DNA from: a virus
Lineage: Duplodnaviria > Heunggongvirae > Uroviricota > Caudoviricetes
IMG/VR virus record: IMGVR_UViG_2634166457_000006
Location: 1 to 20,300 of that record
DNA length: 20,300 bases
Direction: 5' to 3' (one strand)
Part shown: positions 1 to 20,300 of the stretch, piece by piece
Layout: each line of letters opens with the position of its first letter
How positions within the stretch are numbered: the stretch's first letter is position 1
The notes under the pieces: generated by a model
What the model saw: the letters and a program-made list of their open reading frames with translations, nothing else
Databases searched by the model: none
What the model was told of the DNA's origin: nothing
Program-made: the position numbers and the translations under genes

Positions 1-20
1 CCTGGGTCTGCCGACCAGGA

Positions 21-512
21 ATGACACAGGAGCAGGCGACGATATTAATCACGGAAGCATTCTGGGCTCTGAAAGAACGCCCGAACATCGATGTTCAACG
101 CGTCACGTTTAATGATGGCGCGGTTGATCAACGGGCGCTGGGCGTTAACCGGGTGAAGATATTCGAACGCTGGAAAGCTATCGACACCAGGGATAAGCGT
201 GAAAAATTCACGGCGCTGATTCCGGCAATTATGGAGGCTATCCGGATCAGTGATTTCAGGTTGTATTGTGAAATTACTGACGGAAAAAGCATTACATACA
301 TAATCGCCGGATTAAACAAAGAATATGGCGATGTGGTGGAGTCCGGGCTGCTTTTTGCGGATCCAGCTGTTGTGGAACGTGAGACTGACGAGCTTATAGA
401 AAAAGCTATTGCTTTCAAGCACGCGTATCGCCAGCAATACCAATATTACTTTGCAGATAAACAAATGTCTGCCAGGGGTTCGTATGAGTATCGATGCACT
501 ACGATGGGCTAA
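21..512 (+). CDS. YdaT-like protein at the cII position, upstream of the replication genes
   Basis: 163-aa ORF; the KREKFTALIPAIMEAI segment resembles the Rac prophage YdaT family from memory. Frame is open to the window edge, so the true start may be upstream. Stop overlaps the next gene start. Confidence 0.4.
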   Translation: MTQEQATILITEAFWALKERPNIDVQRVTFNDGAVDQRALGVNRVKIFERWKAIDTRDKREKFTALIPAIMEAIRISDFRLYCEITDGKSITYIIAGLNKEYGDVVESGLLFADPAVVERETDELIEKAIAFKHAYRQQYQYYFADKQMSARGSYEYRCTTMG

Positions 513-1524
513 AAAGGTGAAAACCGGCAGTTCATCCAGTAAATCAGTATTGACCTGGCTTGCTGATATGTGCGGTGCCGATTTGTGTGCATACCCGTCT
601 GTATCTGCACTGGCAGAAGTAACGGAACTGAACAAAAAGACTGTGCAGGACAGCTTACGACACCTGATGGAGATTGGGTTAATTGTTGATACCGGTGAGA
701 GAAAAGGCAGAACAAAGCAAATTGTGGTGTACCGACTTATCGGTGTAGAAGAAAGTGTTGCCGAGCCTGAATACACCCAAAAACGGGAGTCTTTAAAGGT
801 GGGTAAAATTGGTGCTGTTAATAAAAACAGTACCGAAAATGGTTATGTTTCAGCACAAAACAGACCCAAAAACAGAACTCTTAGCTGCATGGAAAATAAC
901 CAAAGACACCCAAATTTTCCATCAAAGACACCCAAAAACGGATCACGGAACCCAAAGGAACCCAAAGATCTAAACCCCACACATAACGCACGCGAGAGTG
1001 CTCCGACCAGTGAGCAGGAAGTTTTGTCGTTACAGGCAGCCCCCCCTGTATTCCTGTATGGCCTGAGCGAACCCATCGGAAAATTCCCGATGAGCGATAG
1101 CTGGTATCCGTCACGGGATTTTCGACGACGGGCTGCGTTGTGGGGGATGGCTTTGCCGGAGACAGAATTTACACCTGCTGAATTTGCCGCCTTCCGGGGC
1201 TACTGGGCAGCGGAGGGGAAAGTGTTTACGCAGATTCAGTGGGAGCAGAAATTCGCCCGTCACGTAAATCACGTCAGGGCGCAGGTTAAACCAGTCAGCA
1301 AAGGGGTAAACCATGCAGCAGCACCAGGTGGCACCGCATCACGGGCAGTTCAGGAAATTCGGGCAGCACGTGAGCAGTGGGAACGTGAAAACGGATTTAT
1401 CAGCGACGGAAACGGCCTGGAAGCTGTGGGAACTCATGGGGGTGGTTTATTCGAACCGCTGGACCCAGAAGAACGGGGCCGCACCTTCGAAGCTCTGGAT
1501 TGCACAGATTGGCGCGATGACTGA
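484..1524 (+). CDS. Replication initiation protein, O-like (N-terminal HTH, C-terminal DnaT-like domain)
   Basis: ATG 484 preceded by AGGGG SD. N-terminus MSIDALRWAKKV... is typical of phage replication-protein HTH; iteron repeats sit inside the coding sequence as in lambda O; C-terminal region is DnaT-like (inferred). Confidence 0.7.
   Translation: MSIDALRWAKKVKTGSSSSKSVLTWLADMCGADLCAYPSVSALAEVTELNKKTVQDSLRHLMEIGLIVDTGERKGRTKQIVVYRLIGVEESVAEPEYTQKRESLKVGKIGAVNKNSTENGYVSAQNRPKNRTLSCMENNQRHPNFPSKTPKNGSRNPKEPKDLNPTHNARESAPTSEQEVLSLQAAPPVFLYGLSEPIGKFPMSDSWYPSRDFRRRAALWGMALPETEFTPAEFAAFRGYWAAEGKVFTQIQWEQKFARHVNHVRAQVKPVSKGVNHAAAPGGTASRAVQEIRAAREQWERENGFISDGNGLEAVGTHGGGLFEPLDPEERGRTFEALDCTDWRDD
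773..968. repeat. Iteron array (about six copies of ACACCCAAAAAC-like repeats with core ACCCAAA); candidate phage origin inside the O-like gene
   Basis: Direct repeats at about 773-784, 863-874, 906-917, 928-939, 948-958 and 958-968. In lambda the origin iterons lie within gene O. Confidence 0.55.
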
Positions 1525-1978
1525 GCAGCAAATCCGGCAGGTCTGCCGCCAGTGCATGGATCGCTGCCGGGCGGGTGAAACATGGCCTCCTGACCTGGCT
1601 GAGTTTGTGGCGCTGATTTCGGAAAGCGGAGCCAATCCATTCGGTCTGACGGTGGATGCTGTGATGGAGGAGTACCGCCGCTGGCGCAACGAGTCCTGGC
1701 GATACGACGGGAGCGATAAATACCCGTGGTCTCAGCCTGTGCTGTATCACATTTGCCTCGAGATGCGTTCAAAGGGGATTGAGCGCCAGATGACCGAAGG
1801 AGAGTTAAAACGGCTTGCAGAACGGCAGCTGACGAAATGGGCAAAGCATGTTGGTAATGGCCTCAGTGTTCCGCCTGTCCGGCGGCAACTGGCAGCACCC
1901 AAACGTCCTGCGGGACCAACGCCAATTGAGTTGCTGAAACAGGAATATGAACGCCGGAAAGCGGCTGGTTTTGTCTGA
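1313..1978 (+). CDS. Replication protein P-like (helicase loader)
   Basis: C-terminal two-thirds resembles lambda P (DKYPWSQ...LYHICLEMR versus lambda ESYPWKSNAHYWLVTNLYQNMR). ATG 1313 has a good SD (AAAGGGG, 8 nt spacer) but gives a 212-nt out-of-frame overlap with the O-like gene; alternative starts are 1436 or 1517. Confidence 0.6.
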   Translation: MQQHQVAPHHGQFRKFGQHVSSGNVKTDLSATETAWKLWELMGVVYSNRWTQKNGAAPSKLWIAQIGAMTEQQIRQVCRQCMDRCRAGETWPPDLAEFVALISESGANPFGLTVDAVMEEYRRWRNESWRYDGSDKYPWSQPVLYHICLEMRSKGIERQMTEGELKRLAERQLTKWAKHVGNGLSVPPVRRQLAAPKRPAGPTPIELLKQEYERRKAAGFV

Positions 1979-2011
1979 GTTGAGAAGTAATTTTTACCGG
2001 GAGAAAATTTA

Positions 2012-2773
2012 ATGGAGACTGTTTTTGACGCACTGAAAGCAATGGGAAAAGCCACATCCATAGAACTTGCTGCGCGACTTGATATCAGTCGTGAAGAAGT
2101 GCTGAACGAACTATGGGAACTGAAAAAAGCTGGTTTTGTTGATAAAAGCGCGTACACCTGGCGTGTGGCTGATAACAACGTTCAGCAGGAACAGCCAATG
2201 CAGGCAGAACTGCCGGAAGAAACCACCACGGCAACAGTAGCGAAAATCTCAGAGTGCGATTTAACCGCGACGATTGAACAACGCGGACCACAAACGGCGG
2301 ATGAACTGGCTACGCTGTTCGGTACAACATCCCGCAAAGTTGCTTCAACGCTGGCAATGGCAATCAGCAAAGGACGCCTGATTCGCGTAAACCAGAACGG
2401 TAAATTTCGTTACTGCATACCGGGCGATAATTTACCAGCAGGGCCGAAAGCTGCATCGGTAACGGAAGCTAATGGTAAAGCCTTTCCTCAGCCAGCAGGT
2501 GTTGCGTTACCAGTACAGGAAGCTGCAACACAGGAAGATATTAAAACAGAAACTGTGGCTGATATAGTGCAATCGTTGCCATCGTTTACTGAAACGCGAG
2601 CGGATGACCTGGTTTTACCATCGCTGCATATGGCAAACCGCGAACTGCGTCGGGCGAAAAGTCATGTCCAGAAGTGGGAGCGTGTCTGCGCCGCGCTGCG
2701 GGAGCTGAACAAGCACCGGGATATTGTTCGACAGATTTTCGATTCCTCCAGTCGTATTGTGTCGGAAAAGTGA
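2012..2773 (+). CDS. Hypothetical phage protein, 253 aa, N-terminal winged-helix-like segment
   Basis: ATG 2012 with GGGAGAAAA SD; no function assigned beyond an N-terminal helix-turn-helix-like pattern. Confidence 0.5.
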
Positions 2774-2787
2774 TTGCCGGAGGCGCT

Positions 2788-3210
2788 ATGGCAAAAGTAT
2801 TTACACCAGAAGAGCGGGAAAAAATTAAAGGGCAGGTTGTTGAACTTGTACGTCTGAGCGGTCGCGAGACGTTACGGCAACTGGAAGCTAAAACAGGTGC
2901 GACAAGATATCTGATGAGTGTTCTCGCCAGAGAGCTGGTTGCCAGTGGCGATGTATACAACTCCGGCTACGGGTTATTCCCGTCTGAACAGGCGCGTAAG
3001 GACTGGCAAAACGCCCGCAAAAAACTCTCGAGGGCAAATCTGAAGAAACCATCTGTGGTTGATCCGGACCTTATCTGGTCATTACCAGACGGAGAAATAC
3101 GCCGCTACGACAGGCGTCAGAACATAATCTGTAGCGAGTGCCGGAAGAGCGAAGTTATGCAGCGCGTGCTGGCGTTTTATCAGGGGAATTTTCAGGAGGT
3201 GGTGCTGTGA
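2788..3210 (+). CDS. Hypothetical phage protein, 140 aa
   Basis: ATG 2788 with GGAGG SD 6 nt upstream; the ORF-track start 2674 overlaps the previous gene and lacks an SD. Confidence 0.5.
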   Translation: MAKVFTPEEREKIKGQVVELVRLSGRETLRQLEAKTGATRYLMSVLARELVASGDVYNSGYGLFPSEQARKDWQNARKKLSRANLKKPSVVDPDLIWSLPDGEIRRYDRRQNIICSECRKSEVMQRVLAFYQGNFQEVVL

Positions 3211-3267
3211 GTGAAATTAGCTATCAGGCTTCAATTACCGCTGGTATTCGCATCAAAGGAGAGGAGC

Positions 3268-3624
3268 ATGGAAATAAAACCAGAAGATGAGTTAAGTAAT
3301 ATTGTTTTATTTCCGGTAAAAGAGGATGACCCACGTAATCAGGTTAATTTTCTTTATGAGCCATCGGAAAGACCATATTGTCATCACGCCTCTGTCCGGG
3401 TTGACGAAAAAGAGCGTCAGGTCCGCTGTAAAATCTGCGGTGCAGTTGTGGAGCCGTTTGACTGGATGCTCTCAGTGGCGAAAAGAGAAACCAGACTGGC
3501 AGATGATGTAAGGTTGTTGCGCCAGGAGGAACAGGAAAGGCGGAAAAATATAGAAAAGTTAATTCAGATTGAGCGTAACGCGAAAGCGCGGATACGCAGG
3601 GCGACAAAACTTAGCCCCGAATAA
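3268..3624 (+). CDS. Hypothetical zinc-ribbon protein, 118 aa
   Basis: ATG 3268 with AAGGAGAGGAG SD; C..HH...CKICG motif. Alternative GTG start at 3211 with an AGGAGG SD about 11 nt upstream. Confidence 0.5.
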   Translation: MEIKPEDELSNIVLFPVKEDDPRNQVNFLYEPSERPYCHHASVRVDEKERQVRCKICGAVVEPFDWMLSVAKRETRLADDVRLLRQEEQERRKNIEKLIQIERNAKARIRRATKLSPE

Positions 3625-3714
3625 TCAACATTATTATCGGAAATAAAATCCTTAATCGGAGGGGTTTCTGCACCCTCAGAACATAAGGAGGCCGCCCGGC
3701 AGGACGGTAGTGAA

Positions 3715-3888
3715 ATGCGAAAATTTAAAATAATTATCGAGACGGGAATAGCTGGTGGCGATTTTGAGGACGTATTTGAAGTGGATGATGATGCGACACC
3801 AGATGAAATACAGGATGAAGCTAAAGATATTTTCTTTAACTACTGCAATTACTCATACCACGAAATAAAAGGCGAAGAGGAAGAATAA
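3715..3888 (+). CDS. Small highly acidic protein, 57 aa
   Basis: ATG 3715 to TAA 3886-3888; 18 of 57 residues are D/E with a poly-E C-terminus. Below the ORF-track cutoff, found by hand translation; SD is weak. Confidence 0.4.
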   Translation: MRKFKIIIETGIAGGDFEDVFEVDDDATPDEIQDEAKDIFFNYCNYSYHEIKGEEEE

Positions 3889-3889
3889 A

Positions 3890-4066
3890 ATGGCTGATTT
3901 TGGTTCAACTAAATATAACGTCAGTTTTGAAGAATGGCATGAATTGTTAATGGATTATGCAGAGTTACGCGGTGGAAGTGCTGCTGATGCTGAAGCATGG
4001 CGTGATGATTATGAAGCAGGAAAAACTCCGGTCGAAGCATATTGTGATGAGTGGGGCGATGAATGA
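3890..4066 (+). CDS. Small highly acidic protein, 58 aa
   Basis: ATG 3890 two nt after the previous stop; 16 of 58 residues are D/E; stop overlaps the next start (ATGA at 4063). Confidence 0.45.
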   Translation: MADFGSTKYNVSFEEWHELLMDYAELRGGSAADAEAWRDDYEAGKTPVEAYCDEWGDE

Positions 4067-4422
4067 GCAGGATGAATTATCAGGAAGTGCATGCAATTGC
4101 AGATCATGCAAAGCCAGTGGCATGGCGGTATCGCTACGTGAAAAAAGGCGTTACGGACTCTCAGGGTAAATCGTGGTTTGGTGACTGGAAATATGTACCG
4201 ACAAAAGAGGATTGCAACGACAGACCGAACTATGAAATTCAGGCGTTATTCACTGCCCCGCCTGTGCCACTGACACCAGAAGGATTGATTAAAGCAGTGC
4301 GCTTCTATGAACAGGTTAAGCGTGAAAATCCGCCAGTCGAAACCGGAGCATGGAAAGACGCTGTTGACTGGGTGCTCAAAGAGGCCTGCCAGGTTGTAAA
4401 CGCTGGCATCAAAGGAGACTGA
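4063..4422 (+). CDS. Hypothetical phage protein, 119 aa
   Basis: ORF in the packed operon with start overlapping the upstream stop. Confidence 0.55.
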   Translation: MSRMNYQEVHAIADHAKPVAWRYRYVKKGVTDSQGKSWFGDWKYVPTKEDCNDRPNYEIQALFTAPPVPLTPEGLIKAVRFYEQVKRENPPVETGAWKDAVDWVLKEACQVVNAGIKGD

Positions 4423-4423
4423 T

Positions 4424-4633
4424 ATGGCTATCGCTGCAAGTTACACCATGCATCTCTATTGTGACTGCCGCAAGTGTACGGAAGGTGTATATCCAGTGCC
4501 AGACTTCGGAGAGTATATCGGTACGTCATGGGCTGGTTGTGCAAAAGAGGCGCGTAAGGATGGCTGGCGAATAAGCAAAGACAAAACACGTGCTTTTGCG
4601 CCCGGGCATAAAGTTTTGAGGATTAACAAATGA
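4424..4633 (+). CDS. Hypothetical Cys-rich small protein, 69 aa
   Basis: ATG 4424 with AAAGGAGA SD; C-x-C-x2-C near the N-terminus plus a distal Cys suggests metal binding (inferred). Confidence 0.5.
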   Translation: MAIAASYTMHLYCDCRKCTEGVYPVPDFGEYIGTSWAGCAKEARKDGWRISKDKTRAFAPGHKVLRINK

Positions 4634-5211
4634 CCACTATTACCAGAGAAAACGCGGAAATTAAATCATTCATCACTGGTTTCCTGAGCGACCCGGCGCA
4701 CGATAACCAATCTTCAGACAGCCTGCTTGCCAATGTGTTTCGTATCGCACTGGCATCGCTGGAAGCAGAAGCGCCAAGTCTGCCTGGTGGATTTACAATT
4801 AAGGAAACACAAGAACTTTACGAAGATTTGGTTCGAAGCCACATAAGCCAGGCTTTAAGTGGTGAAAAGATGAAAAAGAAAGATCGCGAGGCTGATTTGC
4901 GCTGGATTCATGACGTAATAGTTCAGGCCGCGTGGTTTGTAAAAGCATCACTGGAGAAGAATGCACTATCGGGCACCCCTCCGGTAACTCCGGATGGCTG
5001 GATAAGCTGTAGTGAGCGAATGCCTGAAAAGGGTCAGAACGTGCTTATTTCGATGAATATCGATAGCGAGGCTGGGCCATTAATATATTCCGCACGCTAT
5101 CTCGGAGGCACGTTCCGGCGCGGAGGTATAGCAGTTAGTCCGGGTAATGATCTTGGGCAAGCAACCCACTGGATGCCGCTACCAGAACCGCCGCAGGAGG
5201 CGAATCAATGA
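4630..5211 (+). CDS. DUF551-like phage protein, 193 aa
   Basis: C-terminus ...ATHWMPLPEPP is the characteristic DUF551 end motif of enterobacterial prophage proteins; ATGA overlap with the upstream gene; GAGGA SD. Confidence 0.65.
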   Translation: MTTITRENAEIKSFITGFLSDPAHDNQSSDSLLANVFRIALASLEAEAPSLPGGFTIKETQELYEDLVRSHISQALSGEKMKKKDREADLRWIHDVIVQAAWFVKASLEKNALSGTPPVTPDGWISCSERMPEKGQNVLISMNIDSEAGPLIYSARYLGGTFRRGGIAVSPGNDLGQATHWMPLPEPPQEANQ

Positions 5212-5291
5212 CCTGGCCTGAAGCATTCACAACGGTAGGAATCGCACTGGCGGTGGCGCTGGTGGTGTATTCGATTTGCCGCTGGGGATAA
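5208..5291 (+). CDS. Putative 27-aa hydrophobic micro-protein
   Basis: ATG 5208 overlaps the upstream stop and is preceded by GCAGGAGG at 7-9 nt; product MTWPEAFTTVGIALAVALVVYSICRWG is one predicted transmembrane helix. Not in the ORF track (below cutoff). Confidence 0.3.
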   Translation: MTWPEAFTTVGIALAVALVVYSICRWG

Positions 5292-5297
5292 AAACGG

Positions 5298-5326
5298 TTT
5301 GCGGGAAAAGGAGAGTTAAGTAGAAT
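5298..5326 (+). promoter_or_regulatory. Candidate sigma70 promoter for the hok-type mRNA (-35 TTTGCG, 17-bp spacer, -10 TAGAAT)
   Basis: -10 TAGAAT at 5321-5326; the predicted transcript start falls at the GCGGGTGC element that is complementary to the mRNA 3' end. Confidence 0.4.
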
Positions 5327-5502
5327 TGCAGCGGGTGCTTGAGGCTATCTGTCTCAGGCATGAACACCAAAAGGCAGATAGAGAAAAGCCCCAGTTAACA
5401 TTACGCGTCCTGCAAGACGCTTAACATTAATCTGAGGCTCAATCTATGAACGGCAAATCTAGGTTAGCCTCTTACGTGCCGAAAGGCAAGGAGAAGCAGG
5501 CT

Positions 5503-5658
5503 ATGAAGCAGCAAAAGGCGATGTTAGTCGCCCTGATCGTCATCTGTATTACCGTCATTGTGACGGCACTGGTAACGAGGAAAGACCTCTGCGAGGTACG
5601 AATCCGAACCGGCCAGACGGAGGTCGCTGTCTTCGCAGCTTACGAACCTGAGAAGTAA
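5503..5658 (+). CDS. hok: Hok/Gef-family type I toxin, 51 aa
   Basis: MKQQKAMLVALIVICITVIVTALVTRKDLCEVRIRTGQTEVAVFAAYEPEK closely matches Hok/Gef as recalled (TRKxLCE..R.G..EVA.F.AYE). AAGGAG SD 9 nt upstream. An in-frame upstream ATG at 5446 with GAGG SD gives a mok-like 70-codon frame. Confidence 0.8.
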   Translation: MKQQKAMLVALIVICITVIVTALVTRKDLCEVRIRTGQTEVAVFAAYEPEK

Positions 5659-5716
5659 GAGACCTGGCGGGGGAGAAATCCCTCGCCACCTCTGATGAGT
5701 CAGGCATCCTCAATGC

Positions 5717-5749
5717 ACCCGCACTTAACCTGCTTCGGCGGTTTTTTTC
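5717..5749 (+). terminator. Putative 3' end and terminator of the hok-type mRNA
   Basis: Short GC stem followed by a T7 run at 5742-5748, just downstream of the 3' complementary element. Confidence 0.35.
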
Positions 5750-5867
5750 ACGTACTGTGGTTGTGAATACGATTGGTATTAGGATATGCTAACAACATTA
5801 GCTTGACTAATTTTGTATTGACTTGATTTTTGTTAAAGAACAGGACGGAGAAGTAAGGGGGCACCCA

Positions 5868-6047
5868 ATGAGCTACGCACTAAAAAAACACCCGCGATTG
5901 ACTATTCCCCCTCGCGATAAAAGCGTTGTGGCAGCTCCGCGCCCGGCTATCGATGAAAATTGCACTCATCGTGAGCAGGTGAAAAATGCTTTCGATTTCG
6001 GTTTTTCTCGTTACGAGAAGGCAATGGAAGAACTTTCAAAAGTGTAA
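5868..6047 (+). CDS. Putative antitoxin partner of the Doc-family toxin, 59 aa, not Phd-like
   Basis: ATG 5868 with TAAGGGGG SD; small ORF immediately upstream of, and nearly abutting, the Doc-family gene. Confidence 0.5.
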   Translation: MSYALKKHPRLTIPPRDKSVVAAPRPAIDENCTHREQVKNAFDFGFSRYEKAMEELSKV

Positions 6048-6065
6048 TGATGGGTATTGTGCTCT

Positions 6066-6551
6066 ATGGCTGAGATTGTTGAAGGAGTGCATTACCTTAC
6101 GGTTGATGATCTTGTTGAAATCAATCGTTCCCTAATTGAATTACAGACGCCAGATGAGCCCGTTGGTGTTCTGAGTCCAGATAACTTAAGTTCTTCTCAG
6201 GCCCGTCCCAGCATGGTTCGATGGTATGAACAGACTAATGACATGTTTGTACTGGCATCGGTATTGATTGAAAGTCTGATTCAGAATCATCCGTTTGCTA
6301 ATGCGAACAAACGAACAGCTATGATGGCTGGTTACGTCTTCTTGTTGTTGAATGGCTATGAGTTAACAGCACCAGGCGATGAAATCGTGGAAATGGCAGA
6401 GGGACTGGCCTGCAAAACCTATACTCGAGAAGATCTCGAGAACTGGTTGTGTTATTGGTCTCGCGCGTATGACAGCCGGGAATTATGTAAAACAGGCGCA
6501 ACTATTGTTTTGTATGAAACTATCAAGCTTAAAATAGAACAGCAAAACTAA
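6066..6551 (+). CDS. Doc (death-on-curing) family toxin, Fic/Doc fold
   Basis: HPFANANKRTA motif matches the Doc signature (P1 Doc HIFNDANKRTA) with similar flanking regions. ATG 6066 chosen; the ORF-track start 6057 is TTG. Confidence 0.75.
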   Translation: MAEIVEGVHYLTVDDLVEINRSLIELQTPDEPVGVLSPDNLSSSQARPSMVRWYEQTNDMFVLASVLIESLIQNHPFANANKRTAMMAGYVFLLLNGYELTAPGDEIVEMAEGLACKTYTREDLENWLCYWSRAYDSRELCKTGATIVLYETIKLKIEQQN

Positions 6552-6565
6552 AGGCGCTTCCAATG

Positions 6566-6595
6566 AAAACCCGCTTCGGCGGGTTTTTTGTTGTT
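6566..6595 (+). terminator. Rho-independent terminator
   Basis: AAAACCCGC-ttcg-GCGGGTTTT hairpin followed by a T-run. Confidence 0.7.
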
Positions 6596-6671
6596 TATTT
6601 TCGGTGAGTATGATGCATCTGGTTGTACTGATGTGGTTGGCTGATTCTGTTATTCAGGTGGCTTATTGCTG

Positions 6672-6699
6672 TTGATTGGTATGTCTTCACGGCTAGAAT
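6672..6699 (+). promoter_or_regulatory. Candidate sigma70 promoter (-35 TTGATT, 16-bp spacer, -10 TAGAAT)
   Basis: Hexamers at 6672-6677 and 6694-6699, positioned after the terminator and upstream of the gene at 6780. Confidence 0.4.
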
Positions 6700-6779
6700 C
6701 GAGGCTCTTAAGTAGCGCGCAGGGAGAAGAGGGATGGACCCCGAAGGGGAAGAGCTATTTATCTGGAAGGATTCTGAAG

Positions 6780-7040
6780 ATGAAAATCGAAGAATTGCGT
6801 GAAATTTTTAGTGGAAATGGCCTCTATGCTGTGCACGTTGAGAATGGCGCTATTGTCAGCCACTGCCGTATTAAATGTTTACAGTCTCAACAAAGGAAGA
6901 GTGGGGCTGCGTTAATTTACTTTGTGGATGGACTAGTGACGGATGGTTTTATTTTGCGTAAAAATGAATTTGTCACATCGTTGCCGTCTCTGAAAGAAGC
7001 TGGGATTAAGGCTGGTTTTTCTGCTTTTGAAGATGAGTGA
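6780..7040 (+). CDS. Hypothetical protein, 86 aa
   Basis: ATG 6780 with GGAAGG SD; the ORF-track start 6666 lies upstream of the predicted promoter. Confidence 0.45.
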   Translation: MKIEELREIFSGNGLYAVHVENGAIVSHCRIKCLQSQQRKSGAALIYFVDGLVTDGFILRKNEFVTSLPSLKEAGIKAGFSAFEDE

Positions 7041-7106
7041 ATTCATCTACAATTCAGCGCAGGGCTGAACCCCTGTTGAGTAACACTGTGCCACCGGAGA
7101 AAGCCG

Positions 7107-7385
7107 ATGGCGCAAAATTCCAGACTACACAATTCTGATAATTCAGCCGTCTTTGCCAGCAGGCACGGGCGGCGTACTCACGCATTCAAATATGACTGGT
7201 ATCAGCACGATCCCTGCACTGAAGAACAGGCCGAATGGCTGATTCATAACTACCGCAGACGTGGGTATGAGTTTAGGAAAGCCCTCAGTCTGGATTATCG
7301 TCACTGGATAATCTCCGTCAGGCTTCCTTACTCCGAACGCCCACCGCGTCCGTCCCGCACATTCCAGCAACGGATCTGGAGGTAA
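7107..7385 (+). CDS. Hypothetical protein, 92 aa, basic
   Basis: ATG 7107 with GGAGAAAG SD; function unknown. Confidence 0.5.
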   Translation: MAQNSRLHNSDNSAVFASRHGRRTHAFKYDWYQHDPCTEEQAEWLIHNYRRRGYEFRKALSLDYRHWIISVRLPYSERPPRPSRTFQQRIWR

Positions 7386-7386
7386 C

Positions 7387-8445
7387 GTGCGGGTATTACT
7401 TCGACCTGTTCTGGTACCGGAGCTCGGGCTGGTGGTCCTTAAGCCAGGTCGTGAATCCATGCAGGTATTTCACAATCCTCGAGTGCTGGTGGAGCCGGAA
7501 CCGAAAAGCATGCGCGGTCTGCCGTCAGGAGTCGTTCCTGCCGTTCGCCAGCCGTTGGCGGAAGATAAATCATTACTGCCATTTTTCAGCGATGAGCGGG
7601 TGATTCGTGCGGCTGGTGGCGCTGGTGCACTGTCTGACTGGTTATTGCGCCATGTTAAATCCTGCCAGTGGCCTCATGGTGATTATCACCACAGCGAAAC
7701 CGTCATTCACCGTTACGGTGCCGGCGCGATGGTGTTGTGCTGGCACTGCGACAACCAGCTGCGCGACCAGACGTCAGATTCACTGGAGCAACTTGCTCAA
7801 CAGAATCTGGCAGCCTGGATGATTGACGTCATTCGGCATGCAATGAATGGTGCACAAGAGCGGGAGCTGTCACTGGCTGAATTATCCTGGTGGGCAACCG
7901 TAAATAACGTAGTGGATGCGCTACCGGAAGCAGTATTACGTCGTTCTCTGGGATTACCGGCGGAAAAAATCCGCTCCTTGTACCGCGAAAGCGACATCAT
8001 ACCGGGAGAGCAGACAGCCACCAGCATACTGAAGCAGCGCACAAAAAATCTTGCGCTACTGCCTCACGCCCACCAGCAACAGAACTCACCACAGGAAAAG
8101 ACGGTGGTCAGCATCGCCGTTGATCCGGAGTCACCGGCTCAGTATCTACAGCGCCAGAAACCACAACGGGAAGAGATGCCTGTATATACGCGCTGGGTAA
8201 AAACGCAGAAATGCATGACGTGCGGTAATCAGGCAGATGATCCGCATCACATCATTGGTCATGGACTGGGAGGGATGGGAACAAAGGCTGATGATTTGTT
8301 TGTTATTCCGCTGTGCCGTAAATGCCATAACGAACTACACGCCGGGATAAAAGATTTTGAAGAAAAACACGGCAGCCAGCTGTTGTTGCTGATTCGTTTT
8401 TTAATGCACGCGAGAAATTCTGGTGTCCTGAAGTGGAAAGCATAA
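7387..8445 (+). CDS. DUF968-like prophage protein with C-terminal Cys/His-rich module
   Basis: C-terminal ...CMTCGN...DPHHIIGHG...IPLCRKCHNELH pattern, and position immediately upstream of rusA as in other lambdoid prophages. GTG 7387 with TGGAGGT SD. Confidence 0.6.
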   Translation: MRVLLRPVLVPELGLVVLKPGRESMQVFHNPRVLVEPEPKSMRGLPSGVVPAVRQPLAEDKSLLPFFSDERVIRAAGGAGALSDWLLRHVKSCQWPHGDYHHSETVIHRYGAGAMVLCWHCDNQLRDQTSDSLEQLAQQNLAAWMIDVIRHAMNGAQERELSLAELSWWATVNNVVDALPEAVLRRSLGLPAEKIRSLYRESDIIPGEQTATSILKQRTKNLALLPHAHQQQNSPQEKTVVSIAVDPESPAQYLQRQKPQREEMPVYTRWVKTQKCMTCGNQADDPHHIIGHGLGGMGTKADDLFVIPLCRKCHNELHAGIKDFEEKHGSQLLLLIRFLMHARNSGVLKWKA

Positions 8446-8826
8446 ATGACTGAACGCATAGAATTTGTTTTGCCTTACCCGCCCACGGTGAACACCTACT
8501 GGCGACGTCGTGGCAGCACATATTTTGTATCAAAAGTCGGTGAGCGTTATCGCCGTGATGTGGCGCTAATTGTTCGCCAGCAGCGACTGAAATTAAGCCT
8601 GTCCGGAAGGCTGGCGATAAAGATTGTTGCAGAGCCGCCGGATAAGCGCCGTCGCGACCTGGATAATATCCTGAAAGCACCTCTGGATGCGCTGACGCAT
8701 GCGGGACTGCTTATCGACGACGAGCAGTTTGATGAAATTAATATTGTGCGCGGTCAGCCTGTATCTGGTGGACGGCTGGGCGTGAAGATTTACCAGATAA
8801 TGCATGAAGGGCAGGCTAAAAAATGA
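8446..8826 (+). CDS. rusA: Holliday-junction resolvase RusA
   Basis: RRRDLDNILKAPLDALTHAGLLIDDEQ...GGRL matches the RusA signature (E. coli RusA [25 protein letters not shown]). Confidence 0.85.
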   Translation: MTERIEFVLPYPPTVNTYWRRRGSTYFVSKVGERYRRDVALIVRQQRLKLSLSGRLAIKIVAEPPDKRRRDLDNILKAPLDALTHAGLLIDDEQFDEINIVRGQPVSGGRLGVKIYQIMHEGQAKK

Positions 8827-9644
8827 AACTGGAAGATTTACCGAAATACTACTCCCCAAAATCCCCCGGCCTGACTGATGCATCTGCCTCAACGTCAAAA
8901 GATGCGCTGAGTATCACTGATGTGATGGCAGCACAGGGCATGACACAGAATCGGGCTGAGATGGGGTTTTCTGCGTTCCTTGGGAAAATGGGCATCAGTA
9001 TGAATGACAGAGAGCGGGCAACAGAACTGCTGACAGAATATGCTCTCTGTCGGTGTGATGGCGTGGCGGCGTTAAGAAAACTTCCGGCAGAAATAAAACC
9101 GGTAGTGATGCGCATTATGGCTTCGTATGCTTTTGAGGATTATGCCCGGAGCGCGGCGAGCAAAAAACAGTGCCCATGCTGTCGCGGAAAAAAATTTATT
9201 GAAAGTGAGGTTTTTACAAACAAGGTGCAGTATCCGGATGGTAAGCCGCCAGTATGGGCAAAGTGTACAAAAGGCGTGTATCCGTCTTACTGGGAAGAAT
9301 GGAAAAAATTCAGGGAGGTGGTAAAAGTTGTCTGTCCGGAGTGTGGAGGGAAGGGAGATGTATCCGCCGCCTGTAAAGATTGTCGTGGGCGTGGCGTCGC
9401 CATTCATCGTGAAGAGTCGGAAAAACAGGGCGTGCCGGTTTTCAGAAACTGCCAGCGTTGTGGTGGACGTGGTTACGAAAGATTACCGTCAACGAAGGCA
9501 TTCAATGCCATATGTAATGTAACCTGCGCCATTTCTCTTGATGCATGGAAAAAAACGGTTAAACGTTTTTACGATACGCTGGTGGTGCAGTTTGATATTG
9601 AAGAGGCATGGGCAGAGCAACAGCTGAAGAGGGTGACCCGATAG
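8823..9644 (+). CDS. Q: Late-gene antiterminator Q (long type with Cys-rich zinc-binding region)
   Basis: Position after rusA and before a pR'-like promoter and tRNAs; multiple CxxC pairs; ATGA overlap with rusA. Confidence 0.7.
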   Translation: MKLEDLPKYYSPKSPGLTDASASTSKDALSITDVMAAQGMTQNRAEMGFSAFLGKMGISMNDRERATELLTEYALCRCDGVAALRKLPAEIKPVVMRIMASYAFEDYARSAASKKQCPCCRGKKFIESEVFTNKVQYPDGKPPVWAKCTKGVYPSYWEEWKKFREVVKVVCPECGGKGDVSAACKDCRGRGVAIHREESEKQGVPVFRNCQRCGGRGYERLPSTKAFNAICNVTCAISLDAWKKTVKRFYDTLVVQFDIEEAWAEQQLKRVTR

Positions 9645-9646
9645 TC

Positions 9647-9677
9647 TTGTTGATTTTTCCCGAATCTGTGGTAAGTT
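9647..9677 (+). promoter_or_regulatory. pR'-like late promoter with extended -10 (TGgTAAGTT) and TTGATT -35-like hexamer
   Basis: Immediately downstream of the Q stop, where lambdoid phages place pR' and qut. Confidence 0.4.
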
Positions 9678-9725
9678 AGCCCTAACGATGGGCGTTTTAT
9701 GCCTGACGTTAAAAGAATTTTTACA

Positions 9726-9750
9726 CCCCGCCGATGAGCGGGTTTCTATT
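9726..9750 (+). terminator. Possible tR'-like terminator (CCCGC-cgatga-GCGGG, U-rich tail)
   Basis: Short hairpin with TTTCTATT tail between the promoter and the tRNAs. Confidence 0.3.
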
Positions 9751-9786
9751 GTGGAATTAATTACGCGTCGTTATTATTCTGCTCCC

Positions 9787-9862
9787 GGCCCTTTAGCTCA
9801 GTGGTGAGAGCGAGCGACTCATAATCGCCAGGTCGCTGGTTCAAATCCAGCAAGGGCCACCA
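9787..9862 (+). tRNA. tRNA with CAT anticodon (Met or lysidine-type Ile2)
   Basis: Manual cloverleaf: acceptor GGCCCTT/AAGGGCC, anticodon loop CTCATAA, T-loop TTCAAAT, encoded CCA. Confidence 0.85.
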
Positions 9863-9867
9863 CCTTA

Positions 9868-9944
9868 CCGCCATTAGCTCATCAGGACAGAGCGCCAGCC
9901 TTCGAAGCTGGCTGCGCGGGGTTCGGGTCCCCGGTGGCGGTCCA
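9868..9944 (+). tRNA. tRNA-Arg (anticodon TCG)
   Basis: Manual cloverleaf: acceptor CCGCCAT/GTGGCGG, anticodon stem CCAGC/GCTGG, loop CTTCGAA, T-loop TTCGGGT, encoded CCA. Confidence 0.75.
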
Positions 9945-9957
9945 TAACCGACACCCT

Positions 9958-10034
9958 GCGTTGTCAGCTCAGCCGGACAGAGCAATTGCCTTCTGAGCAA
10001 TCGGTCACTGGTTCGAATCCAGTACGACGCGCCA
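9958..10034 (+). tRNA. tRNA-Arg (anticodon TCT, reads AGA/AGG)
   Basis: Manual cloverleaf: acceptor GCGTTGT/ACGACGC, anticodon stem ATTGC/GCAAT, loop CTTCTGA, T-loop TTCGAAT, encoded CCA. Confidence 0.85.
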
Positions 10035-10046
10035 TATTCTTTTTGC

Positions 10047-10071
10047 TGGCTCGCTTTTGCGGGCCTTTTTT
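10047..10071 (+). terminator. Rho-independent terminator downstream of the tRNA cluster
   Basis: GGCTCGC-tttt-GCGGGCC hairpin followed by T6. Confidence 0.55.
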
Positions 10072-10203
10072 GTCTCCGCGCCACGCCCGGCGCATATCAA
10101 CCACAGAGCCTTTCGGGGGTGAGTTTACGGAGTGGTCAGTGTGACTTTCTCTGTGGGCAGATCGCTCCCGGGCGTTGGCTCACCCACCCAAAGGAATGTC
10201 ACG

Positions 10204-10629
10204 ATGTTTGGTATTTTCAAAAAGAAAACACGCAAGGCCATCACTGAAGTAAAGAAGATGGAGAACCGCGACGCGGTGGAGGCGACCGTCTGGGGCGCAT
10301 ATTCCATTGCATACGCCGACGGCACCTGCGACGCGAAAGAAATCGCGGTACTGGAGAAAACCATTGCTGCACTTCCTGCTTTTGCGCCGTTCTCCGGTGA
10401 GATTGCCCAGATGAGCGCCAATATCCGCGCCCGTTATGAAGCGTCACCGCGTAGCGCGAATGCTCAGGCGTTGCGTGAACTGGCTGACGTGGCAGGAACA
10501 GCAGAAGCGGTTGATGTGCTGTGCCTGTGTCTGGATATCGCAGACCAGGATGGCATTGGTCCGGATGAAGAAGCGCAACTCAAGAAAATTGCGCAGGCGC
10601 TGCAGTTGCCGCTGGAGCAGTACCTGTGA
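10204..10629 (+). CDS. TerB-like (tellurite-resistance-family) domain protein, 141 aa
   Basis: ATG 10204 with AAAGGAA SD; helical pattern with YADGTCDAKE...DQDGIGPDEE resembles the TerB fold as recalled. The ORF-track start 10132 has no SD. Confidence 0.55.
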   Translation: MFGIFKKKTRKAITEVKKMENRDAVEATVWGAYSIAYADGTCDAKEIAVLEKTIAALPAFAPFSGEIAQMSANIRARYEASPRSANAQALRELADVAGTAEAVDVLCLCLDIADQDGIGPDEEAQLKKIAQALQLPLEQYL

Positions 10630-10778
10630 AAAGTGCGCGCCTTGTGCTGGCTGCCATCCTGCTGTTTCTGGTCGTGGCGGTGGACTTCACCAGCAGGATA
10701 ATGTCGGTGCTGGCGGATGGAGCGCTGGTCTGTGGCATTGTGATATTGCTGTGGCCGGTGATGAAAGAAACAGACTGA
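10626..10778 (+). CDS. Putative small membrane protein, 50 aa, two hydrophobic segments
   Basis: GTG 10626 overlaps the TerB-like stop (GTGA) with GGAGCAG upstream; product VKSARLVLAAILLFLVVAVDF...GIVILLWPVM. Below the ORF-track cutoff. Confidence 0.3.
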   Translation: MKSARLVLAAILLFLVVAVDFTSRIMSVLADGALVCGIVILLWPVMKETD

Positions 10779-10992
10779 ATAATGCTTGATTTTTTTATTT
10801 GCTGTTTATTAAAAATACTGCTGCATGGTGAATCCCCCTGAGCGGAGGGGCAATCAGCAAGAAGGAATATGGGATAATCGCGGATTCAGGTGCTGATACT
10901 GAATTCACCGGGAGGCACCCGGCACCATGCACTGCCACAAAAGTGTTATTTCTGTTTTTTCTCAGGCTATCATTGTTATCCCTTTATTTCCG

Positions 10993-11018
10993 GCTGCGCA
11001 TGGCGCGGCCTTTTTTTT
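10993..11018 (+). terminator. Rho-independent terminator
   Basis: GCTGCGC-atg-GCGCGGC hairpin followed by T8. Confidence 0.55.
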
Positions 11019-11104
11019 ACGGCCTGCCACTGGCAGATGGTCATCCTGTGATTTGATTCCGGTTCCGCCTTTTTAACTCTGTTCCTGTACACGGGAGAAA
11101 TTCG

Positions 11105-11989
11105 ATGTCGATTAAACATTACGATGTTGTCAGGGCCGCATCGCCGTCAGACCTTGCGGAAAAGCTGACACAAAAACTGAAAGAAGGCTGGCAGCCGTTT
11201 GGTGGCCCGGTGGCCATAACCCCTTATACCCTGATGCAGGCGGTGACGGCAGAAGGTGATGTGGAGGATGACGTCAGTGGCCCGTCCGGCGGTGAGGGGG
11301 CAGGCTCTGGTGGAGCGGATACCTGTGACACCGCAACCGAAACCGTGCTGTTTTACCGGGCGGCTGATGGCTGGCCTGCAGACCTTGGCTGGACACGGAC
11401 GAACGGAGCCGCAGAGTTCACTGACGACACCGGAGCAGAAAGCGGGAAGGCCCTGCGCATAAGCAAGGATTCAGATGCGGGTGTTTCATGGACGTTAACG
11501 AAAGAGATGCCATCACCGGCTGACCTCCTGACCCGTGGTGGTGTGGTCAGCTGCCGCTTTAAACTGGAAGGCGACCTTGTGGCGAACCAGTACGCGTTTG
11601 CCCTGTACCTTCGTGTCCCGGCAGCCTCATTGCCTGAGGGTGTGACGCTGGCAGAAAGTGGTGGCGCGAACAGCAATCCCTGCCTGCTGGCGTTCTTCAT
11701 ACGGACCGATGCGACCAGAACCAATTTGTATTTCCGCAAACAGAATGACGTCAGTGTCGGGACATATGGTGCCTTTGACAATGAATGGCACACGCTGGAG
11801 CTTCAGTTTGCCGGAAACAGCAGTATTGATGTGACGCCGGTACTTGACGGTACGGCCGGAATGCCGTTCACGCTGACGAAGTCGGCAGTGAATGTTCCGG
11901 AGAATACGTTCACTGTGACAGACACTGCGTCAGCTGCAACTTACAGCACACTGTTTGAGTACGTGACGGTGGAGGTGAATGCAGCGTGA
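11105..11989 (+). CDS. DUF1737-like N-terminal domain protein with a C-terminal beta-rich domain, 294 aa
   Basis: N-terminus MSIKHYDVVRAASPSDLAEKLTQKLKEGWQPFGGP fits the DUF1737 pattern seen in prophage late-region proteins; Gly/acidic linker; C-terminal 200 aa unassigned. GGGAGAAA SD. Confidence 0.55.
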   Translation: MSIKHYDVVRAASPSDLAEKLTQKLKEGWQPFGGPVAITPYTLMQAVTAEGDVEDDVSGPSGGEGAGSGGADTCDTATETVLFYRAADGWPADLGWTRTNGAAEFTDDTGAESGKALRISKDSDAGVSWTLTKEMPSPADLLTRGGVVSCRFKLEGDLVANQYAFALYLRVPAASLPEGVTLAESGGANSNPCLLAFFIRTDATRTNLYFRKQNDVSVGTYGAFDNEWHTLELQFAGNSSIDVTPVLDGTAGMPFTLTKSAVNVPENTFTVTDTASAATYSTLFEYVTVEVNAA

Positions 11990-12023
11990 GCAGAAGCAGA
12001 TGATGCCGTGATGGCAGCAGCAT

Positions 12024-12049
12024 GGCCGCATTAATCGGCCTTTTTTATT
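12024..12049 (+). terminator. Rho-independent terminator
   Basis: GGCCG-cattaat-CGGCC hairpin followed by TTTTTTATT. Confidence 0.55.
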
Positions 12050-12070
12050 GACCGCCCGCAGGGGAGGTGG

Positions 12071-12295
12071 ATGGTGAGAGTGAACAATATATCAGATATC
12101 GCAACGGGGGTTTCTTACACCACCTCCTCGGTCAGTGGTGGTTACTGGCTGCTCCAGTTGCTGGATGCGGTGAGCCCGTCCCAGTGGGCCGGGATTGGTG
12201 TCCTGGCGAGTGTGTTTCTGGGGGTGCTGACGTACCTGACGAATCTGTATTTCAGGATTAAAGAGGACCGTCGTAAGGCGGCGCGGGGAGAGTAG
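12071..12295 (+). CDS. S: Class II holin, phage 21 S21-like
   Basis: [50 protein letters not shown] is near-identical in pattern to S21 as recalled; strong GGGGAGGTGG SD. Confidence 0.8.
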
Positions 12296-12550
12296 TCGAT
12301 GAATAAAAAATACGAACTGGTTGTAAAATGAATATTTCTAACTGAAAAAACGTTCCCTGAGGTGAGAAAAGGTCACAGGCAATCAATAACAGGACGTGAT
12401 GAAAGGTCCTTGCCTTTGTATGCTTTCTCTTTAGATAGCAGCAGATACTGAAAATTTGAGTTGTCGGGGAGTCAGGGGCACAGCTGCGCAAGAGGCGGTC
12501 ATTGTGATTCCATTGATATCCTGTATGCCATGAAGGGCAGGATTTTATGG

Positions 12551-12865
12551 CTACCTGAGCTTTGGTGATAGTAAGTTGAAAATTCGCATTTTTTGCTGAC
12601 ATGCGTAACGAGAATCCCATAAGCAGGGAGGACTTAATTCTTCATTAACCCATGCGTTGATATTATGTTTCAGCCGTTGAAGCATCAGCGGTGTTAATGT
12701 TGTGGTAATAATATCCAGCGTTTTATGTGAGAGTTTACCGTAAGGGTCTGCAAGAATGCTGCTCGTTGCTTCGTTATTGTCCGCCATCTGAAGAAGTAAC
12801 TCTGATTTAACGTTTTCTGTCATGAGTTGTAAAAATCTTCTGCGCAAACTTTCTTTACTGTTCAT
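12551..12865 (-). CDS. Hypothetical protein, 104 aa, reverse-oriented insert between holin and endolysin
   Basis: Only sizeable minus-strand ORF in an AT-rich stretch between two + strand lysis genes; weak SD; no family recognised. Confidence 0.4.
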   Translation of the reverse strand: MNSKESLRRRFLQLMTENVKSELLLQMADNNEATSSILADPYGKLSHKTLDIITTTLTPLMLQRLKHNINAWVNEELSPPCLWDSRYACQQKMRIFNLLSPKLR

Positions 12866-12982
12866 TTATAAGGCTTCATTTGTTGTTATCTGCTGTGTCT
12901 CAAGGGATATGTTTACGAGACCTGCCATGAGTGTTGGATTATATACCTAACATATCAAGAGATTAGAAAACGATAAATCCCC

Positions 12983-13516
12983 ATGAACGGAAAAATCAGA
13001 TACGGCCTGTCGGCTGCCGTTCTGGCGCTGATTGGCGCAGGTGCTTCTGCACCTGTAATTCTCGATCAGTTTCTGGATGAAAAAGAAGGTAACCACACCA
13101 CAGCATACCGTGATGGTGCGGGTATCTGGACCATCTGCCGCGGTGCCATTCTGGTGGATGGTAAACCTGTCTTCCCCGGCATGAAGCTGACGAAGGAAAA
13201 ATGCGCGCAGGTTAATGCCATCGAACGAGATAAGGCGCTGGCGTGGGTGGAGCGCAATATTAAAGTACCACTGACCGAACCCCAGAAAGCGGGTATCGCG
13301 TCATTCTGTCCGTATAACATTGGCCCCGGTAAGTGTTTTCCGTCGACGTTTTATAAACGGATTAATGCCGGAGATCGAAAAGGAGCCTGTGAGGCGATTC
13401 GCTGGTGGATTAAGGATGGTGGGCGCGATTGCCGCATACGTTCAAATAACTGCTATGGACAGGTTATTCGTCGTGACCAGGAAAGCGCATTAGCCTGTTG
13501 GGGGATAGATCAGTGA
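12983..13516 (+). CDS. R: SAR endolysin (T4-type lysozyme with N-terminal signal-anchor-release domain)
   Basis: N-terminal [22 protein letters not shown]-like segment followed by an E...D...T catalytic spacing ([20 protein letters not shown]), as in phage 21 R21. Confidence 0.85.
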
Positions 13517-13980
13517 GCAGAGTCGCCGCGATTATTTATGCTCTGGTTATCTGCATCATCGTCTGCCTGTCGTGGGCGGTCAATCATTACCGTGATAACG
13601 CCATCGCCTACAAAGAACAGCGTAATAAAAAAGTCAGTGAGCTGAAGCAGGTGATCGCCACCATCGCTGACATGCAGCAGCGTCAGCGTGATGTTGCTGC
13701 GCTCGATGCAAAGTACTCGAGAGAATTAGCCAATGCGAAAGCTGAAAATGAAACTCTGCGCGCTGATGTTGCCGCTGGTCGTAAGCGCCTGCGGGTCAAT
13801 GCCAGTTGCTCCGCAGCCGTGCGTGAAGCCACCGGACCCACCAGCGTGGATAATGCAGCCGTCCCCAGACTGGCAGACACCGCTGAACGGGATTATTTCA
13901 CCCTCAGAGAACGGTTGATGACGATGCAGAAGCAACTGGAAGGGGCACAGGAATATATCCGTACCCAGTGCATTCGGTGA
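13513..13980 (+). CDS. Rz: Spanin, inner-membrane subunit Rz
   Basis: (V)[30 protein letters not shown]... closely matches lambda Rz; GTG start overlapping the endolysin stop (the ORF-track start 13498 is TTG). Confidence 0.8.
13733..13918 (+). CDS. Rz1: Spanin, outer-membrane lipoprotein Rz1, embedded in the +1 frame of Rz
   Basis: [20 protein letters not shown] lipobox and proline-rich [14 protein letters not shown]...[13 protein letters not shown] matching lambda Rz1. Confidence 0.75.
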
Positions 13981-14453
13981 TATTTTATTATAGGAATGTT
14001 ACTGATAACGTTAAAATAATTTAACGGAAAAGTCAGTTCCGGACTTTATAGTGTGCTCACATCCTGGCCAAAAACGATTTCTGTGATAAATATTTTGAAT
14101 ATTATTTACAGGCAAATGAAGTGGATAGCATGGATGAAAATATTACAACAGGGTATGAAGCATATGCCCATATTGTATGGACAGAGAAAGCAAAAGCACT
14201 GTACTTCCTTGTGTTGCCACGATACCTGACTGAGATATGATTTTTTTGGTTTTGAGTATATATTTAGCGTTTTTAGTTCAGTAATGGCTTATTCAACAAA
14301 AAACAATAAATAAGGTAATTGTTTTTTTCATTCATTGTTTAAATTGATTTCAGTGTCTCATTTTGCTGTTTTACTATCTATTATTTTTTATTATTATCTT
14401 GTTAAGGGAAGATAAATTCAGGATTGTAGTCAGTAGATAATCGGAGGTCACTT

Positions 14454-14768
14454 ATGCTACATGATCACCTGGCAGAATGTCTGGAGAAAAAAGGATTGTA
14501 CCGGAGAGCAGCTGAACGATGGGCAAAAGTGATGGTACAGCTAAGTGATGACCAGAAAAGGAAAGTAGCGGCACAGAAACGAGCAGAGTGTTTGCGTAAG
14601 GCGCGCCGGACTCCGGTTTCACCGGTGAACCTGACAGAAATAAAACAAGCGGTCAACAGACTACATTCTGAGTTGGGAATGGGATTTGAAGAGCGGCGGG
14701 TATTCCGACGATATAAAGGGACAGGAGAACAGAATACGTCCGGAAACGCGCGGTCAAAAAAATGCTAA
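14454..14768 (+). CDS. PerC-family transcriptional regulator-like protein (Pch-like), 104 aa
   Basis: N-terminal LEKKGLYRRAAERWAKVM resembles the PerC/Pch signature as recalled; strong GGAGGT SD; preceded by about 470 bp of AT-rich non-coding DNA. Confidence 0.5.
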   Translation: MLHDHLAECLEKKGLYRRAAERWAKVMVQLSDDQKRKVAAQKRAECLRKARRTPVSPVNLTEIKQAVNRLHSELGMGFEERRVFRRYKGTGEQNTSGNARSKKC

Positions 14769-14804
14769 AAAATATCTGAGAGAGTTATTGCCTGTCACCA
14801 TAAG

Positions 14805-14833
14805 AAAAAGCGACTTTAGTGGTCGCTTTTTGT
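14805..14833. terminator. Rho-independent terminator between convergent genes, possibly bidirectional
   Basis: GCGAC-tttagtg-GTCGC hairpin flanked by an A-run upstream and T-run downstream. Confidence 0.6.
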
Positions 14834-14849
14834 GTCATATATAAGCCGT

Positions 14850-15074
14850 TTAAGTAAACCTGTCTGAACAGGTGCTCTGGTCGTGTTTGTCTTTGTTGGG
14901 TACAAATTGAGAATGTTTTTCATTCATTAGTCTTCTTCTGCAGGCTTCAATAACCCACGCTGAAAAATTTCCTGAACCTTTCTGGTCAAGAGCGATGTTA
15001 ATTTGTTCAATCATCTGGTTTGGAAATCGGATGTTGCGGGTTGTTGTTCTGCAGGCCCGGTTTTTCGATGACAT
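14850..15074 (-). CDS. Ribbon-helix-helix-like DNA-binding protein, 74 aa
   Basis: NIRFPNQMIEQINIALDQKGSGNFSAWVIEACRRRL has a strand-helix-loop-helix pattern; good minus-strand SD (AAGGAA, 7 nt). Confidence 0.5.
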   Translation of the reverse strand: MSSKNRACRTTTRNIRFPNQMIEQINIALDQKGSGNFSAWVIEACRRRLMNEKHSQFVPNKDKHDQSTCSDRFT

Positions 15075-15115
15075 TTTATTTCCTTTAATAATGTGCCATA
15101 TGACGGGGATTTTAC

Positions 15116-15481
15116 ATGGCTGAGCTTCGTACTCTTCAGGGCAGAATCAAAACACTGAATACCCGACGGGTGAATATCCTGAAGGGTGAACAGCGTCGTG
15201 TCAGTGGCAGTGCCCGGGTTTCCCTCAAACGTCGTATCTGGCTGAGGGATGCCGGACACTGTTGTCTCTGTGGACGCGTGGTTGACCTTTGTGACAGTGA
15301 ACTCGATCACCGCATTGCACTTCAGTTCGGTGGTGGTAATGAGGAGACGAATCTCTGGACGCTCTGTACCGAATGCCATCGCCAGAAGTCAGCCAGTGAA
15401 GTGGCGAGTGGTATGCCGGACCCGACGTTGCCGGAGGTGTCCGCAGGTAGTGTCAGGGCGGACGACATCACCGGACTGTAA
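15116..15481 (+). CDS. HNH endonuclease (terminase-associated type)
   Basis: CCLCGR...DHRIALQFGG...NLWTLCTECHRQK HNH/zinc motif, located just upstream of a cos-like region and terminase. Confidence 0.75.
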   Translation: MAELRTLQGRIKTLNTRRVNILKGEQRRVSGSARVSLKRRIWLRDAGHCCLCGRVVDLCDSELDHRIALQFGGGNEETNLWTLCTECHRQKSASEVASGMPDPTLPEVSAGSVRADDITGL

Positions 15482-15571
15482 CCCGACCCGGGGGGGTATC
15501 ATCCGGCGTGAAAAATGATCGCACCGGACACCGCCCCCCGTCTCACGCAGAGAAAAAATTCCCGTTTCAGG

Positions 15572-15696
15572 CCAGTTAACATGTTAACTGGCTGTCCGGG
15601 CATTTTTGTTATTTTTATCTTTATTATTCAGTTTGTTGCGTGGGAAAAATGTTAACCGGCTTTTTCAGCAAATGTTAACCAGGCAGCAGTTAACAT
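15572..15696. repeat. cos-proximal repeat cluster: 20-bp perfect palindrome CCAGTTAACATGTTAACTGG plus further ATGTTAAC(C) copies in both orientations
   Basis: Palindrome at 15572-15591; additional copies at about 15649-15657, 15672-15680 and inverted at 15689-15696; lies between the HNH and terminase small-subunit genes. Confidence 0.4.
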
Positions 15697-15771
15697 TCGG
15701 GGGCATGAAAGGCGGGATAAAACGGCCTGAAGCATGTCCGGCTGAGTGAGTTCTGAACCCGGGAGGAGACT

Positions 15772-16334
15772 GTGCTGACGACGCAAAAACGAAAATTTGC
15801 GCTGGCGCTCATGTCCGGGAAAAACAAAACGGCGTCAGCCATTGCTGCCGGTTATTCGGCGAAGACAGCCAGGGTTAAAGGCTCGCAGCTGGCAAAAGAT
15901 CCGGAAGTGCTCGCGTTTATAGCACGCAAAGAAGGCGAGACGGTGGAGGTGGATGAGGTTCCCGTTTACCGGCAGAAAAAACAGAGCAGGAGAATAAACC
16001 CCGTCGCTGTGAGACGGCTGCAATTCCACAGCCGGACGAAACCAATCCGGAGATGTCACCGCCCATGGTGATGTCTCCTGGTATTGAATATATGGAGGAT
16101 GGTCTTCCCGATCCTGTGAAAGCCATGGGGCGGATCCTGGTGGAAAACCTGAGCATTGACCCTAAACTGGCACTGGATGCAGCCTGGCGTCTGGCGCAGT
16201 TCACGCACCATAAAAAAGGGGATGCCGGTAAAAAATCGGCAAAAGGTGATGCCGCGAAAAAAGCGACTAACCGTTTTGCGGTGCCACCACCACCCCGCCT
16301 GGTGGTGAATAACGATAATGAGGACAGTGGATGA
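15772..16334 (+). CDS. Terminase small subunit, apparently split over two reading frames (15772-16071 and 16053-16334)
   Basis: N-terminal part has the TerS HTH signature (SAIAAGYSAKTARVKGSQL). The second frame is open from 15957 and ends with ATGA coupling to terminase large at 16331. The frames switch near an A6 run at 15976-15981. Confidence 0.5.
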
Positions 16335-17992
16335 TACCTGTGTGGAGTACGGCCTGCCCGGACTGGGCAGCGCGCCTGAAAAAGGGACTGTCGATTATTC
16401 CGGCTCCGATTTATCCGGACCAGGCCGCACATGCCCTGGCGATTTTTAAACAACTGCGGATTGTTGATGCACCGGGCAGCCCGACGTTCGGGGAGTCCTG
16501 TGCACCGTGGGTGTTTGACCTGGTGGCGGCCCTGTTTGGCTCCTACGATGCGCACACCGGTATCCGTCATATAAAGGAAGTGTTCATTCTGATCCCGAAA
16601 AAAAACAGCAAGTCCACACTGGCTGCCGGGATCATGATGACGGCGCTGTTACTGAACTGGCGGCAGGCGGCGGGCTACACCATTCTGGCCCCGACTGTGG
16701 AGGTGGCGGCTAACGCCTTCAACCCTGCCAGGGATATGGTACGACGGGACGATGATCTGGATGACCTCTGTCAGGTGCAGACACATATCCGGACCATCAC
16801 CCACCGGGTGACGGACACCACCCTGAAGGTGGTGGCAGCCGATCCGAATACGGTGTCCGGTATCAAGTCCGTGGGGACACTGATTGATGAACTGTGGTTG
16901 TTTGGCAAGCAGTATAAAGCGGAGGACATGTTACGTGAAGCCATCGGCGGGCTTGCCTCCCGTCCGGAAGGATTTGTGGTGTACACAACCACCCAGTCGA
17001 ATGAGCCGCCAGCCGGAGTGTTCAGACAGAAACTTCAGTACGCCCGGGATGTCCGTGACGGCAAAATTCATGATCCGCACTTTCTGCCGGTGATTTTTGA
17101 GCATCCGCCGGAGATGGTGGAGAGCGGTGAGCACCTGCTGATGGAAAACCTCGCCATGGTTAACCCGAATCTCGGTTATTCGGTGGATGAGGCCTTTCTG
17201 TACCGGGAGTACCGTAAAGCCCGCGAAGCCGGGGAAGAGACCTTCCGGGGGTTCATGTCAAAACACGCCAATGTGGAAATCGGTCTTGCCCTGCGTTCTG
17301 ACCGCTGGGCGGGGGCGGATTTCTGGGAACAACAGGGCATGTGCGTCAGCCTGGACGATATCCTGCTGCGCGCTGATGTGGTTACGGTGGGGATTGACGG
17401 CGGAGGGCTGGATGATCTGCTGGGGATGTACGTGATTGGGCGTGACCGGGAGACCCGCGAATGGCTGGGGTGGGGCCATGCCTGGGCACATGAAACCGCG
17501 GTGGTCAGACGGAAGAGCGAGGCGTCCCGGTTTCAGGATCTTGTTGCCTGTGGAGATATGACCATTGTCCGGCGTGTCGGGGATGACACGGCGGAAGTGG
17601 CGGAATATGTGCGTCGCATTCATGAGGCTGAGTTACTGGACCATATCGGTATTGATCCGTCAGGTGTGGGGCAAATTCTGGATTCACTGGCGGAAGCCGG
17701 GATCCCCGACGGAATTGTGGTGGGGATAAGCCAGGGCTGGAAACTGGGCGGGGCCATCAAAACCACCGAGCGCAAACTGGCTGAAGGGGTGCTGGTGCAT
17801 GGTGGCCAGCCCCTGATGGCCTGGTGTGTCGGCAATGCCCGGGTGGAGCCTAAAGGTAACGCCATTCTTATTACCAAACAGGCCAGCGGACGGGGAAAAA
17901 TTGACCCGCTGATGGCGCTCTTCAATGCGGTCTCCCTGATGTCCCTGAATCCGGAACCGAAAAAGAAAGCGTATGAGGTTTTTTTCATATAA
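16331..17992 (+). CDS. Terminase large subunit (HK97/Terminase_1-like)
   Basis: 553 aa, placed after TerS with ATGA overlap; N-terminal ATPase-like and C-terminal nuclease-like regions. Confidence 0.8.
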   Translation: MIPVWSTACPDWAARLKKGLSIIPAPIYPDQAAHALAIFKQLRIVDAPGSPTFGESCAPWVFDLVAALFGSYDAHTGIRHIKEVFILIPKKNSKSTLAAGIMMTALLLNWRQAAGYTILAPTVEVAANAFNPARDMVRRDDDLDDLCQVQTHIRTITHRVTDTTLKVVAADPNTVSGIKSVGTLIDELWLFGKQYKAEDMLREAIGGLASRPEGFVVYTTTQSNEPPAGVFRQKLQYARDVRDGKIHDPHFLPVIFEHPPEMVESGEHLLMENLAMVNPNLGYSVDEAFLYREYRKAREAGEETFRGFMSKHANVEIGLALRSDRWAGADFWEQQGMCVSLDDILLRADVVTVGIDGGGLDDLLGMYVIGRDRETREWLGWGHAWAHETAVVRRKSEASRFQDLVACGDMTIVRRVGDDTAEVAEYVRRIHEAELLDHIGIDPSGVGQILDSLAEAGIPDGIVVGISQGWKLGGAIKTTERKLAEGVLVHGGQPLMAWCVGNARVEPKGNAILITKQASGRGKIDPLMALFNAVSLMSLNPEPKKKAYEVFFI

Positions 17993-18017
17993 CCCTGTTC
18001 ACCCTGTAACCATCATG

Positions 18018-18040
18018 AACCGCTGCGGCGGTTTTTTTAT
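18018..18040 (+). terminator. Terminator-like hairpin between terminase large and the protease-capsid gene
   Basis: AACCGC-tgcg-GCGGTT hairpin followed by T7. Confidence 0.45.
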
Positions 18041-18055
18041 TTTCAGGAGGCTGAT

Positions 18056-19993
18056 GTGACTCTTAAACGGGCCTGTTCCCTGCTGACGGTGAAATCCTTC
18101 AGTGAGGATGAGCGGGTGATCTCCGGGATTGCGTCAACGCCTTCTCCGGATCGGGATGGGGACATCCTGGAGCCGGAGGGTGCGGAGTTCGGCAGTGCGA
18201 TCCCGTTTCTCTGGCAGCATGACCATTCCCGCCCTGTGGGCCAGTGTACGGTGCGCCGTATCAGGGAAGGGCTGGAAATTACGGCAACGCTGGTGAAGCC
18301 TGTACCGGATATGCCGTCGCAACTGGCAGCCCGACTGGATGAGGCATGGGCAGCCATTAAGACCGGGCTGGTCAGGGGGCTTTCCGTGGGCTTCCGGCCC
18401 CATGAATACACCTTTCTGGACGGAGGCGGACTGCATTTTCTGCGCTGGGAGCTGATGGAGGTGTCTGCTGTCACCGTTCCTGCGAATGCGGAATGCACCA
18501 TCCGGACCATTAAATCTTACGACCGCCCGTTTTCTGCCGCGTCCGGCAACCGGAAACCGGTGGTGAAAATTGCATCTTCTGCCGGCGCTTCGGCACAGTC
18601 AAACACCCTTTTTCATAAGGAAAAGTCAGCAATGAATACTGGTGAACAGATTAAAAGTTTTGAAAACAAGCGTGCGGCGCTGGCAGCCTCCCTTGAGGAG
18701 ATCATGAGCAAGGCCGCAGAAGAAGGCCGCACGCTGGATGTGGAGGAAGAGGAGCACTACGACAACACCACGGCGGAAATCCGCCAGGTGGATGCGCACC
18801 TGAAGCGTCTGCGTGAACTGGAGGCCGGTAAGGCCGCCACGGCGCAGCCGGTGAAACAGGCCGGTAACGGGAATGTGGCAGCAGTGGCTTCAGCGCCGGT
18901 GATCCGTGTTGAGCAGAAACTGGATAAGGGGATTGGCTTTGCCCGCTTTGCCAAATCACTGGCTGCGGCTAAAGGTGTCCGCTCTGAAGCCCTGGAAGTG
19001 GCCCGTCGTCAGTATCCGGATGACAGCCGTCTGCATCATGTCCTGAAATCGGCTGTGGGGGCAGGGACCACCACGGACCCACAGTGGGCAGGCAGCCTGT
19101 CTGAATATCAGGAATATGCGCAGGACTTTATTGATTACCTGCGTCCGCAGACCATTATCGGGCGATTTGGTCAGGGCGGGATCCCTGCACTTCGTCAGGT
19201 GCCGTTCAATATCCGTGTGCACGCCCAGGTGTCCGGCGGTGCTGCCGGCTGGGTGGGACAGGGTAAGGCAAAACCCCTGACGAAATTTGATTTTGAATCC
19301 ATCACCTTCAGTCATGCGAAGGTGGCGGCCATTGCGGTACTGACGGAAGAATTGATCCGTTTTTCCAGCCCGGCTGCTGATGCGCTGGTCCGTAATGCAC
19401 TGGCGGAAGCGGTGGTGGCGCGTCTGGATACCGATTTTGTTGACCCGAAAAAAGCGGCTGTGGCGGATGTCTCCCCGGCGTCCATCACCCATGATGTGAA
19501 GGGTACGGCATCAACCGGTAATCCGGATACGGATGCGGAAGCGGCGTTTGGTCAGTTTGTGGCGGCAAATCTGCAGCCCACCGGTGCGGTATGGCTGATG
19601 TCCAGCACGAATGCTCTTGCGCTGTCCATGCGTAAAAACGCACTGGGTCAGAAGGAATATCCGGACATGACCCTGCTGGGTGGCACCTTCCAGGGGCTGC
19701 CGGTAATTGTCTCCCAGTACGTGGGTGACCAGCTGGTACTGGTGAATGCGCCGGATATTTATCTGGCGGATGACGGCGGTGTGGCAGTGGATATGTCCCG
19801 TGAAGCGTCACTGGAAATGCAGTCTGAGCCGGGCGGCGACAGTACCACGCCGTCGCCGGTGGAGCTGGTCTCCATGTTCCAGACCGGCAGCGTGGCCATC
19901 CGTGCGGAGCGCTGGATCAACTGGCGTCGTCGCCGTACCGCGGCGGTGGCTGTGATCACCGGTGTTAACTACGGCAGTGCGTCCGGCGGCTGA
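18056..19993 (+). CDS. Prohead protease (HK97 S78 family) fused in frame to a major capsid protein with delta/scaffold-like domain
   Basis: N-terminal PFLWQHDHSRPVG, GLSVGFRP and EVSAVTVPANAE match HK97-type prohead protease motifs; a coiled-coil delta-like segment and capsid-sized domain follow. GTG start with AGGAGG SD; internal ATG 18632 with AAGGAA SD. Confidence 0.7.
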   Translation: MTLKRACSLLTVKSFSEDERVISGIASTPSPDRDGDILEPEGAEFGSAIPFLWQHDHSRPVGQCTVRRIREGLEITATLVKPVPDMPSQLAARLDEAWAAIKTGLVRGLSVGFRPHEYTFLDGGGLHFLRWELMEVSAVTVPANAECTIRTIKSYDRPFSAASGNRKPVVKIASSAGASAQSNTLFHKEKSAMNTGEQIKSFENKRAALAASLEEIMSKAAEEGRTLDVEEEEHYDNTTAEIRQVDAHLKRLRELEAGKAATAQPVKQAGNGNVAAVASAPVIRVEQKLDKGIGFARFAKSLAAAKGVRSEALEVARRQYPDDSRLHHVLKSAVGAGTTTDPQWAGSLSEYQEYAQDFIDYLRPQTIIGRFGQGGIPALRQVPFNIRVHAQVSGGAAGWVGQGKAKPLTKFDFESITFSHAKVAAIAVLTEELIRFSSPAADALVRNALAEAVVARLDTDFVDPKKAAVADVSPASITHDVKGTASTGNPDTDAEAAFGQFVAANLQPTGAVWLMSSTNALALSMRKNALGQKEYPDMTLLGGTFQGLPVIVSQYVGDQLVLVNAPDIYLADDGGVAVDMSREASLEMQSEPGGDSTTPSPVELVSMFQTGSVAIRAERWINWRRRRTAAVAVITGVNYGSASGG

Positions 19994-20037
19994 GTCTGAT
20001 GAGGAGGGCGGGAGGTGAGAGCTTCCCGCAGTAACTG

Positions 20038-20253
20038 ATGGCAAAAATCCGATATCTGCAGGGTACACATGATGCCCGGCCCGGGGATATCCGGGATGTC
20101 GCACAGCCGTGTGCGGAGGTGCTGGTTCGCCTGAGGAAGGCGGAGTACATCACAGCGCGACGTCCGGCGGGTCAGAAAAAGAACATGATGCGGAGCATAG
20201 CGAATGTGGAACCTTTTGCGACGAACCCGAAAAAACCAGAAATCAGGACGTGA
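20038..20253 (+). CDS. Hypothetical head-module protein, 71 aa
   Basis: ORF immediately downstream of the capsid gene; weak SD; no family recognised. Confidence 0.3.
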   Translation: MAKIRYLQGTHDARPGDIRDVAQPCAEVLVRLRKAEYITARRPAGQKKNMMRSIANVEPFATNPKKPEIRT

Positions 20254-20300
20254 TGTAAAAGAGGCGGGCTGGACCAGCCTGTTTCAGGCGGTGGCTGAGC

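Follow-up and report, generated by a model that had tools for sequence, protein, structure and literature searches.

Two adjacent small genes in the early region of a lambdoid prophage, here named orfA and orfB, were found to be genuine, conserved and separately evolved protein genes with strongly acidic products. The window, i.e. the whole stretch of 20,300 nucleotides that was analysed, belonged to a Rac/Qin-like enterobacterial prophage that matched E. coli prophages in pieces at about 92% identity. We tentatively propose, with a probability of roughly 40%, that the two proteins are independent, stand-alone polyanionic competitive inhibitors, each directed at a nucleic-acid-binding protein of the host, which would most likely be a complex for defence or DNA processing. 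That they serve as DNA mimics or in anti-defence was plausible but unproven, and the two genes should be regarded as sensible candidates rather than as a discovery.

The orfA gene (3715-3888, plus strand, ATG to TAA) encoded 57 amino acids, including 8 Asp and 10 Glu residues (31.6%), with a net charge of -13 and a computed pI of 4.05. The orfB gene (3890-4066, plus strand, ATG to TGA) encoded 58 amino acids with 7 Asp and 9 Glu residues (27.6%), a net charge of -12 and the same computed pI of 4.05. These coordinates, sizes, acidic contents and charges agreed with a preliminary description of this DNA, as did the poly-Glu tail reported there, since the orfA product terminated in GEEEE. Among the 99 six-frame ORFs of 45-100 amino acids in the window, only orfA and orfB had an Asp/Glu content of at least 25%, and the mean content over all 141 window ORFs of at least 45 amino acids was 6.7%.

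Both lengths were under the usual ORF cut-offs and the Shine-Dalgarno sequence of orfA was weak (AGGA, 10 nt ahead of the ATG), which could suggest chance ORFs or decaying remnants without a function. The conservation data refuted this explanation, and we consider it practically untenable. Namely, all 26 distinct orfA alleles and all 30 distinct orfB alleles from related loci were intact. The variable sites at the first, second and third codon positions numbered 14, 16 and 40 in orfA and 10, 11 and 22 in orfB, and the pooled pN/pS was 0.07 and 0.05, respectively, indicating strong purifying selection. Moreover, both proteins matched curated or clustered families, had relatives (40-60% identity) in further genera and types of element, and yielded confident structure predictions. 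In E. coli they corresponded to the RefSeq entries WP_001224665 ('DUF7167 family protein', orfA) and WP_000753053 ('hypothetical protein', orfB).

All the major genes around this locus were on the plus strand. A YdaT-like gene and the DnaT-like and P replication genes (replication genes at 409-1978) preceded DUF1627, and the genes for DUF1627, DUF977 and a 137-aa zinc-ribbon protein (3211-3624) were located between the replication genes and orfA. On the other side, orfB was followed by orfC (4063-4422, phrog_660), orfD (4424-4633, encoding a Cys-rich, basic protein of 69 aa from phrog_926) and a DUF551 gene (4630-5211). After them came hok/sok, a Fic/Doc gene, DUF968, RusA and the antiterminator Q (8823-9644), in that order, with tRNAs, lysis genes, terminase and capsid genes downstream of Q. 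Since orfA and orfB were on the plus strand between the replication genes and Q, they were assigned to the delayed-early, nin-like segment of a pR-type operon, in line with the early region proposed for them earlier. The genes were tightly packed: the ATG of orfB was 1 nt past the orfA stop, and the orfB stop and the orfC start shared an ATGA (4063-4066, plus strand, from the sequence and the ORF list). This overlap indicated translational coupling within a packed polycistron where orfC, orfD and the DUF551 gene came next. The orfA and orfB genes were co-transcribed in the replication-to-Q operon and translationally coupled to their neighbours.

The two genes were preceded by a conserved 5' leader (3641-3714, plus strand), which began at an upstream mosaic junction near 3641. 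In a megablast search with a query starting at 3600, the matches to about 1,900 E. coli genomes and to phages began at query base 42, i.e. at position 3641. The leader was also considered as a possible location of a separate promoter, a terminator or a structured RNA, with no significant result: RNA folding of 3620-3720 was unremarkable (z -1.9), and a search of the leader for promoter-like or terminator-like sites on the plus strand found none. The slot itself was hypervariable, and in a related O55:H7-type prophage it contained paa and a fimbrial pseudogene instead. In the comparison with a related E. coli prophage in NZ_CP027552.1 (our locus L099, 2742-4700), the segment between DUF1627 and hok (window positions ~2773-5300) was replaced by the gene for the adhesin paa together with a fimbrial pseudogene. 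This replacement identified the interval as a cargo hotspot.

The orfA protein was a member of the Pfam family DUF7167 (PF23768), with a score of 51.7 bits (cut-off 24.4) and with residues 2-52 aligned to profile positions 1-59 of 60. It also matched phrog_1997 over its entire length (E 4.6e-30, residues 1-57 of 57). Relatives with identity down to about 45% were present in Klebsiella, Citrobacter, Yersinia, Pseudomonas and metagenomic phages, and a profile scan of genome contigs for DUF7167 produced 3 loci. The median charge of the family was -13 (range -16 to -6). In its alignment, at least 80% of the sequences had an acidic residue at each of 11 positions. An AlphaFold2 model based on a 47-sequence alignment (pLDDT 88.9) consisted of a beta-hairpin (2-8/17-23), a helix (29-43) and the acidic tail. 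In the helix, three of the 11 acidic positions (31, 35 and 38) were on one face, and the conserved hydrophobic residues I32, A36 and F40 were on the opposite one. Judging by the sequence and the predicted secondary structure, the conserved carboxylates of orfA may form an exposed stripe.

The codons of the poly-Glu tail (GAA GAG GAA GAA, 3874-3885, plus strand) included the GAGGA that constituted the Shine-Dalgarno sequence of orfB, and in E. coli relatives orfA was 3 codons longer and overlapped orfB by 8 nt. The idea that the tail was purely a by-product of this ribosome-binding signal was ruled out, since acidic tails were retained in DUF7167 members without orfB downstream. The literature that we searched contained no mention of DUF7167, of phrog_1997 or of the RefSeq accessions of the two proteins. 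DUF7167 was an uncharacterised family of mobile-element proteins with a conserved strong negative charge.

The orfB protein had no Pfam or NCBIfam family, and Pfam was also blank for 31 of its relatives. It belonged to phrog_519 (E 4.5e-23), with residues 1-58 aligned to profile positions 76-137 of 143; this cluster comprised 261 phage proteins, and its profile was inflated by longer members. An exhaustive HMMER search of 1.84 billion cluster representatives found 65 of these at E of 0.001 or below, nearly all of them proteins of 50-65 aa. Matches to proteins of 855-6207 aa in this search were set aside, the two that were inspected (P0215 and P0228) being compositional and due to Listeria-Bacteroides-type repeats. 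The family consensus was FEEW..L..A..GGS..D..AWR.DYD.G.TP.EAW.DEW, and the AlphaFold2 model (pLDDT 87.7) was a three-helix bundle (13-27, 34-42 and 47-55). The median charge was -10 (range -15 to -4), with only five positions acidic in at least 80% of the members, and the near-invariant residues were aromatic or structural (F13, W16, W37, Y41, G44 and P47). The orfB family was also an uncharacterised mobile-element family, in which the net negative charge itself was conserved. The only reference to phrog_519 in the literature searched was a computational prediction, where PaCRISPR flagged Kuttervirus proteins of this cluster as possible anti-CRISPRs (PMC9409062).

Relatives of orfB were found in 198 phage records, mostly from virulent Ackermannviridae (Kuttervirus, Taipeivirus) and also from a KP34-like podovirus. 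In the podovirus phiKDA1 the gene was located between the DNA polymerase and the 5'-3' exonuclease. In P2-like prophages it was found directly after gpA, beside or after Dam/Dcm methyltransferases. In four such loci (L107-L110, 5001-5162) the orfB relative was right behind the replication gene gpA and was separated from the portal gene by a short variable segment. This position would correspond to the known accessory and defence hotspot of P2. Relatives of both families were also located after O/P-like and Ead/Ea22-like genes and beside RecT/exonuclease genes.

Plasmids were the other major location of orfB relatives: 554 of them had such a gene and 516 of these were typed as conjugative. A homolog with 80-90% identity was present in 412 plasmids, many of about 60 kb, one of which was inspected. 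This was the IncI2 plasmid NZ_CP011294.1, where an 88%-identical homolog (27535-27711; L102, 9001-9177) was part of an operon that comprised a CaiF/GrlA-type regulator, DUF1187, the orfB homolog, SPFH, NfeD and T4SS genes, in that order. The plasmid homologs pointed to a recent exchange between lambdoid prophages and plasmids. It has been proposed that anti-defence genes of the leading region are encoded on the T-strand and belong to roughly the first 30 ORFs on the leading side of oriT (PMC11541004). In NZ_CP011294.1 the distance from the mobC-relaxase/TraL junction (presumed oriT) to the orfB homolog was about 15 kb, or about 22 annotated ORFs, and many of the intervening genes were on the other strand. 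In an IncT plasmid it was 8 kb past mobI, among small genes arrayed in the same orientation. The orfB homolog was not found in the supplements of the cited study under the terms tried.

The preliminary description had presented orfA and orfB as a tandem. The adjacency was confirmed, whereas any relatedness was not: hhalign gave a probability of 0.2% for the two proteins and their predicted folds were unlike each other, ruling out a tandem duplication. The next question was if they formed an obligate two-protein complex or system that is active only when both are present. In all 83 loci that were at least 93% identical, from IMG/VR, E. coli and the Stx phage ArgO145, orfB was directly downstream of orfA and in the same orientation, despite at least 10 upstream and at least 8 downstream sequence types flanking the two-gene cassette. 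The cassette DNA was present in 1,908 of the 5,426 complete E. coli genomes (~35%), with 80-99% and mostly 90-95% identity, and occurred in two operon types, namely the nin-like one of the window and a pL exo-xis-like one beside Ea22-like genes in ArgO145. Moreover, in the distant genome CP072455.1 (L115, GCA_017743015.1) a divergent DUF7167 gene (32 bits) began 10 nt after an orfB-family gene, so that the two were adjacent again but in the reversed order.

However, most of the distant relatives were found as single genes. Seven distant DUF7167 contexts (Klebsiella, three from Citrobacter, Yersinia, Pseudomonas and metagenomic phages) had no orfB relative within 4 kb, and DUF7167 was absent near the orfB relatives of Enterobacter prophages, P2-like prophages, Ackermannviridae, phiKDA1 and plasmids. 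The record counts were also unequal, with 17 phage and 15 plasmid records for orfA against 198 and 554 for orfB, and mutual binding was disfavoured since both proteins were strong polyanions. These single-gene contexts argued against an obligate pair, which we consider improbable and retain as a minor alternative because of the renewed pairing in L115. Thus, we concluded that orfA and orfB were two independent accessory genes that were sometimes deployed together, and that their adjacency in E. coli reflected a cassette rather than an obligate two-subunit system.

Two further observations concerned the mobility of these genes. In Klebsiella, a homolog of orfD (L085, 4172-4384) was located directly after a DUF7167 gene, with orfB and orfC missing, which showed that the small genes were mosaic module by module. 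Additionally, the Actinobacillus phage vB_Apl-pPE4 (PP818812.1, 11345-11791), whose recorded host was Actinobacillus pleuropneumoniae, contained the cassette with 93% nucleotide identity, so that its host may have been assigned wrongly or an E. coli prophage may have contaminated the record.

The composition of both proteins was typical of DNA mimics, which are small and have a pI of ~3-5 and a high Asp/Glu content, and this trait was conserved in both families. Small size and acidity have been described as the hallmarks of DNA mimics, whose folds are diverse (PMC9836394), and DNA mimics have been recognised as a broad-spectrum anti-defence class (bioRxiv 10.1101/2025.06.06.658234). We therefore agree with the preliminary description that the two genes are reasonable DNA-mimic anti-defence candidates, but the family analogies it had drawn with Ocr, ArdA and anti-CRISPRs were not borne out by any sequence or fold match. 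Namely, the only Pfam match at E up to 0.1, Ocr and ArdA included, was DUF7167 for orfA. No PDB chain was matched by either protein at E up to 10, with single sequences (phmmer) or with family profiles (hmmsearch), in a search that covered every solved DNA mimic and anti-CRISPR. NCBIfam and PADLOC were likewise negative for such homologs; PADLOC had no match for orfA, orfB, orfC, orfD or DUF551, and only a non-significant one (E 0.039) for the upstream 137-aa protein. There was no aca-type HTH gene next to orfA and orfB, with orfC and orfD lacking HTH or other Pfam domains, and both families and their accessions were absent from the EVADES supplementary tables. Structure prediction, which had been suggested as a check, produced confident models, but their folds matched neither Ocr or ArdA nor any anti-CRISPR or solved DNA mimic.

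The T7 protein Ocr (~116 aa) and the ArdA proteins of plasmids and transposons (~166 aa) form elongated dimers whose shape resembles bent DNA of ~24-42 bp. Similar to them, orfA and orfB were acidic, and Ocr (gp0.3) and ArdA are expressed on entry of a mobile element and occur on phages and conjugative plasmids, as orfB relatives do. In contrast, orfA and orfB were half the length of Ocr or shorter, their genes were delayed-early while those of Ocr and ArdA are the first to enter, and they did not fit the elongated dimeric fold with carboxylates arranged along a DNA-like path. Since no sequence, profile or fold match was found, we rejected membership in the Ocr or ArdA families. That either protein is one of these, or a known anti-CRISPR, was very improbable, with composition, size and the PaCRISPR flag on the Kuttervirus proteins (PMC9409062) as the points in its favour. 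The lack of matches did not refute mimicry as such because natural DNA mimics are structurally diverse.

A closer parallel was the T7 protein gp5.9, an inhibitor of RecBCD and MukBEF that, like orfA and orfB, is very small (52 vs 57-58 aa), has a pI of about 4 and is early and stand-alone (PMC9836394; PMC7617805). It has been reported as a coiled-coil dimer of 52 aa with a pI of 4.0 and as a DNA mimic whose fold had no precedent among mimics (PMC9836394). It follows from this example that a protein of this size can mimic DNA once dimerised and that a shared fold is unnecessary. The gp5.9 dimer is a parallel coiled coil, while the predicted structures were a beta-hairpin with one helix for orfA and a compact three-helix bundle for orfB. 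Another point of comparison was the genomic niche. The nin and exo-xis regions of lambdoid phages carry small accessory genes such as lambda Ral, Gam and those for Ea22/orf61/orf63-type proteins. The cassette was found in the same niche with the same mosaic behaviour, i.e. nin-like in the window or exo-xis-like near Ea22-like genes in ArgO145, as was the orfB relative in Enterobacter prophages. No homology to Ral, Gam or Ea22/orf61/orf63-type proteins was detected in Pfam, NCBIfam and PHROG searches.

We hypothesized that each protein would be produced shortly after infection or induction and would act alone as a stoichiometric polyanionic decoy. Such a decoy would fill the basic surface through which a host protein binds nucleic acids and compete there with DNA or RNA, which would be nucleic-acid mimicry in a broad sense, comparable to that of T7 gp5.9 on RecBCD. 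The likeliest targets would be defence or DNA-processing proteins, for example restriction or BREX-type complexes, RecBCD or SMC-like complexes. With 57-58 residues, each protein would probably mimic no more than a short piece of duplex unless it formed an oligomer. Several observations were consistent with inhibition of a host protein. The charge conserved in both families (medians of -13 and -10) implied that acidity was selected rather than incidental, and the exchange of the slot in the O55:H7-type prophage together with the diversity of cassette flanks was the behaviour of an accessory slot. In the distant genome L115, a co-directional early operon of a prophage encoded a Gad1 anti-Gabija homolog (PF25705, 203 bits), the orfB and DUF7167 pair, and Dam (971-1945, 5001-5360 and 6574-7113). 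The spread over unrelated elements with common Enterobacterales hosts, together with such counter-defence neighbours, would be expected of a host-directed inhibitor, although this evidence was circumstantial.

The main alternative was that orfA and orfB modulate host or phage physiology outside defence, tuning replication, recombination or the lysis-lysogeny decision. They could, for example, be small acidic proteins that bind to nucleoid-associated proteins, RNA polymerase, replication or recombination factors, or the phage's own DNA-binding proteins. The frequent location of relatives among replication and recombination genes (O/P-like, Ead/Ea22-like, RecT/exonuclease, the phiKDA1 polymerase and exonuclease, and gpA) was in agreement with this explanation, as was the IncI2 homolog in an operon that was headed by a CaiF/GrlA-type regulator and ran into transfer genes. 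On the other hand, there was no constant neighbour or partner gene over the contexts examined, and relatives occurred in plasmids as well as in temperate and virulent phages, elements that replicate in very different ways, which argued against a partner encoded by the element. We consider such a modulator role somewhat unlikely, albeit a serious contender to the competitive inhibition of a host complex proposed above.

A more specific version of the inhibitor proposal was that the orfB family is a broad-host nucleic-acid mimic with a new fold, directed against a defence or DNA-processing complex common in Enterobacterales and used by temperate phages, P2-like phages and virulent Ackermannviridae as well as by conjugative plasmids, including the IncI2 backbone. 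DUF7167 would then be another mimic with its own new fold, independent of orfB but at times deployed with it to broaden the coverage. In this specific form the proposal is speculative and rather doubtful.

Small acidic proteins without an assigned role in the accessory region of a lambdoid phage would not surprise a specialist, but orfA and orfB were very common and are easily tested. The cassette was present in about 35% of complete E. coli genomes, close orfB relatives were part of the backbone of an IncI2 conjugative plasmid, and more distant ones occurred in Kuttervirus and in Klebsiella Ackermannviridae, i.e. in phages under consideration for therapy. Should one of the two proteins inactivate a complex for defence or DNA repair, the few natural DNA mimics described so far would be joined by one with a new fold. 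Such a protein would also represent a counter-defence common to phages and resistance plasmids, and a compact tool to inhibit its target. If not, orfA and orfB would merely extend the many small accessory genes of unknown role for which this region is known.

Several other features were found elsewhere in the window. A complete hok/sok type I toxin-antitoxin system was present, where the sok RNA (5333-5508, Rfam RF01794, 112 bits) overlapped a Hok-family ORF (5446-5658), an arrangement like that of hokD in related E. coli prophages. Downstream of it, a Fic/Doc-family protein (6057-6551, Pfam Fic, 46.5 bits) was preceded by an ORF of 74 aa (5823-6047) that had no Pfam match, and the two (5823-6551) may represent a Phd/Doc-like toxin-antitoxin pair in the nin-like region. 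Finally, three tRNA genes (Met-CAT, Arg-TCG and Arg-TCT) were located just downstream of Q, and beyond them the sRNA family STnc100 was matched (106 bits; 9787-10034 and 10797-10981), an order that resembled the region downstream of Q in Stx-type prophages.

Follow-up and report, generated by a model that had tools for sequence, protein, structure and literature searches.

Whether the short ORF in the early region of this prophage stands alone, or belongs to a hok/sok locus complete with its folded mRNA and antisense RNA, is the question raised by positions 5298-5749 of the window (the whole 20,300-nt stretch of DNA analysed). The initial annotation had described a Hok/Sok-type type I toxin locus with preserved pairing of the mRNA ends. 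From the evidence given below, the locus is very probably an intact type I toxin-antitoxin module (hok/mok/sok) belonging to the hokD/hokW subtype, carried in the nin region of a lambdoid prophage and running in the same direction as its early rightward operon. This type of locus is already known and is, of substance, nothing new: hok/sok in prophages has been documented, and the exact protein is named in NCBI.

The 51-aa ORF at 5503-5658 (plus strand; ATG 5503, TAA 5656-5658) is preceded by a Shine-Dalgarno (SD) sequence GGAG at 5490-5493 and encodes MKQQKAMLVALIVICITVIVTALVTRKDLCEVRIRTGQTEVAVFAAYEPEK. It had been assigned to Hok/Gef by its architecture, with a profile search against the family proposed as a check. 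The search was run and bore the assignment out: the product matched Pfam HOK_GEF (PF01848) with 81.6 bits against a cut-off of 22 (E = 2.9e-23), Hok residues 6-47 covering profile positions 1-42 of 42. The protein has the layout of the family, with about 50 aa, a hydrophobic N-terminal helix (hydrophobic stretch 7-24) and a polar C-terminal part bearing a cysteine (Cys30); Tyr47 stands at a position occupied by Cys or an editable Tyr in relatives. Two NCBIfam models, both built on other subfamilies, were scored below their cut-offs, the Hok subfamily NF007279 with 49.6 versus 73 bits and the HokA equivalog NF007290 with 39.3 versus 89 bits. On sequence evidence, the HokD/HokW type appears to be the better fit for the protein. 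An identical 51-aa protein has the NCBI accession WP_187531953.1, 'type I toxin-antitoxin system Hok family toxin', and near-identical members of its cluster were named HokD by RefSeq.

An in-frame, mok-like start had been noted at 5446. Indeed, an ATG is present there and opens a reading frame of 70 codons (5446-5658, plus strand) that contains hok in frame, and the exact 70-aa Mok protein is found as KNA40551.1 in E. coli M114. The mok SD, GAGG at 5434-5437, lies 8 nt 5′ of ATG 5446 and was kept in an alignment of 28 distinct hok loci from Escherichia, Kluyvera, Photorhabdus, Pantoea, Citrobacter and the Erwinia group; the mok start itself aligned with those of R1, hokC and hokB. An overlapping mok frame with its own SD is accordingly found upstream of hok at the sequence level, and coupling of its translation to that of hok is predicted. 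Within the shared frame, TACG at 5641-5644 (plus strand), at the Tyr47 codon, is a candidate site of TadA A-to-I editing (Tyr to Cys), as suggested by its conservation and by relatives: TACGAA was invariant in all 28 aligned loci, synonymous positions included, and TACG fell within a hairpin loop of a local fold. The equivalent Tyr codon is reported to be edited in hokC, hokD and hokE (bioRxiv 10.1101/2025.08.07.668861).

The promoter of the hok/mok mRNA was read from the sequence as -35 TTGCGG (5299-5304), a 16-nt spacer and -10 TAGAAT (5321-5326), all on the plus strand; the -10 thus lies just 5′ of the 5′ pairing element, where the initial annotation had placed it. TAGAAT aligned with the R1 hok -10 TATGAT, which has been confirmed by mutation (PMC9841398), and with the regions upstream of hokC and hokB. 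The -35 is weak, matching 3/6 of the consensus. Alignment with the R1 hok +1 and position 1 of the Rfam model place the 5′ end of the putative full-length mRNA at 5333, and its 3′ end is likely to lie at a U-tract following a weak hairpin seen in the folds, giving a transcript of about 417 nt (5333-5749, plus strand). Rfam RF01794 ('sok', hok/sok RNA) matched 5333-5508 on the plus strand with 112.4 bits versus a gathering score of 59, over the full model (positions 1-157). Despite its name, this model is in the hok-sense orientation and stops at the hok AUG, and therefore recognises the hok leader. The run of seven T that had been noted after the 3′ element is present at 5742-5748, where it forms the U7 of a weak intrinsic terminator (5727-5748, plus strand; 6-bp stem, UUCG loop) that was seen in the folds, scored below the scan threshold and also occurs in the closest E. 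coli copies. A scan of 5150-5900 for consensus promoters and terminators called none on either strand; the hok promoter, the Sok promoter and the terminator all score below its thresholds. The empty scan was not accepted as evidence of absence because the homologous promoters of R1 and sokW are experimentally supported though equally non-consensus.

The initial annotation proposed the near-complementarity of the mRNA ends to be the tac/fbi arrangement of hok mRNAs. GCGGGTGCTTGAGGC at 5331-5345 and CCTCAATGCACCCGC at 5708-5722 form 14 bp with one bulged T (5714), and 12 of these 14 pairs (5333-5344 with 5708-5720) fall inside the likely transcript. The 5′ partner is the translational activator tac, GGGUGCUUGAGG (5333-5344, plus strand), and the 3′ partner the fold-back inhibition element fbi, CCUCAAUGCACCC (5708-5720, plus strand), with the bulged U at 5714. 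RNA folding, which had been suggested as a test of the 5′-3′ pairing, supported it: the minimum free energy (MFE) structure of 5331-5749 was closed by the end helix (-168.2 kcal/mol, z = -6.1 versus shuffles), and the 12 tac-fbi pairs had individual probabilities of 0.90-0.998 in the predicted ensemble of 5333-5749. Under the same folding, an R1-type locus used as a control gave its known end pairing.

The pairing was next found to be conserved. A scan of one genome per species yielded 56 hok loci, most of which carried a tac-like GCTTGAGGC about 140-170 nt 5′ of the hok ATG and a complement of tac 44-56 nt 3′ of the stop codon. The RNAalifold consensus of the 28 aligned loci predicted the end pairing on its own, and tac was invariant in 12 hokD-type copies. 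The pair at tac position 4 is U-A in 16 of the 28 loci and C-G in 10, and double (compensatory) changes were seen at tac positions 4, 9, 10, 11 and 12 in per-sequence duplexes. For the distal half of tac-fbi these duplexes took the place of a column-wise covariation count, since in the MAFFT alignment the groups are out of register with one another owing to the bulge. A tac/fbi-type arrangement is thus predicted at high probability and is kept with covariation in 28 loci from six genera.

The end complementarity might instead be fortuitous, or a mere part of the terminator, with regulation exerted by the antisense RNA alone. As bare complementarity it is only moderately rare, an equal duplex energy being reached by 18 of 2000 shuffled 3′ UTRs (and by 4 of 2833 other 14-mers of the window), and the weight given to it therefore comes from the Pfam and Rfam matches and from conservation with compensatory changes. 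A chance origin fits poorly with a register and position that are constant in 28 loci of several genera, with compensatory doubles at 5 of the 12 pairs, or with homology to Sakai prophage 5 (Sp5) that runs exactly through fbi and stops right after it, and the equivalent pairing in R1 is functionally established (PMC9841398). Chance complementarity is effectively refuted by the covariation among the aligned sequences, and we regard this explanation as having next to no likelihood.

A functional hok mRNA is expected to exchange its closed form for an open one. In the R1 model, 3′ trimming removes fbi, upon which tac pairs with the upstream complementary box (ucb) and the mok SD with the downstream complementary box (dcb) (PMC9841398). 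In the predicted full-length fold of the window transcript, the anti-SD of mok, ucb (AAGCCCC, 5386-5392, plus strand), sequesters the mok SD, GAGG being paired to 5388-5392 with P(unpaired) = 0, 0.99, 0 and 0. For an RNA ending at 5700, the MFE structure was the open form, in which 5333-5340 pair with 5386-5392 and the mok SD region 5434-5439 pairs with dcb (AGCCUC, 5466-5471, plus strand), leaving a free-standing hairpin at 5394-5431. For an RNA ending at 5692, the open form lay 4 kcal/mol above the MFE, which was a local tac hairpin, so that the switch in silico depends on the point at which trimming stops. This local hairpin is formed in the MFE structure of 5333-5692 by tac and a segment 3′ of it (5351-5361, plus strand), and looks like the metastable hairpin of the nascent R1 hok mRNA (PMC9841398). 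The alternative pairings by which a hok mRNA is recognised, ucb with the SD in the closed form, and tac with ucb and the SD with dcb in the open form, were both obtained as in silico predictions. The presumed stop for 3′ exonucleolytic trimming is a stable 10-bp hairpin with a GAAA loop (5665-5688, plus strand) that was present in all folds and was kept with compensatory changes (columns 362-388 of the 28-locus alignment). It is positionally equivalent to the R1 hairpin at which we place the end of the truncated mRNA, which in R1 is 361 nt long.

An antisense, Sok-like RNA had been expected across about 5430-5500. This prediction did not hold: homology places Sok on the minus strand from 5454 to 5378, some 50 nt further upstream, and 5461-5489 instead holds the predicted Sok promoter. 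The coordinates of the putative antitoxin RNA of about 77 nt (5378-5454, minus strand) were transferred from the curated K-12 sokC (16952-17010) and sokB (1492119-1492175), which map to exactly these columns and begin 9 and 11 nt, respectively, inside their mok frames. The published Northern probe for sokW, YO-592 (PMC8621323), corresponds to about 5425-5454. A Sok target range of 65-131 (PMC3562002) was set aside as it did not fit the R1 +1 of PMC9841398. In the predicted fold of this RNA, a single-stranded 5′ tail is followed by a long hairpin and then by a U-rich 3′ tail (-33 kcal/mol, z = -5.55).

The predicted Sok promoter (5461-5489, minus strand) consists of -35 TTGCCT (5489 to 5484), a 17-nt spacer and -10 TAACCT (5466 to 5461). 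The -10 lies seven nt upstream of the Sok 5′ end at 5454 and is weak, with 3/6 of the consensus. The whole promoter stretch is 100% identical to that of Sp5 hokW-sokW, a region studied experimentally, and GCAAG at 5486-5490 was invariant in 28/28 loci. Judged from its primer sequence, the mutagenic primer YO-421 (PMC8621323) departs from the wild type inside a hexamer of the Sok promoter, and antitoxin activity was lost in the promoter-less construct that resulted (PMC8621323). At the sequence level, the window shows the features of a putative cis antisense RNA: a candidate promoter, a stable hairpin, a U-rich tail and coordinates transferred from sokC and sokB.

One stretch of the locus departs from the general constancy. 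Among otherwise near-identical copies, the Sok tail/target stretch 5438-5454 showed 0.36 differences per site versus 0.02 in the hairpin next to it, and values of 0.00-0.02 were obtained for tac, the Sok hairpin and the hok SD/ATG. Compared with sokW, the window has a different Sok 5′ tail, a different target and different mok codons 2-5, and complementarity between Sok and target is preserved automatically because the change lies in cis. The variable stretch may keep co-resident copies from cross-talking.

Such copies are common, most lambdoid prophages of E. coli carrying a locus of the hokD/hokW type. Related DNA was found in 4938 of 5426 complete E. coli genomes, the match covering at least 80% of the query in 3920, with a median of 2 and up to 9 hok places per genome. 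The E. coli matches listed were annotated hokD, and the best identity among the matches listed was 98.4%. The closest copies in species-representative genomes had 92% amino-acid identity to the window toxin. Related DNA was also present in 102 phage records, many of them Stx phages, under the annotations 'host killer', 'HokD', 'MokW' and 'gef homolog'.

The gene order of the window runs from a YdaT-like gene through an O-type gene (DnaT domain), a lambda-P-type replication gene, DUF1627, DUF977 and DUF551 to hok/sok, followed by a Doc-family toxin gene, DUF968, RusA, antiterminator Q and three tRNAs, and then by holin, lysozyme, Rz, terminase and capsid genes. The window copy and those of five other (pro)phages lie between the O/P-type replication genes and RusA/Q, co-oriented with the early operon, which bears out the earlier placement of the locus within the prophage early region. 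At most 69% of the window was covered by any one complete E. coli genome, which makes the prophage a mosaic. A conserved 27-aa ORF was observed upstream of the locus. The Doc-family toxin gene lies immediately downstream of hok/sok, and the ORF at 5868-6047, upstream of doc, matched no family in Pfam or NCBIfam.

Following the R1 paradigm, the elements described above would act together as follows. A weak constitutive promoter (TAGAAT) would make the mRNA of about 417 nt, in which tac (5333-5344) would pair with fbi (5708-5720) and ucb (5386-5392) would sequester the mok SD. In this closed form, both mok and the translationally coupled hok would go untranslated and the binding of Sok would be blocked. 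Slow 3′ trimming towards the hairpin at 5665-5688 would then remove fbi, whereupon tac would pair with ucb and the mok SD with dcb (5466-5471), exposing the Sok target hairpin. The unstable, 77-nt Sok (5454 to 5378) would pair with the mRNA where translation of mok starts, and RNase III would destroy the duplex so formed. If Sok synthesis stopped, the stored mRNA would be translated, and Hok, a single-pass inner-membrane peptide, would depolarise and kill the cell. The transcription, processing, toxicity and physiological role of the window copy we infer from its homologues, among them hokW-sokW of Sp5. HokW is toxic and located in the inner membrane (Takada et al. 2021, PMC8621323), and is neutralised by sokW RNA (71 nt of complementarity), in part through RNase III and Hfq (PMC8621323). 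Upon mitomycin C treatment, sokW vanishes and HokW appears in a RecA-dependent manner, and in the hokW-sokW deletion mutant growth arrest sets in about 40 minutes later and only half as much phage is released (PMC8621323). By analogy, Sp5 points to Hok production at prophage induction, earlier lysis and the release of about twofold more phage.

An intact sequence is no guarantee of activity, and the locus could be a physiologically silent relic like the K-12 chromosomal hok loci, which are disrupted or, despite conserved elements, deficient in killing. K-12 hokD retains only the part from window position 5489 onwards, the promoters of the window copy are weak by consensus, and the apparently intact chromosomal hokA, hokB and hokC gave no post-segregational killing in earlier work (cited in bioRxiv 10.1101/2025.08.07.668861). 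In the window, however, all regulatory elements are present and in register. Apart from the Sok-tail region, the locus differs little from hokW-sokW, a module that is transcribed and toxic and is subject to regulation in its native prophage. The near-absence of variation among copies in tac, the Sok hairpin and the hok SD/ATG moreover argues for ongoing selection, and silence of the module is considered improbable.

If the module is active, its main role might still not be to help lysis and might lie in retention of the prophage, by killing after loss or excision, or in exclusion of superinfecting phage through abortive infection. R1 hok/sok is reported to stabilise plasmids via post-segregational killing and, on a high-copy plasmid, to lower T4 plating (bioRxiv 10.1101/2025.08.07.668861, PMC8621323). 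A Doc-family toxin gene directly downstream is as expected of an addiction or defence islet, and hok genes are reported to be about fourfold enriched in prophages, where their function is called open. Against this, hok is reported to show no enrichment beside defence systems, the sole direct experiment on a prophage copy found lysis timing and phage yield to be positively affected (PMC8621323), and uninduced lysogens had no growth phenotype (PMC8621323). Retention or exclusion as the main role is a serious possibility that we nonetheless hold to be somewhat unlikely; it and assistance in lysis are not mutually exclusive.

With lysis assistance retained as the role indicated by Sp5, placement in the early operon may itself be the trigger of Hok at induction, with the variable Sok stretch insulating co-resident copies; this joint reading is offered tentatively and is rather doubtful. 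No terminator was predicted upstream of hok/sok. Read-through from the early promoter at induction would meet the convergent Sok promoter head-on and supply an excess of sense RNA carrying the Sok target, which would silence or titrate Sok, and Hok production would accordingly be timed to precede holin. The variable Sok 5′-tail/target (5438-5454) would block cross-neutralisation, and each prophage would time only its own lysis. If true, read-through would explain the RecA-dependent disappearance of sokW reported for Sp5.

As a discovery the locus carries little weight: hok/sok is a textbook type I toxin-antitoxin system, annotations of the hokD/hokW form are found in most E. coli genomes and in numerous Stx and lambdoid phages, and characterisation of a near-identical copy in its native prophage has already been published. 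Its main use is as a clean, dissected example in which, unlike in the truncated K-12 hokD, every R1 regulatory RNA element is placed to the nucleotide in a prophage copy. Two small questions are raised by it, namely how induction removes Sok and whether the variable Sok stretch insulates co-resident copies.

The nearest known system is hokW-sokW of Sakai prophage 5 (Stx2 phage VT2-Sakai/933W type), which shares 94% nucleotide identity with the window from the hok promoter through fbi, an identical Sok promoter region, a Hok of 51 aa, a Mok of 70 aa (87% identical), and its place and orientation in the lambdoid early region. The two differ in mok codons 2-5 (ATGAACGGCAAATC in the window versus ATGCTGAACACATG), and therefore in the Sok 5′ tail and target, and in the C-terminus of Hok (FAAYEPEK in the window versus FVDYESEK in HokW). 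Homology ends just after fbi, and the U7 terminator of the window is absent from Sp5. Unlike the Stx2-type phage that carries hokW-sokW, the 20,300-nt stretch contained no stx genes.

The hok/sok (parB) locus of plasmid R1 shares with the window the -10, tac, the metastable partner, ucb, the Sok target hairpin, the mok SD/ATG, the convergent Sok promoter, dcb, the hok SD, the 3′ hairpin and fbi. For identity to R1 Hok, the figure of 44% is that of HokW (PMC8621323), the 94%-identical homologue of the window locus. The Sok hairpin of the window has an extra stretch at 5403-5419, a 16-nt insert versus the Rfam consensus and 19 columns versus R1; because of this insert at the hairpin tip, its Sok is about 17-19 nt longer than other Sok RNAs. 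The R1 leader, for its part, carries about 16 additional nt inserted behind tac. The R1 module is plasmid-borne and acts in post-segregational killing, whereas the window copy resides in a prophage.

Among the K-12 loci, hokC/sokC and hokB/sokB have leaders homologous to that of the window and shorter Sok RNAs of 59 and 57 nt. In hokC, an IS186 element starts 20 bp past the stop codon, and mokB is in a different frame from hokB, whereas mok of the window is in frame with hok. K-12 hokD (relF) encodes a toxin of the same subtype as the window, but K-12-type hokD matches only from window position 5489 on. It therefore has no hok promoter, tac, ucb or mok start and lacks the whole Sok RNA, and it retains no more than the edge of the Sok -35, on its outer side, an element that is complete in the window copy. 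The textbook hokD is therefore a 5′-truncated version of the locus described here.

A highly variable part of the locus is the short stretch against which the 5′ tail of the Sok-like antisense RNA would pair. This complement of the tail, made up of mok codons 1-3 and the preceding spacer (5438-5460), was hypervariable among 12 hokD-type copies, the hok subtype found here, with 0.36 pairwise differences per site. In the same copies the adjoining Sok hairpin showed 0.02 differences per site and the hok coding region 0.06. Comparison with sokW of Sakai prophage 5 (Sp5) likewise placed the greatest divergence of the window at 5438-5460. E. coli genomes carry hokD-type matches at a median of 2 places and a maximum of 9, and the pattern of variation suggests that this stretch may set Sok/hok specificity, such that copies within one genome would not cross-neutralize. 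The Rfam model RF01794, although named 'sok antitoxin', aligns to the hok-sense strand, starting at the mRNA 5′ end and running up to the AUG of hok (5333-5508), and its match therefore reports the orientation of hok and not that of Sok.

Alignment of the window with Sp5 hokW-sokW (window 5722-5760 and positions 2925-2965 of the Sp5 locus, L061) revealed that homology ends a few bases past fbi, the mRNA 3′ element predicted to pair with the 5′ end. Beyond this point the window has a weak terminator, formed by a UUCG hairpin and U7, whereas Sp5 has unrelated sequence in the same place. Since homology stops there, fbi seems to be the end of the mobile unit, with terminators apparently provided by the flanking DNA.

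Upstream of hok, a 27-codon ORF on the plus strand (5208-5291) encodes a hydrophobic peptide (MTWPEAFTTVGIALAVALVVYSICRWG), and its start ATG shares bases (ATGA) with the stop codon of the DUF551 gene. Both Sp5 and an O177:H21 prophage preserve this frame, with synonymous and conservative changes, and tblastn found the peptide in 88 phage records, often immediately 5′ of hok. These homologues are often without annotation or are called 'hypothetical protein'. The hokW-sokW fragment cloned previously (PMC8621323) included this ORF (primer YO-432).

Downstream lies a plus-strand gene for a Doc (death-on-curing) family toxin (6057-6551; TIGR01550, 128 bits; Pfam Fic/DOC). The 59-codon ORF before it (5868-6047, plus strand) matched no family and could encode the Doc antitoxin. 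Upstream of the pair the DNA is AT-rich and contains two TTGACT boxes (5803-5808 and 5818-5823). The two ORFs place a type II module (5868-6551) immediately beside the type I hok/sok locus. The segment 5868-6551 is far rarer than hok: of the 5426 E. coli genomes, 125 carry it.

Farther along, downstream of Q, the stretch 9787-10981 holds three tRNA genes (Met-CAT, Arg-TCG and Arg-TCT) and a segment that matches the STnc100 sRNA family (10797-10981, 105.8 bits). This layout resembles the one that precedes stx in Stx phages, but at this place the window has a weak TerB-like ORF (10132-10629) and a DUF1737/DUF6645 gene (11105-11989) and no stx-like ORF. In the whole-window search, coverage by any single complete E. 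coli genome was at most 69%, at about 92% identity, which indicates that common modules make up the prophage as a mosaic. Records of a Mok identical to that of the window come from E. coli M114 and two other contigs only, which points to strain M114 as the likely source.

Within hok, the hexamer TACGAA (5641-5646), which holds the Tyr47 codon, showed no variation across the 28 hok loci of the alignment, synonymous positions included, and local RNA folding placed the codon in a hairpin loop. TadA-mediated A-to-I editing that recodes Tyr to Cys is reported for hokB, hokC, hokD and hokE in a preprint (bioRxiv 10.1101/2025.08.07.668861). RNA editing may be needed for full toxicity of the window Hok, because its TACGAA fits the context reported for these four edited genes.

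What the first reader, a model, noticed from the sequence alone, without database searches (positions are those of the whole stretch)
5868..6551. Doc-family toxin paired with a small upstream protein that is not Phd-like
The 161-aa ORF carries the Doc signature HPFANANKRTA. Its upstream partner (59 aa, MSYALKKHPRL...) does not look like Phd/YefM, suggesting an uncharacterised antitoxin type. The pair sits directly next to the hok-type locus, making a two-toxin island between the nin-like genes and DUF968-rusA-Q. Two TTGACT direct repeats at 5803-5808 and 5818-5823 upstream may be promoter or operator elements.
Basis: partly seen in the sequence, partly recalled or inferred. Interest (0 to 1): 0.65.

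Follow-up and report, generated by a model that had tools for sequence, protein, structure and literature searches.

The report
Prophage Doc toxin with headless antitoxin
A lambdoid E. coli prophage carries a two-gene toxin-antitoxin cassette in which a Doc-type translation-blocking kinase is always preceded by an unannotated 59-residue protein that seems to be only the toxin-binding helix of an antitoxin, with no DNA-binding domain; this is a useful minimal variant of a well-known system, not a new kind of system.

Summary
A 59-aa ORF (5868-6047) sits 18 nt upstream of a 161-aa Doc-family ORF (6066-6551; TIGR01550 E=1.5e-37; motif HPFANANKR), next to a hok/sok locus in a lambdoid prophage.

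The small protein matches no Pfam, NCBIfam, PADLOC or PDB entry. Its only match is PHROG 2208, of unknown function. It is nevertheless a real family under purifying selection, and its pairing with this Doc subfamily is near-absolute:
- 33 of 33 gammaproteobacterial loci chosen by Doc alone have it just upstream.
- 80 of 80 viral contigs chosen by the small gene alone have Doc just downstream.
- No third gene recurs.

AlphaFold2 predicts an unstructured N-terminus (1-33) and one confident helix (34-57). That helix resembles the C-terminal Doc-binding helix of MazE/AbrB-type Doc antitoxins such as E. faecalis EFPhd (hhalign P=3.5e-4, above all 100 shuffles). The N-terminus resembles nothing.

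My reading is a type II Doc module carried as a phage moron, with an antitoxin reduced to the neutralising helix plus a short conserved basic tail (RLxIPxRDK). The TTGACT repeats fit no consensus promoter. The hok adjacency results from insertion at the hok terminator. I call it a new variant of a known kind, of modest interest.

The parts
5720..5748 (+). hok terminator, which is the left boundary of the inserted Doc cassette and the left copy of a duplicated terminator
   Evidence: Homology to hok-bearing phages ends at 5747. The single terminator of phage HannyBb matches both 5720-5747 and 6568-6602.
5749..5867 (+). Upstream non-coding region of the cassette. It holds TTGACT at 5803 and 5818, a weak inverted repeat GCTAAcaacaTTAGC (5788-5802), and the RBS AAGGGGG (5855-5861). 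The promoter is not identified.
   Evidence: Sequence read. No consensus promoter. The best inverted repeat is not significant here (p=0.13 for the equivalent L001 region). GAGG/GGAG-type RBS sequences are visible upstream of the small ORF in most of the related loci printed (by eye, not tallied).
5868..6047 (+). 59-aa putative antitoxin (family = PHROG 2208, no Pfam or NCBIfam entry)
   Evidence: ORF. RefSeq calls it WP_000119356.1, hypothetical protein. Family of 39 representatives, nearly all 38-95 aa. pN 0.23 against pS 0.70. Always directly upstream of Doc.
5895..5921 (+). Conserved N-terminal motif RLTIPPRDK (residues 10-18) inside the predicted unstructured, Pro- and basic-rich segment 1-33. 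Function unknown.
   Evidence: R16, D17 and K18 are invariant, and R10, L11, I13 and P14 nearly invariant, among close relatives. I13 and R16 are invariant, and P14 nearly so, across the wide family. pLDDT 58-72 with no regular structure. No similarity to the AbrB domain (P=0.48).
5967..6038 (+). Predicted C-terminal amphipathic helix (residues 34-57, HREQVKNAFDFGFSRYEKAMEELS), the proposed Doc-binding and neutralising element
   Evidence: AlphaFold2 helix 34-57 with block pLDDT 84-94. Most conserved part of the family, with pN 0.14. hhalign to the C-termini of MazE-type Doc antitoxins gives score 19.7 and P=3.5e-4; 0 of 100 column shuffles reach it.
6066..6551 (+). 161-aa Doc-family toxin (Fic fold; predicted EF-Tu kinase)
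   Evidence: PF02661 E=6.6e-12. TIGR01550 E=1.5e-37. PHROG 577 Doc-like toxin E=1.8e-51. Closest solved relative is EFDoc 9VZC, E=4.7e-13; P1 Doc 3K33 gives E=5.6e-5.
6288..6320 (+). Catalytic Doc motif HPFANANKRTA, which fits HxFx(D/N)(A/G)NKR
   Evidence: Read from the sequence. H75, F77, N79, N81, K82 and R83 are invariant in 23 homologues.
6565..6588 (+). Intrinsic terminator after Doc, the right copy of the duplicated hok-type terminator. The inserted segment extends to about 6706.
   Evidence: Terminator scan: 10-bp stem, GCTTCGGC loop region, T-run. The stretch 6568-6602 is 94% identical to the HannyBb hok terminator, and homology to HannyBb resumes at 6707.

Best explanation
This is a self-contained type II toxin-antitoxin cassette carried as an accessory gene block (moron) by temperate phages of Gammaproteobacteria. 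Here it is inserted at the hok terminator in the nin region of a lambdoid E. coli prophage. By homology with P1 Doc, the downstream gene encodes a Doc-family Fic-fold kinase that should phosphorylate EF-Tu and stop translation. The upstream 59-aa protein is its cognate antitoxin. It is mostly disordered on its own, and its C-terminal amphipathic helix (residues ~34-57) docks into the Doc groove, as the C-terminal helices of Phd and of the MazE/AbrB-type EFPhd do. Unlike those antitoxins it has no folded DNA-binding domain. It is a 'headless' antitoxin: the neutralising element plus a 33-residue basic, proline-rich tail with a conserved RLxIPxRDK motif of unknown role (candidates: protease handle, second contact with Doc, or weak DNA contact). 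Shown here: family membership of Doc, intact catalytic motif, coding constraint on the small ORF, strict two-gene synteny, predicted helix, and profile similarity of that helix to known Doc-binding helices. Inferred: toxicity, EF-Tu as the target, neutralisation by the helix, and the biological role (prophage retention and/or exclusion of other phages).
For: Doc identity and catalytic motif. The small ORF is a real protein: a Shine-Dalgarno-like sequence precedes it here and in most related loci; pS is 0.70 against pN 0.23, and 0.14 in the helix; RefSeq calls it a CDS. Synteny from both sides: all 33 loci from ~21 gammaproteobacterial genera picked by Doc alone have a family member ending 3-25 nt before Doc, and all 80 IMG/VR contigs picked by the small protein alone have a full Doc directly downstream. 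No third gene family recurs in more than 5 of 33 loci. Decay is one-sided, as expected for a toxin and its antidote: Doc is frameshifted or truncated with the small gene intact in L021, L032 and L034 and missing in L004, and Doc was never seen without the small gene. The AlphaFold2 model has a single helix 34-57 at pLDDT 84-94 and an unstructured 1-33. The helix aligns to the C-terminal toxin-binding segment of MazE/AbrB-type Doc antitoxins (RYEKAMEELSKV against KHNELYKELVTK, EYDDVFKALVEK and RYRNTLKELADS) with hhalign P=3.5e-4, and no column shuffle reaches that score. EFPhd residues 52-79 are a bent helix inserted into EFDoc (PMC13034048), and EFDoc is the closest solved relative of this Doc. 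The cassette sits in varied accessory positions in prophages: the nin region, a baseplate module, next to dinI/umuDC, and next to integrase in P2-like Pseudomonas phages. It is bounded by terminators.
Against: There is no experimental evidence for toxicity or neutralisation. HMMER alone does not detect the helix similarity, and hhalign probability is only 13-37%, so convergence on the same groove cannot be separated from homology. No convincing promoter was found in the window. Upstream palindromes are enriched across loci (9 of 34 at p<0.05; compensatory arm changes in Providencia and Morganella). That hints at operator-based autoregulation, which sits awkwardly with an antitoxin lacking a DNA-binding fold. 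An isolated Phd-C element from another system failed to neutralise unless it was stabilised (PMC10440598).
Confidence: 0.75

Rival explanations
1. The small protein is a complete autoregulating antitoxin. Its N-terminal basic segment (RLxIPxRDK ... [KR]x[KR]P) binds an operator, for example as a beta-ribbon or minor-groove tail assembled on a Doc dimer. The module would then be regulated like classical Phd-Doc, and 'headless' would be wrong.
For: Inverted repeats are enriched in the ~100 nt upstream of the small gene (9 of 34 loci at p<0.05, 19 of 34 at p<0.2). In Providencia and Morganella a palindrome lies between -35-like and -10-like hexamers and both arms change together (TAATGTA..TACATTA against TAATGAAAG..CTTTCATTA). 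The N-terminal half has 6 K+R against 3 D+E and 5 Pro, and a conserved motif.
Against: No DNA-binding domain is detected (Pfam and NCBIfam). There is no similarity to the AbrB domain (P=0.48). AlphaFold2 gives no fold for 1-33. Several of the significant repeats are GC-rich terminators of the upstream gene. Nothing is significant in this window.
Confidence: 0.2
2. The small protein is not an antitoxin. It is an unrelated phage accessory protein, or a regulator or adaptor of Doc that activates or targets it, and Doc is controlled in some other way.
For: No annotated antitoxin family matches. The function is untested.
Against: Synteny is perfect and tightly spaced across ~21 genera and different phage backgrounds. 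Doc is never found alone, while the small gene outlives a decayed Doc. The C-terminal helix resembles known Doc-binding helices. [quoted passage not shown]
Confidence: 0.07
3. The Doc here acts mainly during lytic growth, as a phage effector that modifies host translation or counters a defence. The small protein would only time or limit that activity, rather than the pair acting as an addiction or abortive-infection module in the lysogen.
For: In this window the pair lies in the nin region, which is transcribed from the early rightward promoter under antitermination (established lambda biology). No own promoter was found.
Against: In other phages the same pair sits in a tail or baseplate module, next to integrase or att, or near dinI/umuDC. 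It is flanked by terminators here. Many other loci show -35/-10-like hexamers. This pattern is typical of lysogen-expressed morons.
Confidence: 0.15
4. The Doc gene is an inactive remnant and the pair is evolutionary debris.
For: Some copies are frameshifted or truncated (L021, L032, L034).
Against: The catalytic residues are invariant in 23 homologues at 63-90% identity. 79 of 80 viral copies scored as full length automatically, and the eightieth (L142) was confirmed by reading its ORFs. The copy in this window is intact and ~99% identical to copies in O157:H7 and O121 genomes.
Confidence: 0.03

Closest known systems
Phd-Doc of phage P1 (PDB 3K33, 3DD7)
   Same: It has a Doc toxin with the HxFx(D/N)(A/G)NKR motif, a small upstream labile-type antitoxin gene in a compact operon, and residence in a temperate phage. 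Neutralisation is by a C-terminal helix that is disordered on its own (established knowledge of Phd; for this protein it is a prediction).
   Different: There is no Phd/YefM N-terminal DNA-binding domain (no Pfam hit) and no sequence similarity to Phd (hhalign probability 0.2%). This Doc is 161 aa and only distantly related to P1 Doc (E=5.6e-5), with a conserved C-terminal extension EDLENWLCxWSRxYDSRxLC.
MazE/AbrB-type antitoxin with Doc: TasA-TasB (B. thuringiensis pGI1) and E. faecalis EFPhd-EFDoc (PDB 9VZC)
   Same: EFDoc is the closest solved relative of this Doc (E=4.7e-13). The next-nearest Docs to this subfamily (Streptococcus, Listeria, cyanobacteria; ~32% identity) carry this antitoxin type. 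The C-terminal ~20 residues share the pattern x[RKE][YH]xxx[LFMY]xxL[SAV]xx at the same distance from the C-terminus, with hhalign P=3.5e-4.
   Different: The swapped-hairpin / beta-dome DNA-binding domain (about 50 residues) is absent. It is replaced by an unrelated 33-residue unstructured tail.
Phd-C linear neutralising element of PanA antitoxins (NetFlax; PMC10440598)
   Same: Both rest on the idea of a short helical element that alone carries Doc neutralisation and can be moved between antitoxin scaffolds. That paper also notes that single-domain antitoxins consisting only of a neutralisation domain exist.
   Different: Here the element would be a natural stand-alone gene product, not an appendage of Panacea. 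Similarity to PanA Phd-C itself was not tested.
Small helical inhibitors of Fic proteins (VbhA, YhfG/FicA)
   Same: They are small, mostly helical proteins without a DNA-binding domain, encoded just upstream of a Fic-fold enzyme (PMC2701414).
   Different: The defining inhibitory motif (S/T)xxxE(G/N) is absent: 2 of 48 family members match it, at non-conserved positions. No Pfam hit of any kind was found. The partner is a Doc-type kinase, not an AMPylating Fic.
Three-component systems whose antitoxin lacks DNA binding (omega-epsilon-zeta; paaR-paaA-parE)
   Same: The antitoxin has no DNA-binding domain (established knowledge of those systems).
   Different: Those systems have a separate regulator gene. 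Here no third gene is conserved within 2 kb of the pair in 33 loci.

Membership tests
Fic/Doc superfamily, Doc subfamily (PF02661; TIGR01550) | Profile match above the curated cut-offs | tested here: met
   PF02661 at 46.6 bits against a cut-off of 24. TIGR01550 at 128.5 bits against 38.65.
Fic/Doc superfamily, Doc subfamily (PF02661; TIGR01550) | Doc-type catalytic motif HxFx(D/N)(A/G)NKR | tested here: met
   HPFANANKR at residues 75-83. The motif residues are invariant in 23 homologues.
Fic/Doc superfamily, Doc subfamily (PF02661; TIGR01550) | Kinase activity on EF-Tu Thr382 and growth arrest | not testable with these tools
   Inferred from homology only.
Type II toxin-antitoxin module | Compact two-gene operon: a small gene directly upstream of the toxin on the same strand, conserved as a unit | tested here: met
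   The gap is 18 nt here and 3-25 nt elsewhere. Synteny is 33/33 and 80/80. No third conserved gene.
Type II toxin-antitoxin module | The antitoxin protein binds and neutralises the toxin and is proteolytically unstable | not testable with these tools
   Only indirect support: the predicted disordered-plus-helix architecture, similarity to known Doc-binding helices, and one-sided decay of the toxin.
Type II toxin-antitoxin module | Autoregulation through a DNA-binding domain of the antitoxin | tested here: inconclusive
   No DNA-binding domain was detected, yet upstream palindromes are enriched across loci.
Phd/YefM antitoxin family | Phd/YefM N-terminal fold or profile match | tested here: not met
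   No Pfam or NCBIfam hit at E<=0.1. hhalign to P1 Phd gives probability 0.2%. A profile search of PDB finds no Phd.
MazE/AbrB (SpoVT-AbrB, PF04014) antitoxins of Doc | Swapped-hairpin AbrB-like N-terminal domain | tested here: not met
   No PF04014 hit. The N-terminal 33 residues compared with the family profile give P=0.48, no better than shuffles.
MazE/AbrB (SpoVT-AbrB, PF04014) antitoxins of Doc | C-terminal Doc-binding helix | tested here: inconclusive
   hhalign score 19.7, P=3.5e-4, and 0 of 100 shuffles reach it. HMMER finds nothing, and hhalign probability is only 37%.
Fic inhibitors of the VbhA/FicA/YhfG type | Inhibitory motif (S/T)xxxE(G/N) | tested here: not met
   Absent from the window protein. 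2 of 48 family members match at non-homologous positions.
Known anti-phage defence systems (PADLOC-DB 2.0) | Profile match to a catalogued defence protein | tested here: not met
   The small protein has no hit. Doc has only weak hits to PDC-S23 and PDC-S05 (E>=0.002).

The most novel reading that the evidence does not exclude
The conserved N-terminal tail (RLxIPxRDK followed by a [KR]x[KR]P patch) is a functional module of a new kind, not a spacer. It could be a sensor or degron that releases Doc on phage infection or prophage loss. It could instead be a pseudo-substrate that occupies the Doc active site: PPRDKSVVA loosely echoes the EF-Tu acceptor loop GGRTVGAGVVA, with Asp in place of Thr382 (EF-Tu sequence checked; the resemblance itself is untested and not conserved in the most distant members). 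The cassette would then be a minimal phage-borne abortive-infection or exclusion device that works without transcriptional autoregulation.
Probability: 0.15. Interest if true: 0.6.

Novelty: new variant of a known kind. Interest (0 to 1): 0.35.

Why it matters
If confirmed, this would be a natural, widespread Doc antitoxin reduced to a stand-alone neutralising helix plus a short tail. The family has about 37 small stand-alone representatives at 50% identity, occurs in roughly 21 gammaproteobacterial genera sampled here and at least 117 viral contigs, and is present in at least 93 complete E. coli genomes, including O157:H7 and O121. It would give a compact model for three questions: how little of an antitoxin is needed to hold Doc, how such a module is regulated without a DNA-binding antitoxin, and how neutralising elements move between antitoxin scaffolds. 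It would also let an unannotated protein family (PHROG 2208; 'hypothetical protein' in RefSeq) be named. It does not change the picture of toxin-antitoxin biology: antitoxin swapping around Doc and single-domain antitoxins are already documented.

Tried and rejected
1. Complex prediction.
2. Doc monomer model. The AlphaFold2 model built from 23 close homologues was poor (mean pLDDT 48.7), so no fold search was run. Doc assignment rests on HMMs.
3. Homology of the small protein to Phd. Rejected: hhalign probability 0.2%, and a PDB profile search finds only chance hits.
4. A 'truncated AbrB domain' reading of the N-terminus. A full-length hhalign alignment suggested it by pairing RLTIPPRDKSVVAAP with beta3-beta4. 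Rejected because the N-terminal half alone scores no better than shuffles.
5. Detecting MazE-type antitoxins with HMMER, using a C-terminal-only profile. It found nothing beyond the family itself.
6. The TTGACT repeats as a promoter. No hexamer pair with 16-18 nt spacing passes the consensus scan, and I found no -10 hexamer with the required A2/T6 at the right spacing by hand.
7. A third conserved gene (separate regulator). None found.
8. Prior description. There are no papers citing WP_000818166 or WP_000119356. The family's motifs were not found in the held supplementary alignments of Fico and Mahillon 2006, although the text format may hide them.
9. Viral-contig scan with the broad alignment A4. 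It failed for lack of a conserved stretch, so A1 was used instead.
Full report
**1. What is in the window**

On the + strand a 59-aa ORF runs from ATG 5868 to the stop at 6045-6047. An AAGGGGG Shine-Dalgarno-like sequence lies 6 nt upstream of its start. A 161-aa ORF follows 18 nt later, from ATG 6066 to 6551.

The larger ORF is a Doc-family protein by every profile tried:
- Pfam Fic/DOC, E=6.6e-12.
- NCBIfam TIGR01550 'death-on-curing family toxin', E=1.5e-37, 128.5 bits against a cut-off of 38.65.
- PHROG 577 'Doc-like toxin', E=1.8e-51.

It carries HPFANANKR at residues 75-83, which fits the Doc motif HxFx(D/N)(A/G)NKR. Those residues are invariant in 23 homologues of 63-90% identity. The closest solved structures are E. 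faecalis EFDoc (9VZC, E=4.7e-13) and P1 Doc (3K33, E=5.6e-5).

The surroundings are those of a lambdoid prophage:
- Replication genes and DUF1627, then DUF551.
- A hok/sok locus (Pfam Hok E=7.3e-23; Rfam sok E=2.5e-26).
- The pair itself.
- Two small phage ORFs, then DUF968/HNH.
- RusA, Q, lysis genes and terminase.

The stretch 5700-6700 is about 99% identical to prophage DNA in E. coli O157:H7 and O121 chromosomes. RefSeq annotates it there as 'hypothetical protein' (WP_000119356.1) plus 'type II toxin-antitoxin system death-on-curing family toxin' (WP_000818166.1). Of 5426 complete E. coli genomes, 93 hold at least 80% of this stretch, always on the chromosome.

**2. The small ORF is a real, constrained protein of an unannotated family**

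It has no hit in Pfam, NCBIfam or PADLOC at E<=0.1. A profile search of all PDB sequences gives no meaningful hit. Its only match is PHROG 2208, 'unknown function'.

A word-indexed search found 17 clusters, all in Enterobacterales. An exhaustive HMM search of 1.84 billion representatives found 39 proteins. Thirty-seven of them are small stand-alone proteins of 38-95 aa; the other two are long proteins (1274 and 2917 aa) with several short matched stretches. None is fused to a known domain.

Across 21 orthologues, synonymous sites are nearly saturated (median pS 0.70) while nonsynonymous change is low (pN 0.23; 0.14 in the C-terminal part). The frame is therefore under purifying selection. Most of the orthologues printed show a GAGG- or GGAG-type ribosome-binding site upstream of the start.

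**3. The pair is a strict two-gene unit**

I picked loci by Doc alone from one genome per species. All 33 gammaproteobacterial loci have a member of the small family on the same strand, ending 3-25 nt before Doc. They come from Serratia, Providencia, Yersinia, Morganella, Citrobacter, Hafnia, Xenorhabdus, Arsenophonus, Gilliamella, Pseudomonas, Halomonas, Kushneria, Marinobacter and others, with Doc identity down to 38%.

I then picked loci by the small protein alone from IMG/VR. All 80 loci kept, out of 117 found, have a full Doc directly downstream. The script scored 79, and the eightieth (L142) was confirmed by reading its ORFs. No other gene family recurs within 2 kb in more than 5 of the 33 loci.

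Decay is one-sided. Doc is frameshifted in Proteus penneri (L032) and Arsenophonus nasoniae (L034), N-terminally damaged in L021, and absent in L004. In each of these the small gene is intact. I saw no Doc of this subfamily without the small gene. This is the pattern expected of a toxin and its antidote.

**4. It is a mobile accessory cassette of temperate phages**

The same pair sits in several different places:
- The nin region of lambdoid prophages.
- Inside a baseplate module in Ewingella.
- Beside dinI and umuDC.
- Next to the integrase, near one end of the genome, in P2-like Pseudomonas phages Sirocco and LPPA56.

In this window it is an insertion. Homology to hok-bearing phages such as HannyBb, 933W and VT2-Sakai stops at 5747, at the T-run of the hok terminator. 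For HannyBb it resumes at 6707, so about 960 bp here replace about 57 bp there.

The single hok terminator of HannyBb matches both 5720-5747 and 6568-6602. The cassette is therefore flanked by two copies of that terminator (the terminator at 6565-6588 is). The hok-Doc adjacency is thus a consequence of where the cassette landed, not evidence of a functional two-toxin unit.

**5. What the small protein looks like**

AlphaFold2 with the family alignment gives mean pLDDT 77. It predicts no regular structure for residues 1-33 (block pLDDT 58-72) and a single helix at 34-57 (block pLDDT 84-94).

Conservation matches this picture. The helix QVKNAFxxGFxRYEKAMEELSKV is the most conserved part. The N-terminal half is variable apart from the motif RLxIPxRDK and a basic-Pro patch. 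It has 6 K+R, 3 D+E and 5 Pro in 33 residues.

**6. Relation to known Doc antitoxins**

There is no similarity to P1 Phd (hhalign probability 0.2%).

The Docs next nearest to this subfamily, at about 32% identity, are in Streptococcus, Listeria and a cyanobacterium. They are preceded by MazE/AbrB-type antitoxins. PF04014 is above its cut-off for the Symploca and Listeria proteins. This is the 'mazE-doc' composite first described as TasA-TasB (PMC1626090).

In the structurally solved member, EFPhd-EFDoc, residues 52-79 of the antitoxin form a bent helix inserted into Doc. The last 15 residues are the main toxin-binding segment (PMC13034048).

The C-termini of these antitoxins line up with the C-terminus of the 59-aa protein in the same register from the end:
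- ...KQKHNELYKELVTK
- ...FDEYDDVFKALVEK
- ...KKRYRNTLKELADS
- ...FSRYEKAMEELSKV (the 59-aa protein)

I tested this with profiles, comparing 48 small-family sequences with 19 non-redundant MazE-type Doc antitoxins. The full-length comparison gave hhalign score 21.2 and P=0.0022. Column-shuffled controls averaged 9.0 (sd 1.9, maximum 15.8 in 200), and the reversed control scored 11.7.

All of the signal is in the helix: score 19.7, P=3.5e-4, and 0 of 100 shuffles reach it. The N-terminal 33 residues score no better than shuffles (P=0.48).

HMMER alone does not see the similarity, and hhalign's calibrated probability is modest at 13-37%. My conclusion is that the helix is similar to known Doc-binding helices beyond chance. 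Whether that reflects common descent (loss of the DNA-binding head) or convergence on the same groove remains open.

**7. Mechanism proposed**

- Doc, by homology, is an EF-Tu kinase that arrests translation (established for P1 Doc; cited in PMC10440598).
- The 59-aa protein neutralises Doc through its C-terminal helix, in the manner of Phd and EFPhd.
- It lacks the DNA-binding domain of classical antitoxins.
- The Fic-inhibitor motif (S/T)xxxE(G/N) of VbhA/FicA-type proteins is absent.

The role of the conserved N-terminal tail is unknown.

Regulation is also unresolved. In the window I find no consensus promoter. TTGACT is not over-represented, with 6 copies against 9.2 expected. The best inverted repeat, measured on the near-identical upstream region of L001, is not significant.

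Across loci, however, inverted repeats upstream of the small gene are enriched: 9 of 34 at p<0.05 and 19 of 34 at p<0.2. In Providencia and Morganella a palindrome lies between -35-like and -10-like hexamers, and both arms change together. This keeps alive the rival that the tail, or the complex, does bind DNA.

**8. Comparison with what is known, and novelty**

Antitoxin exchange around Doc has been documented since 2006, including several groups of unannotated small upstream partners (PMC1626090). Makarova et al. added YhfG as a small helical partner of Fic/Doc proteins, and they state the rule that a small gene in a conserved operon with a toxin is an antitoxin (PMC2701414). Ernits et al. 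showed that a 'Phd-C' element alone, once stabilised, neutralises a Doc, and they note that single-domain antitoxins made only of a neutralisation domain exist (PMC10440598).

Against that background, this locus is a new variant of a known kind. It combines a specific, widespread but unnamed antitoxin family that looks like a natural stand-alone Doc-neutralising helix with a distinct long-form Doc subfamily, and it travels as a phage moron.

I found no paper on this family or these accessions. I did not find its motifs in the held supplementary alignments of the 2006 paper, although the text format may hide them.

**9. Verdict**

My confidence that this is a functional or recently functional type II Doc module with the 59-aa protein as antitoxin is about 0.75. 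Interest is modest, at 0.35. The open and more interesting part is the conserved N-terminal tail and how a module with such an antitoxin is regulated.

Noticed in passing
window 5333-5658: A complete hok/sok-type type I toxin locus. The mok-like ORF is 5446-5658, the hok ORF is 5503-5658 (51 aa), and the Rfam sok model matches 5333-5508 at 112 bits. It is 92-98% identical to hokW/hokD regions of Stx phages and other lambdoid phages.
   Followed up: partly
window 5720-5748 and 6565-6602: The hok terminator is present twice, flanking the Doc cassette. Phage HannyBb has a single copy that matches the left copy on its 5' side and the right copy on its 3' side. This suggests the cassette entered by recombination at or within a UUCG-loop terminator, or brought a near-identical terminator of its own.
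   Followed up: partly
L008, L010, L013, L014, L021 (Providencia and Morganella), about 60-100 nt upstream of the small gene: The sequence TTGACT-TAATGTAgcttaacTACATTA-TAAT places a palindrome between -35-like and -10-like hexamers. In L010 and L014 both arms change together to TAATGAAAG / CTTTCATTA. It looks like an operator, although the antitoxin has no recognisable DNA-binding domain.
   Followed up: partly
L032 (Proteus penneri), L034 (Arsenophonus nasoniae), L021 (Providencia), L004 (metagenome contig): Doc is frameshifted, truncated or absent while the small gene stays intact. No locus has an intact Doc of this subfamily without the small gene. This matches the expected one-sided decay of a toxin-antitoxin pair.
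   Followed up: partly
window 5913-5939 (residues 16-24, RDKSVVAAP): PPRDKSVVA loosely resembles the EF-Tu loop around the Doc target residue, GGR(381)T(382)VGAGVVA, with Asp in place of Thr (EF-Tu sequence checked). The spacing differs, and the Asp is lost in the most distant family members. It may well be chance.
   Followed up: no
window 6066-6551, residues 117-141: This Doc subfamily has a conserved C-terminal extension (YxxEDLENWLCxWSRxYDSRxLC, with invariant Trp and Cys residues) beyond the region that aligned to EFDoc and P1 Doc (residues 6-116 of this protein). A variable tail of about 20 residues follows it. Its role is unknown.
   Followed up: no
window 5667-5748 and 6500-6589: Two sub-threshold Rfam hits: isrK at 21.9 bits (gathering score 50) over the hok 3' end, and rsmX at 31.1 bits (gathering score 56) over the end of Doc and its terminator. 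Both are probably terminator hairpins and not sRNA genes.
   Followed up: no
window 6780-7040 and 7107-7385: Two small ORFs lie between the cassette and DUF968. They match PHROG 340 and PHROG 1212, both of unknown function. In related phages the matching stretch carries features named 'rem' and 'ydfU' alongside hypothetical proteins.
   Followed up: no

Follow-up and report, generated by a model that had tools for sequence, protein, structure and literature searches.

The DNA analysed here, called the window throughout (20,300 nucleotides), comes from a lambdoid prophage of E. coli and represents its late region. Exact-sequence look-up assigns both ORF104, described next, and the lysozyme to E. 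coli. Its lysis cassette is interrupted between holin and lysozyme by an insert that carries an open reading frame, ORF104, on the strand opposite to the late genes. The features of the window that bear on this insert, and their surroundings, are as follows.

First in the gene order of the window, before Q: DUF968 and RusA genes
8823-9644: Q antiterminator
9787-10034, plus strand: cluster of three tRNA genes, downstream of Q
Between the tRNA cluster and the DUF1737/DUF6645 gene: TerB-like gene
11105-11989, plus strand: DUF1737/DUF6645 gene, 294 aa
12071-12295, plus strand: class II (phage 21 S-type) holin, PF04971, E 7.8e-30
12296-12982: insert between holin and lysozyme, 687 bp
About 12296/12299-12590, plus strand: remnant of a YdfR-family / PHROG 1085 late gene, a pseudogene
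12551-12865, minus strand: ORF104, 104 aa, 12.1 kDa, pI 9.3, PHROG 1853
12866-12982, minus strand: spacer between ORF104 and lysozyme, 117 bp, 36.8% GC, divergent
12897-12901 (GTCTC) and 12917-12921 (GAGAC): inverted repeat, 5 bp per arm with a 15-nt spacer, in the presumed 5' UTR of ORF104
12983-13516, plus strand: SAR-type endolysin (phage lysozyme), PF00959, E 5e-24
13498-13980, plus strand: Rz-type spanin, PF03245, E 6e-49
13733-13918: Rz1-like ORF embedded within Rz, from the ORF list
To the right of a PerC homologue described below: HNH endonuclease, terminase and capsid genes

The genes that flank the insert are of the same type as the pinholin and SAR endolysin genes of phage 21 (S21/R21), namely, a PF04971 holin, a SAR-like lysozyme, and Rz/Rz1. 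The canonical phage 21 cassette has no gene between S and R. E. coli relatives of the holin are annotated as "class II holin family protein", and in RefSeq relatives the start is placed 3-6 codons further in than 12071. The lysozyme has a Gly/Ala-rich N-terminal membrane segment, and its relatives are annotated as lysozyme or rrrQ.

Some features outside the cassette deserve mention in their own right. The three tRNA genes have a CAT anticodon, Arg-TCG and Arg-TCT, and the cluster resembles Stx-phage late regions. The tRNA with the CAT anticodon is called Met by ARAGORN, and its counterpart in RefSeq relatives is annotated as tRNA-Ile. The 294-aa protein encoded at 11105-11989 comprises DUF1737 and DUF6645 without a SASA esterase domain. 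Its relatives at the same position are 654-aa SASA family carbohydrate esterases of the NanS-p type (DUF1737 + SASA + DUF6645), and the window copy looks like an in-frame internal deletion of such a gene. Just 3' of the lysis cassette, a 104-aa homologue of PerC-family transcriptional activators (14454-14768, plus strand) matches PF06069 at E 5e-44; it belongs to the Pch/PerC type that EHEC/EPEC prophages are known to carry. The AT-rich DNA adjoining it (14000-14450) is only 31% GC.

The holin ends at 12295 and the lysozyme starts at 12983, and the two properties of the intervening DNA that a first-pass annotation had recorded, its length of 687 bp and its richness in A+T, both hold. At 40.0% GC the insert falls among the lowest 3% of 687-bp windows; the window as a whole has 51.2%, the holin 56% and the lysozyme 52%. 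GC3 is 0.40 in ORF104, 0.69 in the holin and 0.51 in the lysozyme. The same annotation had singled out the GTCTC...GAGAC inverted repeat, a feature that we have dropped. The insert contains 12 inverted repeats with 5-bp arms, as against 13.9 +/- 4.8 in shuffles, and in the commonest haplotype the left arm reads CTCTC with no compensating change. Since the count is at chance level and one arm is broken in the commonest haplotype, the repeat is rejected as an operator or hairpin and is given no weight in what follows.

ORF104 itself had been placed correctly on the opposite strand. However, its product, for which that annotation recognised no family, does have one: residues 1-102 match positions 57-158 of the 159 in the profile of PHROG 1853 (E 3.4e-46), which is a catalogued phage protein family without a characterised function. 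Homologues that are 33-98% identical all keep a frame of 104-107 codons, and homologue pairs with unsaturated dS give dN/dS values of 0.10-0.20 (Nei-Gojobori). Polymorphism was sampled in 14 distinct 687-bp haplotypes of the window type. Within ORF104, 10 of the polymorphic sites are synonymous (65 sites available) and four are non-synonymous (247 sites), a pN/pS of ~0.1. Site diversity there is 4.4%, whereas the part of the insert to its left has 9.8% and the spacer towards R 14.5%. The frame is disrupted in two of 48 copies. These comparisons indicate that ORF104 is a real protein-coding gene under purifying selection.

The start of the gene is also marked by conservation. The first ATG (12865) and the N-terminal 14 residues are conserved in all homologues, and a conserved Shine-Dalgarno sequence (GAGG/GAAG-like) lies 10-14 nt upstream of that ATG. 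RefSeq/PGAP places the start at an internal ATG (12823), which yields a 90-aa product (for example, 6256-6528 in L001/L002); in distant homologues Met15 is replaced by I, L or V. The conserved ATG at 12865, the residues that follow it, and the Shine-Dalgarno sequence argue that the 104-aa form is the correct one and not the 90-aa form of RefSeq. Two other ORFs in the region were set aside. One of 120 aa (12258-12620, minus strand), which overlaps ORF104, has no match in Pfam, NCBIfam or PADLOC and is treated as spurious. The other, of 42 aa (12822-12950, plus strand), was considered as a holin fragment and rejected, its match being to PHROG 8226 at an E of only 0.09. The only match from an Rfam scan of 11900-13200 was to isrK, within the holin gene and below threshold (16.8 bits; gathering score 50).

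The AlphaFold2 (AF2) model of ORF104 is a five-helix bundle (pLDDT 84, pTM 0.74). The maximum Kyte-Doolittle hydropathy over 19-mers is 0.52, indicating that there is no TM segment, and neither a signal peptide nor a hydrophobic segment was found in the protein. The model is confident, and ORF104 is predicted to be a soluble all-helical protein. Searches for relatives of known function were negative: Pfam and NCBIfam models gave no match, PADLOC-DB 2.0 defence models gave none at E <= 1, Foldseek of the model against BFVD gave nothing at E <= 0.001, and profile searches of PDB sequences yielded no meaningful match. Taken over family, fold and hydropathy searches, no enzymatic, TM or nucleic-acid-binding signature was found in ORF104.

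The family appears to be small and sporadic. When 1.84 billion representative proteins were searched exhaustively with a profile, only 21 matched ORF104, mostly as fragments. The GTDB species-representative genomes that were scanned contained no ORF104 relatives, and a nucleotide search of a phage collection with the insert returned nothing. At least one family member, L009, comes from outside the E. coli genome collection. Literature searches on ydfR/DUF1327, on lysis cassettes and on the relevant accessions turned up no mention of ORF104, and we know of no counterpart to it in the characterised lysis pathway.

ORF104 is not alone in the insert. The first-pass annotation had treated the 687 bp as one acquired gene, but the DNA to the left of ORF104 also holds a decayed gene of the YdfR family. 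On the plus strand, 12299-12331 reads MNKKYELVVK followed by a stop, which is the start of a DUF1327-type gene; in tblastn this peptide is aligned to MKKKYELVVKGI. A blastn alignment against Stx2 phage 86 extends from the holin into 12334. Further along, 12372-12590 (in the frame of 12297) is a decayed PHROG 1085 C-terminal domain with in-frame stops; its 3' end and that of ORF104 overlap. No intact reading frame is present in the remnant, given the stop after codon 10 and the stops in the C-domain. The C-terminal match vanished in tblastn without composition statistics and could have been an artefact of that program. This was rejected with an HMM of the C-domain, which scores 14.6 bits on the remnant, compared with -0.5 +/- 1.2 (maximum 6.2) in 300 dinucleotide shuffles, the best of six frames being taken. 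About 290 bp of the ancestral YdfR-family gene are left and ~550 nt are missing; only ten codons of the DUF1327 domain remain in the window. The density of polymorphism in the remnant, 9.8%, is near the synonymous level in the 14 haplotypes. The results indicate that 12296-12590 is a dead YdfR-family late gene.

What the gene looked like when intact can be seen in Stx2-converting phage 86 (NC_008464), where a YdfR-family protein (gp05) and a reverse hypothetical protein (gp06) are encoded between S and R. Like ORF104, gp06 is 104 aa long and lies in the same slot in the same orientation; the two are 53% identical. The N-terminus of gp05 matches the window remnant at 12299-12331. However, gp05 is intact (268 aa, made up of DUF1327 and the PHROG 1085 C-domain), whereas its counterpart in the window is only a pseudogene. 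The K-12 prophage Qin, with the order essQ-ydfR-rrrQ, has the same S-R slot in the same type of cassette and a DUF1327 gene inside, of which the window keeps the first 10 codons. Unlike the phage 86 arrangement, Qin has only a 103-aa DUF1327 protein, without the C-domain and without the reverse ORF. [quoted passage not shown]

The insert is carried by 628 of 5,426 complete E. coli genomes, at 95-97% identity and on different prophage backbones, and in the loci examined it always lies between holin and lysozyme. Among 91 loci around ORF104 homologues, about 50 have the architecture of the window. In the remaining loci the holin is followed by a PHROG 1085 gene that is intact, its N-terminal DUF1327 being present in some and absent in others, and then by the reverse ORF104 and the lysozyme. 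An intact YdfR-family gene convergent with ORF104 is found in phage 86 and in many prophages. The PHROG 1085 gene, hereafter the partner, and ORF104 are arranged 3' to 3', with anything from a 42-nt overlap to an 18-nt gap. ORF104 members that are 33-40% identical are convergent with the partner too, sometimes overlapping it, and are found beside holins of PF05106 and PF16080. In L009, the pair of partner and ORF104 is upstream of the holin. That relative, which is not from E. coli, also has a HicA/HicB toxin-antitoxin locus (6195-6833) between the Q antiterminator and the PHROG 1085/ORF104/holin block. Comparison of the loci indicates that the ancestral cargo was a convergent pair, consisting of a late-strand PHROG 1085 gene and a reverse PHROG 1853 gene (ORF104). 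In the lineage of the window, the late-strand gene has decayed while ORF104 stayed intact under purifying selection.

A census centred on the partner covered 80 loci, in 77 of which the distance from partner to R could be measured. In 46 of the 77 the partner is present but ORF104 is not, the lysozyme then starting 39-45 nt after the partner; in 27 both are present. Strict coupling of ORF104 to its partner is rejected by this census. In three loci the slot is occupied by an unrelated reverse ORF of 105 aa (PHROG 10490; hhalign probability 1%) and a second small DUF1327-like ORF, and in one by an IS insertion. In L107 (2245-2927) and L119 (3140-3813), the slot from PHROG 1085 to lysozyme holds a 75-aa late-strand DUF1327-like ORF and the reverse PHROG 10490 ORF, and this cargo DNA is 39% GC. 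In the IMG/VR prophage L106, an IS-like insertion lies by an ORF104 homologue and the gap between partner and lysozyme is 1228 bp; the insertion has a 90-aa transposase-like ORF with a CxxC...CxxC N-terminus.

How ORF104 can be lost is seen by comparing L156 with L169: the difference between them is one clean indel of 410 bp, which comprises the ORF104 cassette and nothing else. In the form without the ORF, the final three ORF104 codons and the stop are still there, and the edges of the indel have GATAATC/GATAAATC microhomology. The clean indel, the retained codons with the stop, and the microhomology at the edges make the ORF-less forms look like deletion derivatives of the pair. In these other lineages, a 410-bp deletion would have removed ORF104 instead of its partner.

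Phage 1720a-02 has only 4 nt between S and R; K-12 Qin and the Stx1a phages have the order S-ydfR-R, and many prophages have larger cargo at the junction. Adjacency of the two lysis genes as the normal state, the premise of the first annotation, is thus only partly correct in this phage group. Occupancy of the slot takes at least five states: S directly followed by R, ydfR by itself, the partner by itself, both genes of the pair, or different reverse cargo. Related phages with S next to R, or with different cargo between them, lack ORF104. At this place in the relatives it is frequent but optional, rather than universal. From these alignments, the S-R position is best described as a recurrent landing site for reverse-oriented small genes.

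ORF104 points against the Q-dependent late transcript, and that transcript has to pass over it before reaching R and Rz. A consensus scan of 11900-13200 found no sigma-70 promoter. By inspection, a TATAAT on the minus strand of the spacer (12943-12938) is a candidate -10 element with a poor -35; an alternative candidate is TTGATA (12958-12953) followed after 17 nt by AACACT (12935-12930). The TATAAT is invariant in the 14 haplotypes of the window type, although the spacer is the most polymorphic part of the insert (14.5%). It is changed to TACAAT in the L010 subtype and, unlike in the window, is absent from the spacer upstream of gp06 in the phage 86 subtype. The invariant TATAAT and the conserved Shine-Dalgarno sequence hint that ORF104 may have its own promoter. 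At the other end of the gene, the consensus scan of 11900-13200 gave no terminator-like site on the minus strand downstream of 12551, and the RNA downstream of ORF104 (12570-12296) folds no better than shuffles (z = 0.68).

We favor the view, with a probability of about 0.6, that ORF104 is a moron-type accessory gene residing in a variable S-R cargo slot of the phage-21-type cassettes of E. coli lambdoid prophages. It is ordinary in kind, one more item of lambdoid accessory cargo, and the S-R insert is common and not a one-off. Each of the two ancestral genes survives without the other, so neither depends on the other, and lysis requires neither. ORF104 would be transcribed leftward, its promoter being a weak sigma-70 one within the 117 bp that separate it from R; such transcription would be independent of, and opposed to, Q-dependent late transcription. 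The protein would be made in the lysogen or early, and would be shut off by head-on late transcription after induction. As there is no terminator, the transcript would read on into the remnant and the holin gene, antisense to both. The protein, presumably a small, basic, cytoplasmic protein of five helices, most likely binds another protein or a nucleic acid and acts outside the lysis machinery to the benefit of the prophage or its host.

The moron concept in lambdoid phages is said to have come from Juhala and Hendrix in 2000. Genes of the bor, lom and rex type are lysogen genes that benefit the prophage or host. The bor and lom genes of λ are lambdoid morons, and bor, which neighbours the lysis genes, runs counter to the late operon. 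ORF104 resembles bor and lom in being optional, in lying between genes that are adjacent in relatives (4 nt apart in 1720a-02, and separable by the 410-bp indel), and in its deviant base composition (GC 0.40, against 0.56 and 0.52 in the flanks); it would presumably be expressed from the prophage. In position bor is the nearest analogue, being likewise directed against the late operon beside lysis genes. In contrast to bor and lom, ORF104 has no terminator that we could find, so one textbook feature of a moron is missing, and its promoter candidate is only a weak match to the consensus. It also encodes a predicted cytoplasmic helical protein rather than an outer-membrane lipoprotein, and arrived in a cargo of two genes. 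The idea of a moron, proposed when the insert was first annotated, thus survives as regards an optional, AT-rich and GC3-deviant gene under purifying selection. The promoter that it assumed has candidates by inspection but none in the consensus scan, and it had missed both the pseudogene and the two-gene ancestry.

One set of observations goes against independent cargo. Distant ORF104 homologues (33-40% identical) are still convergent with the partner, in the company of three holin families and even upstream of the holin. The conserved 3'-to-3' pairing hints at a functional link that independent cargo does not explain. ORF104 might regulate the PHROG 1085 protein or the lysis proteins, or serve as an antidote to them, the convergent and overlapping genes forming a mutually exclusive switch; the orphan ORF104 of the window type would then be kept by acting in trans on intact partners in co-resident prophages. 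Consistent with this, every locus that is not of the window type has ORF104 3'-to-3' with the partner, at ORF104 identities from ~35% to 100%, beside holins of three families and at two different places in the cassette, and EHEC genomes often have several copies of these cassettes. However, the partner lacks ORF104 in 46 of the 77 scorable loci, and conversely about 50 of 91 loci, and 628 genomes, have ORF104 with no intact partner, where it is still under purifying selection. Nor does ORF104 resemble an antiholin: it has no TM segment (hydropathy maximum 0.52) and no match to a holin family, and its strand is opposite to that of the late operon. A toxin-antitoxin pair would be expected to co-occur obligately in one operon, whereas these genes are convergent and each is often alone. 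As for the partner, its only PADLOC match is JetA (E 0.045, below significance), and its AF2 model (pLDDT 49) is too poor for a test of an interface. Since loci with only the one or only the other gene are common, and the orphan remains under constraint, we regard a functional link as unlikely.

The pairing can be given a bolder form, in which PHROG 1085 and PHROG 1853 would constitute an undescribed two-component module of the lysis cassette. It could serve as a lysis-timing or abortive switch, with the two halves made mutually exclusive by head-on transcription and ORF104 as the antagonist in the lysogenic phase. Orphans would then be kept for neutralising the late protein of related lambdoid phages, whether co-resident or superinfecting, a form of cross-immunity between prophages. 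This we consider speculative and quite improbable.

The ORF104 element could also act as RNA or by the act of transcription, the reading frame being incidental, if antisense RNA and head-on interference silenced leaky expression of the holin and late genes in the lysogen. The orientation against the late operon, the lack of a terminator between ORF104 and the holin, and the overlap of 3' ends in relatives would all suit such a role. But the frame-specific purifying selection, the conserved start and Shine-Dalgarno sequence, and the confident fold point to a translated product, and the downstream RNA is unstructured beyond shuffles (z = 0.68) and has no Rfam match. Frame-specific selection in particular makes a purely RNA-level role very unlikely.

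Finally, small genes that are reverse-oriented, AT-rich and optional in prophage late regions are often defence or moron cargo, and the S-R slot, in the manner of defence hot spots, can also take a different reverse gene unrelated to ORF104, but an anti-phage or superinfection-exclusion function carried by the prophage has only a slight chance of being correct for a single 12-kDa helical protein that in its orphan form is without a partner, has no PADLOC match, and shows no enzymatic, TM or nucleic-acid-binding signature.

Optional moron-type cargo is therefore the reading that we prefer for ORF104. About one in nine complete E. coli genomes holds the insert, within a lysis cassette that is otherwise well understood, and the carriers include reference EHEC strains of serotypes O26:H11, O103:H2 and O45:H2. 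In their annotation, the RefSeq start codon drops 14 conserved residues of ORF104. The description of the S-R junction as a recurrent cargo slot, with at least five states, should be useful for the annotation of prophages. If ORF104 is expressed in lysogens, it would be another prophage-borne factor in the biology of EHEC/EPEC. If it talks to YdfR-family or lysis proteins, it would add a control on lysis by pinholin and SAR endolysin, and hence on the release of Shiga toxin from related phages.

Follow-up and report, generated by a model that had tools for sequence, protein, structure and literature searches.

The window (by which we mean the whole 20.3-kb stretch of DNA that was analysed) is prophage from end to end, and between its lysis genes (holin, lysozyme, Rz/Rz1) and its packaging genes (YlcI-like, HNH, terminase) sits a pch gene, at 14454-14768 on the + strand, for a 104-aa PerC-family regulator of the group-1 (PchA/B/C) type. 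Upstream of it lie the Q antiterminator (8823-9644, + strand, as are all the late genes) and the lysis cassette, with a P21-type holin (12071-12295), a lysozyme (12983-13516) and Rz (13498-13980, + strand; Pfam Phage_lysis, E 6.3e-49), in which Rz1 is embedded (13733-13918). The 473 bp from the Rz stop to the pch ATG (13981-14453, + strand) make up an AT-rich leader, the putative regulatory region of the gene. On the other side, a predicted intrinsic terminator hairpin (14805-14831) appears to be common to pch, on the + strand, and to a convergent DUF3950/YlcI-YnfO gene on the - strand (14850-15074, 74 aa; Pfam DUF3950, E 1.5e-19; NCBIfam YlcI_YnfO_N).

A few further observations concern the rest of the prophage. 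An Rfam match to the sok antitoxin RNA (RF01794, 112 bits) at 5333-5508, in the early region, points to a hok/sok-type toxin-antitoxin locus. Three tRNA genes lie directly downstream of Q, as in Stx-type phages, and a match to the STnc100 sRNA (RF02076, 105.8 bits) lies further downstream of them, all in the region of 9787-10031 and 10797-10981. The nanS-p-like ORF at 11105-11989 (294 aa) has DUF1737 and DUF6645 and is devoid of the SASA esterase domain; its homologues in related prophages (contig L011, O55:H7) have 617 aa with SASA, so that the form in the window is either truncated or an alternative one. Holin and lysozyme are separated by a 687-bp gap (12296-12982), the same two genes abutting in an O55:H7 relative. 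The lysis cassette thus seems to have received another cargo insertion here. The gap contains a minus-strand ORF (12551-12865, 104 aa) that has no Pfam match and matches phrog_1853 (unknown function; E 1.4e-45), but only from position 58 to position 158 of a 159-position profile, so that its N-terminus may be missing; public gene calls for it vary (78, 90 or 104 aa).

The pch ORF is 315 nt long, starts with ATG and is preceded by a GGAGG Shine-Dalgarno sequence at 14443-14447. The initial annotation had recognised a 104-aa ORF with a PerC-like N-terminal signature and had proposed a profile search against the PerC family as a check. This search gives 148.8 bits with Pfam PerC (PF06069), for a cut-off of 22.6 (E 5.4e-44), and aligns residues 1-89 of Pch on profile positions 1-89 of 90, so that the signature turns out to belong to a full-length family match; PHROG families labelled transcriptional activator also match. 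Word-indexed protein searches, with and without a profile, returned close relatives only. An exhaustive search through 1.84 billion representatives yielded no more than 84 clusters (50% identity), and 47 of the family members it found, together with the Pch of the window, form the 48-member alignment from which the structure model discussed below was also made. In this alignment, Pch carries all the invariant or near-invariant residues of the family (L10, E11, G14, R17, R18, A19, A20, R22, W23 and C46), in other words both the N-terminal motif xAExLExxGLYRRAAxRWxEVM and the conserved Cys46.

The protein is residue-for-residue identical to an O157:H7 chromosomal protein (WP_001302717.1) and differs from the O55:H7 copy at a single position (103/104 identical). 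Its exact 104-aa sequence occurs in 10,153 index blocks of a public collection, O157:H7 chromosomes included, under the source names "PerC family transcriptional regulator" and "PchABC family transcriptional regulator" (UniRef: PchABC family). Group-1 Pch proteins are recognised by near-identity to the 104-aa proteins of O157:H7, as opposed to the PchD or PchE groups, and by being encoded in a lambdoid prophage, directly after the lysis genes; both features are found here. Judged from its sequence, the ORF is a group-1 pch gene of EHEC and atypical EPEC. The interpretation of the initial annotation was thus essentially right, but it named neither the already characterised pchA/B/C genes nor their translational control via a helix between Shine-Dalgarno and anti-Shine-Dalgarno and the sRNA DicF.

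The gene does not stand alone. Homology with prophages that are devoid of pch is lost at 13971-13991 and picked up again at 14927-14940, within the YlcI-like gene, whose 3' end (14850 to ~14926, the last ~26 codons) belongs to the pch side of the boundary. By these breakpoints, the leader, pch, the terminator and the 3' end of the YlcI-like gene are one discrete cargo module of ~950 bp (~13981-14927). We surveyed the same place in related prophages with a chimeric query in which Rz was joined straight to the YlcI-HNH segment. The interval between Rz and YlcI is occupied there by PerC, by a TonB-family gene (O157:H7 86-24), by iss/bor, by a 71-aa hypothetical gene, by a DUF1398 gene or by no annotated gene, and the alternative contents of the pch-less relatives have no detectable similarity to 13981-14927. 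The pch-less versions of the slot have in common a segment of ~180 bp that is absent from the pch module (loci L021-L024). From this comparison, the Rz-YlcI interval can be described as a cargo-swap slot across E. coli lambdoid prophages. The word "insert", used in the initial annotation, is a fair description of a discrete module in such a slot, since relatives whose Rz and YlcI/HNH/terminase genes are homologous have different cargo there, or nothing. The module also has several attributes of a moron: sharp boundaries, absence from homologous phages and a terminator of its own.

This terminator consists of an 11-bp stem (AAAAAGCGACU/GGUCGCUUUUU), located 36 nt beyond the pch stop codon and conserved across copies; the 85-nt region around it folds with -19.5 kcal/mol (z -2.6). 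The stem stands between a 5' A-run and a 3' T-run, an arrangement that would allow termination from either direction. A simple terminator scanner missed the hairpin at 14805-14831; the probable cause is base pairing between the U-run and the A-run that precedes the stem, the very pairing that makes the hairpin bidirectional. The strong terminator previously proposed at the end of the gene is therefore real, but it lies outside the interval to which it had been assigned, and which ended at 14768.

The leader differs sharply in composition from its surroundings, with 30.4% GC vs 51.2% for the whole window, and the 200 bp of lowest GC content in the window (14241-14440, 23.5%) are found inside it, positions 14296-14400 having 19% GC only. 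Tracts of A4 or T4 are 2.5 times as dense in the leader as window-wide (31.7 vs 12.8 per kb). Conservation along the leader was assessed by aligning 13 distinct copies, taken from contigs with the same lysozyme, from contigs with the same Pch and from O55:H7. This footprint is very uneven. A block of 86 bp (14027-14112) is 93-95% identical across leader types, vs 74-82% for the neighbouring segments, which makes it a candidate regulator-binding region. A hypervariable T-rich tract (14296-14385), with 27-58% identity to the other types of leader, contrasts with this block, and the last 70 bp, which include the Shine-Dalgarno sequence, are better conserved again. Inside the conserved block, at 14081-14111, lies a 31-bp imperfect palindrome, CTGTGATAAATATT-TTG-AATATTATTTACAG, which shows up as a hairpin in folding and is unchanged in all 13 leader variants. 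We regard it as an operator-like candidate site for a dimeric regulator, possibly LrhA or another factor. Honda et al. reportedly placed, in 2009, the response to LrhA in a segment about 390-420 bp upstream of pchA; this segment would presumably fall in the conserved block here, a coincidence to which we give no weight. The block with its palindrome and the hypervariable tract are in any case natural targets for the mapping of regulator sites and for studies of copy-specific regulation.

One could ask if the leader itself specifies a small protein or an sRNA, and is not merely regulatory DNA. It does contain two ORFs, of 58 aa (14053-14229) and 39 aa (14121-14240), one public annotation calls a 46-aa gene in a homologous leader (L019), and the segment 13975-14060 folds better than its shuffled versions (z -2.5). 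However, both ORFs are broken in other copies by stops, indels or frame shifts, and their substitutions are not codon-like, the variable sites being distributed over the three codon positions as [7,12,6] and [12,7,10], with no excess at the third. Searches of the leader ORFs against Pfam and NCBIfam gave no matches, nor did Rfam over 13900-14900, either at the gathering threshold or at E<=1, and neither strand of the conserved block itself has a fold signal (z +0.3 and +0.7). We thus consider a leader-encoded product extremely improbable, and the leader appears to be non-coding. With 473 bp, 30.4% GC and no conserved ORF, it matches well the ~470 bp of strongly AT-rich non-coding DNA announced by the initial annotation.

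The same composition makes silencing of the leader by H-NS plausible, by analogy, as it fits both the AT-richness and the density of A/T tracts. The high-affinity H-NS 10-mer TCGATAAATT, searched with at most 2 mismatches, is not enriched (20 occurrences in the window vs 17.2 expected, 2 of them in the leader), and the literature searched yielded no paper that demonstrates such silencing for pch.

Promoter searches are less telling. Sigma-70 scans of three leader variants revealed no consistent promoter: the leader of the window contains two matches, TTGCCA-16-TATGAT (14214-14241) and TTTACT-16-TATTAT (14370-14397), but such matches are at chance level (6 found vs 3.2 +/- 1.9 expected), they differ from one leader variant to another, and with an unchanged threshold the O157-type leader gives no match. 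This result fits a weak, activator-dependent promoter. In a lysogen, transcription of pch would start from such a promoter within the 473-bp leader, and would probably be damped by H-NS too. Several inputs are known for pchA and pchB of O157. LrhA is presented in PMC4456613 as a direct activator of both genes; Lrp/LeuO with butyrate form a further input (PMC4456613), as do NtrC and sigma-S (PMC10714755, PMC13012123), and the SOS response enhances group-1 pch genes (PMC6265319). By analogy, these inputs may also act on the pch gene of the window. The published regulation may nevertheless not transfer as such, because the leader is only ~82% identical to the O157 leaders that have been studied and its T-rich promoter-proximal tract is essentially replaced.

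A second source of transcripts can be envisaged. Since pch is co-oriented with Q and the late operon, all on the + strand, Q-antiterminated late transcripts would be expected to read through the pch module upon prophage induction; such a read-through, for which we argue by analogy, is consistent with the reported SOS enhancement. It could be pushed further, by supposing that pch has no working promoter of its own, that the leader is a spacer or decayed DNA, and that the gene rides as a passenger on Q-dependent late transcription, being expressed upon induction alone. The chance-level promoter matches, the position of pch downstream of Q in the orientation of the late operon and the SOS enhancement of group-1 genes (PMC6265319) would all agree with this, as would the fact that the leader has diverged to the same extent as the neighbouring Rz gene (about 82%). 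We nevertheless consider it improbable: the 86-bp block and the 31-bp palindrome are conserved far above the remaining leader in all variants, which argues for a function, the entire leader accompanies pch in a single module and is missing from relatives that have no pch, and LrhA, Lrp and other factors control pchA/B of O157 in lysogens that have not been induced (PMC4456613). Expression is most likely under control at three levels, the leader promoter, a translational helix and late read-through.

The translational level deserves special attention. Minimum-free-energy and centroid folds both pair the segment 14443-14458 on the + strand (GG..GUCACUUA.GCU), which contains the Shine-Dalgarno GGAGG and the start codon, with an anti-Shine-Dalgarno at 14539-14553, inside the coding sequence, thus predicting a long-range inhibitory helix. 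The duplex between the two arms has an energy of -16.4 kcal/mol, vs -7.2 +/- 2.4 for shuffled partners (2 in 1000 were as good), and 14539-14553 is the best partner of the Shine-Dalgarno arm anywhere in the coding sequence. A DicF-complementary site (14545-14559) overlaps the anti-Shine-Dalgarno, the two together covering 14539-14559 (+ strand): nt 1-8 of K-12 DicF (UUUCUGGU) are the exact complement of ACCAGAAA (~14551-14558), directly 3' of the anti-Shine-Dalgarno, with further pairing into the latter. This complementarity is short, and the duplex of this site with the whole sRNA is not special among tiles of the window (z about -1.2); for DicF we rely on the short seed and on the published mechanism. 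The 3' arm of the helix and the DicF site are invariant in the 13 copies, and the only variant of the 5' arm, a change of C14449 to U in O157-type copies, retains the pairing as G-U.

This arrangement corresponds to a known mechanism. As two reviews of Melson & Kendall 2019 summarise it, an anti-Shine-Dalgarno inside the pchA coding sequence hides the ribosome-binding site, and pairing of DicF at this place releases it (PMC7769764, PMC7873438). In the window, the helix that joins the Shine-Dalgarno and start codon to the anti-Shine-Dalgarno, ~90 nt into the coding sequence, would likewise hold translation off, until DicF, by pairing beside and over the anti-Shine-Dalgarno, releases it. With the predicted helix and the adjacent DicF-complementary site, the published pchA-type translational switch thus appears to be present. 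Compared with the switch of O157:H7, the Shine-Dalgarno, the anti-Shine-Dalgarno and the DicF site are the same, the difference being base 14449, which is C in the window and T in most O157 copies, so that the predicted helix is 2.2 kcal/mol stronger in the window.

The pch cassette is widespread, being present in 673 of 5,426 complete E. coli genomes (~12%), with a median of 3 copies per positive genome and a constant layout (Rz, a gap of ~460 bp, PerC, then DUF3950 on the opposite strand). The leader allele of the window is much less common. It is ~82% identical to every copy in the 5,426 complete genomes, none of which contains the allele itself, and is found with 99-100% identity in eight draft-genome contigs, one of which (GCA_001186315.2, KQ241476.1) is 100% identical to the window over 6.5 kb. 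An exact 40-mer of the leader had no match in GTDB contigs sampled at one genome per species. Compared with the copies from complete genomes, Rz is 82.8% identical, the pch coding sequence 98-100% and the terminator region 96-100%. In these alignments, pch and its terminator are a nearly invariant core within diverged flanks, which is what one expects from lambdoid mosaic recombination or from gene conversion among copies in one genome. Keeping the 86-bp block and exchanging the T-rich promoter-proximal tract, the rare leader may have rewired the timing of pch expression in this lineage.

Is this gene still of use to its host? A 1-bp deletion near 15976, in an A-run, divides the terS gene (Terminase_2, 15772-16334) into two ORFs (99 aa and 93 aa), as seen against the intact 187-aa gene of contig L003. 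Either the prophage is defective because of this frameshift, or the draft assembly contains a sequencing error in the homopolymer. One could go on to propose that pch is a silent relic, an intact gene in a defective prophage and in a host without LEE, with no current role, and could add to the split of terS the lack of an esterase domain in the nanS-p-like gene and the incomplete PHROG match of the ORF in the holin-lysozyme gap, which is limited to the C-terminal two thirds of the profile. We find this quite improbable, because the state of pch itself speaks against decay: the protein is 100% identical to the functional O157:H7 type, the few variable sites of the gene among the 13 copies occupy first and third codon positions and never the second ([3,0,6]), and its Shine-Dalgarno, anti-Shine-Dalgarno and terminator are all intact. 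Moreover, functional pch genes normally reside in cryptic prophages (PMC3355084).

We are thus highly confident that the region corresponds to a pch cargo module, a "moron", of a lambdoid prophage, encoding a group-1 Pch that is most likely under the control of a leader promoter, of the putative DicF-responsive helix and of late read-through. Pch is a master switch of the type III secretion virulence programme in EHEC and atypical EPEC, and the presence of its gene therefore flags a prophage as relevant to virulence. Group-1 pch genes are needed for the expression of ler and espA, for LEE to be fully expressed and for adherence (PMC6265319; also PMC4456613). Pch turns on LEE1 by lifting the silencing exerted by H-NS/StpA/Hha/YdgT, and it activates LEE1 only if the promoter is silenced by these proteins, the occupancy of H-NS then falling and the nucleoprotein complex being altered (PMC4764244). 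The Pch of the window would act in the same way, associating with the LEE1 (ler) promoter and displacing or remodelling the H-NS/StpA/Hha silencing complex, so that Ler and the type III secretion regulon are turned on; both LEE1 activation and the anti-H-NS action are here extrapolated from the literature, by analogy.

How a protein like Pch reaches its targets is less obvious from its predicted structure. The AlphaFold2 model, built from the 48-sequence alignment, has a mean pLDDT of 84.6 (above 90 over residues 1-50) and exhibits four helices (5-13, 16-29, 33-50, 60-73) followed by a disordered basic tail, in line with the small all-helical proteins, of about 90-105 aa, that are typical of the PerC family. 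The confident part (residues 1-50) comprises three helices, whose best structural matches are TPR hairpins. A Foldseek search of the model against the PDB gave nothing significant, a sequence search of the PDB found no relative of Pch, and neither a helix-turn-helix nor any other DNA-binding fold is detectable in the model. The model suggests a fold of the TPR-like helical type, and not a helix-turn-helix. One may then speculate that PerC and Pch are not conventional DNA-binding activators, but helical adaptors of a TPR-like build, for which a protein partner in the nucleoid complex provides access to LEE1 and further AT-rich loci; we present this as a tentative idea, which we consider rather unlikely. 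The displacement of H-NS in vitro is described for crude extracts, not for purified Pch (PMC4764244).

The module can be compared with several known systems. Lambda-type bor/iss genes use the same slot between Rz and the YlcI/packaging genes and are also small, self-contained cargo with functions in host phenotype. They differ in that iss/bor codes for an outer-membrane lipoprotein, from the opposite strand, and does not resemble the pch module in sequence. Ler and other anti-H-NS derepressors resemble Pch, according to the literature, in lifting H-NS/StpA silencing at AT-rich promoters acquired horizontally (PMC4764244), but Ler and Pch are unrelated in fold. Closer to Pch is PerC of the EPEC EAF plasmid, founder of PF06069, which belongs to the same family, has the same N-terminal helix motif and, as reported in PMC4764244, the same target, LEE1/ler. 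PerC is plasmid-borne, in the perABC operon under PerA (PMC4456613), whereas the pch gene of the window is prophage cargo with its own leader. More distant members of the PerC family are 30-45% identical to the Pch of the window.

The closest counterparts are PchA, PchB and PchC of EHEC O157:H7, reportedly characterised by Iyoda and Watanabe in 2004 and by Porter et al. in 2005. They were also treated by Fukui et al. 2016 (PMC4764244). The gene, its position in the prophage, its regulon and the DicF switch are all already published, and the window adds an instance to them, nothing new in kind. The mapped boundaries of the module and the cargo-swap slot are of modest added value, as is the prediction of a TPR-like fold, and the uncommon leader allele on an unchanged gene, with the leader footprint, are minor additions. 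The 104-aa protein (WP_001302717.1) and the terminator are the same in O157:H7 and in the window, as is the place, with Rz, leader and pch followed by the YlcI-like gene and terminase; what distinguishes the module of the window from PchA/PchB/PchC is its leader, ~82% identical overall and 27-58% in the promoter-proximal T-rich tract.

Follow-up and report, generated by a model that had tools for sequence, protein, structure and literature searches.

A predicted HK97-type cos site with a candidate TerS-binding repeat array between the HNH and terS genes of a lambdoid prophage

Genes and features of the locus

The stretch of DNA analysed here (hereafter the window; 20,300 nucleotides, positions 1 to 20,300 of IMG/VR virus record IMGVR_UViG_2634166457_000006) is the late region of a lambdoid prophage and has ~90-92% identity to the E. 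coli Stx1a/Stx2c-phage family, of which BP-4795, 2851, 1717 and YYZ-2008 are members. Over 6366 bp it is identical to assembly GCA_001186315.2. Among E. coli genomes in which this module occurs, the median copy number is 2 and the highest is 8. The genes are ordered HNH, cos interval, terS and terL (Table 1), and the interval in which packaging sites had been proposed does lie, as the original prediction stated, with the HNH gene (15116-15481) on one side and terS (from 15772) on the other. The position of the HNH gene matches those of HK97 gp74, Bcep176 gp01 and the HNH gene of fEg-Aba01. The helix-turn-helix at the N-terminus of TerS is of the Terminase_2 type (Pfam E 1.7e-8; the intact homologue carries Pfam Terminase_2), and this domain has weak PDB matches to the DNA-binding domain of SF6 G1P. 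TerL is 98% identical to that of Lys8385Vzw and ~52% identical to those of fLi-Aba03 and fEg-Aba01, with a range of 48-60% to the TerLs of phages with a reported or predicted HK97-type cos (fLi-Aba03, Silvanus), and a BLASTP comparison with HK97 gp2 gave 23% identity over 461 aa (E 1e-11). Two further genes, of the PerC family (14454-14768, plus strand) and of the DUF3950 family (14850-15074, minus strand), are flanked by the lysis genes on one side and the HNH gene on the other, as moron-like cargo just 5' of the packaging module. A promoter scan of the region returned a single chance-level site on the minus strand, and the Rfam covariance models gave one chance-level match (E 0.89), inside the HNH gene.

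In this prophage terS is split into two ORFs of 99 and 93 aa, an A-run at 15976-15981 being shorter by one base (A6). The sibling assembly GCA_011907385.1, with an identical HNH gene, has A7 and an intact TerS of 187 aa, and BP-4795 reads AAAAAAT; the A6 of the window would reflect either a genuine inactivating mutation or an error in sequencing. Unless it is the latter, the cos of this prophage would need TerS in trans, and a prophage with the frameshifted terS may not package itself.

Table 1. Positions of the packaging genes and of the predicted cos elements in the window, with the basis of each assignment
Feature	Position	Strand	Basis
HNH endonuclease gene (terminase accessory nuclease)	15116..15481	+	Pfam HNH PF01844, E 1.3e-6; relatives annotated HNH/DNase
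G-run (G7), putative upstream cos element	15490..15496	+	35 nt before the overhang
GGACACC flank	15525..15531	+	GGACAC conserved across genera
Predicted cosN cohesive end CGCCCCCCGT, 10-nt 3' overhang	15532..15541	+	Homology to the mapped ends of Lys8385Vzw and fEg-Aba01
Left-end block CTCACGCAGAGAAAAAATTCCCG, predicted first packaged bases, with A6 tract	15542..15564	+	Cross-genus conservation
22-bp palindrome of two inverted ATGTTAAC half-sites, candidate TerS site	15571..15592		Direct reading
ATGTTAAC copy in the left palindrome arm	15575-15582	-	Exact
ATGTTAAC copy in the right palindrome arm	15581-15588	+	Exact
T-rich spacer, T-tracts at 15603, 15612, 15620 and 15632	15593..15646	+	Possible intrinsic bend
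ATGTTAAC copy 3	15649..15656	+	Exact; invariant in 66 variants
ATGTTAAC copy 4	15672..15679	+	Exact; invariant in 66 variants
ATGTTAAC copy 5, inverted	15689..15696	-	Exact; invariant in 66 variants
terS, Terminase_2 family, N-terminal helix-turn-helix	15772..16334	+	GTG start at 15772, GGAGGAG ahead of the start
terL, large terminase, HK97-like clade	16331..17992	+	Pfam TerL_ATPase and TerL_nuclease

The cohesive end and the G-run

The cut was located by comparison with phages whose ends are available. In the induced Stx1 phage Lys8385Vzw, PhageTerm analysis of virion reads is reported to have classed the phage as cos-type, its 3' cohesive ends being CGCCCCCCCT and placed at the record end (PMC7946995), a PhageTerm call given in one sentence of that paper and with garbled printed coordinates. 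The record itself ends in ...GGACACCGCCCCCCCT and starts with CTCACGCAGAGAAAAAATTCCCG (CTCACGCAGAGAAAAAATTCCCGTTTCAGGGCAGTTAACATGTTAACTGG), which aligns to window positions 15532-15541 and 15542 onwards. In the case of fEg-Aba01, the 10-nt 3' cohesive ends 5'-CGCCCCCCAT were identified with PhageTerm, and a heat/cool restriction assay gave experimental confirmation (PMC7354433). They are annotated in its record, and the junction GGACAC/CGCCCCCCAT/CGCACGCACAAAAAAAATTCCC (slashes mark nicks) has flanks near-identical to those of the window, which reads GGACAC/CGCCCCCCGT/CTCACGCAGAGAAAAAATTCCCG when aligned on the nick. Furthermore, both ends of the record of the Burkholderia phage Bcep176 bear an identical stretch of 10 nt (CGCACGTTCC), which immediately precedes CTCACGCGCAGAAAATTTTCCC. 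These three anchors indicate that the cohesive end is 15532-15541, the overhang and flanks of Lys8385Vzw and fEg-Aba01 aligning base for base with 15525-15564. By transfer from such close homologs, the plus strand would be nicked at 15541/15542 and the minus strand at 15531/15532. The overhang CGCCCCCCGT recurs without change in phage 2851 and in many E. coli loci, and CGCGCCCCCT and CGCCCCCCCT are found as other alleles. The suggestion that cosN lies in this interval is therefore upheld by the mapped ends of Lys8385Vzw and fEg-Aba01, with the C-rich element as the overhang; cosN is not the palindrome.

The left-end block next to the overhang is kept in E. coli, Salmonella, 12 other enterobacterial genera, Bcep176 (CTCACGCGCAGAAAATTTTCCC) and fEg-Aba01 (CGCACGCACAAAAAAAATTCCC), and outside HK97 the left end starts with CTCACGCNCAGAAAAAATTCCC (nick-anchored sites, n=24). 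Several apparent ends in the databases were discarded as physical ends: two contig starts, at the C-run (L043) and at the palindrome (L046), are draft-assembly breaks in isolate genomes, the phi330 record begins at terL, and the Burkholderia vB_PR2a records are arbitrarily cut. With regard to the literature, that on the prophages of O157 Sakai treats only the lambda-type cos of Sp4 and Sp14, and neither a Genome Research 2025 paper on lambdoid phages nor a paper on seven Stx phages has data on a cos of the HNH-associated type.

To compare the surroundings of the cut, 24 cos sites were aligned on the nick (18 diverged enterobacterial loci, Salmonella SP-016, two kinds of E. coli satellite-like island, HK97, Bcep176 and fEg-Aba01). 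All of them have a G-run 32-35 nt 5' of the overhang, the intervening sequence being variable, and among E. coli relatives its length goes from 6 to 11 G. The dinucleotide AC precedes the overhang in the 24 sites and the overhang begins with CG in 22, the minus-nick junction (15531/15532 in the window) being AC/CG in these 22 of 24 sites, from Escherichia, Salmonella, Acinetobacter, Burkholderia and HK97. CG/GT is the nicking site of terminase-linked phage HNH nickases (PMC3592412), and the CG/GT junction of cos matches the nicking specificity published for such nickases of Gram-positive systems. The authors of the HK97 study suggest that TerL cuts one strand and the HNH protein the other (PMC11331095). 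From this proposal and the presence of CG/GT on the minus strand we infer that the minus-strand nick would be made by the HNH protein and the plus-strand nick by TerL.

The G-rich CCGGGGGGG at 15488-15496 and the C-rich CCGCCCCCCG at 15531-15540, which had been described as an inverted pair, are both present when the sequence is read directly, and folding this sequence alone pairs the two runs. However, the pairing is not conserved in 20 diverged relatives, and as a structure the pair does not stand. A conserved G-run/C-run hairpin was discarded on two grounds: in those 20 relatives shifted registers pair equally or better and the inner stems are ~50% paired, and HK97 and Bcep176 retain the G-run without a C-run, as their overhang is not C-rich. 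Because pairing between homopolymers does not depend on the register, the fold is no sign of a conserved hairpin. The satellite-like islands described below keep the G-run and little else, which argues that it is needed in cis, and a separate cis element with a cosQ-like or nuclease-positioning role is plausible.

Other arrangements were observed around the G-run. In the PPompW prophages (L125, LC567822.1, 746-2204) an IS110-family element, ISEc20, abuts the G-run (window ~15493); from the tRNA cluster to cos these prophages lack both the lysis genes and the HNH gene, leaving cos and terS without an adjacent HNH gene. At the right end of HK97 (L107, 630-690) the G-run is immediately preceded by an AT-rich block that contains GAAATCATTTCA and elements like AATGATA..ATTATCA, and a similar block is found ~20-90 nt 5' of the G-run in seven further loci (L012, L014, L016, L017, L018, L021 and L023). 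In these seven loci no HNH gene ends beside cos. The block is somewhat Fur-box-like.

The palindrome and the repeat array

The palindrome CCAGTTAACATGTTAACTGG that had been noticed at 15572-15591 was confirmed and extends to a perfect 22 bp, GCCAGTTAACA followed by TGTTAACTGGC (15571-15592). The window contains no other perfect palindrome >14 bp, and a palindrome of 22 bp appeared in 2 of 300 Markov randomisations. The ATGTTAAC motif was also correctly described as repeated in both orientations: five exact copies lie within 15575-15696, and the whole window has 6 against 0.58 expected, a number reached in 0 of 100 shuffles. Measured from the cut, the array spans +30 to +155, with the palindrome centre at +40 (+39/+40 in the short and long forms of the site) and copies 3, 4 and 5 at +108, +131 and +148 from the nick. 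The T-rich spacer between the palindrome and copy 3 is homologous to the AT-rich spacer of one satellite-like locus (L114). The five 8-mers are all invariant in 66 unique E. coli-family variants in which neighbouring bases vary, although these relatives are very similar to each other (most columns >95%) and the invariance is weak evidence alone; among the E. coli relatives the palindrome is likewise unvarying save for its 2 outer columns.

The origin of the palindrome emerges from other genera. In Salmonella SP-016 and 18 loci from >10 genera the spacer between HNH and terS is only ~105 bp, and the terS ATG coincides with the ATGTTAAC of the right palindrome arm, ATG TTA ACA encoding M-L-T. 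Ahead of the terS ATG, this short-form element carries GGAGGG as well as a left arm that is nearly symmetric, T[GA]T[AT]AAC, and the resulting GTAAAC-ATG-TTAAC element that overlaps the ATG in these 19 cross-genus loci has its centre at the same position (+40) as that of the palindrome. The codons ATG TTA ACA are invariant in 18 of the 19 loci and the later ones vary synonymously, and ATGTT[AT]AC occurs 41 times in the 2.2 kb of their cos blocks vs 6 times in the 93.7 kb outside. In addition, GTTAA-N5-TTAAC spans the terS ATG in Bcep176 and in a Pseudomonas relative. From these alignments, the palindrome is a relic of the ancestral terS start (ATG TTA AC), and the E. coli Stx lineage has lost the Shine-Dalgarno sequence, perfected the palindrome and gained a new GTG start at 15772. 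The ~184 bp between the palindrome and this GTG (15589-15771) hold the T-rich spacer and the three further copies. The short-spacer lineages have a second cluster of TerS-type motifs inside terS, past the DNA-binding domain, at +158..+225 from the terS start in L110, +158..+207 in L006 and +157..+176 in L118. The window lineage has no cluster inside terS, and its second cluster is upstream, in the extra segment of 184 bp.

The satellite-like islands of E. coli (L110-L116; L110, 1370-1730; L114, 1215-1720) have a G-run and cosN as in the window, their cos reading GGACAC/CGCCCCCCGT/CTCA (GGACACCGCCCCCCGTCTCA). They encode a primase with AAA_25 or D5_N, AlpA, small ORFs, a TerS homologue and a capsid-like gene, with terL not adjacent, and they look like satellites that would hijack the TerL and HNH proteins of this phage family. 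The DNA-binding domain of their TerS has diverged (28-31 of 56 residues identical, KGWQL in place of KGSQL), and at the place of ATGTTAAC they carry AGTTACAC, with two to six copies 5' of terS and four or five inside it; one island type has a homologous AT-rich spacer. Similarly, fEg-Aba01 has AAGTTAAA three times at the array position, and several lineages present a second motif cluster within terS. As the host and cosN are the same in phage and islands and yet the repeat tracks TerS, this pattern argues that the repeats are not read by a host factor or by TerL/HNH. The co-variation of the repeat with the TerS domain, drawn from few lineages that all share a GTTA core, is the strongest argument for TerS sites. 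All these data, namely the invariance of the 8-mers, the ancestral terS start, the islands' repeat that differs along with the TerS domain, and the position of the array at +30 to +155, where cosB lies in lambda and HK97, suggest that the palindrome and the ATGTTAAC array are most likely candidate docking sites for TerS, equivalent to cosB.

We considered whether the repeats could be explained without TerS recognition of the array. The copies could be duplication or insertion debris at the ancestral terS start, functionless today, with TerS reading only the block adjacent to cosN. The positional homology between the right palindrome arm and the terS ATG of SP-016 and the 18 loci is in accordance with this, as are the 10-bp direct repeats CAGTTAACAT at 15573 and 15687, which flank a 114-bp unit, and the reading of copy 4 and the bases downstream as MLTRQQLTF, weakly like the TerS N-terminus MLTTQKRKF. 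However, in the 66 variants the 8-mers stay invariant whereas both their neighbouring bases and the remainder of the insert change, the non-coding left arm is also conserved in the cross-genus loci, and independent lineages have comparable arrays, each of its own motif, at the same place (the islands, fEg-Aba01 and the intra-terS clusters), so that we regard debris as an unlikely explanation. Slightly less likely still, in our judgement, is that the palindrome, together with its T-rich tail and the flanking arms AAAAATTCCCG/CGGGCATTTTT (15554-15625), is mainly a bidirectional intrinsic terminator that insulates the structural genes from non-antiterminated transcription. The RNA fold is indeed stable (-22.9 kcal/mol, z -3.8 on the plus strand; z -3.6 on the minus strand), with an A-tract before the stem and a U-rich tail after it (hairpin and T-tail at 15554-15607), but a consensus terminator scan does not call it, the hairpin is specific to the E. 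coli lineage and missing from the short-form cos sites of other genera, and variants such as CGGG>CAGG are uncompensated. Moreover, late transcription has to cross cos to reach the head genes and read-through is hence needed, and a terminator leaves copies 3-5 unexplained. The terminator-like fold may be a secondary property that could coexist with a cosB role.

That the repeats are bound not by TerS but by a phage regulator or by a nucleoid protein of the host (such as IHF or Fis) seems improbable to us. The spacer is AT-rich with roughly phased T-tracts, and lambda cosB contains an IHF site, but elements with the same host and the same cosN, phage and islands, differ in their repeats, which track their own TerS; the IHF consensus WATCAANNNNTTR was not found with <=1 mismatch within 15482-15771, and the late genes of lambdoid phages are under Q antitermination rather than an activator, which counts against a phage regulator. 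As for a small hydrophobic peptide of 24 aa starting at the ATG of the palindrome (15581-15655, MLTGCPGIFVIFIFIIQFVAWEKC), its frame is open and the 24 codons are kept in 59 of the 66 unique variants; however, it has no Shine-Dalgarno sequence, the ancestral GGAGGG having been lost, frame-changing indels occur in seven variants (six peptide forms), non-conservative substitutions are common and it has no Pfam match, and we give this reading almost no credit. The small ORF at 15581-15655, or 15515-15655 in its longer form, was discarded as a gene because of the lack of a Shine-Dalgarno sequence and of a Pfam match and the frameshifts in relatives.

A model of the site and its relation to known packaging systems

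Taking these comparisons together, we propose, with a probability of roughly 0.7, that the region between HNH and terS is a complete HK97-type cos site composed of cosN and a ATGTTAAC array read by TerS. According to this model, the terminase (TerL and the HNH nuclease) would cut concatemeric DNA at cosN and leave the 10-nt 3' overhang CGCCCCCCGT, with the minus strand nicked at AC/CG (CG/GT), 15531/15532, probably by the HNH protein. Packaged DNA would start with CTCACGCAG (15542) and run rightward into terS and terL, and the G-run, 35 nt 5' of the overhang, would act as a cosQ-like or nuclease-positioning element in cis. The N-terminal helix-turn-helix of TerS would confer specificity by reading the ATGTTAAC array downstream of the cut, which is laid out as an inverted pair (the palindrome, at +40), a T-rich and probably bent spacer and the copies at +108, +131 and +148. 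The binding of TerS to ATGTTAAC, the assignment of the nucleases to the nicks, the role of the G-run and the bending of the spacer are the inferred parts of this scheme.

The HNH-terS-terL setting and the clade of TerL, as far as sequence can tell, would make this a cos of the HK97 type. The layout of the HK97 cos, with its 10-nt 3' overhang, has been described, and HK97 gp1 (TerS) recognises one site of 15 bp, from +15 to +29, within its channel (PMC11331095). Both phages have the order HNH (gp74), cos, TerS (gp1) and TerL (gp2) with homologous TerLs, a 10-nt 3' overhang (predicted in the window) that begins with CGCC right after GAC (AC/CG), a G-run 32-35 nt 5' of the overhang and an A/T tract in the first 30 bp of the packaged end. 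In contrast, the left ends are unrelated (GTTTGAATTT vs CTCACGCAGA), the similarity between the HNH proteins is marginal (E 0.088), and the TerS is of another family than in HK97, the only solved case, with a Terminase_2 protein facing an array of five copies. Since the HK97 TerS belongs to another family and has a single site, the repeat-array model is borrowed from lambda and SPP1. The likeness to Lys8385Vzw and fEg-Aba01 includes the cosN context (GGACAC before the overhang, CGCCCCCC(C/A/G)T as the overhang and C(T/G)CACGCA..AAAAAATTCCC after it), the spacing of the G-run and the TerL and TerS families; the overhang of the window differs from those of the mapped pair at one base (G at position 9). 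Of these two phages only Lys8385Vzw has the same palindrome and ATGTTAAC array, and fEg-Aba01 has a short spacer of 72 bp with three AAGTTAAA instead of ATGTTAAC. The papers on both phages contain no analysis of TerS sites.

The site also resembles that of lambda (cosQ, cosN and cosB with R3, I1, R2 and R1) in that an upstream element and a nicking site are followed by short repeats in both orientations, here candidate TerS sites, split by an AT-rich segment, here probably bent, the whole being placed between the cut and the start of terS. In a further likeness, satellites retain cosQ and cosN and alter cosB. However, lambda has a 12-nt 5' overhang, the winged-helix TerS gpNu1 and an IHF site, and needs no HNH protein, whereas in the window the overhang would be 3', TerS is Terminase_2 and not Nu1, the site is HNH-associated and 15482-15771 has no IHF consensus. 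With regard to SPP1/SF6, its TerS G1P (Terminase_2, the same Pfam family as here) binds several short repeated boxes in pac, in two clusters; SPP1 is a headful (pac) phage with neither defined cohesive ends nor an HNH partner. The recognition module would be closer in its organisation to lambda cosB or the SPP1 pac boxes than to the single TerS site of HK97.

Because the cohesive end of a near-identical phage had already been published, the site is essentially a known feature, correctly identified, and the current understanding of packaging is unchanged by this finding. The details added here are the exact nick positions, the fixed G-run, the AC/CG motif at the nick and a predicted motif for TerS, which co-varies between phage and islands. 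It is tempting, although still tentative, to extend these details to HK97-type cos sites across Proteobacteria, which would share a fixed G-run 32-35 bp before an AC/CG site nicked by the HNH protein, a second nick by TerL 10 nt beyond it and lineage-specific arrays with a GTTA core for each TerS, with islands that use their own TerS and AGTTACAC to redirect the TerL/HNH and capsids of a helper to their own DNA. If true, this would be an undescribed, position-fixed architecture common to such sites.

Finally, cos decides which DNA is packaged and transferred by Stx-converting and related prophages. Knowledge of the exact cut and of the probable TerS repeats aids the design of transduction assays with cos plasmids and the correct annotation of prophage ends. 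Furthermore, it could allow the prediction of which defective prophages and satellites are mobilised by which helper, and the prophage with the frameshifted terS studied here is an example of a candidate for such helper mobilisation.

What the first reader, a model, noticed from the sequence alone, without database searches (positions are those of the whole stretch)
15772..16334. Terminase small subunit split across two frames at an A6 run
The TerS N-terminal HTH domain is in one frame (15772-16071), while a second frame, open from 15957, encodes a plausible C-terminal continuation that ends with ATGA coupling to terminase large. The first frame's tail (RQKKQSRRINPVAVRRLQ...) looks like out-of-frame translation of acidic coding sequence. 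The switch falls near AAAAAA at 15976-15981. This could be an assembly error, an inactivating frameshift in a decaying prophage, or programmed slippage.
Basis: partly seen in the sequence, partly recalled or inferred. Interest (0 to 1): 0.5.

Follow-up and report, generated by a model that had tools for sequence, protein, structure and literature searches.

The report
One-base frameshift breaking phage terminase gene
A prophage's small terminase gene is split into two reading frames because one A is missing from a run of seven; this is an ordinary sequencing error or recent slip mutation, not a programmed frameshift.

Summary
ORF1 (15772-16071) carries the TerS helix-turn-helix domain. The -1 frame, open from 15957 to 16334, carries the rest of TerS and ends in an ATGA overlap with TerL. 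The switch is exactly at the A6 run, 15976-15981.

The window comes from the E. coli M114 draft scaffold KQ241476.1. Two independent assemblies carry the same prophage at 99.85-99.9% identity. Both have A7 at this site and one intact 187-aa TerS, which equals ORF1 residues 1-70 + Thr + the -1-frame continuation. Single-frame TerS homologues extend to about 40% identity across Enterobacterales, so the two-frame layout is private to M114.

Programmed slippage is not supported:
- The motif G_AAA_AAA is only half slippery.
- There is no downstream structure (z = -0.79).
- There is no well-spaced Shine-Dalgarno-like element.
- The layout is not conserved.

"Decaying prophage" is not supported either, because every other comparable gene in 24.8 kb is intact.

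This assembly has proven one-base indel errors. The 304 bp on either side of a 32-N gap at the window's end are the same sequence twice, and the two copies disagree at two indels.

My estimates are assembly artefact about 0.55, genuine recent A7→A6 slippage mutation about 0.40, and functional recoding or a split TerS below 0.05. Interest is low.

The parts
15772..15981 (+). TerS codons 1-70 in the original frame. This covers the helix-turn-helix DNA-binding domain and the start of the linker. The start codon is GTG, with GGAGGAG upstream.
   Evidence: Pfam Terminase_2 on residues 2-58. phrog_641 positions 2-76. Identical to residues 1-70 of the intact TerS P0160. In the AF2 model, residues 1-56 have pLDDT about 95.
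15976..15981 (+). The lesion site: an A6 run. It is A7 in the two near-identical prophages and A6+T in the common E. coli allele. One base is missing here.
   Evidence: Alignments.
15982..16071 (+). Out-of-frame tail of ORF1: 29 nonsense codons followed by TGA at 16069-16071.
   Evidence: Translations. The tail has no counterpart in intact homologues (alignment).
15981..16334 (+). TerS codons 71-187 in the -1 frame: ACA (Thr71) through to TGA. This is the rest of the linker plus the conserved C-terminal helical region. The frame itself is open from 15957.
   Evidence: phrog_641 positions 57-162, E = 2.7e-33. Identical to residues 71-187 of P0160. In the AF2 model the helices at residues 115-166 have pLDDT about 90.
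16069..16073 (+). A UGAUG overlap. The ORF1 stop shares its A with an ATG in the C-terminal frame, which is residue 101 of intact TerS. Further in-frame ATGs lie at 16053 and 16065. This is a possible but unproven re-initiation point.
   Evidence: Read from the sequence. The public gene call starts at 16065.
16331..17992 (+). Terminase large subunit, intact at 553 aa. Its ATG overlaps the TerS stop (ATGA).
   Evidence: Pfam TerL_ATPase and TerL_nuclease. 98% identical over the full length to reference TerL.
15116..15481 (+). HNH endonuclease, intact at 121 aa. It is the usual partner of this HK97-like terminase module.
   Evidence: Pfam HNH. Full-length match. The identical protein occurs in the relative L148.
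19997..20300 (+). A contig end that is repeated after the 32-N scaffold gap just beyond the window. The copy in the window lacks an A at 20182 (AAAAAGAA-C). The copy after the gap has an extra C. This proves that the assembly contains one-base indel errors.
   Evidence: 304/306 identical, with 2 indels. Both relatives agree with the 'good' version at each site.

Best explanation
The split is a non-programmed loss of one A from an A7 run (A7 to A6, 15976-15981) in an otherwise normal single-frame TerS gene. The gene belongs to an HK97-like lambdoid prophage of E. coli M114. I think the loss is most likely an error of this draft assembly rather than a property of the strain's DNA. On that reading the real gene encodes the intact 187-aa TerS (…VYRQKK-T-EQENKPRR…) found in the same prophage elsewhere, and nothing unusual happens biologically.

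Shown:
- the position and nature of the lesion
- the intact state in the closest relatives
- the existence of other one-base indel errors in this assembly

Inferred: that this particular indel is one of those errors.
For: 1. Two independent assemblies carry the same prophage with A7 and an intact TerS. GCA_011907385.1 is 99.9% identical over 6.4 kb, with 4 substitutions. GCA_902842135.1 is 99.85% identical over 4.6 kb, with 5 substitutions. The intact protein, P0160/EES6428799.1, is exactly the window's two frames joined at the run.
2. The 99-aa product with the tail QKKQSRR… is found on one contig only, M114 itself.
3. The scaffold holds the same 304 bp twice around a 32-N gap. The two copies differ by two single-base indels, and each wrong version is contradicted by both relatives. 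So two of the three M114-specific indels against L151 are proven artefacts.
4. All the other indels against the relatives are one-base changes. The internal ones sit in runs of 7 or more: G8/G7 at 15490 and T7/T8 at ext 24270.
5. Every other comparable gene is full length: replication, DUF968, RusA, antiterminator, lysis, PerC, HNH, TerL, protease-capsid, connector and tail genes. That does not fit a decaying element.
Against: - The TerS site is 4.3 kb from the contig end, whereas the proven errors are at contig ends.
- Other long runs, such as the A8 at 16598 in TerL, agree with the relatives, so homopolymer miscalling is not pervasive.
- A7 runs are also natural slippage hotspots, and a prophage packaging gene is not under selection in a lysogen. 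With about 12 substitutions in 12.5 kb, one or two real indels would not be surprising.
- The sequencing platform and the reads could not be examined. A Logan unitig from SRR024316 is identical to window 14972-15905 but stops before the run.
Confidence: 0.55

Rival explanations
1. The lesion is a genuine, recent replication-slippage mutation (A7 to A6) in the M114 prophage. TerS is truncated after the HTH domain: 70 native residues plus 29 nonsense residues. The DNA-recognition domain is then no longer joined to the C-terminal region, which presumably oligomerises and binds TerL. The prophage could still lyse the cell but could not package its own cos DNA efficiently. This would be the first step of domestication or decay.
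For: - The lesion lies in a homopolymer of 7, the classic slippage substrate.
- Similar one-base contractions at the same run (A6T to A5T, tail QKNQSRR…) appear in other E. coli assemblies.
- The other long runs in M114 are correct.
- The Logan unitig of the probable read set reproduces the neighbouring G7 variant.
- Prophage late genes are free of selection in a lysogen (established knowledge).
Against: - It is private to one draft assembly that has proven indel errors nearby.
- No other lesion is present in about 25 kb of the prophage.
- The other frameshifted examples come from assemblies in which the whole prophage is shredded into small ORFs. They are probably error-rich assemblies or heavily decayed elements and give weak support.
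Confidence: 0.4
2. The split is a programmed or habitually compensated recoding event. Either a -1 ribosomal slip on G_AAA_AAA or an RNA-polymerase insertion of an extra A in the A6 run would restore full-length TerS (…QKK-T-EQ…) at a useful rate.
For: - A -1 shift on the two Lys codons gives exactly the intact protein sequence.
- Both frames are open together for 38 codons (15957-16071).
- Lys-tRNA on AAA is shift-prone. Single-base deletions in E. coli can be suppressed at an aggregate 1-10% (PMC10861913). Low-level compensation of a homopolymer indel is known for HSV thymidine kinase (PMC5009743).
Against: - The two-frame layout is not conserved. 227 homologue clusters, down to about 40% identity, are single ORFs, and the same prophage elsewhere is in frame. 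The inducible Stx phages BP-4795, 2851, 1717 and YYZ-2008 are annotated with a single TerS gene.
- The motif is not a full X_XXY_YYZ heptamer, because the P-site codon would have to re-pair AAA to GAA.
- There is no downstream structure: -23.4 kcal/mol against -21.2 ± 2.9 for shuffles, z = -0.79.
- The nearest SD-like GAGG ends 16 nt upstream, outside the 10-14 nt window (sequence, own knowledge).
- A_AAA tetramers and heptamers without stimulators give about 0.1-0.5% frameshifting in E. coli (PMC4066793).
- A run of six A's is short for transcriptional slippage, which is documented for runs of about 9 (PMC5009743).
Confidence: 0.03
3. TerS is made as two pieces. ORF1 supplies the HTH domain. 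Ribosomes that terminate at UGA 16069-16071 re-initiate at the overlapping AUG (16071, or at 16053 or 16065) and make the C-terminal 87-93 residues. The two pieces would together, or the C-piece alone, support packaging.
For: - A UGAUG overlap is present.
- The garbled stretch, residues 71-99, lies entirely inside a linker that AF2 models at pLDDT below 50 (residues 61-102).
- That linker is hypervariable in length among homologues: a 138-aa natural deletion variant, a 202-aa insertion variant, and 150-170-aa distant homologues.
- So both folded parts are encoded intact.
Against: - No homologue shows two genes here.
- The UGAUG is created by the frameshift by accident.
- The GGAG at 16049-16052 abuts the ATG at 16053 and is too close to act as a ribosome-binding site.
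- The known TerS mechanism needs the DNA-binding domains tethered to the oligomeric core (established knowledge of SF6/SPP1-type TerS). Only the HTH part matches solved structures.
- There is no experimental support.
Confidence: 0.02

Closest known systems
Terminase small subunit of the HK97-like head module of E. coli lambdoid and Stx prophages (phrog_641; Pfam Terminase_2 N-domain). Examples: YYZ-2008 gp50 (YP_002274186), WP_021569242.1, EES6428799.1.
   Same: - The window's two frames joined at the run give a protein identical to EES6428799.1 and about 90% identical to the common allele.
- The gene order is the same: HNH, then an intergenic region presumed to carry cos (not tested), TerS, TerL (ATGA overlap), protease-capsid fusion.
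   Different: The window has A6 where the intact genes have A7 or A6T. The gene is therefore broken into a 99-aa ORF and a C-terminal ORF in the -1 frame.
Homopolymer indel errors in draft assemblies, and frameshifted pseudogenes of cryptic prophages that PGAP flags as 'frameshifted'.
   Same: - A single-base change in the length of a mononucleotide run.
- It is private to one assembly.
- It is accompanied by other proven one-base errors.
   Different: Nothing distinguishes it from this class. Only the reads could tell error from mutation.
dnaX and IS911/IS3-type programmed -1 frameshifting (A_AAA_AAG plus stimulators).
   Same: A run of A's decoded by Lys-tRNA sits at the frame junction, and the downstream frame is -1.
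   Different: - There is no full heptamer.
- There is no stem-loop or pseudoknot.
- There is no correctly spaced SD-like element.
- There is no conservation (PMC4066793).
The 'savior' indel with low-level compensatory frameshifting, as in the HSV thymidine kinase G7 run (PMC5009743).
   Same: A one-base indel in a run of seven could be partly rescued by rare slippage on the same run.
   Different: No selective benefit and no evidence of rescue are known here. This is only an analogy for the most novel reading.

Membership tests
Phage terminase small subunit (phrog_641 / Pfam PF03592 Terminase_2) | N-terminal helix-turn-helix domain that matches the family profile above the curated cut-off. | tested here: met
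   ORF1 scores 37.6 bits against a cut-off of 26.1. phrog_641 E = 2.5e-31. PDB TerS DNA-binding domains 4zc3, 3zqp and 2cmp are weakly matched by the family profile.
Phage terminase small subunit (phrog_641 / Pfam PF03592 Terminase_2) | The C-terminal part of the family profile is present. | tested here: met
   The -1 frame matches phrog_641 positions 57-162, E = 2.7e-33.
Phage terminase small subunit (phrog_641 / Pfam PF03592 Terminase_2) | Located immediately upstream of TerL and translationally coupled to it. | tested here: met
   ATGA overlap at 16331-16334, followed by an intact 553-aa TerL.
Phage terminase small subunit (phrog_641 / Pfam PF03592 Terminase_2) | One uninterrupted reading frame. 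| tested here: not met
   The frame breaks at 15976-15982. Intact relatives are 187 aa in one frame.
Programmed -1 ribosomal frameshift site | An X_XXY_YYZ slippery heptamer in the zero frame. | tested here: not met
   The zero-frame context is G_AAA_AAA_C. The A-site codon can re-pair (AAA to AAA), but the P-site codon would go from AAA to GAA (sequence).
Programmed -1 ribosomal frameshift site | A downstream stimulatory RNA structure, or an upstream SD-like element 10-14 nt away. | tested here: not met
   Folding 15982-16071 gives z = -0.79 against shuffles. The nearest GAGG ends 16 nt upstream, and a GGAGG lies 25 nt upstream.
Programmed -1 ribosomal frameshift site | The two-frame arrangement is conserved among homologues. 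| tested here: not met
   Single-ORF homologues reach about 40% identity. 1245 complete E. coli genomes carry the region, and all listed hits are annotated as one TerS gene. The same prophage elsewhere is in frame.
Programmed -1 ribosomal frameshift site | A measured frameshift product. | not testable with these tools
   This needs a reporter assay or mass spectrometry.
Assembly or sequencing indel artefact | The indel lies in a homopolymer and is absent from near-identical independent assemblies. | tested here: met
   A7 in GCA_011907385.1 and GCA_902842135.1, A6 in M114 only.
Assembly or sequencing indel artefact | Independent proof that the same assembly contains such errors. | tested here: met
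   The duplicated 304 bp around the 32-N gap disagree at two one-base indels, and the relatives adjudicate both.
Assembly or sequencing indel artefact | The reads contradict the consensus at this site. | not testable with these tools
   No read access. The Logan unitig of SRR024316 ends at 15905, before the run.
Decaying (cryptic) prophage | Several disrupted or deleted essential genes, or IS insertions. | tested here: not met
   In 24.8 kb only TerS and the contig-end small ORF are disrupted. All other comparable genes are full length.

The most novel reading that the evidence does not exclude
The A6 allele is real, and the prophage stays partly functional. Every frame-restoring event within the 38-codon two-frame overlap (15957-16071) falls inside a disordered, length-variable linker. 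Rare -1 slips there, or UGAUG-coupled expression of the C-terminal part, would then yield working TerS. The A7/A6 run would act as a leaky, reversible on/off switch for packaging.
Probability: 0.04. Interest if true: 0.35.

Novelty: already known. Interest (0 to 1): 0.07.

Why it matters
It matters little beyond annotation hygiene. The two ORFs (KNA40569.1 'hypothetical protein' and KNA40570.1 'PBSX phage terminase small subunit') should be read as one TerS gene carrying a one-base homopolymer lesion.

If the lesion is genuine, this prophage is probably packaging-defective while the rest of it is intact. That would bear on whether it can be induced or can transduce.

The case also illustrates a check that can be run without reads. 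Unmerged duplicated contig ends, together with near-identical relatives, can expose one-base indel errors in a draft assembly.

Tried and rejected
- **Exact-pattern scan of species-representative genomes** for the deleted allele (28-mer): no hit.
- **Megablast of a 59-mer with the window's allele** against 5,426 complete E. coli genomes: no hit. This is uninformative because flanking SNPs prevent any 28-nt seed.
- **The same search with the A5T variant:** it mostly recovered intact genes through gapped alignments, and only one record matched at ≥99%.
- **IMG/VR scans:** the A6-deleted pattern gave 5 loci and the A7 pattern gave 4. None of them aligns to TerS, so they are chance matches.
- **An assembly chimera of two co-resident TerS alleles.** I considered this because similarity to the common allele and to the ERR12356761 allele switches exactly at the run. 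I rejected it because both near-identical relatives carry the same mosaic in frame.
- **The 'T deletion next to an unchanged A6' reading** from the first alignments. It was superseded once the A7 relatives were found.
- **Literature search** for strain M114 or its assembly accession: nothing.
I reached it through the listing of cluster members instead.
- **'None' annotations under TerS in several Stx phage records:** uninformative, because those records annotate only two features.

Full report
**What is in the sequence**

ORF1 runs from GTG 15772, with GGAGGAG just upstream, to TGA 16069-16071, and is 99 aa. Its first ~58 residues match Pfam Terminase_2 above the curated cut-off. Residues 1-73 match positions 2-76 of phrog_641, 'terminase small subunit' (E = 2.5e-31).

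The -1 frame is open from 15957 to TGA 16332-16334. It matches the rest of the same profile, positions 57-162 (E = 2.7e-33). Its stop overlaps the ATG of an intact 553-aa TerL in an ATGA. The A6 run lies at 15976-15981.

**Provenance**

The 99-aa product is on record on a single public contig, scaffold KQ241476.1 of E. coli M114 (GCA_001186315.2). There the two pieces are annotated as a hypothetical protein and a 'PBSX phage terminase small subunit'.

The neighbourhood is a lambdoid prophage with an HK97-like head module, in this order: HNH endonuclease, intergenic region, TerS, TerL, protease-capsid fusion, portal, connector and tail genes. The same module occurs in 1245 of 5426 complete E. 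coli genomes and in Stx phages such as YYZ-2008, BP-4795, 2851 and 1717. In every listed hit with gene annotation TerS is a single gene of about 187 aa.

**Locating the junction**

Against the common allele the window lacks one base directly after the run: reference CAGAAAAAATCAGAG, window CAGAAAAAA-CAGAG. The better comparators are two independent assemblies that carry essentially the same prophage.

| Assembly | Identity to the window | Substitutions |
|---|---|---|
| GCA_011907385.1 (contig AARDOY010000066.1) | 99.9% over 6.4 kb | 4 |
| GCA_902842135.1 (contig CADGMO010000031.1) | 99.85% over 4.6 kb | 5 |

Both read CAGAAAAAAACAGAG, an A7 run. Both encode one 187-aa TerS (EES6428799.1), which is exactly ORF1 residues 1-70 + Thr + the window's -1-frame continuation. 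The lesion is therefore a contraction of a homopolymer, A7 to A6.

The A7/Thr allele is rare and the A6T/Ser allele dominates. The TerS allele is a natural mosaic whose similarity switches at the run. The relatives share that mosaic in frame, so it is not an assembly chimera.

**Is it programmed?**

No. Four tests failed.
- Single-frame homologues extend to about 40% identity in Klebsiella, Serratia, Pantoea, Salmonella and others. The identical prophage elsewhere is in frame.
- The zero-frame context G_AAA_AAA is not a full X_XXY_YYZ heptamer.
- The 90 nt downstream fold no better than shuffled sequence (z = -0.79).
- The nearest SD-like GAGG ends 16 nt upstream.

Published measurements in E. 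coli put motif-only frameshifting at roughly 0.1-0.5%, against a background of 0.04-0.15% (PMC4066793). Six A's are short for transcriptional slippage, which is documented for runs of about nine (PMC5009743).

Other 99-aa products in the same 90% cluster arise from a different event at the same run, A6T to A5T, with the tail QKNQSRR…. They come from assemblies in which the whole prophage is fragmented into many small ORFs. They point to error-rich assemblies or heavy decay, not to conservation.

**Is it a decaying prophage?**

This is not supported. tblastn of reference proteins against the window plus the next 4.5 kb shows full-length, single-frame matches for these genes: DnaT-like, P, DUF968, RusA, antiterminator, lysozyme, lysis, PerC, YlcI, HNH, TerL, protease-capsid, connector, head closure, gp10 and gp17. 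Only TerS and a 73-codon ORF at the contig end are disrupted.

**Error or mutation?**

The scaffold has a 32-N gap immediately after the window, at ext 20301-20332. The 304 bp before the gap and the 304 bp after it are the same sequence twice. The two copies differ at two one-base indels. The window copy lacks an A at 20182. The copy after the gap has an extra C. Both relatives agree with the 'good' version at each site.

So this assembly demonstrably contains one-base indel errors. Of the three M114-specific indels against GCA_902842135.1, two are proven artefacts and the third is the TerS lesion. The remaining indels against GCA_011907385.1 are also ±1 changes in runs of 7 or more: G7/G8 at 15490 and T8/T7 at ext 24270.

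Four points argue against an artefact.
- The TerS site is 4.3 kb from the contig end.
- Other long runs, including an A8 in TerL, are concordant.
- An A7 run is a natural slippage hotspot in a gene that is not under selection in a lysogen.
- With about 12 substitutions in 12.5 kb, one or two genuine indels are not unexpected.

A Logan unitig from SRR024316 is 100% identical to window 14972-15905, including M114-specific variants. It is probably from the strain's own reads, but it stops before the run.

My estimates are artefact about 0.55, genuine recent mutation about 0.40, and functional recoding or a split TerS about 0.05 combined.

**Consequences if genuine**

The AlphaFold model of the closest full-length database homologue, built from 76 sequences, has three parts:
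- a confident HTH domain, residues 1-56, pLDDT about 95
- a low-confidence linker, residues 61-102, pLDDT below 50
- C-terminal helices, residues 115-166, pLDDT about 90 for residues 111-140 and lower beyond

The linker is also hypervariable in length among homologues.

The frameshifted stretch, residues 71-99, lies wholly within the linker. By accident the ORF1 stop overlaps an ATG in the C-terminal frame (UGAUG, 16069-16073; residue 101). Both folded parts are thus encoded intact but unlinked.

By inference from how TerS proteins work, separating the DNA-binding domain from the C-terminal region should abolish specific packaging, apart from leak. Nonprogrammed suppression of one-base deletions can reach 1-10% in aggregate in E. 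coli (PMC10861913), so some full-length TerS is conceivable. This is the only mildly novel reading, and I give it about 4%.

**Verdict**

This is an ordinary one-base homopolymer lesion in a well-known gene family. It is most likely a draft-assembly artefact and otherwise a very recent inactivating slip. It is not a recoding signal. Interest is low.

Noticed in passing
window 19997-20300, and L003 14562-14865 (just beyond the window's end): The scaffold has a 32-N gap directly after the window. The 304 bp on each side are the same sequence twice, from unmerged contig ends. The two copies differ by two one-base indels, and each copy is wrong at one site according to two near-identical relatives.
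   Followed up: yes
window 20039-20254: A small conserved ORF lies upstream of the portal gene; it is 73 aa in the references. In the window it is frameshifted by the missing A at 20182 (AAAAAGAA-C). This is a contig-end assembly error, because the copy after the gap and both relatives have AAA.
   Followed up: yes
window 15490-15496: A poly-G tract lies in the HNH-TerS intergenic region, which probably contains cos. It is G7 here and in the SRR024316 Logan unitig, G8 in GCA_011907385.1 and E. coli PS1Thumoskin9, and G9 in O55:H7 CB9615. It is a length-variable homopolymer whose real length in this strain is unknown.
   Followed up: partly
L003 14771-17031 (downstream of the window); L011 20266-22850; L004 21156-23740: PGAP annotates the portal gene of this phage group as 'frameshifted' (2585 nt) in two unrelated complete genomes. 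In fact a ~460-aa portal ORF ends and an overlapping ORF in another frame follows. That second ORF has 3.3 tandem copies of a 162-bp (54-aa) repeat in PS1Thumoskin9 and no tandem array in M114 (454 aa + 299 aa). This could be two normal genes or a conserved recoding site. I did not resolve it.
   Followed up: partly
window 15772-15981: PHROGs holds a separate 69-position family of unknown function (phrog_17390) that matches only the TerS N-terminal domain (E = 3.6e-31). This suggests that truncated or split TerS N-fragments ending near this same run are present in phage and prophage protein collections.
   Followed up: no
window 15772-16334: TerS alleles are mosaic. The 5' HTH-coding part resembles the common E. 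coli allele and the 3' part resembles a rare allele (ERR12356761, P0041). The switch falls at the A run, at the start of the linker. The linker varies greatly in length among natural variants (138 to 202 aa).
   Followed up: partly
window 9787-10034: Three phage-borne tRNA genes lie downstream of the antiterminator gene: tRNA-Met(CAT, possibly Ile2), tRNA-Arg(TCG) and tRNA-Arg(TCT). This is typical of Stx-type lambdoid prophages.
   Followed up: no
window 11105-11989: The gene at the position of the 616-618-aa SASA-family esterase of related prophages is only 294 aa here (DUF1737 + DUF6645). It shares the first ~53 residues and a diverged C-terminal part. It looks like a shorter in-frame variant rather than a frameshift.
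   Followed up: no
window 6066-6551 and 14454-14768: The prophage carries accessory ('moron'-like) genes: a Fic-domain protein and a PerC-family regulator homologue that is 99% identical to the one in O55:H7 CB9615.
   Followed up: no

Follow-up and report, generated by a model that had tools for sequence, protein, structure and literature searches.

Conserved initiation signals within a prophage protease–capsid fusion gene suggest that the capsid protein is also made alone

A lambdoid (Pankowvirus-like) prophage carries, among its head and packaging genes, one 645-amino-acid ORF that is a true fusion of a Peptidase_S78 protease to a Phage_capsid protein. Judging from its conservation, an internal ribosome-binding site between the two parts probably permits separate synthesis of the capsid protein as well. 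The head and packaging module runs on the plus strand past the end of the window (by which we mean the whole 20,300-nucleotide stretch analysed), in the order HNH endonuclease, TerS, TerL, protease–capsid fusion, small ORF, portal, repeat-rich ORF and head–tail connectors. Taking the identity of the ORF, the gene order and the two-start reading as a whole, comparative sequence evidence makes a nested gene, yielding a minority of protease–capsid fusion and an excess of free capsid protein, the likely account of this locus. For the broader claim, that translation of a single ORF begins at two places across this large HK97-like phage family, of which the sample examined contained at least 145 protein clusters at 50% identity, our support is more guarded, though we lean towards it. 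Protease–capsid fusions are already known as a kind; the literature searched contained no description of an internal start in them, and an earlier mention in Duda et al. 2013 is possible.

The protease and capsid domains form one uninterrupted ORF

The full-length ORF (18056..19993) contains no stop codon and comprises a prohead protease, a linker, a putative delta domain and an HK97-fold capsid protein. Peptidase_S78 (PF04586) was matched at residues 48-152 with 33.8 bits against a Pfam cutoff of 21, and Phage_capsid (PF05065) at residues 386-635 with 53.4 bits against a cutoff of 24.2, while phrog_617 was matched nearly end to end (profile positions 7-626 of 626, E=5.9e-259). A further phrog, phrog_10 ‘major head protein’, was also matched, as was, weakly, the solved capsid protein 9d9w (E=0.0019). 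These profile searches bear out the sequence-only reading of this DNA, which had described a single 645-residue ORF fusing protease to capsid: the N-terminal domain is Peptidase_S78 and the C-terminal domain is an HK97-type Phage_capsid.

The protease domain extends from residue 1 to about 156 (18056..18523) and is 29% identical to HK97 gp4 over residues 21-156 by BLAST. S110 aligns directly with gp4 S114, H55 pairs with gp4 H65 only after a manual one-residue shift of the BLAST alignment, and neither H55 nor S110 varies among 16 homologues. H65 and S114 are reportedly the catalytic residues of gp4. There follows a hypervariable linker (residues ~157-192; 18524..18631), with indels and low conservation in the alignments, which holds the internal ribosome-binding site and is probably disordered, as its pLDDT of 24-38 in an overall low-confidence model suggests. 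Beyond it, secondary structure and the model predict two long helices (residues 195-222 and 229-262; 18638..18841) that resemble a delta-domain scaffolding segment; residues 195-262 have the highest local pLDDT, 74-80, within an otherwise poor model. This AlphaFold model was built from a shallow 16-sequence alignment (mean pLDDT 42.5) and, being of too low a quality for fold comparison, was used only for the helices and the linker. The model backs the domain boundaries weakly. No scaffold-like gene was found between TerL and the connectors, either in this module or in the related loci.

The fusion is the usual state of the family. Searches returned 2648 homologue matches at E<=1e-5, nearly all of the best 120 carrying both domains, and the fused architecture, scored as at least 100 residues upstream of the protease/capsid boundary, was present in 145 of the 150 best cluster representatives (clusters at 50% identity). 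Because the fused form dominates among homologues, a frameshift or stop-loss artefact as the origin of the fusion was ruled out.

The annotated start of the fusion is a GTG at 18056 preceded by the Shine–Dalgarno (SD) sequence AGGAGG at 18045-18050 (18045..18058 together), and most relatives have ATG as the homologous codon, with a GGAGG-type SD before it in each. Just 5′ of this ribosome-binding site, a pattern scan located a GC-rich, terminator-like hairpin with a T-run (18017..18044). Its stem-loop, at 18017-18034, has a 7-bp stem and a 4-nt loop, which agrees with the terminator-like hairpin noted earlier 3′ of TerL. A hairpin and T-run at the equivalent position, with some differences in stem and loop sequence, were seen by eye in all Enterobacterales loci examined and in one further locus (L029); RNAalifold on the TerL/fusion intergenic region recovered only 3 pairs from an automatic alignment.

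A probable second initiation site is conserved at the protease/capsid boundary

Within the linker, the SD sequence TAAGGA (18616-18621) is followed after a 10-nt spacer by an ATG at 18632, codon 193 of the ORF (18616..18634 together). The sequence-only reading had placed an AAGGAA SD and this ATG at the protease/capsid boundary, and both are there: AAGGAA lies at 18617-18622 with the in-frame ATG downstream. A spacing of 10 nt is near the upper limit of what is usual. From this ATG a nested in-frame ORF of 453 codons (18632..19993) would encode the delta domain and capsid, a proposed separate product whose start coincides with those of separate capsid proteins. A nested capsid CDS is annotated in none of the phage and prophage records examined.

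The homologous codon is start-capable in all 31 fused loci (ATG in 29, TTG in one and GTG in one), which span 32-97% protein identity, and each of the 31 has, 6-10 nt before this codon, an SD-like motif (AAGGA, TAAGGA, AAGGAGG or GAGGT), counts that overstate the number of independent observations since the loci are phylogenetically related. This start codon is kept within an otherwise hypervariable linker. The surrounding sequence is A-rich, with a frequency of A of 0.41-0.50 from -30 to +20 against 0.23 ORF-wide, and the 50-nt fold at the internal start is among the weakest ~2% (median) of windows in the ORF. The same column recurs in the wider sample: among the 145 fused cluster representatives, 38-54% identical to the query, methionine occupies it in 103 and lies within 6 residues in another 24, and valine or leucine is found in 14 of the remaining 18.

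Anti-SD duplex energy did not discriminate as an SD score in this GC-rich ORF, and motif length with column-wise controls was used instead. A start codon with an SD of at least 5 nt was found at residue 193 in 25 of 26 loci and at the annotated start in 17 of 21, as compared with 0-5 loci at each of the remaining conserved start-capable columns (12 alignment columns in total). Besides the annotated start, residue 193 is the only such site, and by computation it is a predicted in-frame start 3′ of the protease domain, served by a ribosome-binding site of its own. The conserved start, SD and context have the properties of a used initiation site, which favours the earlier suggestion that the capsid protein may also be made separately.

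Relatives with separate protease and capsid genes start the capsid at the same codon

Snodgrassella prophages and Burkholderia phage vB_FUB47a carry homologous proteins (32-39% identity), with protease and capsid each encoded by a gene of its own and the order unchanged, and in these relatives the ATG of the capsid gene falls exactly at the position of M193. The protease stop codon lies 13-24 nt before this ATG; in vB_FUB47a it is the TAA inside the SD motif TAAGGA, and in Snodgrassella the SD of the capsid gene is GAGAGG. Likewise, the stand-alone capsid representatives P0201, P0233 and P0253 begin within a residue or two of M193. Lineages appear to have switched between the fused and unfused states by gain or loss of a stop codon at or beside the SD.

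The existence of unfused relatives also bears on a reading in which every capsid subunit is made as the 645-residue fusion and the protease excises itself, the internal ATG and SD being an unused relic of two genes, since the ribosome-binding site could then have been inherited. Such fusions in actinophages are described as one gene each (PMC7302621), and by our own rough estimate the interior of a T=7 procapsid could fit one protease per subunit. A relic, however, would not persist in a linker saturated with substitutions and indels, whereas the start codon has survived here in every fused locus, shifts to GTG and TTG included. The SD, too, is retained in three codon registers, the glycine encoded within it being specified by GGA in 20 of 20 loci when this codon accounts for just 9.3% of glycine codons ORF-wide, and the low-structure, A-rich context is retained in lineages down to 32% identity. 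We therefore regard production of the fusion alone as unlikely, while recognizing that such a pathway may be viable, as actinophage fusions are described without a second product (PMC7302621).

The motif might also be something other than a ribosome-binding site, with AAGGA acting as an SD-like element that causes a translational pause or encoding a K-G or K-E cleavage site. Its position at a domain boundary would be a sensible place for either, and K-G or K-E recurs in many linkers. Yet it is the nucleotides that are conserved and not the amino acids, which may be K-E, K-G, Q-G, T-G or Q-E-V; a start-capable codon always follows 6-10 nt downstream, and in unfused relatives this motif does serve the capsid gene as its ribosome-binding site. 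A pause or cleavage signal is accordingly a quite improbable explanation, and initiation at codon 193 remains our preferred reading.

The portal gene lies downstream of the capsid gene in a common prophage module

Upstream of the fusion, the HNH endonuclease gene (15116..15481; Pfam HNH, E=1.3e-6, with the same annotation in relatives) precedes the terminase genes. TerS (15772..16334) is present as two ORFs (15772-16071 and 16053-16334), the N-terminal one matching Pfam Terminase_2, and DNA alignment with ABU 83972 and Stx2a_WGPS4 shows that the split results from the loss of a single nucleotide between 15981 and 15982, a T after a run of six A. The source assembly is indel-prone, so this frameshift may have arisen in assembly; if it is real and no sequencing error, this copy of the prophage may yield no particles at all. 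TerL (16331..17992; 553 residues) matches Pfam TerL_ATPase and TerL_nuclease as well as phrog_9 and phrog_7622, and is separated from the fusion ORF by a gap of only 63 nt. On the other side of the fusion, a conserved small ORF (20038..20253; 71 residues, phrog_829, E=5.7e-30) lies between the capsid and portal genes and overlaps the portal start. It has an equivalent position in most Enterobacterales loci and is present in vB_FUB47a, and was not detected in the Snodgrassella loci examined.

The sequence-only reading had singled out the lack of a portal gene between TerL and capsid on either strand, proposing that the portal lay beyond the window or had been lost. The interval indeed holds no portal, with its 63-nt gap and with five antisense ORFs tested there (98-178 residues; 17620-20104) that have no Pfam match. 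The portal gene, however, begins inside the window, its first 32 codons (20204..20300, with the SD GGAG at 20192-20195) matching the N-terminus of the ABU 83972 portal at 31 of 32 residues; that protein, of 454 residues, matches PF04860 at E=1.1e-81. The window ends at 20300 at a scaffold gap of 32 N that cuts the gene, and past this gap the portal resumes directly 3′ in the same source scaffold (L041, 8487-9851; PF04860, E=3.9e-81). The placement beyond the window is right in essence, and loss of the portal is contradicted; a portal gene directly 3′ is also the finding that the sequence-only reading had itself named as refuting it. An HK97-type head module has a PF04860 portal, and this one does too, its N-terminus in the window and the full gene in the source scaffold. 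The portal at 20204, its continuation in the scaffold and the Pfam-negative antisense ORFs together rule out a portal that is lost or encoded antisense.

Nor is the arrangement an anomaly. The canonical order TerL, portal, protease, capsid was found neither in the window nor in about 30 related loci from Gamma-, Alpha- and Betaproteobacteria (32-97% protein identity), which keep the order TerS, TerL, [protease–capsid], small ORF, portal. The same order occurs in the phage records vB_EcoS_phi330 and Burkholderia vB_FUB47a and is annotated in Stx phages (Pankowvirus), and 1252 of 5426 complete E. coli genomes carry the module in prophages at 93-95% nucleotide identity, as do Stx phages 1717 and Stx2a_WGPS4, with a portal annotated just 3′ throughout. 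As prophage head-gene modules go, it is ordinary and widespread, its portal gene simply lying 3′ of the capsid gene, and the apparent absence of a portal, in a known and conserved gene order, carries no weight. A defective prophage, in which the portal was lost and the fusion arose when a decaying element lost a stop codon, might be suspected from the frameshifted TerS and the TerL–capsid interval without a portal, but this is already refuted by the intact portal from 20204 in the same scaffold and by the fusion being the majority state and occurring in the deposited phage genome vB_EcoS_phi330; the possible assembly origin of the TerS frameshift also speaks against it.

Discussion

Our preferred reading, of a single ORF with two starts, suggests the following scheme. 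Ribosomes initiating at GTG 18056 would make the full-length protein of protease, linker, delta domain and capsid, and independent initiation at ATG 18632, from the SD TAAGGA in an A-rich, unstructured stretch, would make the 453-residue delta-domain capsid protein alone. Both the making of the two products and their ratio are inferred, use of the internal start from sequence conservation only. Most of the shell would consist of free capsid protein, with a minority of full-length subunits co-assembling through their capsid and delta parts and bringing the tethered protease into the procapsid, where it would cut away the linker and the delta domains as well as itself; these assembly and cleavage steps are modelled on HK97 gp4/gp5, lambda C/Nu3 and herpesvirus UL26/UL26.5.

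If used, the internal start would explain how phages with fused protease and capsid avoid placing one protease in the shell for every subunit. It also suggests that the phrog_617 family deserves a nested capsid CDS in annotation pipelines; this family occurs, Stx-converting phages included, in roughly one in four complete E. coli genomes.

The closest known systems are long-tailed Stx and related E. coli prophages, namely Pankowvirus Stx2 phage 1717, Stx2a_WGPS4 and vB_EcoS_phi330 (93-97% identity). Their records show an identical order, with a 645-residue ‘major head protein/prohead protease’, the repeat ORF and the connectors, and the copy studied here differs from them by the 1-nt deletion in TerS. 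HK97 resembles this module in its S78-type protease, matched at the H65 and S114 positions, in its HNH-associated terminase, and in a Phage_capsid-family protein with a helical N-terminal delta-like segment (predicted here) and no separate scaffold gene; its record also annotates a putative terminator immediately 5′ of the protease gene. The HK97 capsid showed no significant pairwise BLAST similarity to the capsid part here. HK97 differs in that its portal gene stands between TerL and the protease gene, with protease and capsid encoded separately (TerL, portal, protease, capsid); here the portal is 3′ of the capsid gene, and protease and capsid are joined in one protein.

Protease and HK97-like capsid are also joined in one gene in actinobacteriophages, as ‘capsid maturation protease - scaffold - capsid’ fusions in Microbacterium clusters EE and EL and Arthrobacter clusters AN, AU and AW, and in Rhodobacter RcC phages, and those Microbacterium genomes whose order is described reportedly keep the canonical head-gene order (PMC7302621, PMC8601537). 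The actinophage and RcC fusions are unrelated, or very distant, in sequence to the fusion described here.

Lambda, Mu-like phages, herpesviruses and an archaeal virus all use a nested gene. In lambda C/Nu3 and HSV-1 UL26/UL26.5, as in HFTV1 gp17/gp17.5, an internal start yields an excess of the C-terminal assembly protein, and the shared C-terminal part carries the protease into the procapsid. The nested protease/scaffold scheme is an established precedent in lambda, HSV-1 and HFTV1 (bioRxiv 10.64898/2026.09.13.751334). With lambda C/Nu3, HSV-1 UL26/UL26.5 and HFTV1 gp17/gp17.5 the present ORF shares an N-terminal protease and an in-frame internal start, the product of which is here predicted. 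It differs from lambda in its protease, which belongs to family S78 and is not of the lambda C type, and from the C/Nu3 type in its nested product, which would be no dedicated scaffold that leaves the capsid: it contains the Phage_capsid domain (residues 386-635) and would be the capsid protein itself with a built-in scaffold, the delta domain. If this is true, the nested-gene solution has also been adopted where the scaffold belongs to the capsid protein, and the way in which lambda C/Nu3 and herpesvirus UL26/UL26.5 dose and package a protease extends to the capsid protein.

The portal gene lies downstream of the capsid gene

The window's last 5 kb belongs to a lambdoid prophage and opens its late structural operon, with replication genes, the Q antiterminator and lysis genes lying 5′ of it. 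An HNH endonuclease gene (15116-15481) precedes the small terminase gene (TerS, 15772-16334) and the large terminase gene (TerL, 16331-17992; TerL_ATPase and TerL_nuclease domains), followed by a GC-rich hairpin with a 7-bp stem and a T-run (18017-18044) and a 645-aa fusion ORF on the plus strand (GTG 18056 to 19993; Shine-Dalgarno (SD) AGGAGG at 18045-18050). Between the HNH and TerS genes, 5 of the window's 8 copies of TGTTAAC fall within 120 nt (15575-15695), including an inverted pair at 15575-15588; this cluster probably represents terminase-recognition or cos-region repeats.

As the sequence-only reading had described, there is no portal between terminase and capsid: TerL and the fusion ORF are 63 nt apart, and the antisense ORFs tested had no Pfam match. 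That reading had supposed that the portal may be lost or may lie beyond the window end. Loss is contradicted by a portal ORF that starts within the window (ATG 20204, GGAG 8 nt 5′) and is cut by the window end after 32 codons; 31 of these 32 residues agree with the N-terminal residues of a 454-aa protein that matches PF04860 (E=1.1e-81) and is encoded after the capsid gene in Escherichia coli ABU 83972. The window's final base borders a 32-N gap in the source scaffold (KQ241476.1, GCA_001186315.2; L041). Beyond position 20300 the sequence resumes with the portal intact (L041 8487-9851, PF04860 E=3.9e-81), immediately downstream of the capsid gene, where its presence refutes the absence first proposed. 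This accounts for the 'missing portal', which is nothing unusual. Next come a 299-aa repeat-rich ORF, head-tail connector, head closure, HK97-gp10-like, tail completion and tail tube genes.

A conserved 71-aa ORF (20038-20253; phrog_829) follows the capsid gene and shares 50 nt with the start of the portal gene. Most Enterobacterales loci have it, and Burkholderia phage vB_FUB47a has an ORF at the same position. The repeat-rich ORF, whose repeats are in tandem, overlaps the 454-aa portal by ATGA (L041 8487-10747, and related loci L003 8907-11491 and L001 15523-18107). PGAP and other annotators label the pair a 'frameshifted portal' or pseudogene; in most loci the repeat ORF behaves like a conserved gene of its own, and one 859-position PHROG profile spans it and the portal. 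It is 299 aa long in the source genome and 407 aa in ABU 83972, and in the shorter copy a weak C-terminal CBM_5_12-like match is displaced by this same ~108 aa, so the length difference lies upstream of that match, probably in the repeat region. The ORF may encode a decoration or head-fibre protein, or else the recurring 'frameshift' may be a programmed one.

A single T missing after an A6 run (15976-15982), relative to ABU 83972 and the Stx phage Stx2a_WGPS4, divides TerS into two ORFs, meaning either that the prophage cannot package DNA or that this is a sequencing error. About 300 nt are duplicated on both sides of the gap (L041 8246-8277), and because the copies differ by small indels the assembly seems indel-prone, so the case for a biologically real TerS frameshift is weaker.

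The gene order is a stable variant

About 90 Stx1/Stx2 phage records of the genus Pankowvirus match the 5.3-kb region at 93-94% identity and label a 'major head protein/prohead protease' and then the portal; the region also occurs in 1252 of 5426 complete E. coli genomes. When one genome per species was scanned, 34 loci were obtained, in which gene order was determined by tblastn with the window proteins. The common order, down to 32% identity, was TerS, TerL, protease-capsid, (small ORF), portal, repeat ORF, connector. It occurred in Enterobacterales, in Proteus/Arsenophonus, in Alphaproteobacteria (Reyranella, Chelativorans, Mesorhizobium, Rhodobacterales) and in Betaproteobacteria (Burkholderiaceae, Candidimonas, Snodgrassella). 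Two phages with deposited genomes, vB_EcoS_phi330 (97%) and vB_FUB47a (39%), share it. Whereas HK97 has the canonical order TerL, portal, protease, capsid, the portal here follows the capsid. Given this spread among loci, phage genomes and annotated records, the family is a stable variant with rearranged gene order, one that public records already annotate, and no defective remnant. Two distant loci are arranged differently: in Parasphingorhabdus (L035 4001-5427) a capsid-like match precedes a protease-like match, and in Sphingosinicella (L037 2809-4339) the protease comes after a portal-like match, the canonical order.

The fusion ORF joins a protease to a capsid protein

Pfam places Peptidase_S78 at aa 48-152 and Phage_capsid at aa 386-635. 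The ORF matches phrog_617 'major head protein' over its full length (E=5.9e-259) and, more weakly, phrog_4523 'major head and protease protein'. By BLAST, the protease part shares 29% identity with gp4, the HK97 prohead protease; S110 aligns directly with gp4 S114, H55 corresponds to gp4 H65 only after a one-residue shift made by eye, and both residues are invariant across 16 homologues. These data uphold the earlier description of a protease fused to a capsid protein. Of the 150 best representatives of clusters formed at 50% identity, 145 have the fused architecture, extending 100 aa or more N-terminal to the protease/capsid boundary; most of these 145 are ~630-680 aa long. Fusion as such is already known: protease-(scaffold)-capsid fusions are also reported from actinobacteriophages and Rhodobacter phages (PMC7302621, PMC8601537).

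The hairpin and T-run preceding the fusion ORF are kept in all Enterobacterales loci examined and in related locus L029, with some changes in the stem (e.g. AACCGC/GCGGTT versus ACCCGC/GCGGGT); across Enterobacterales and one Burkholderiaceae locus the hairpin always precedes the SD by ~10-15 nt. In the HK97 record a putative terminator is annotated at the corresponding site, ahead of the protease gene. The hairpin could be a terminator, mRNA stabiliser or processing site; we infer an intrinsic terminator read through by Q-modified polymerase. The fusion GTG is overlapped, in the E. coli group alone, by an out-of-frame ATG-TGA 'start-stop' (gATGTGA, 18054-18059) that might reduce how often the long product is initiated; in other lineages the start is a simple ATG.

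A probable internal start at codon 193 is conserved

M193 (ATG 18632) is invariant in protein alignments, though it ends a linker rich in substitutions and indels. The homologous codon is a start codon in all 31 fused loci, ATG in 29 and, with amino-acid changes, TTG (L021) and GTG (L024) in two. Each fused locus carries an SD-like motif (AAGGA, TAAGGA, AAGGAGG or GAGGT) 6-10 nt 5′ of it, kept at the nucleotide rather than the peptide level in three codon registers: AAG-GAA (K-E), AAA-GGA or AAG-GGA (K-G), CAA-GGA (Q-G), ACA-GGA (T-G), CAA-GAG-GTA (Q-E-V) and AAG-GAG-GGC (K-E-G). Where the motif encodes glycine, the codon is GGA in 20/20 loci versus 9.3% of glycine codons across the ORFs.

As a relatedness-respecting control, every alignment column was scored for a start-capable codon and an SD of at least 5 nt. 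In twelve columns, 60% or more of the loci had a start-capable codon; such an SD preceded just two of these columns, the annotated start (17/21) and residue 193 (25/26), with counts of 0-5 at the other ten. The 50 nt around the internal start are A-rich (0.41-0.50 versus 0.23 ORF-wide), with a predicted fold among the weakest ~2% (median) of same-ORF windows. Among the 145 fused cluster representatives, methionine occupies the aligned column in 103 and lies within six residues in 24; V or L is found in 14 of the other 18.

In unfused relatives with the same gene order, the separate capsid gene starts exactly at the codon-193 position. Snodgrassella has a protease stop and, 24 nt on, a capsid ATG with GAGAGG 5′ of it. 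In vB_FUB47a (CAATAAGGATTCCTTACGC-ATG), the protease stop TAA lies inside TAAGGA, and the window carries the same TAAGGA out of frame (cAT AAG GAa). Taken together, these sequence patterns make it likely that the internal start is used.

A proposed nested gene compared with known systems

We propose that the fusion ORF is a nested gene with long and short products. The long product (~70 kDa, a rough estimate) would tether the protease to a capsid subunit via a disordered linker (~aa 140-193, pLDDT 24-38) and a helical segment (aa 195-262) resembling delta, the scaffolding segment at the capsid protein N-terminus, both in a model of low confidence overall. The short product (453 aa) would be the bulk shell subunit, and co-assembly may bring sub-stoichiometric protease inside the procapsid. 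The gp4 alignment ends at aa 156, gp4 residue 162 of 225; HK97 gp4 continues past this point, where its only counterpart here is the linker, which would fit a covalent tether having replaced a non-covalent targeting segment.

Nested protease/scaffold logic underlies lambda C/Nu3 and HSV-1 UL26/UL26.5. The recently profiled HFTV1 gp17/gp17.5 shows the same nested logic (bioRxiv 10.64898/2026.09.13.751334). Unlike in these three systems, the nested product here would be the capsid protein itself with a built-in scaffold, making the internal start a well-supported and apparently undescribed variant of the theme.
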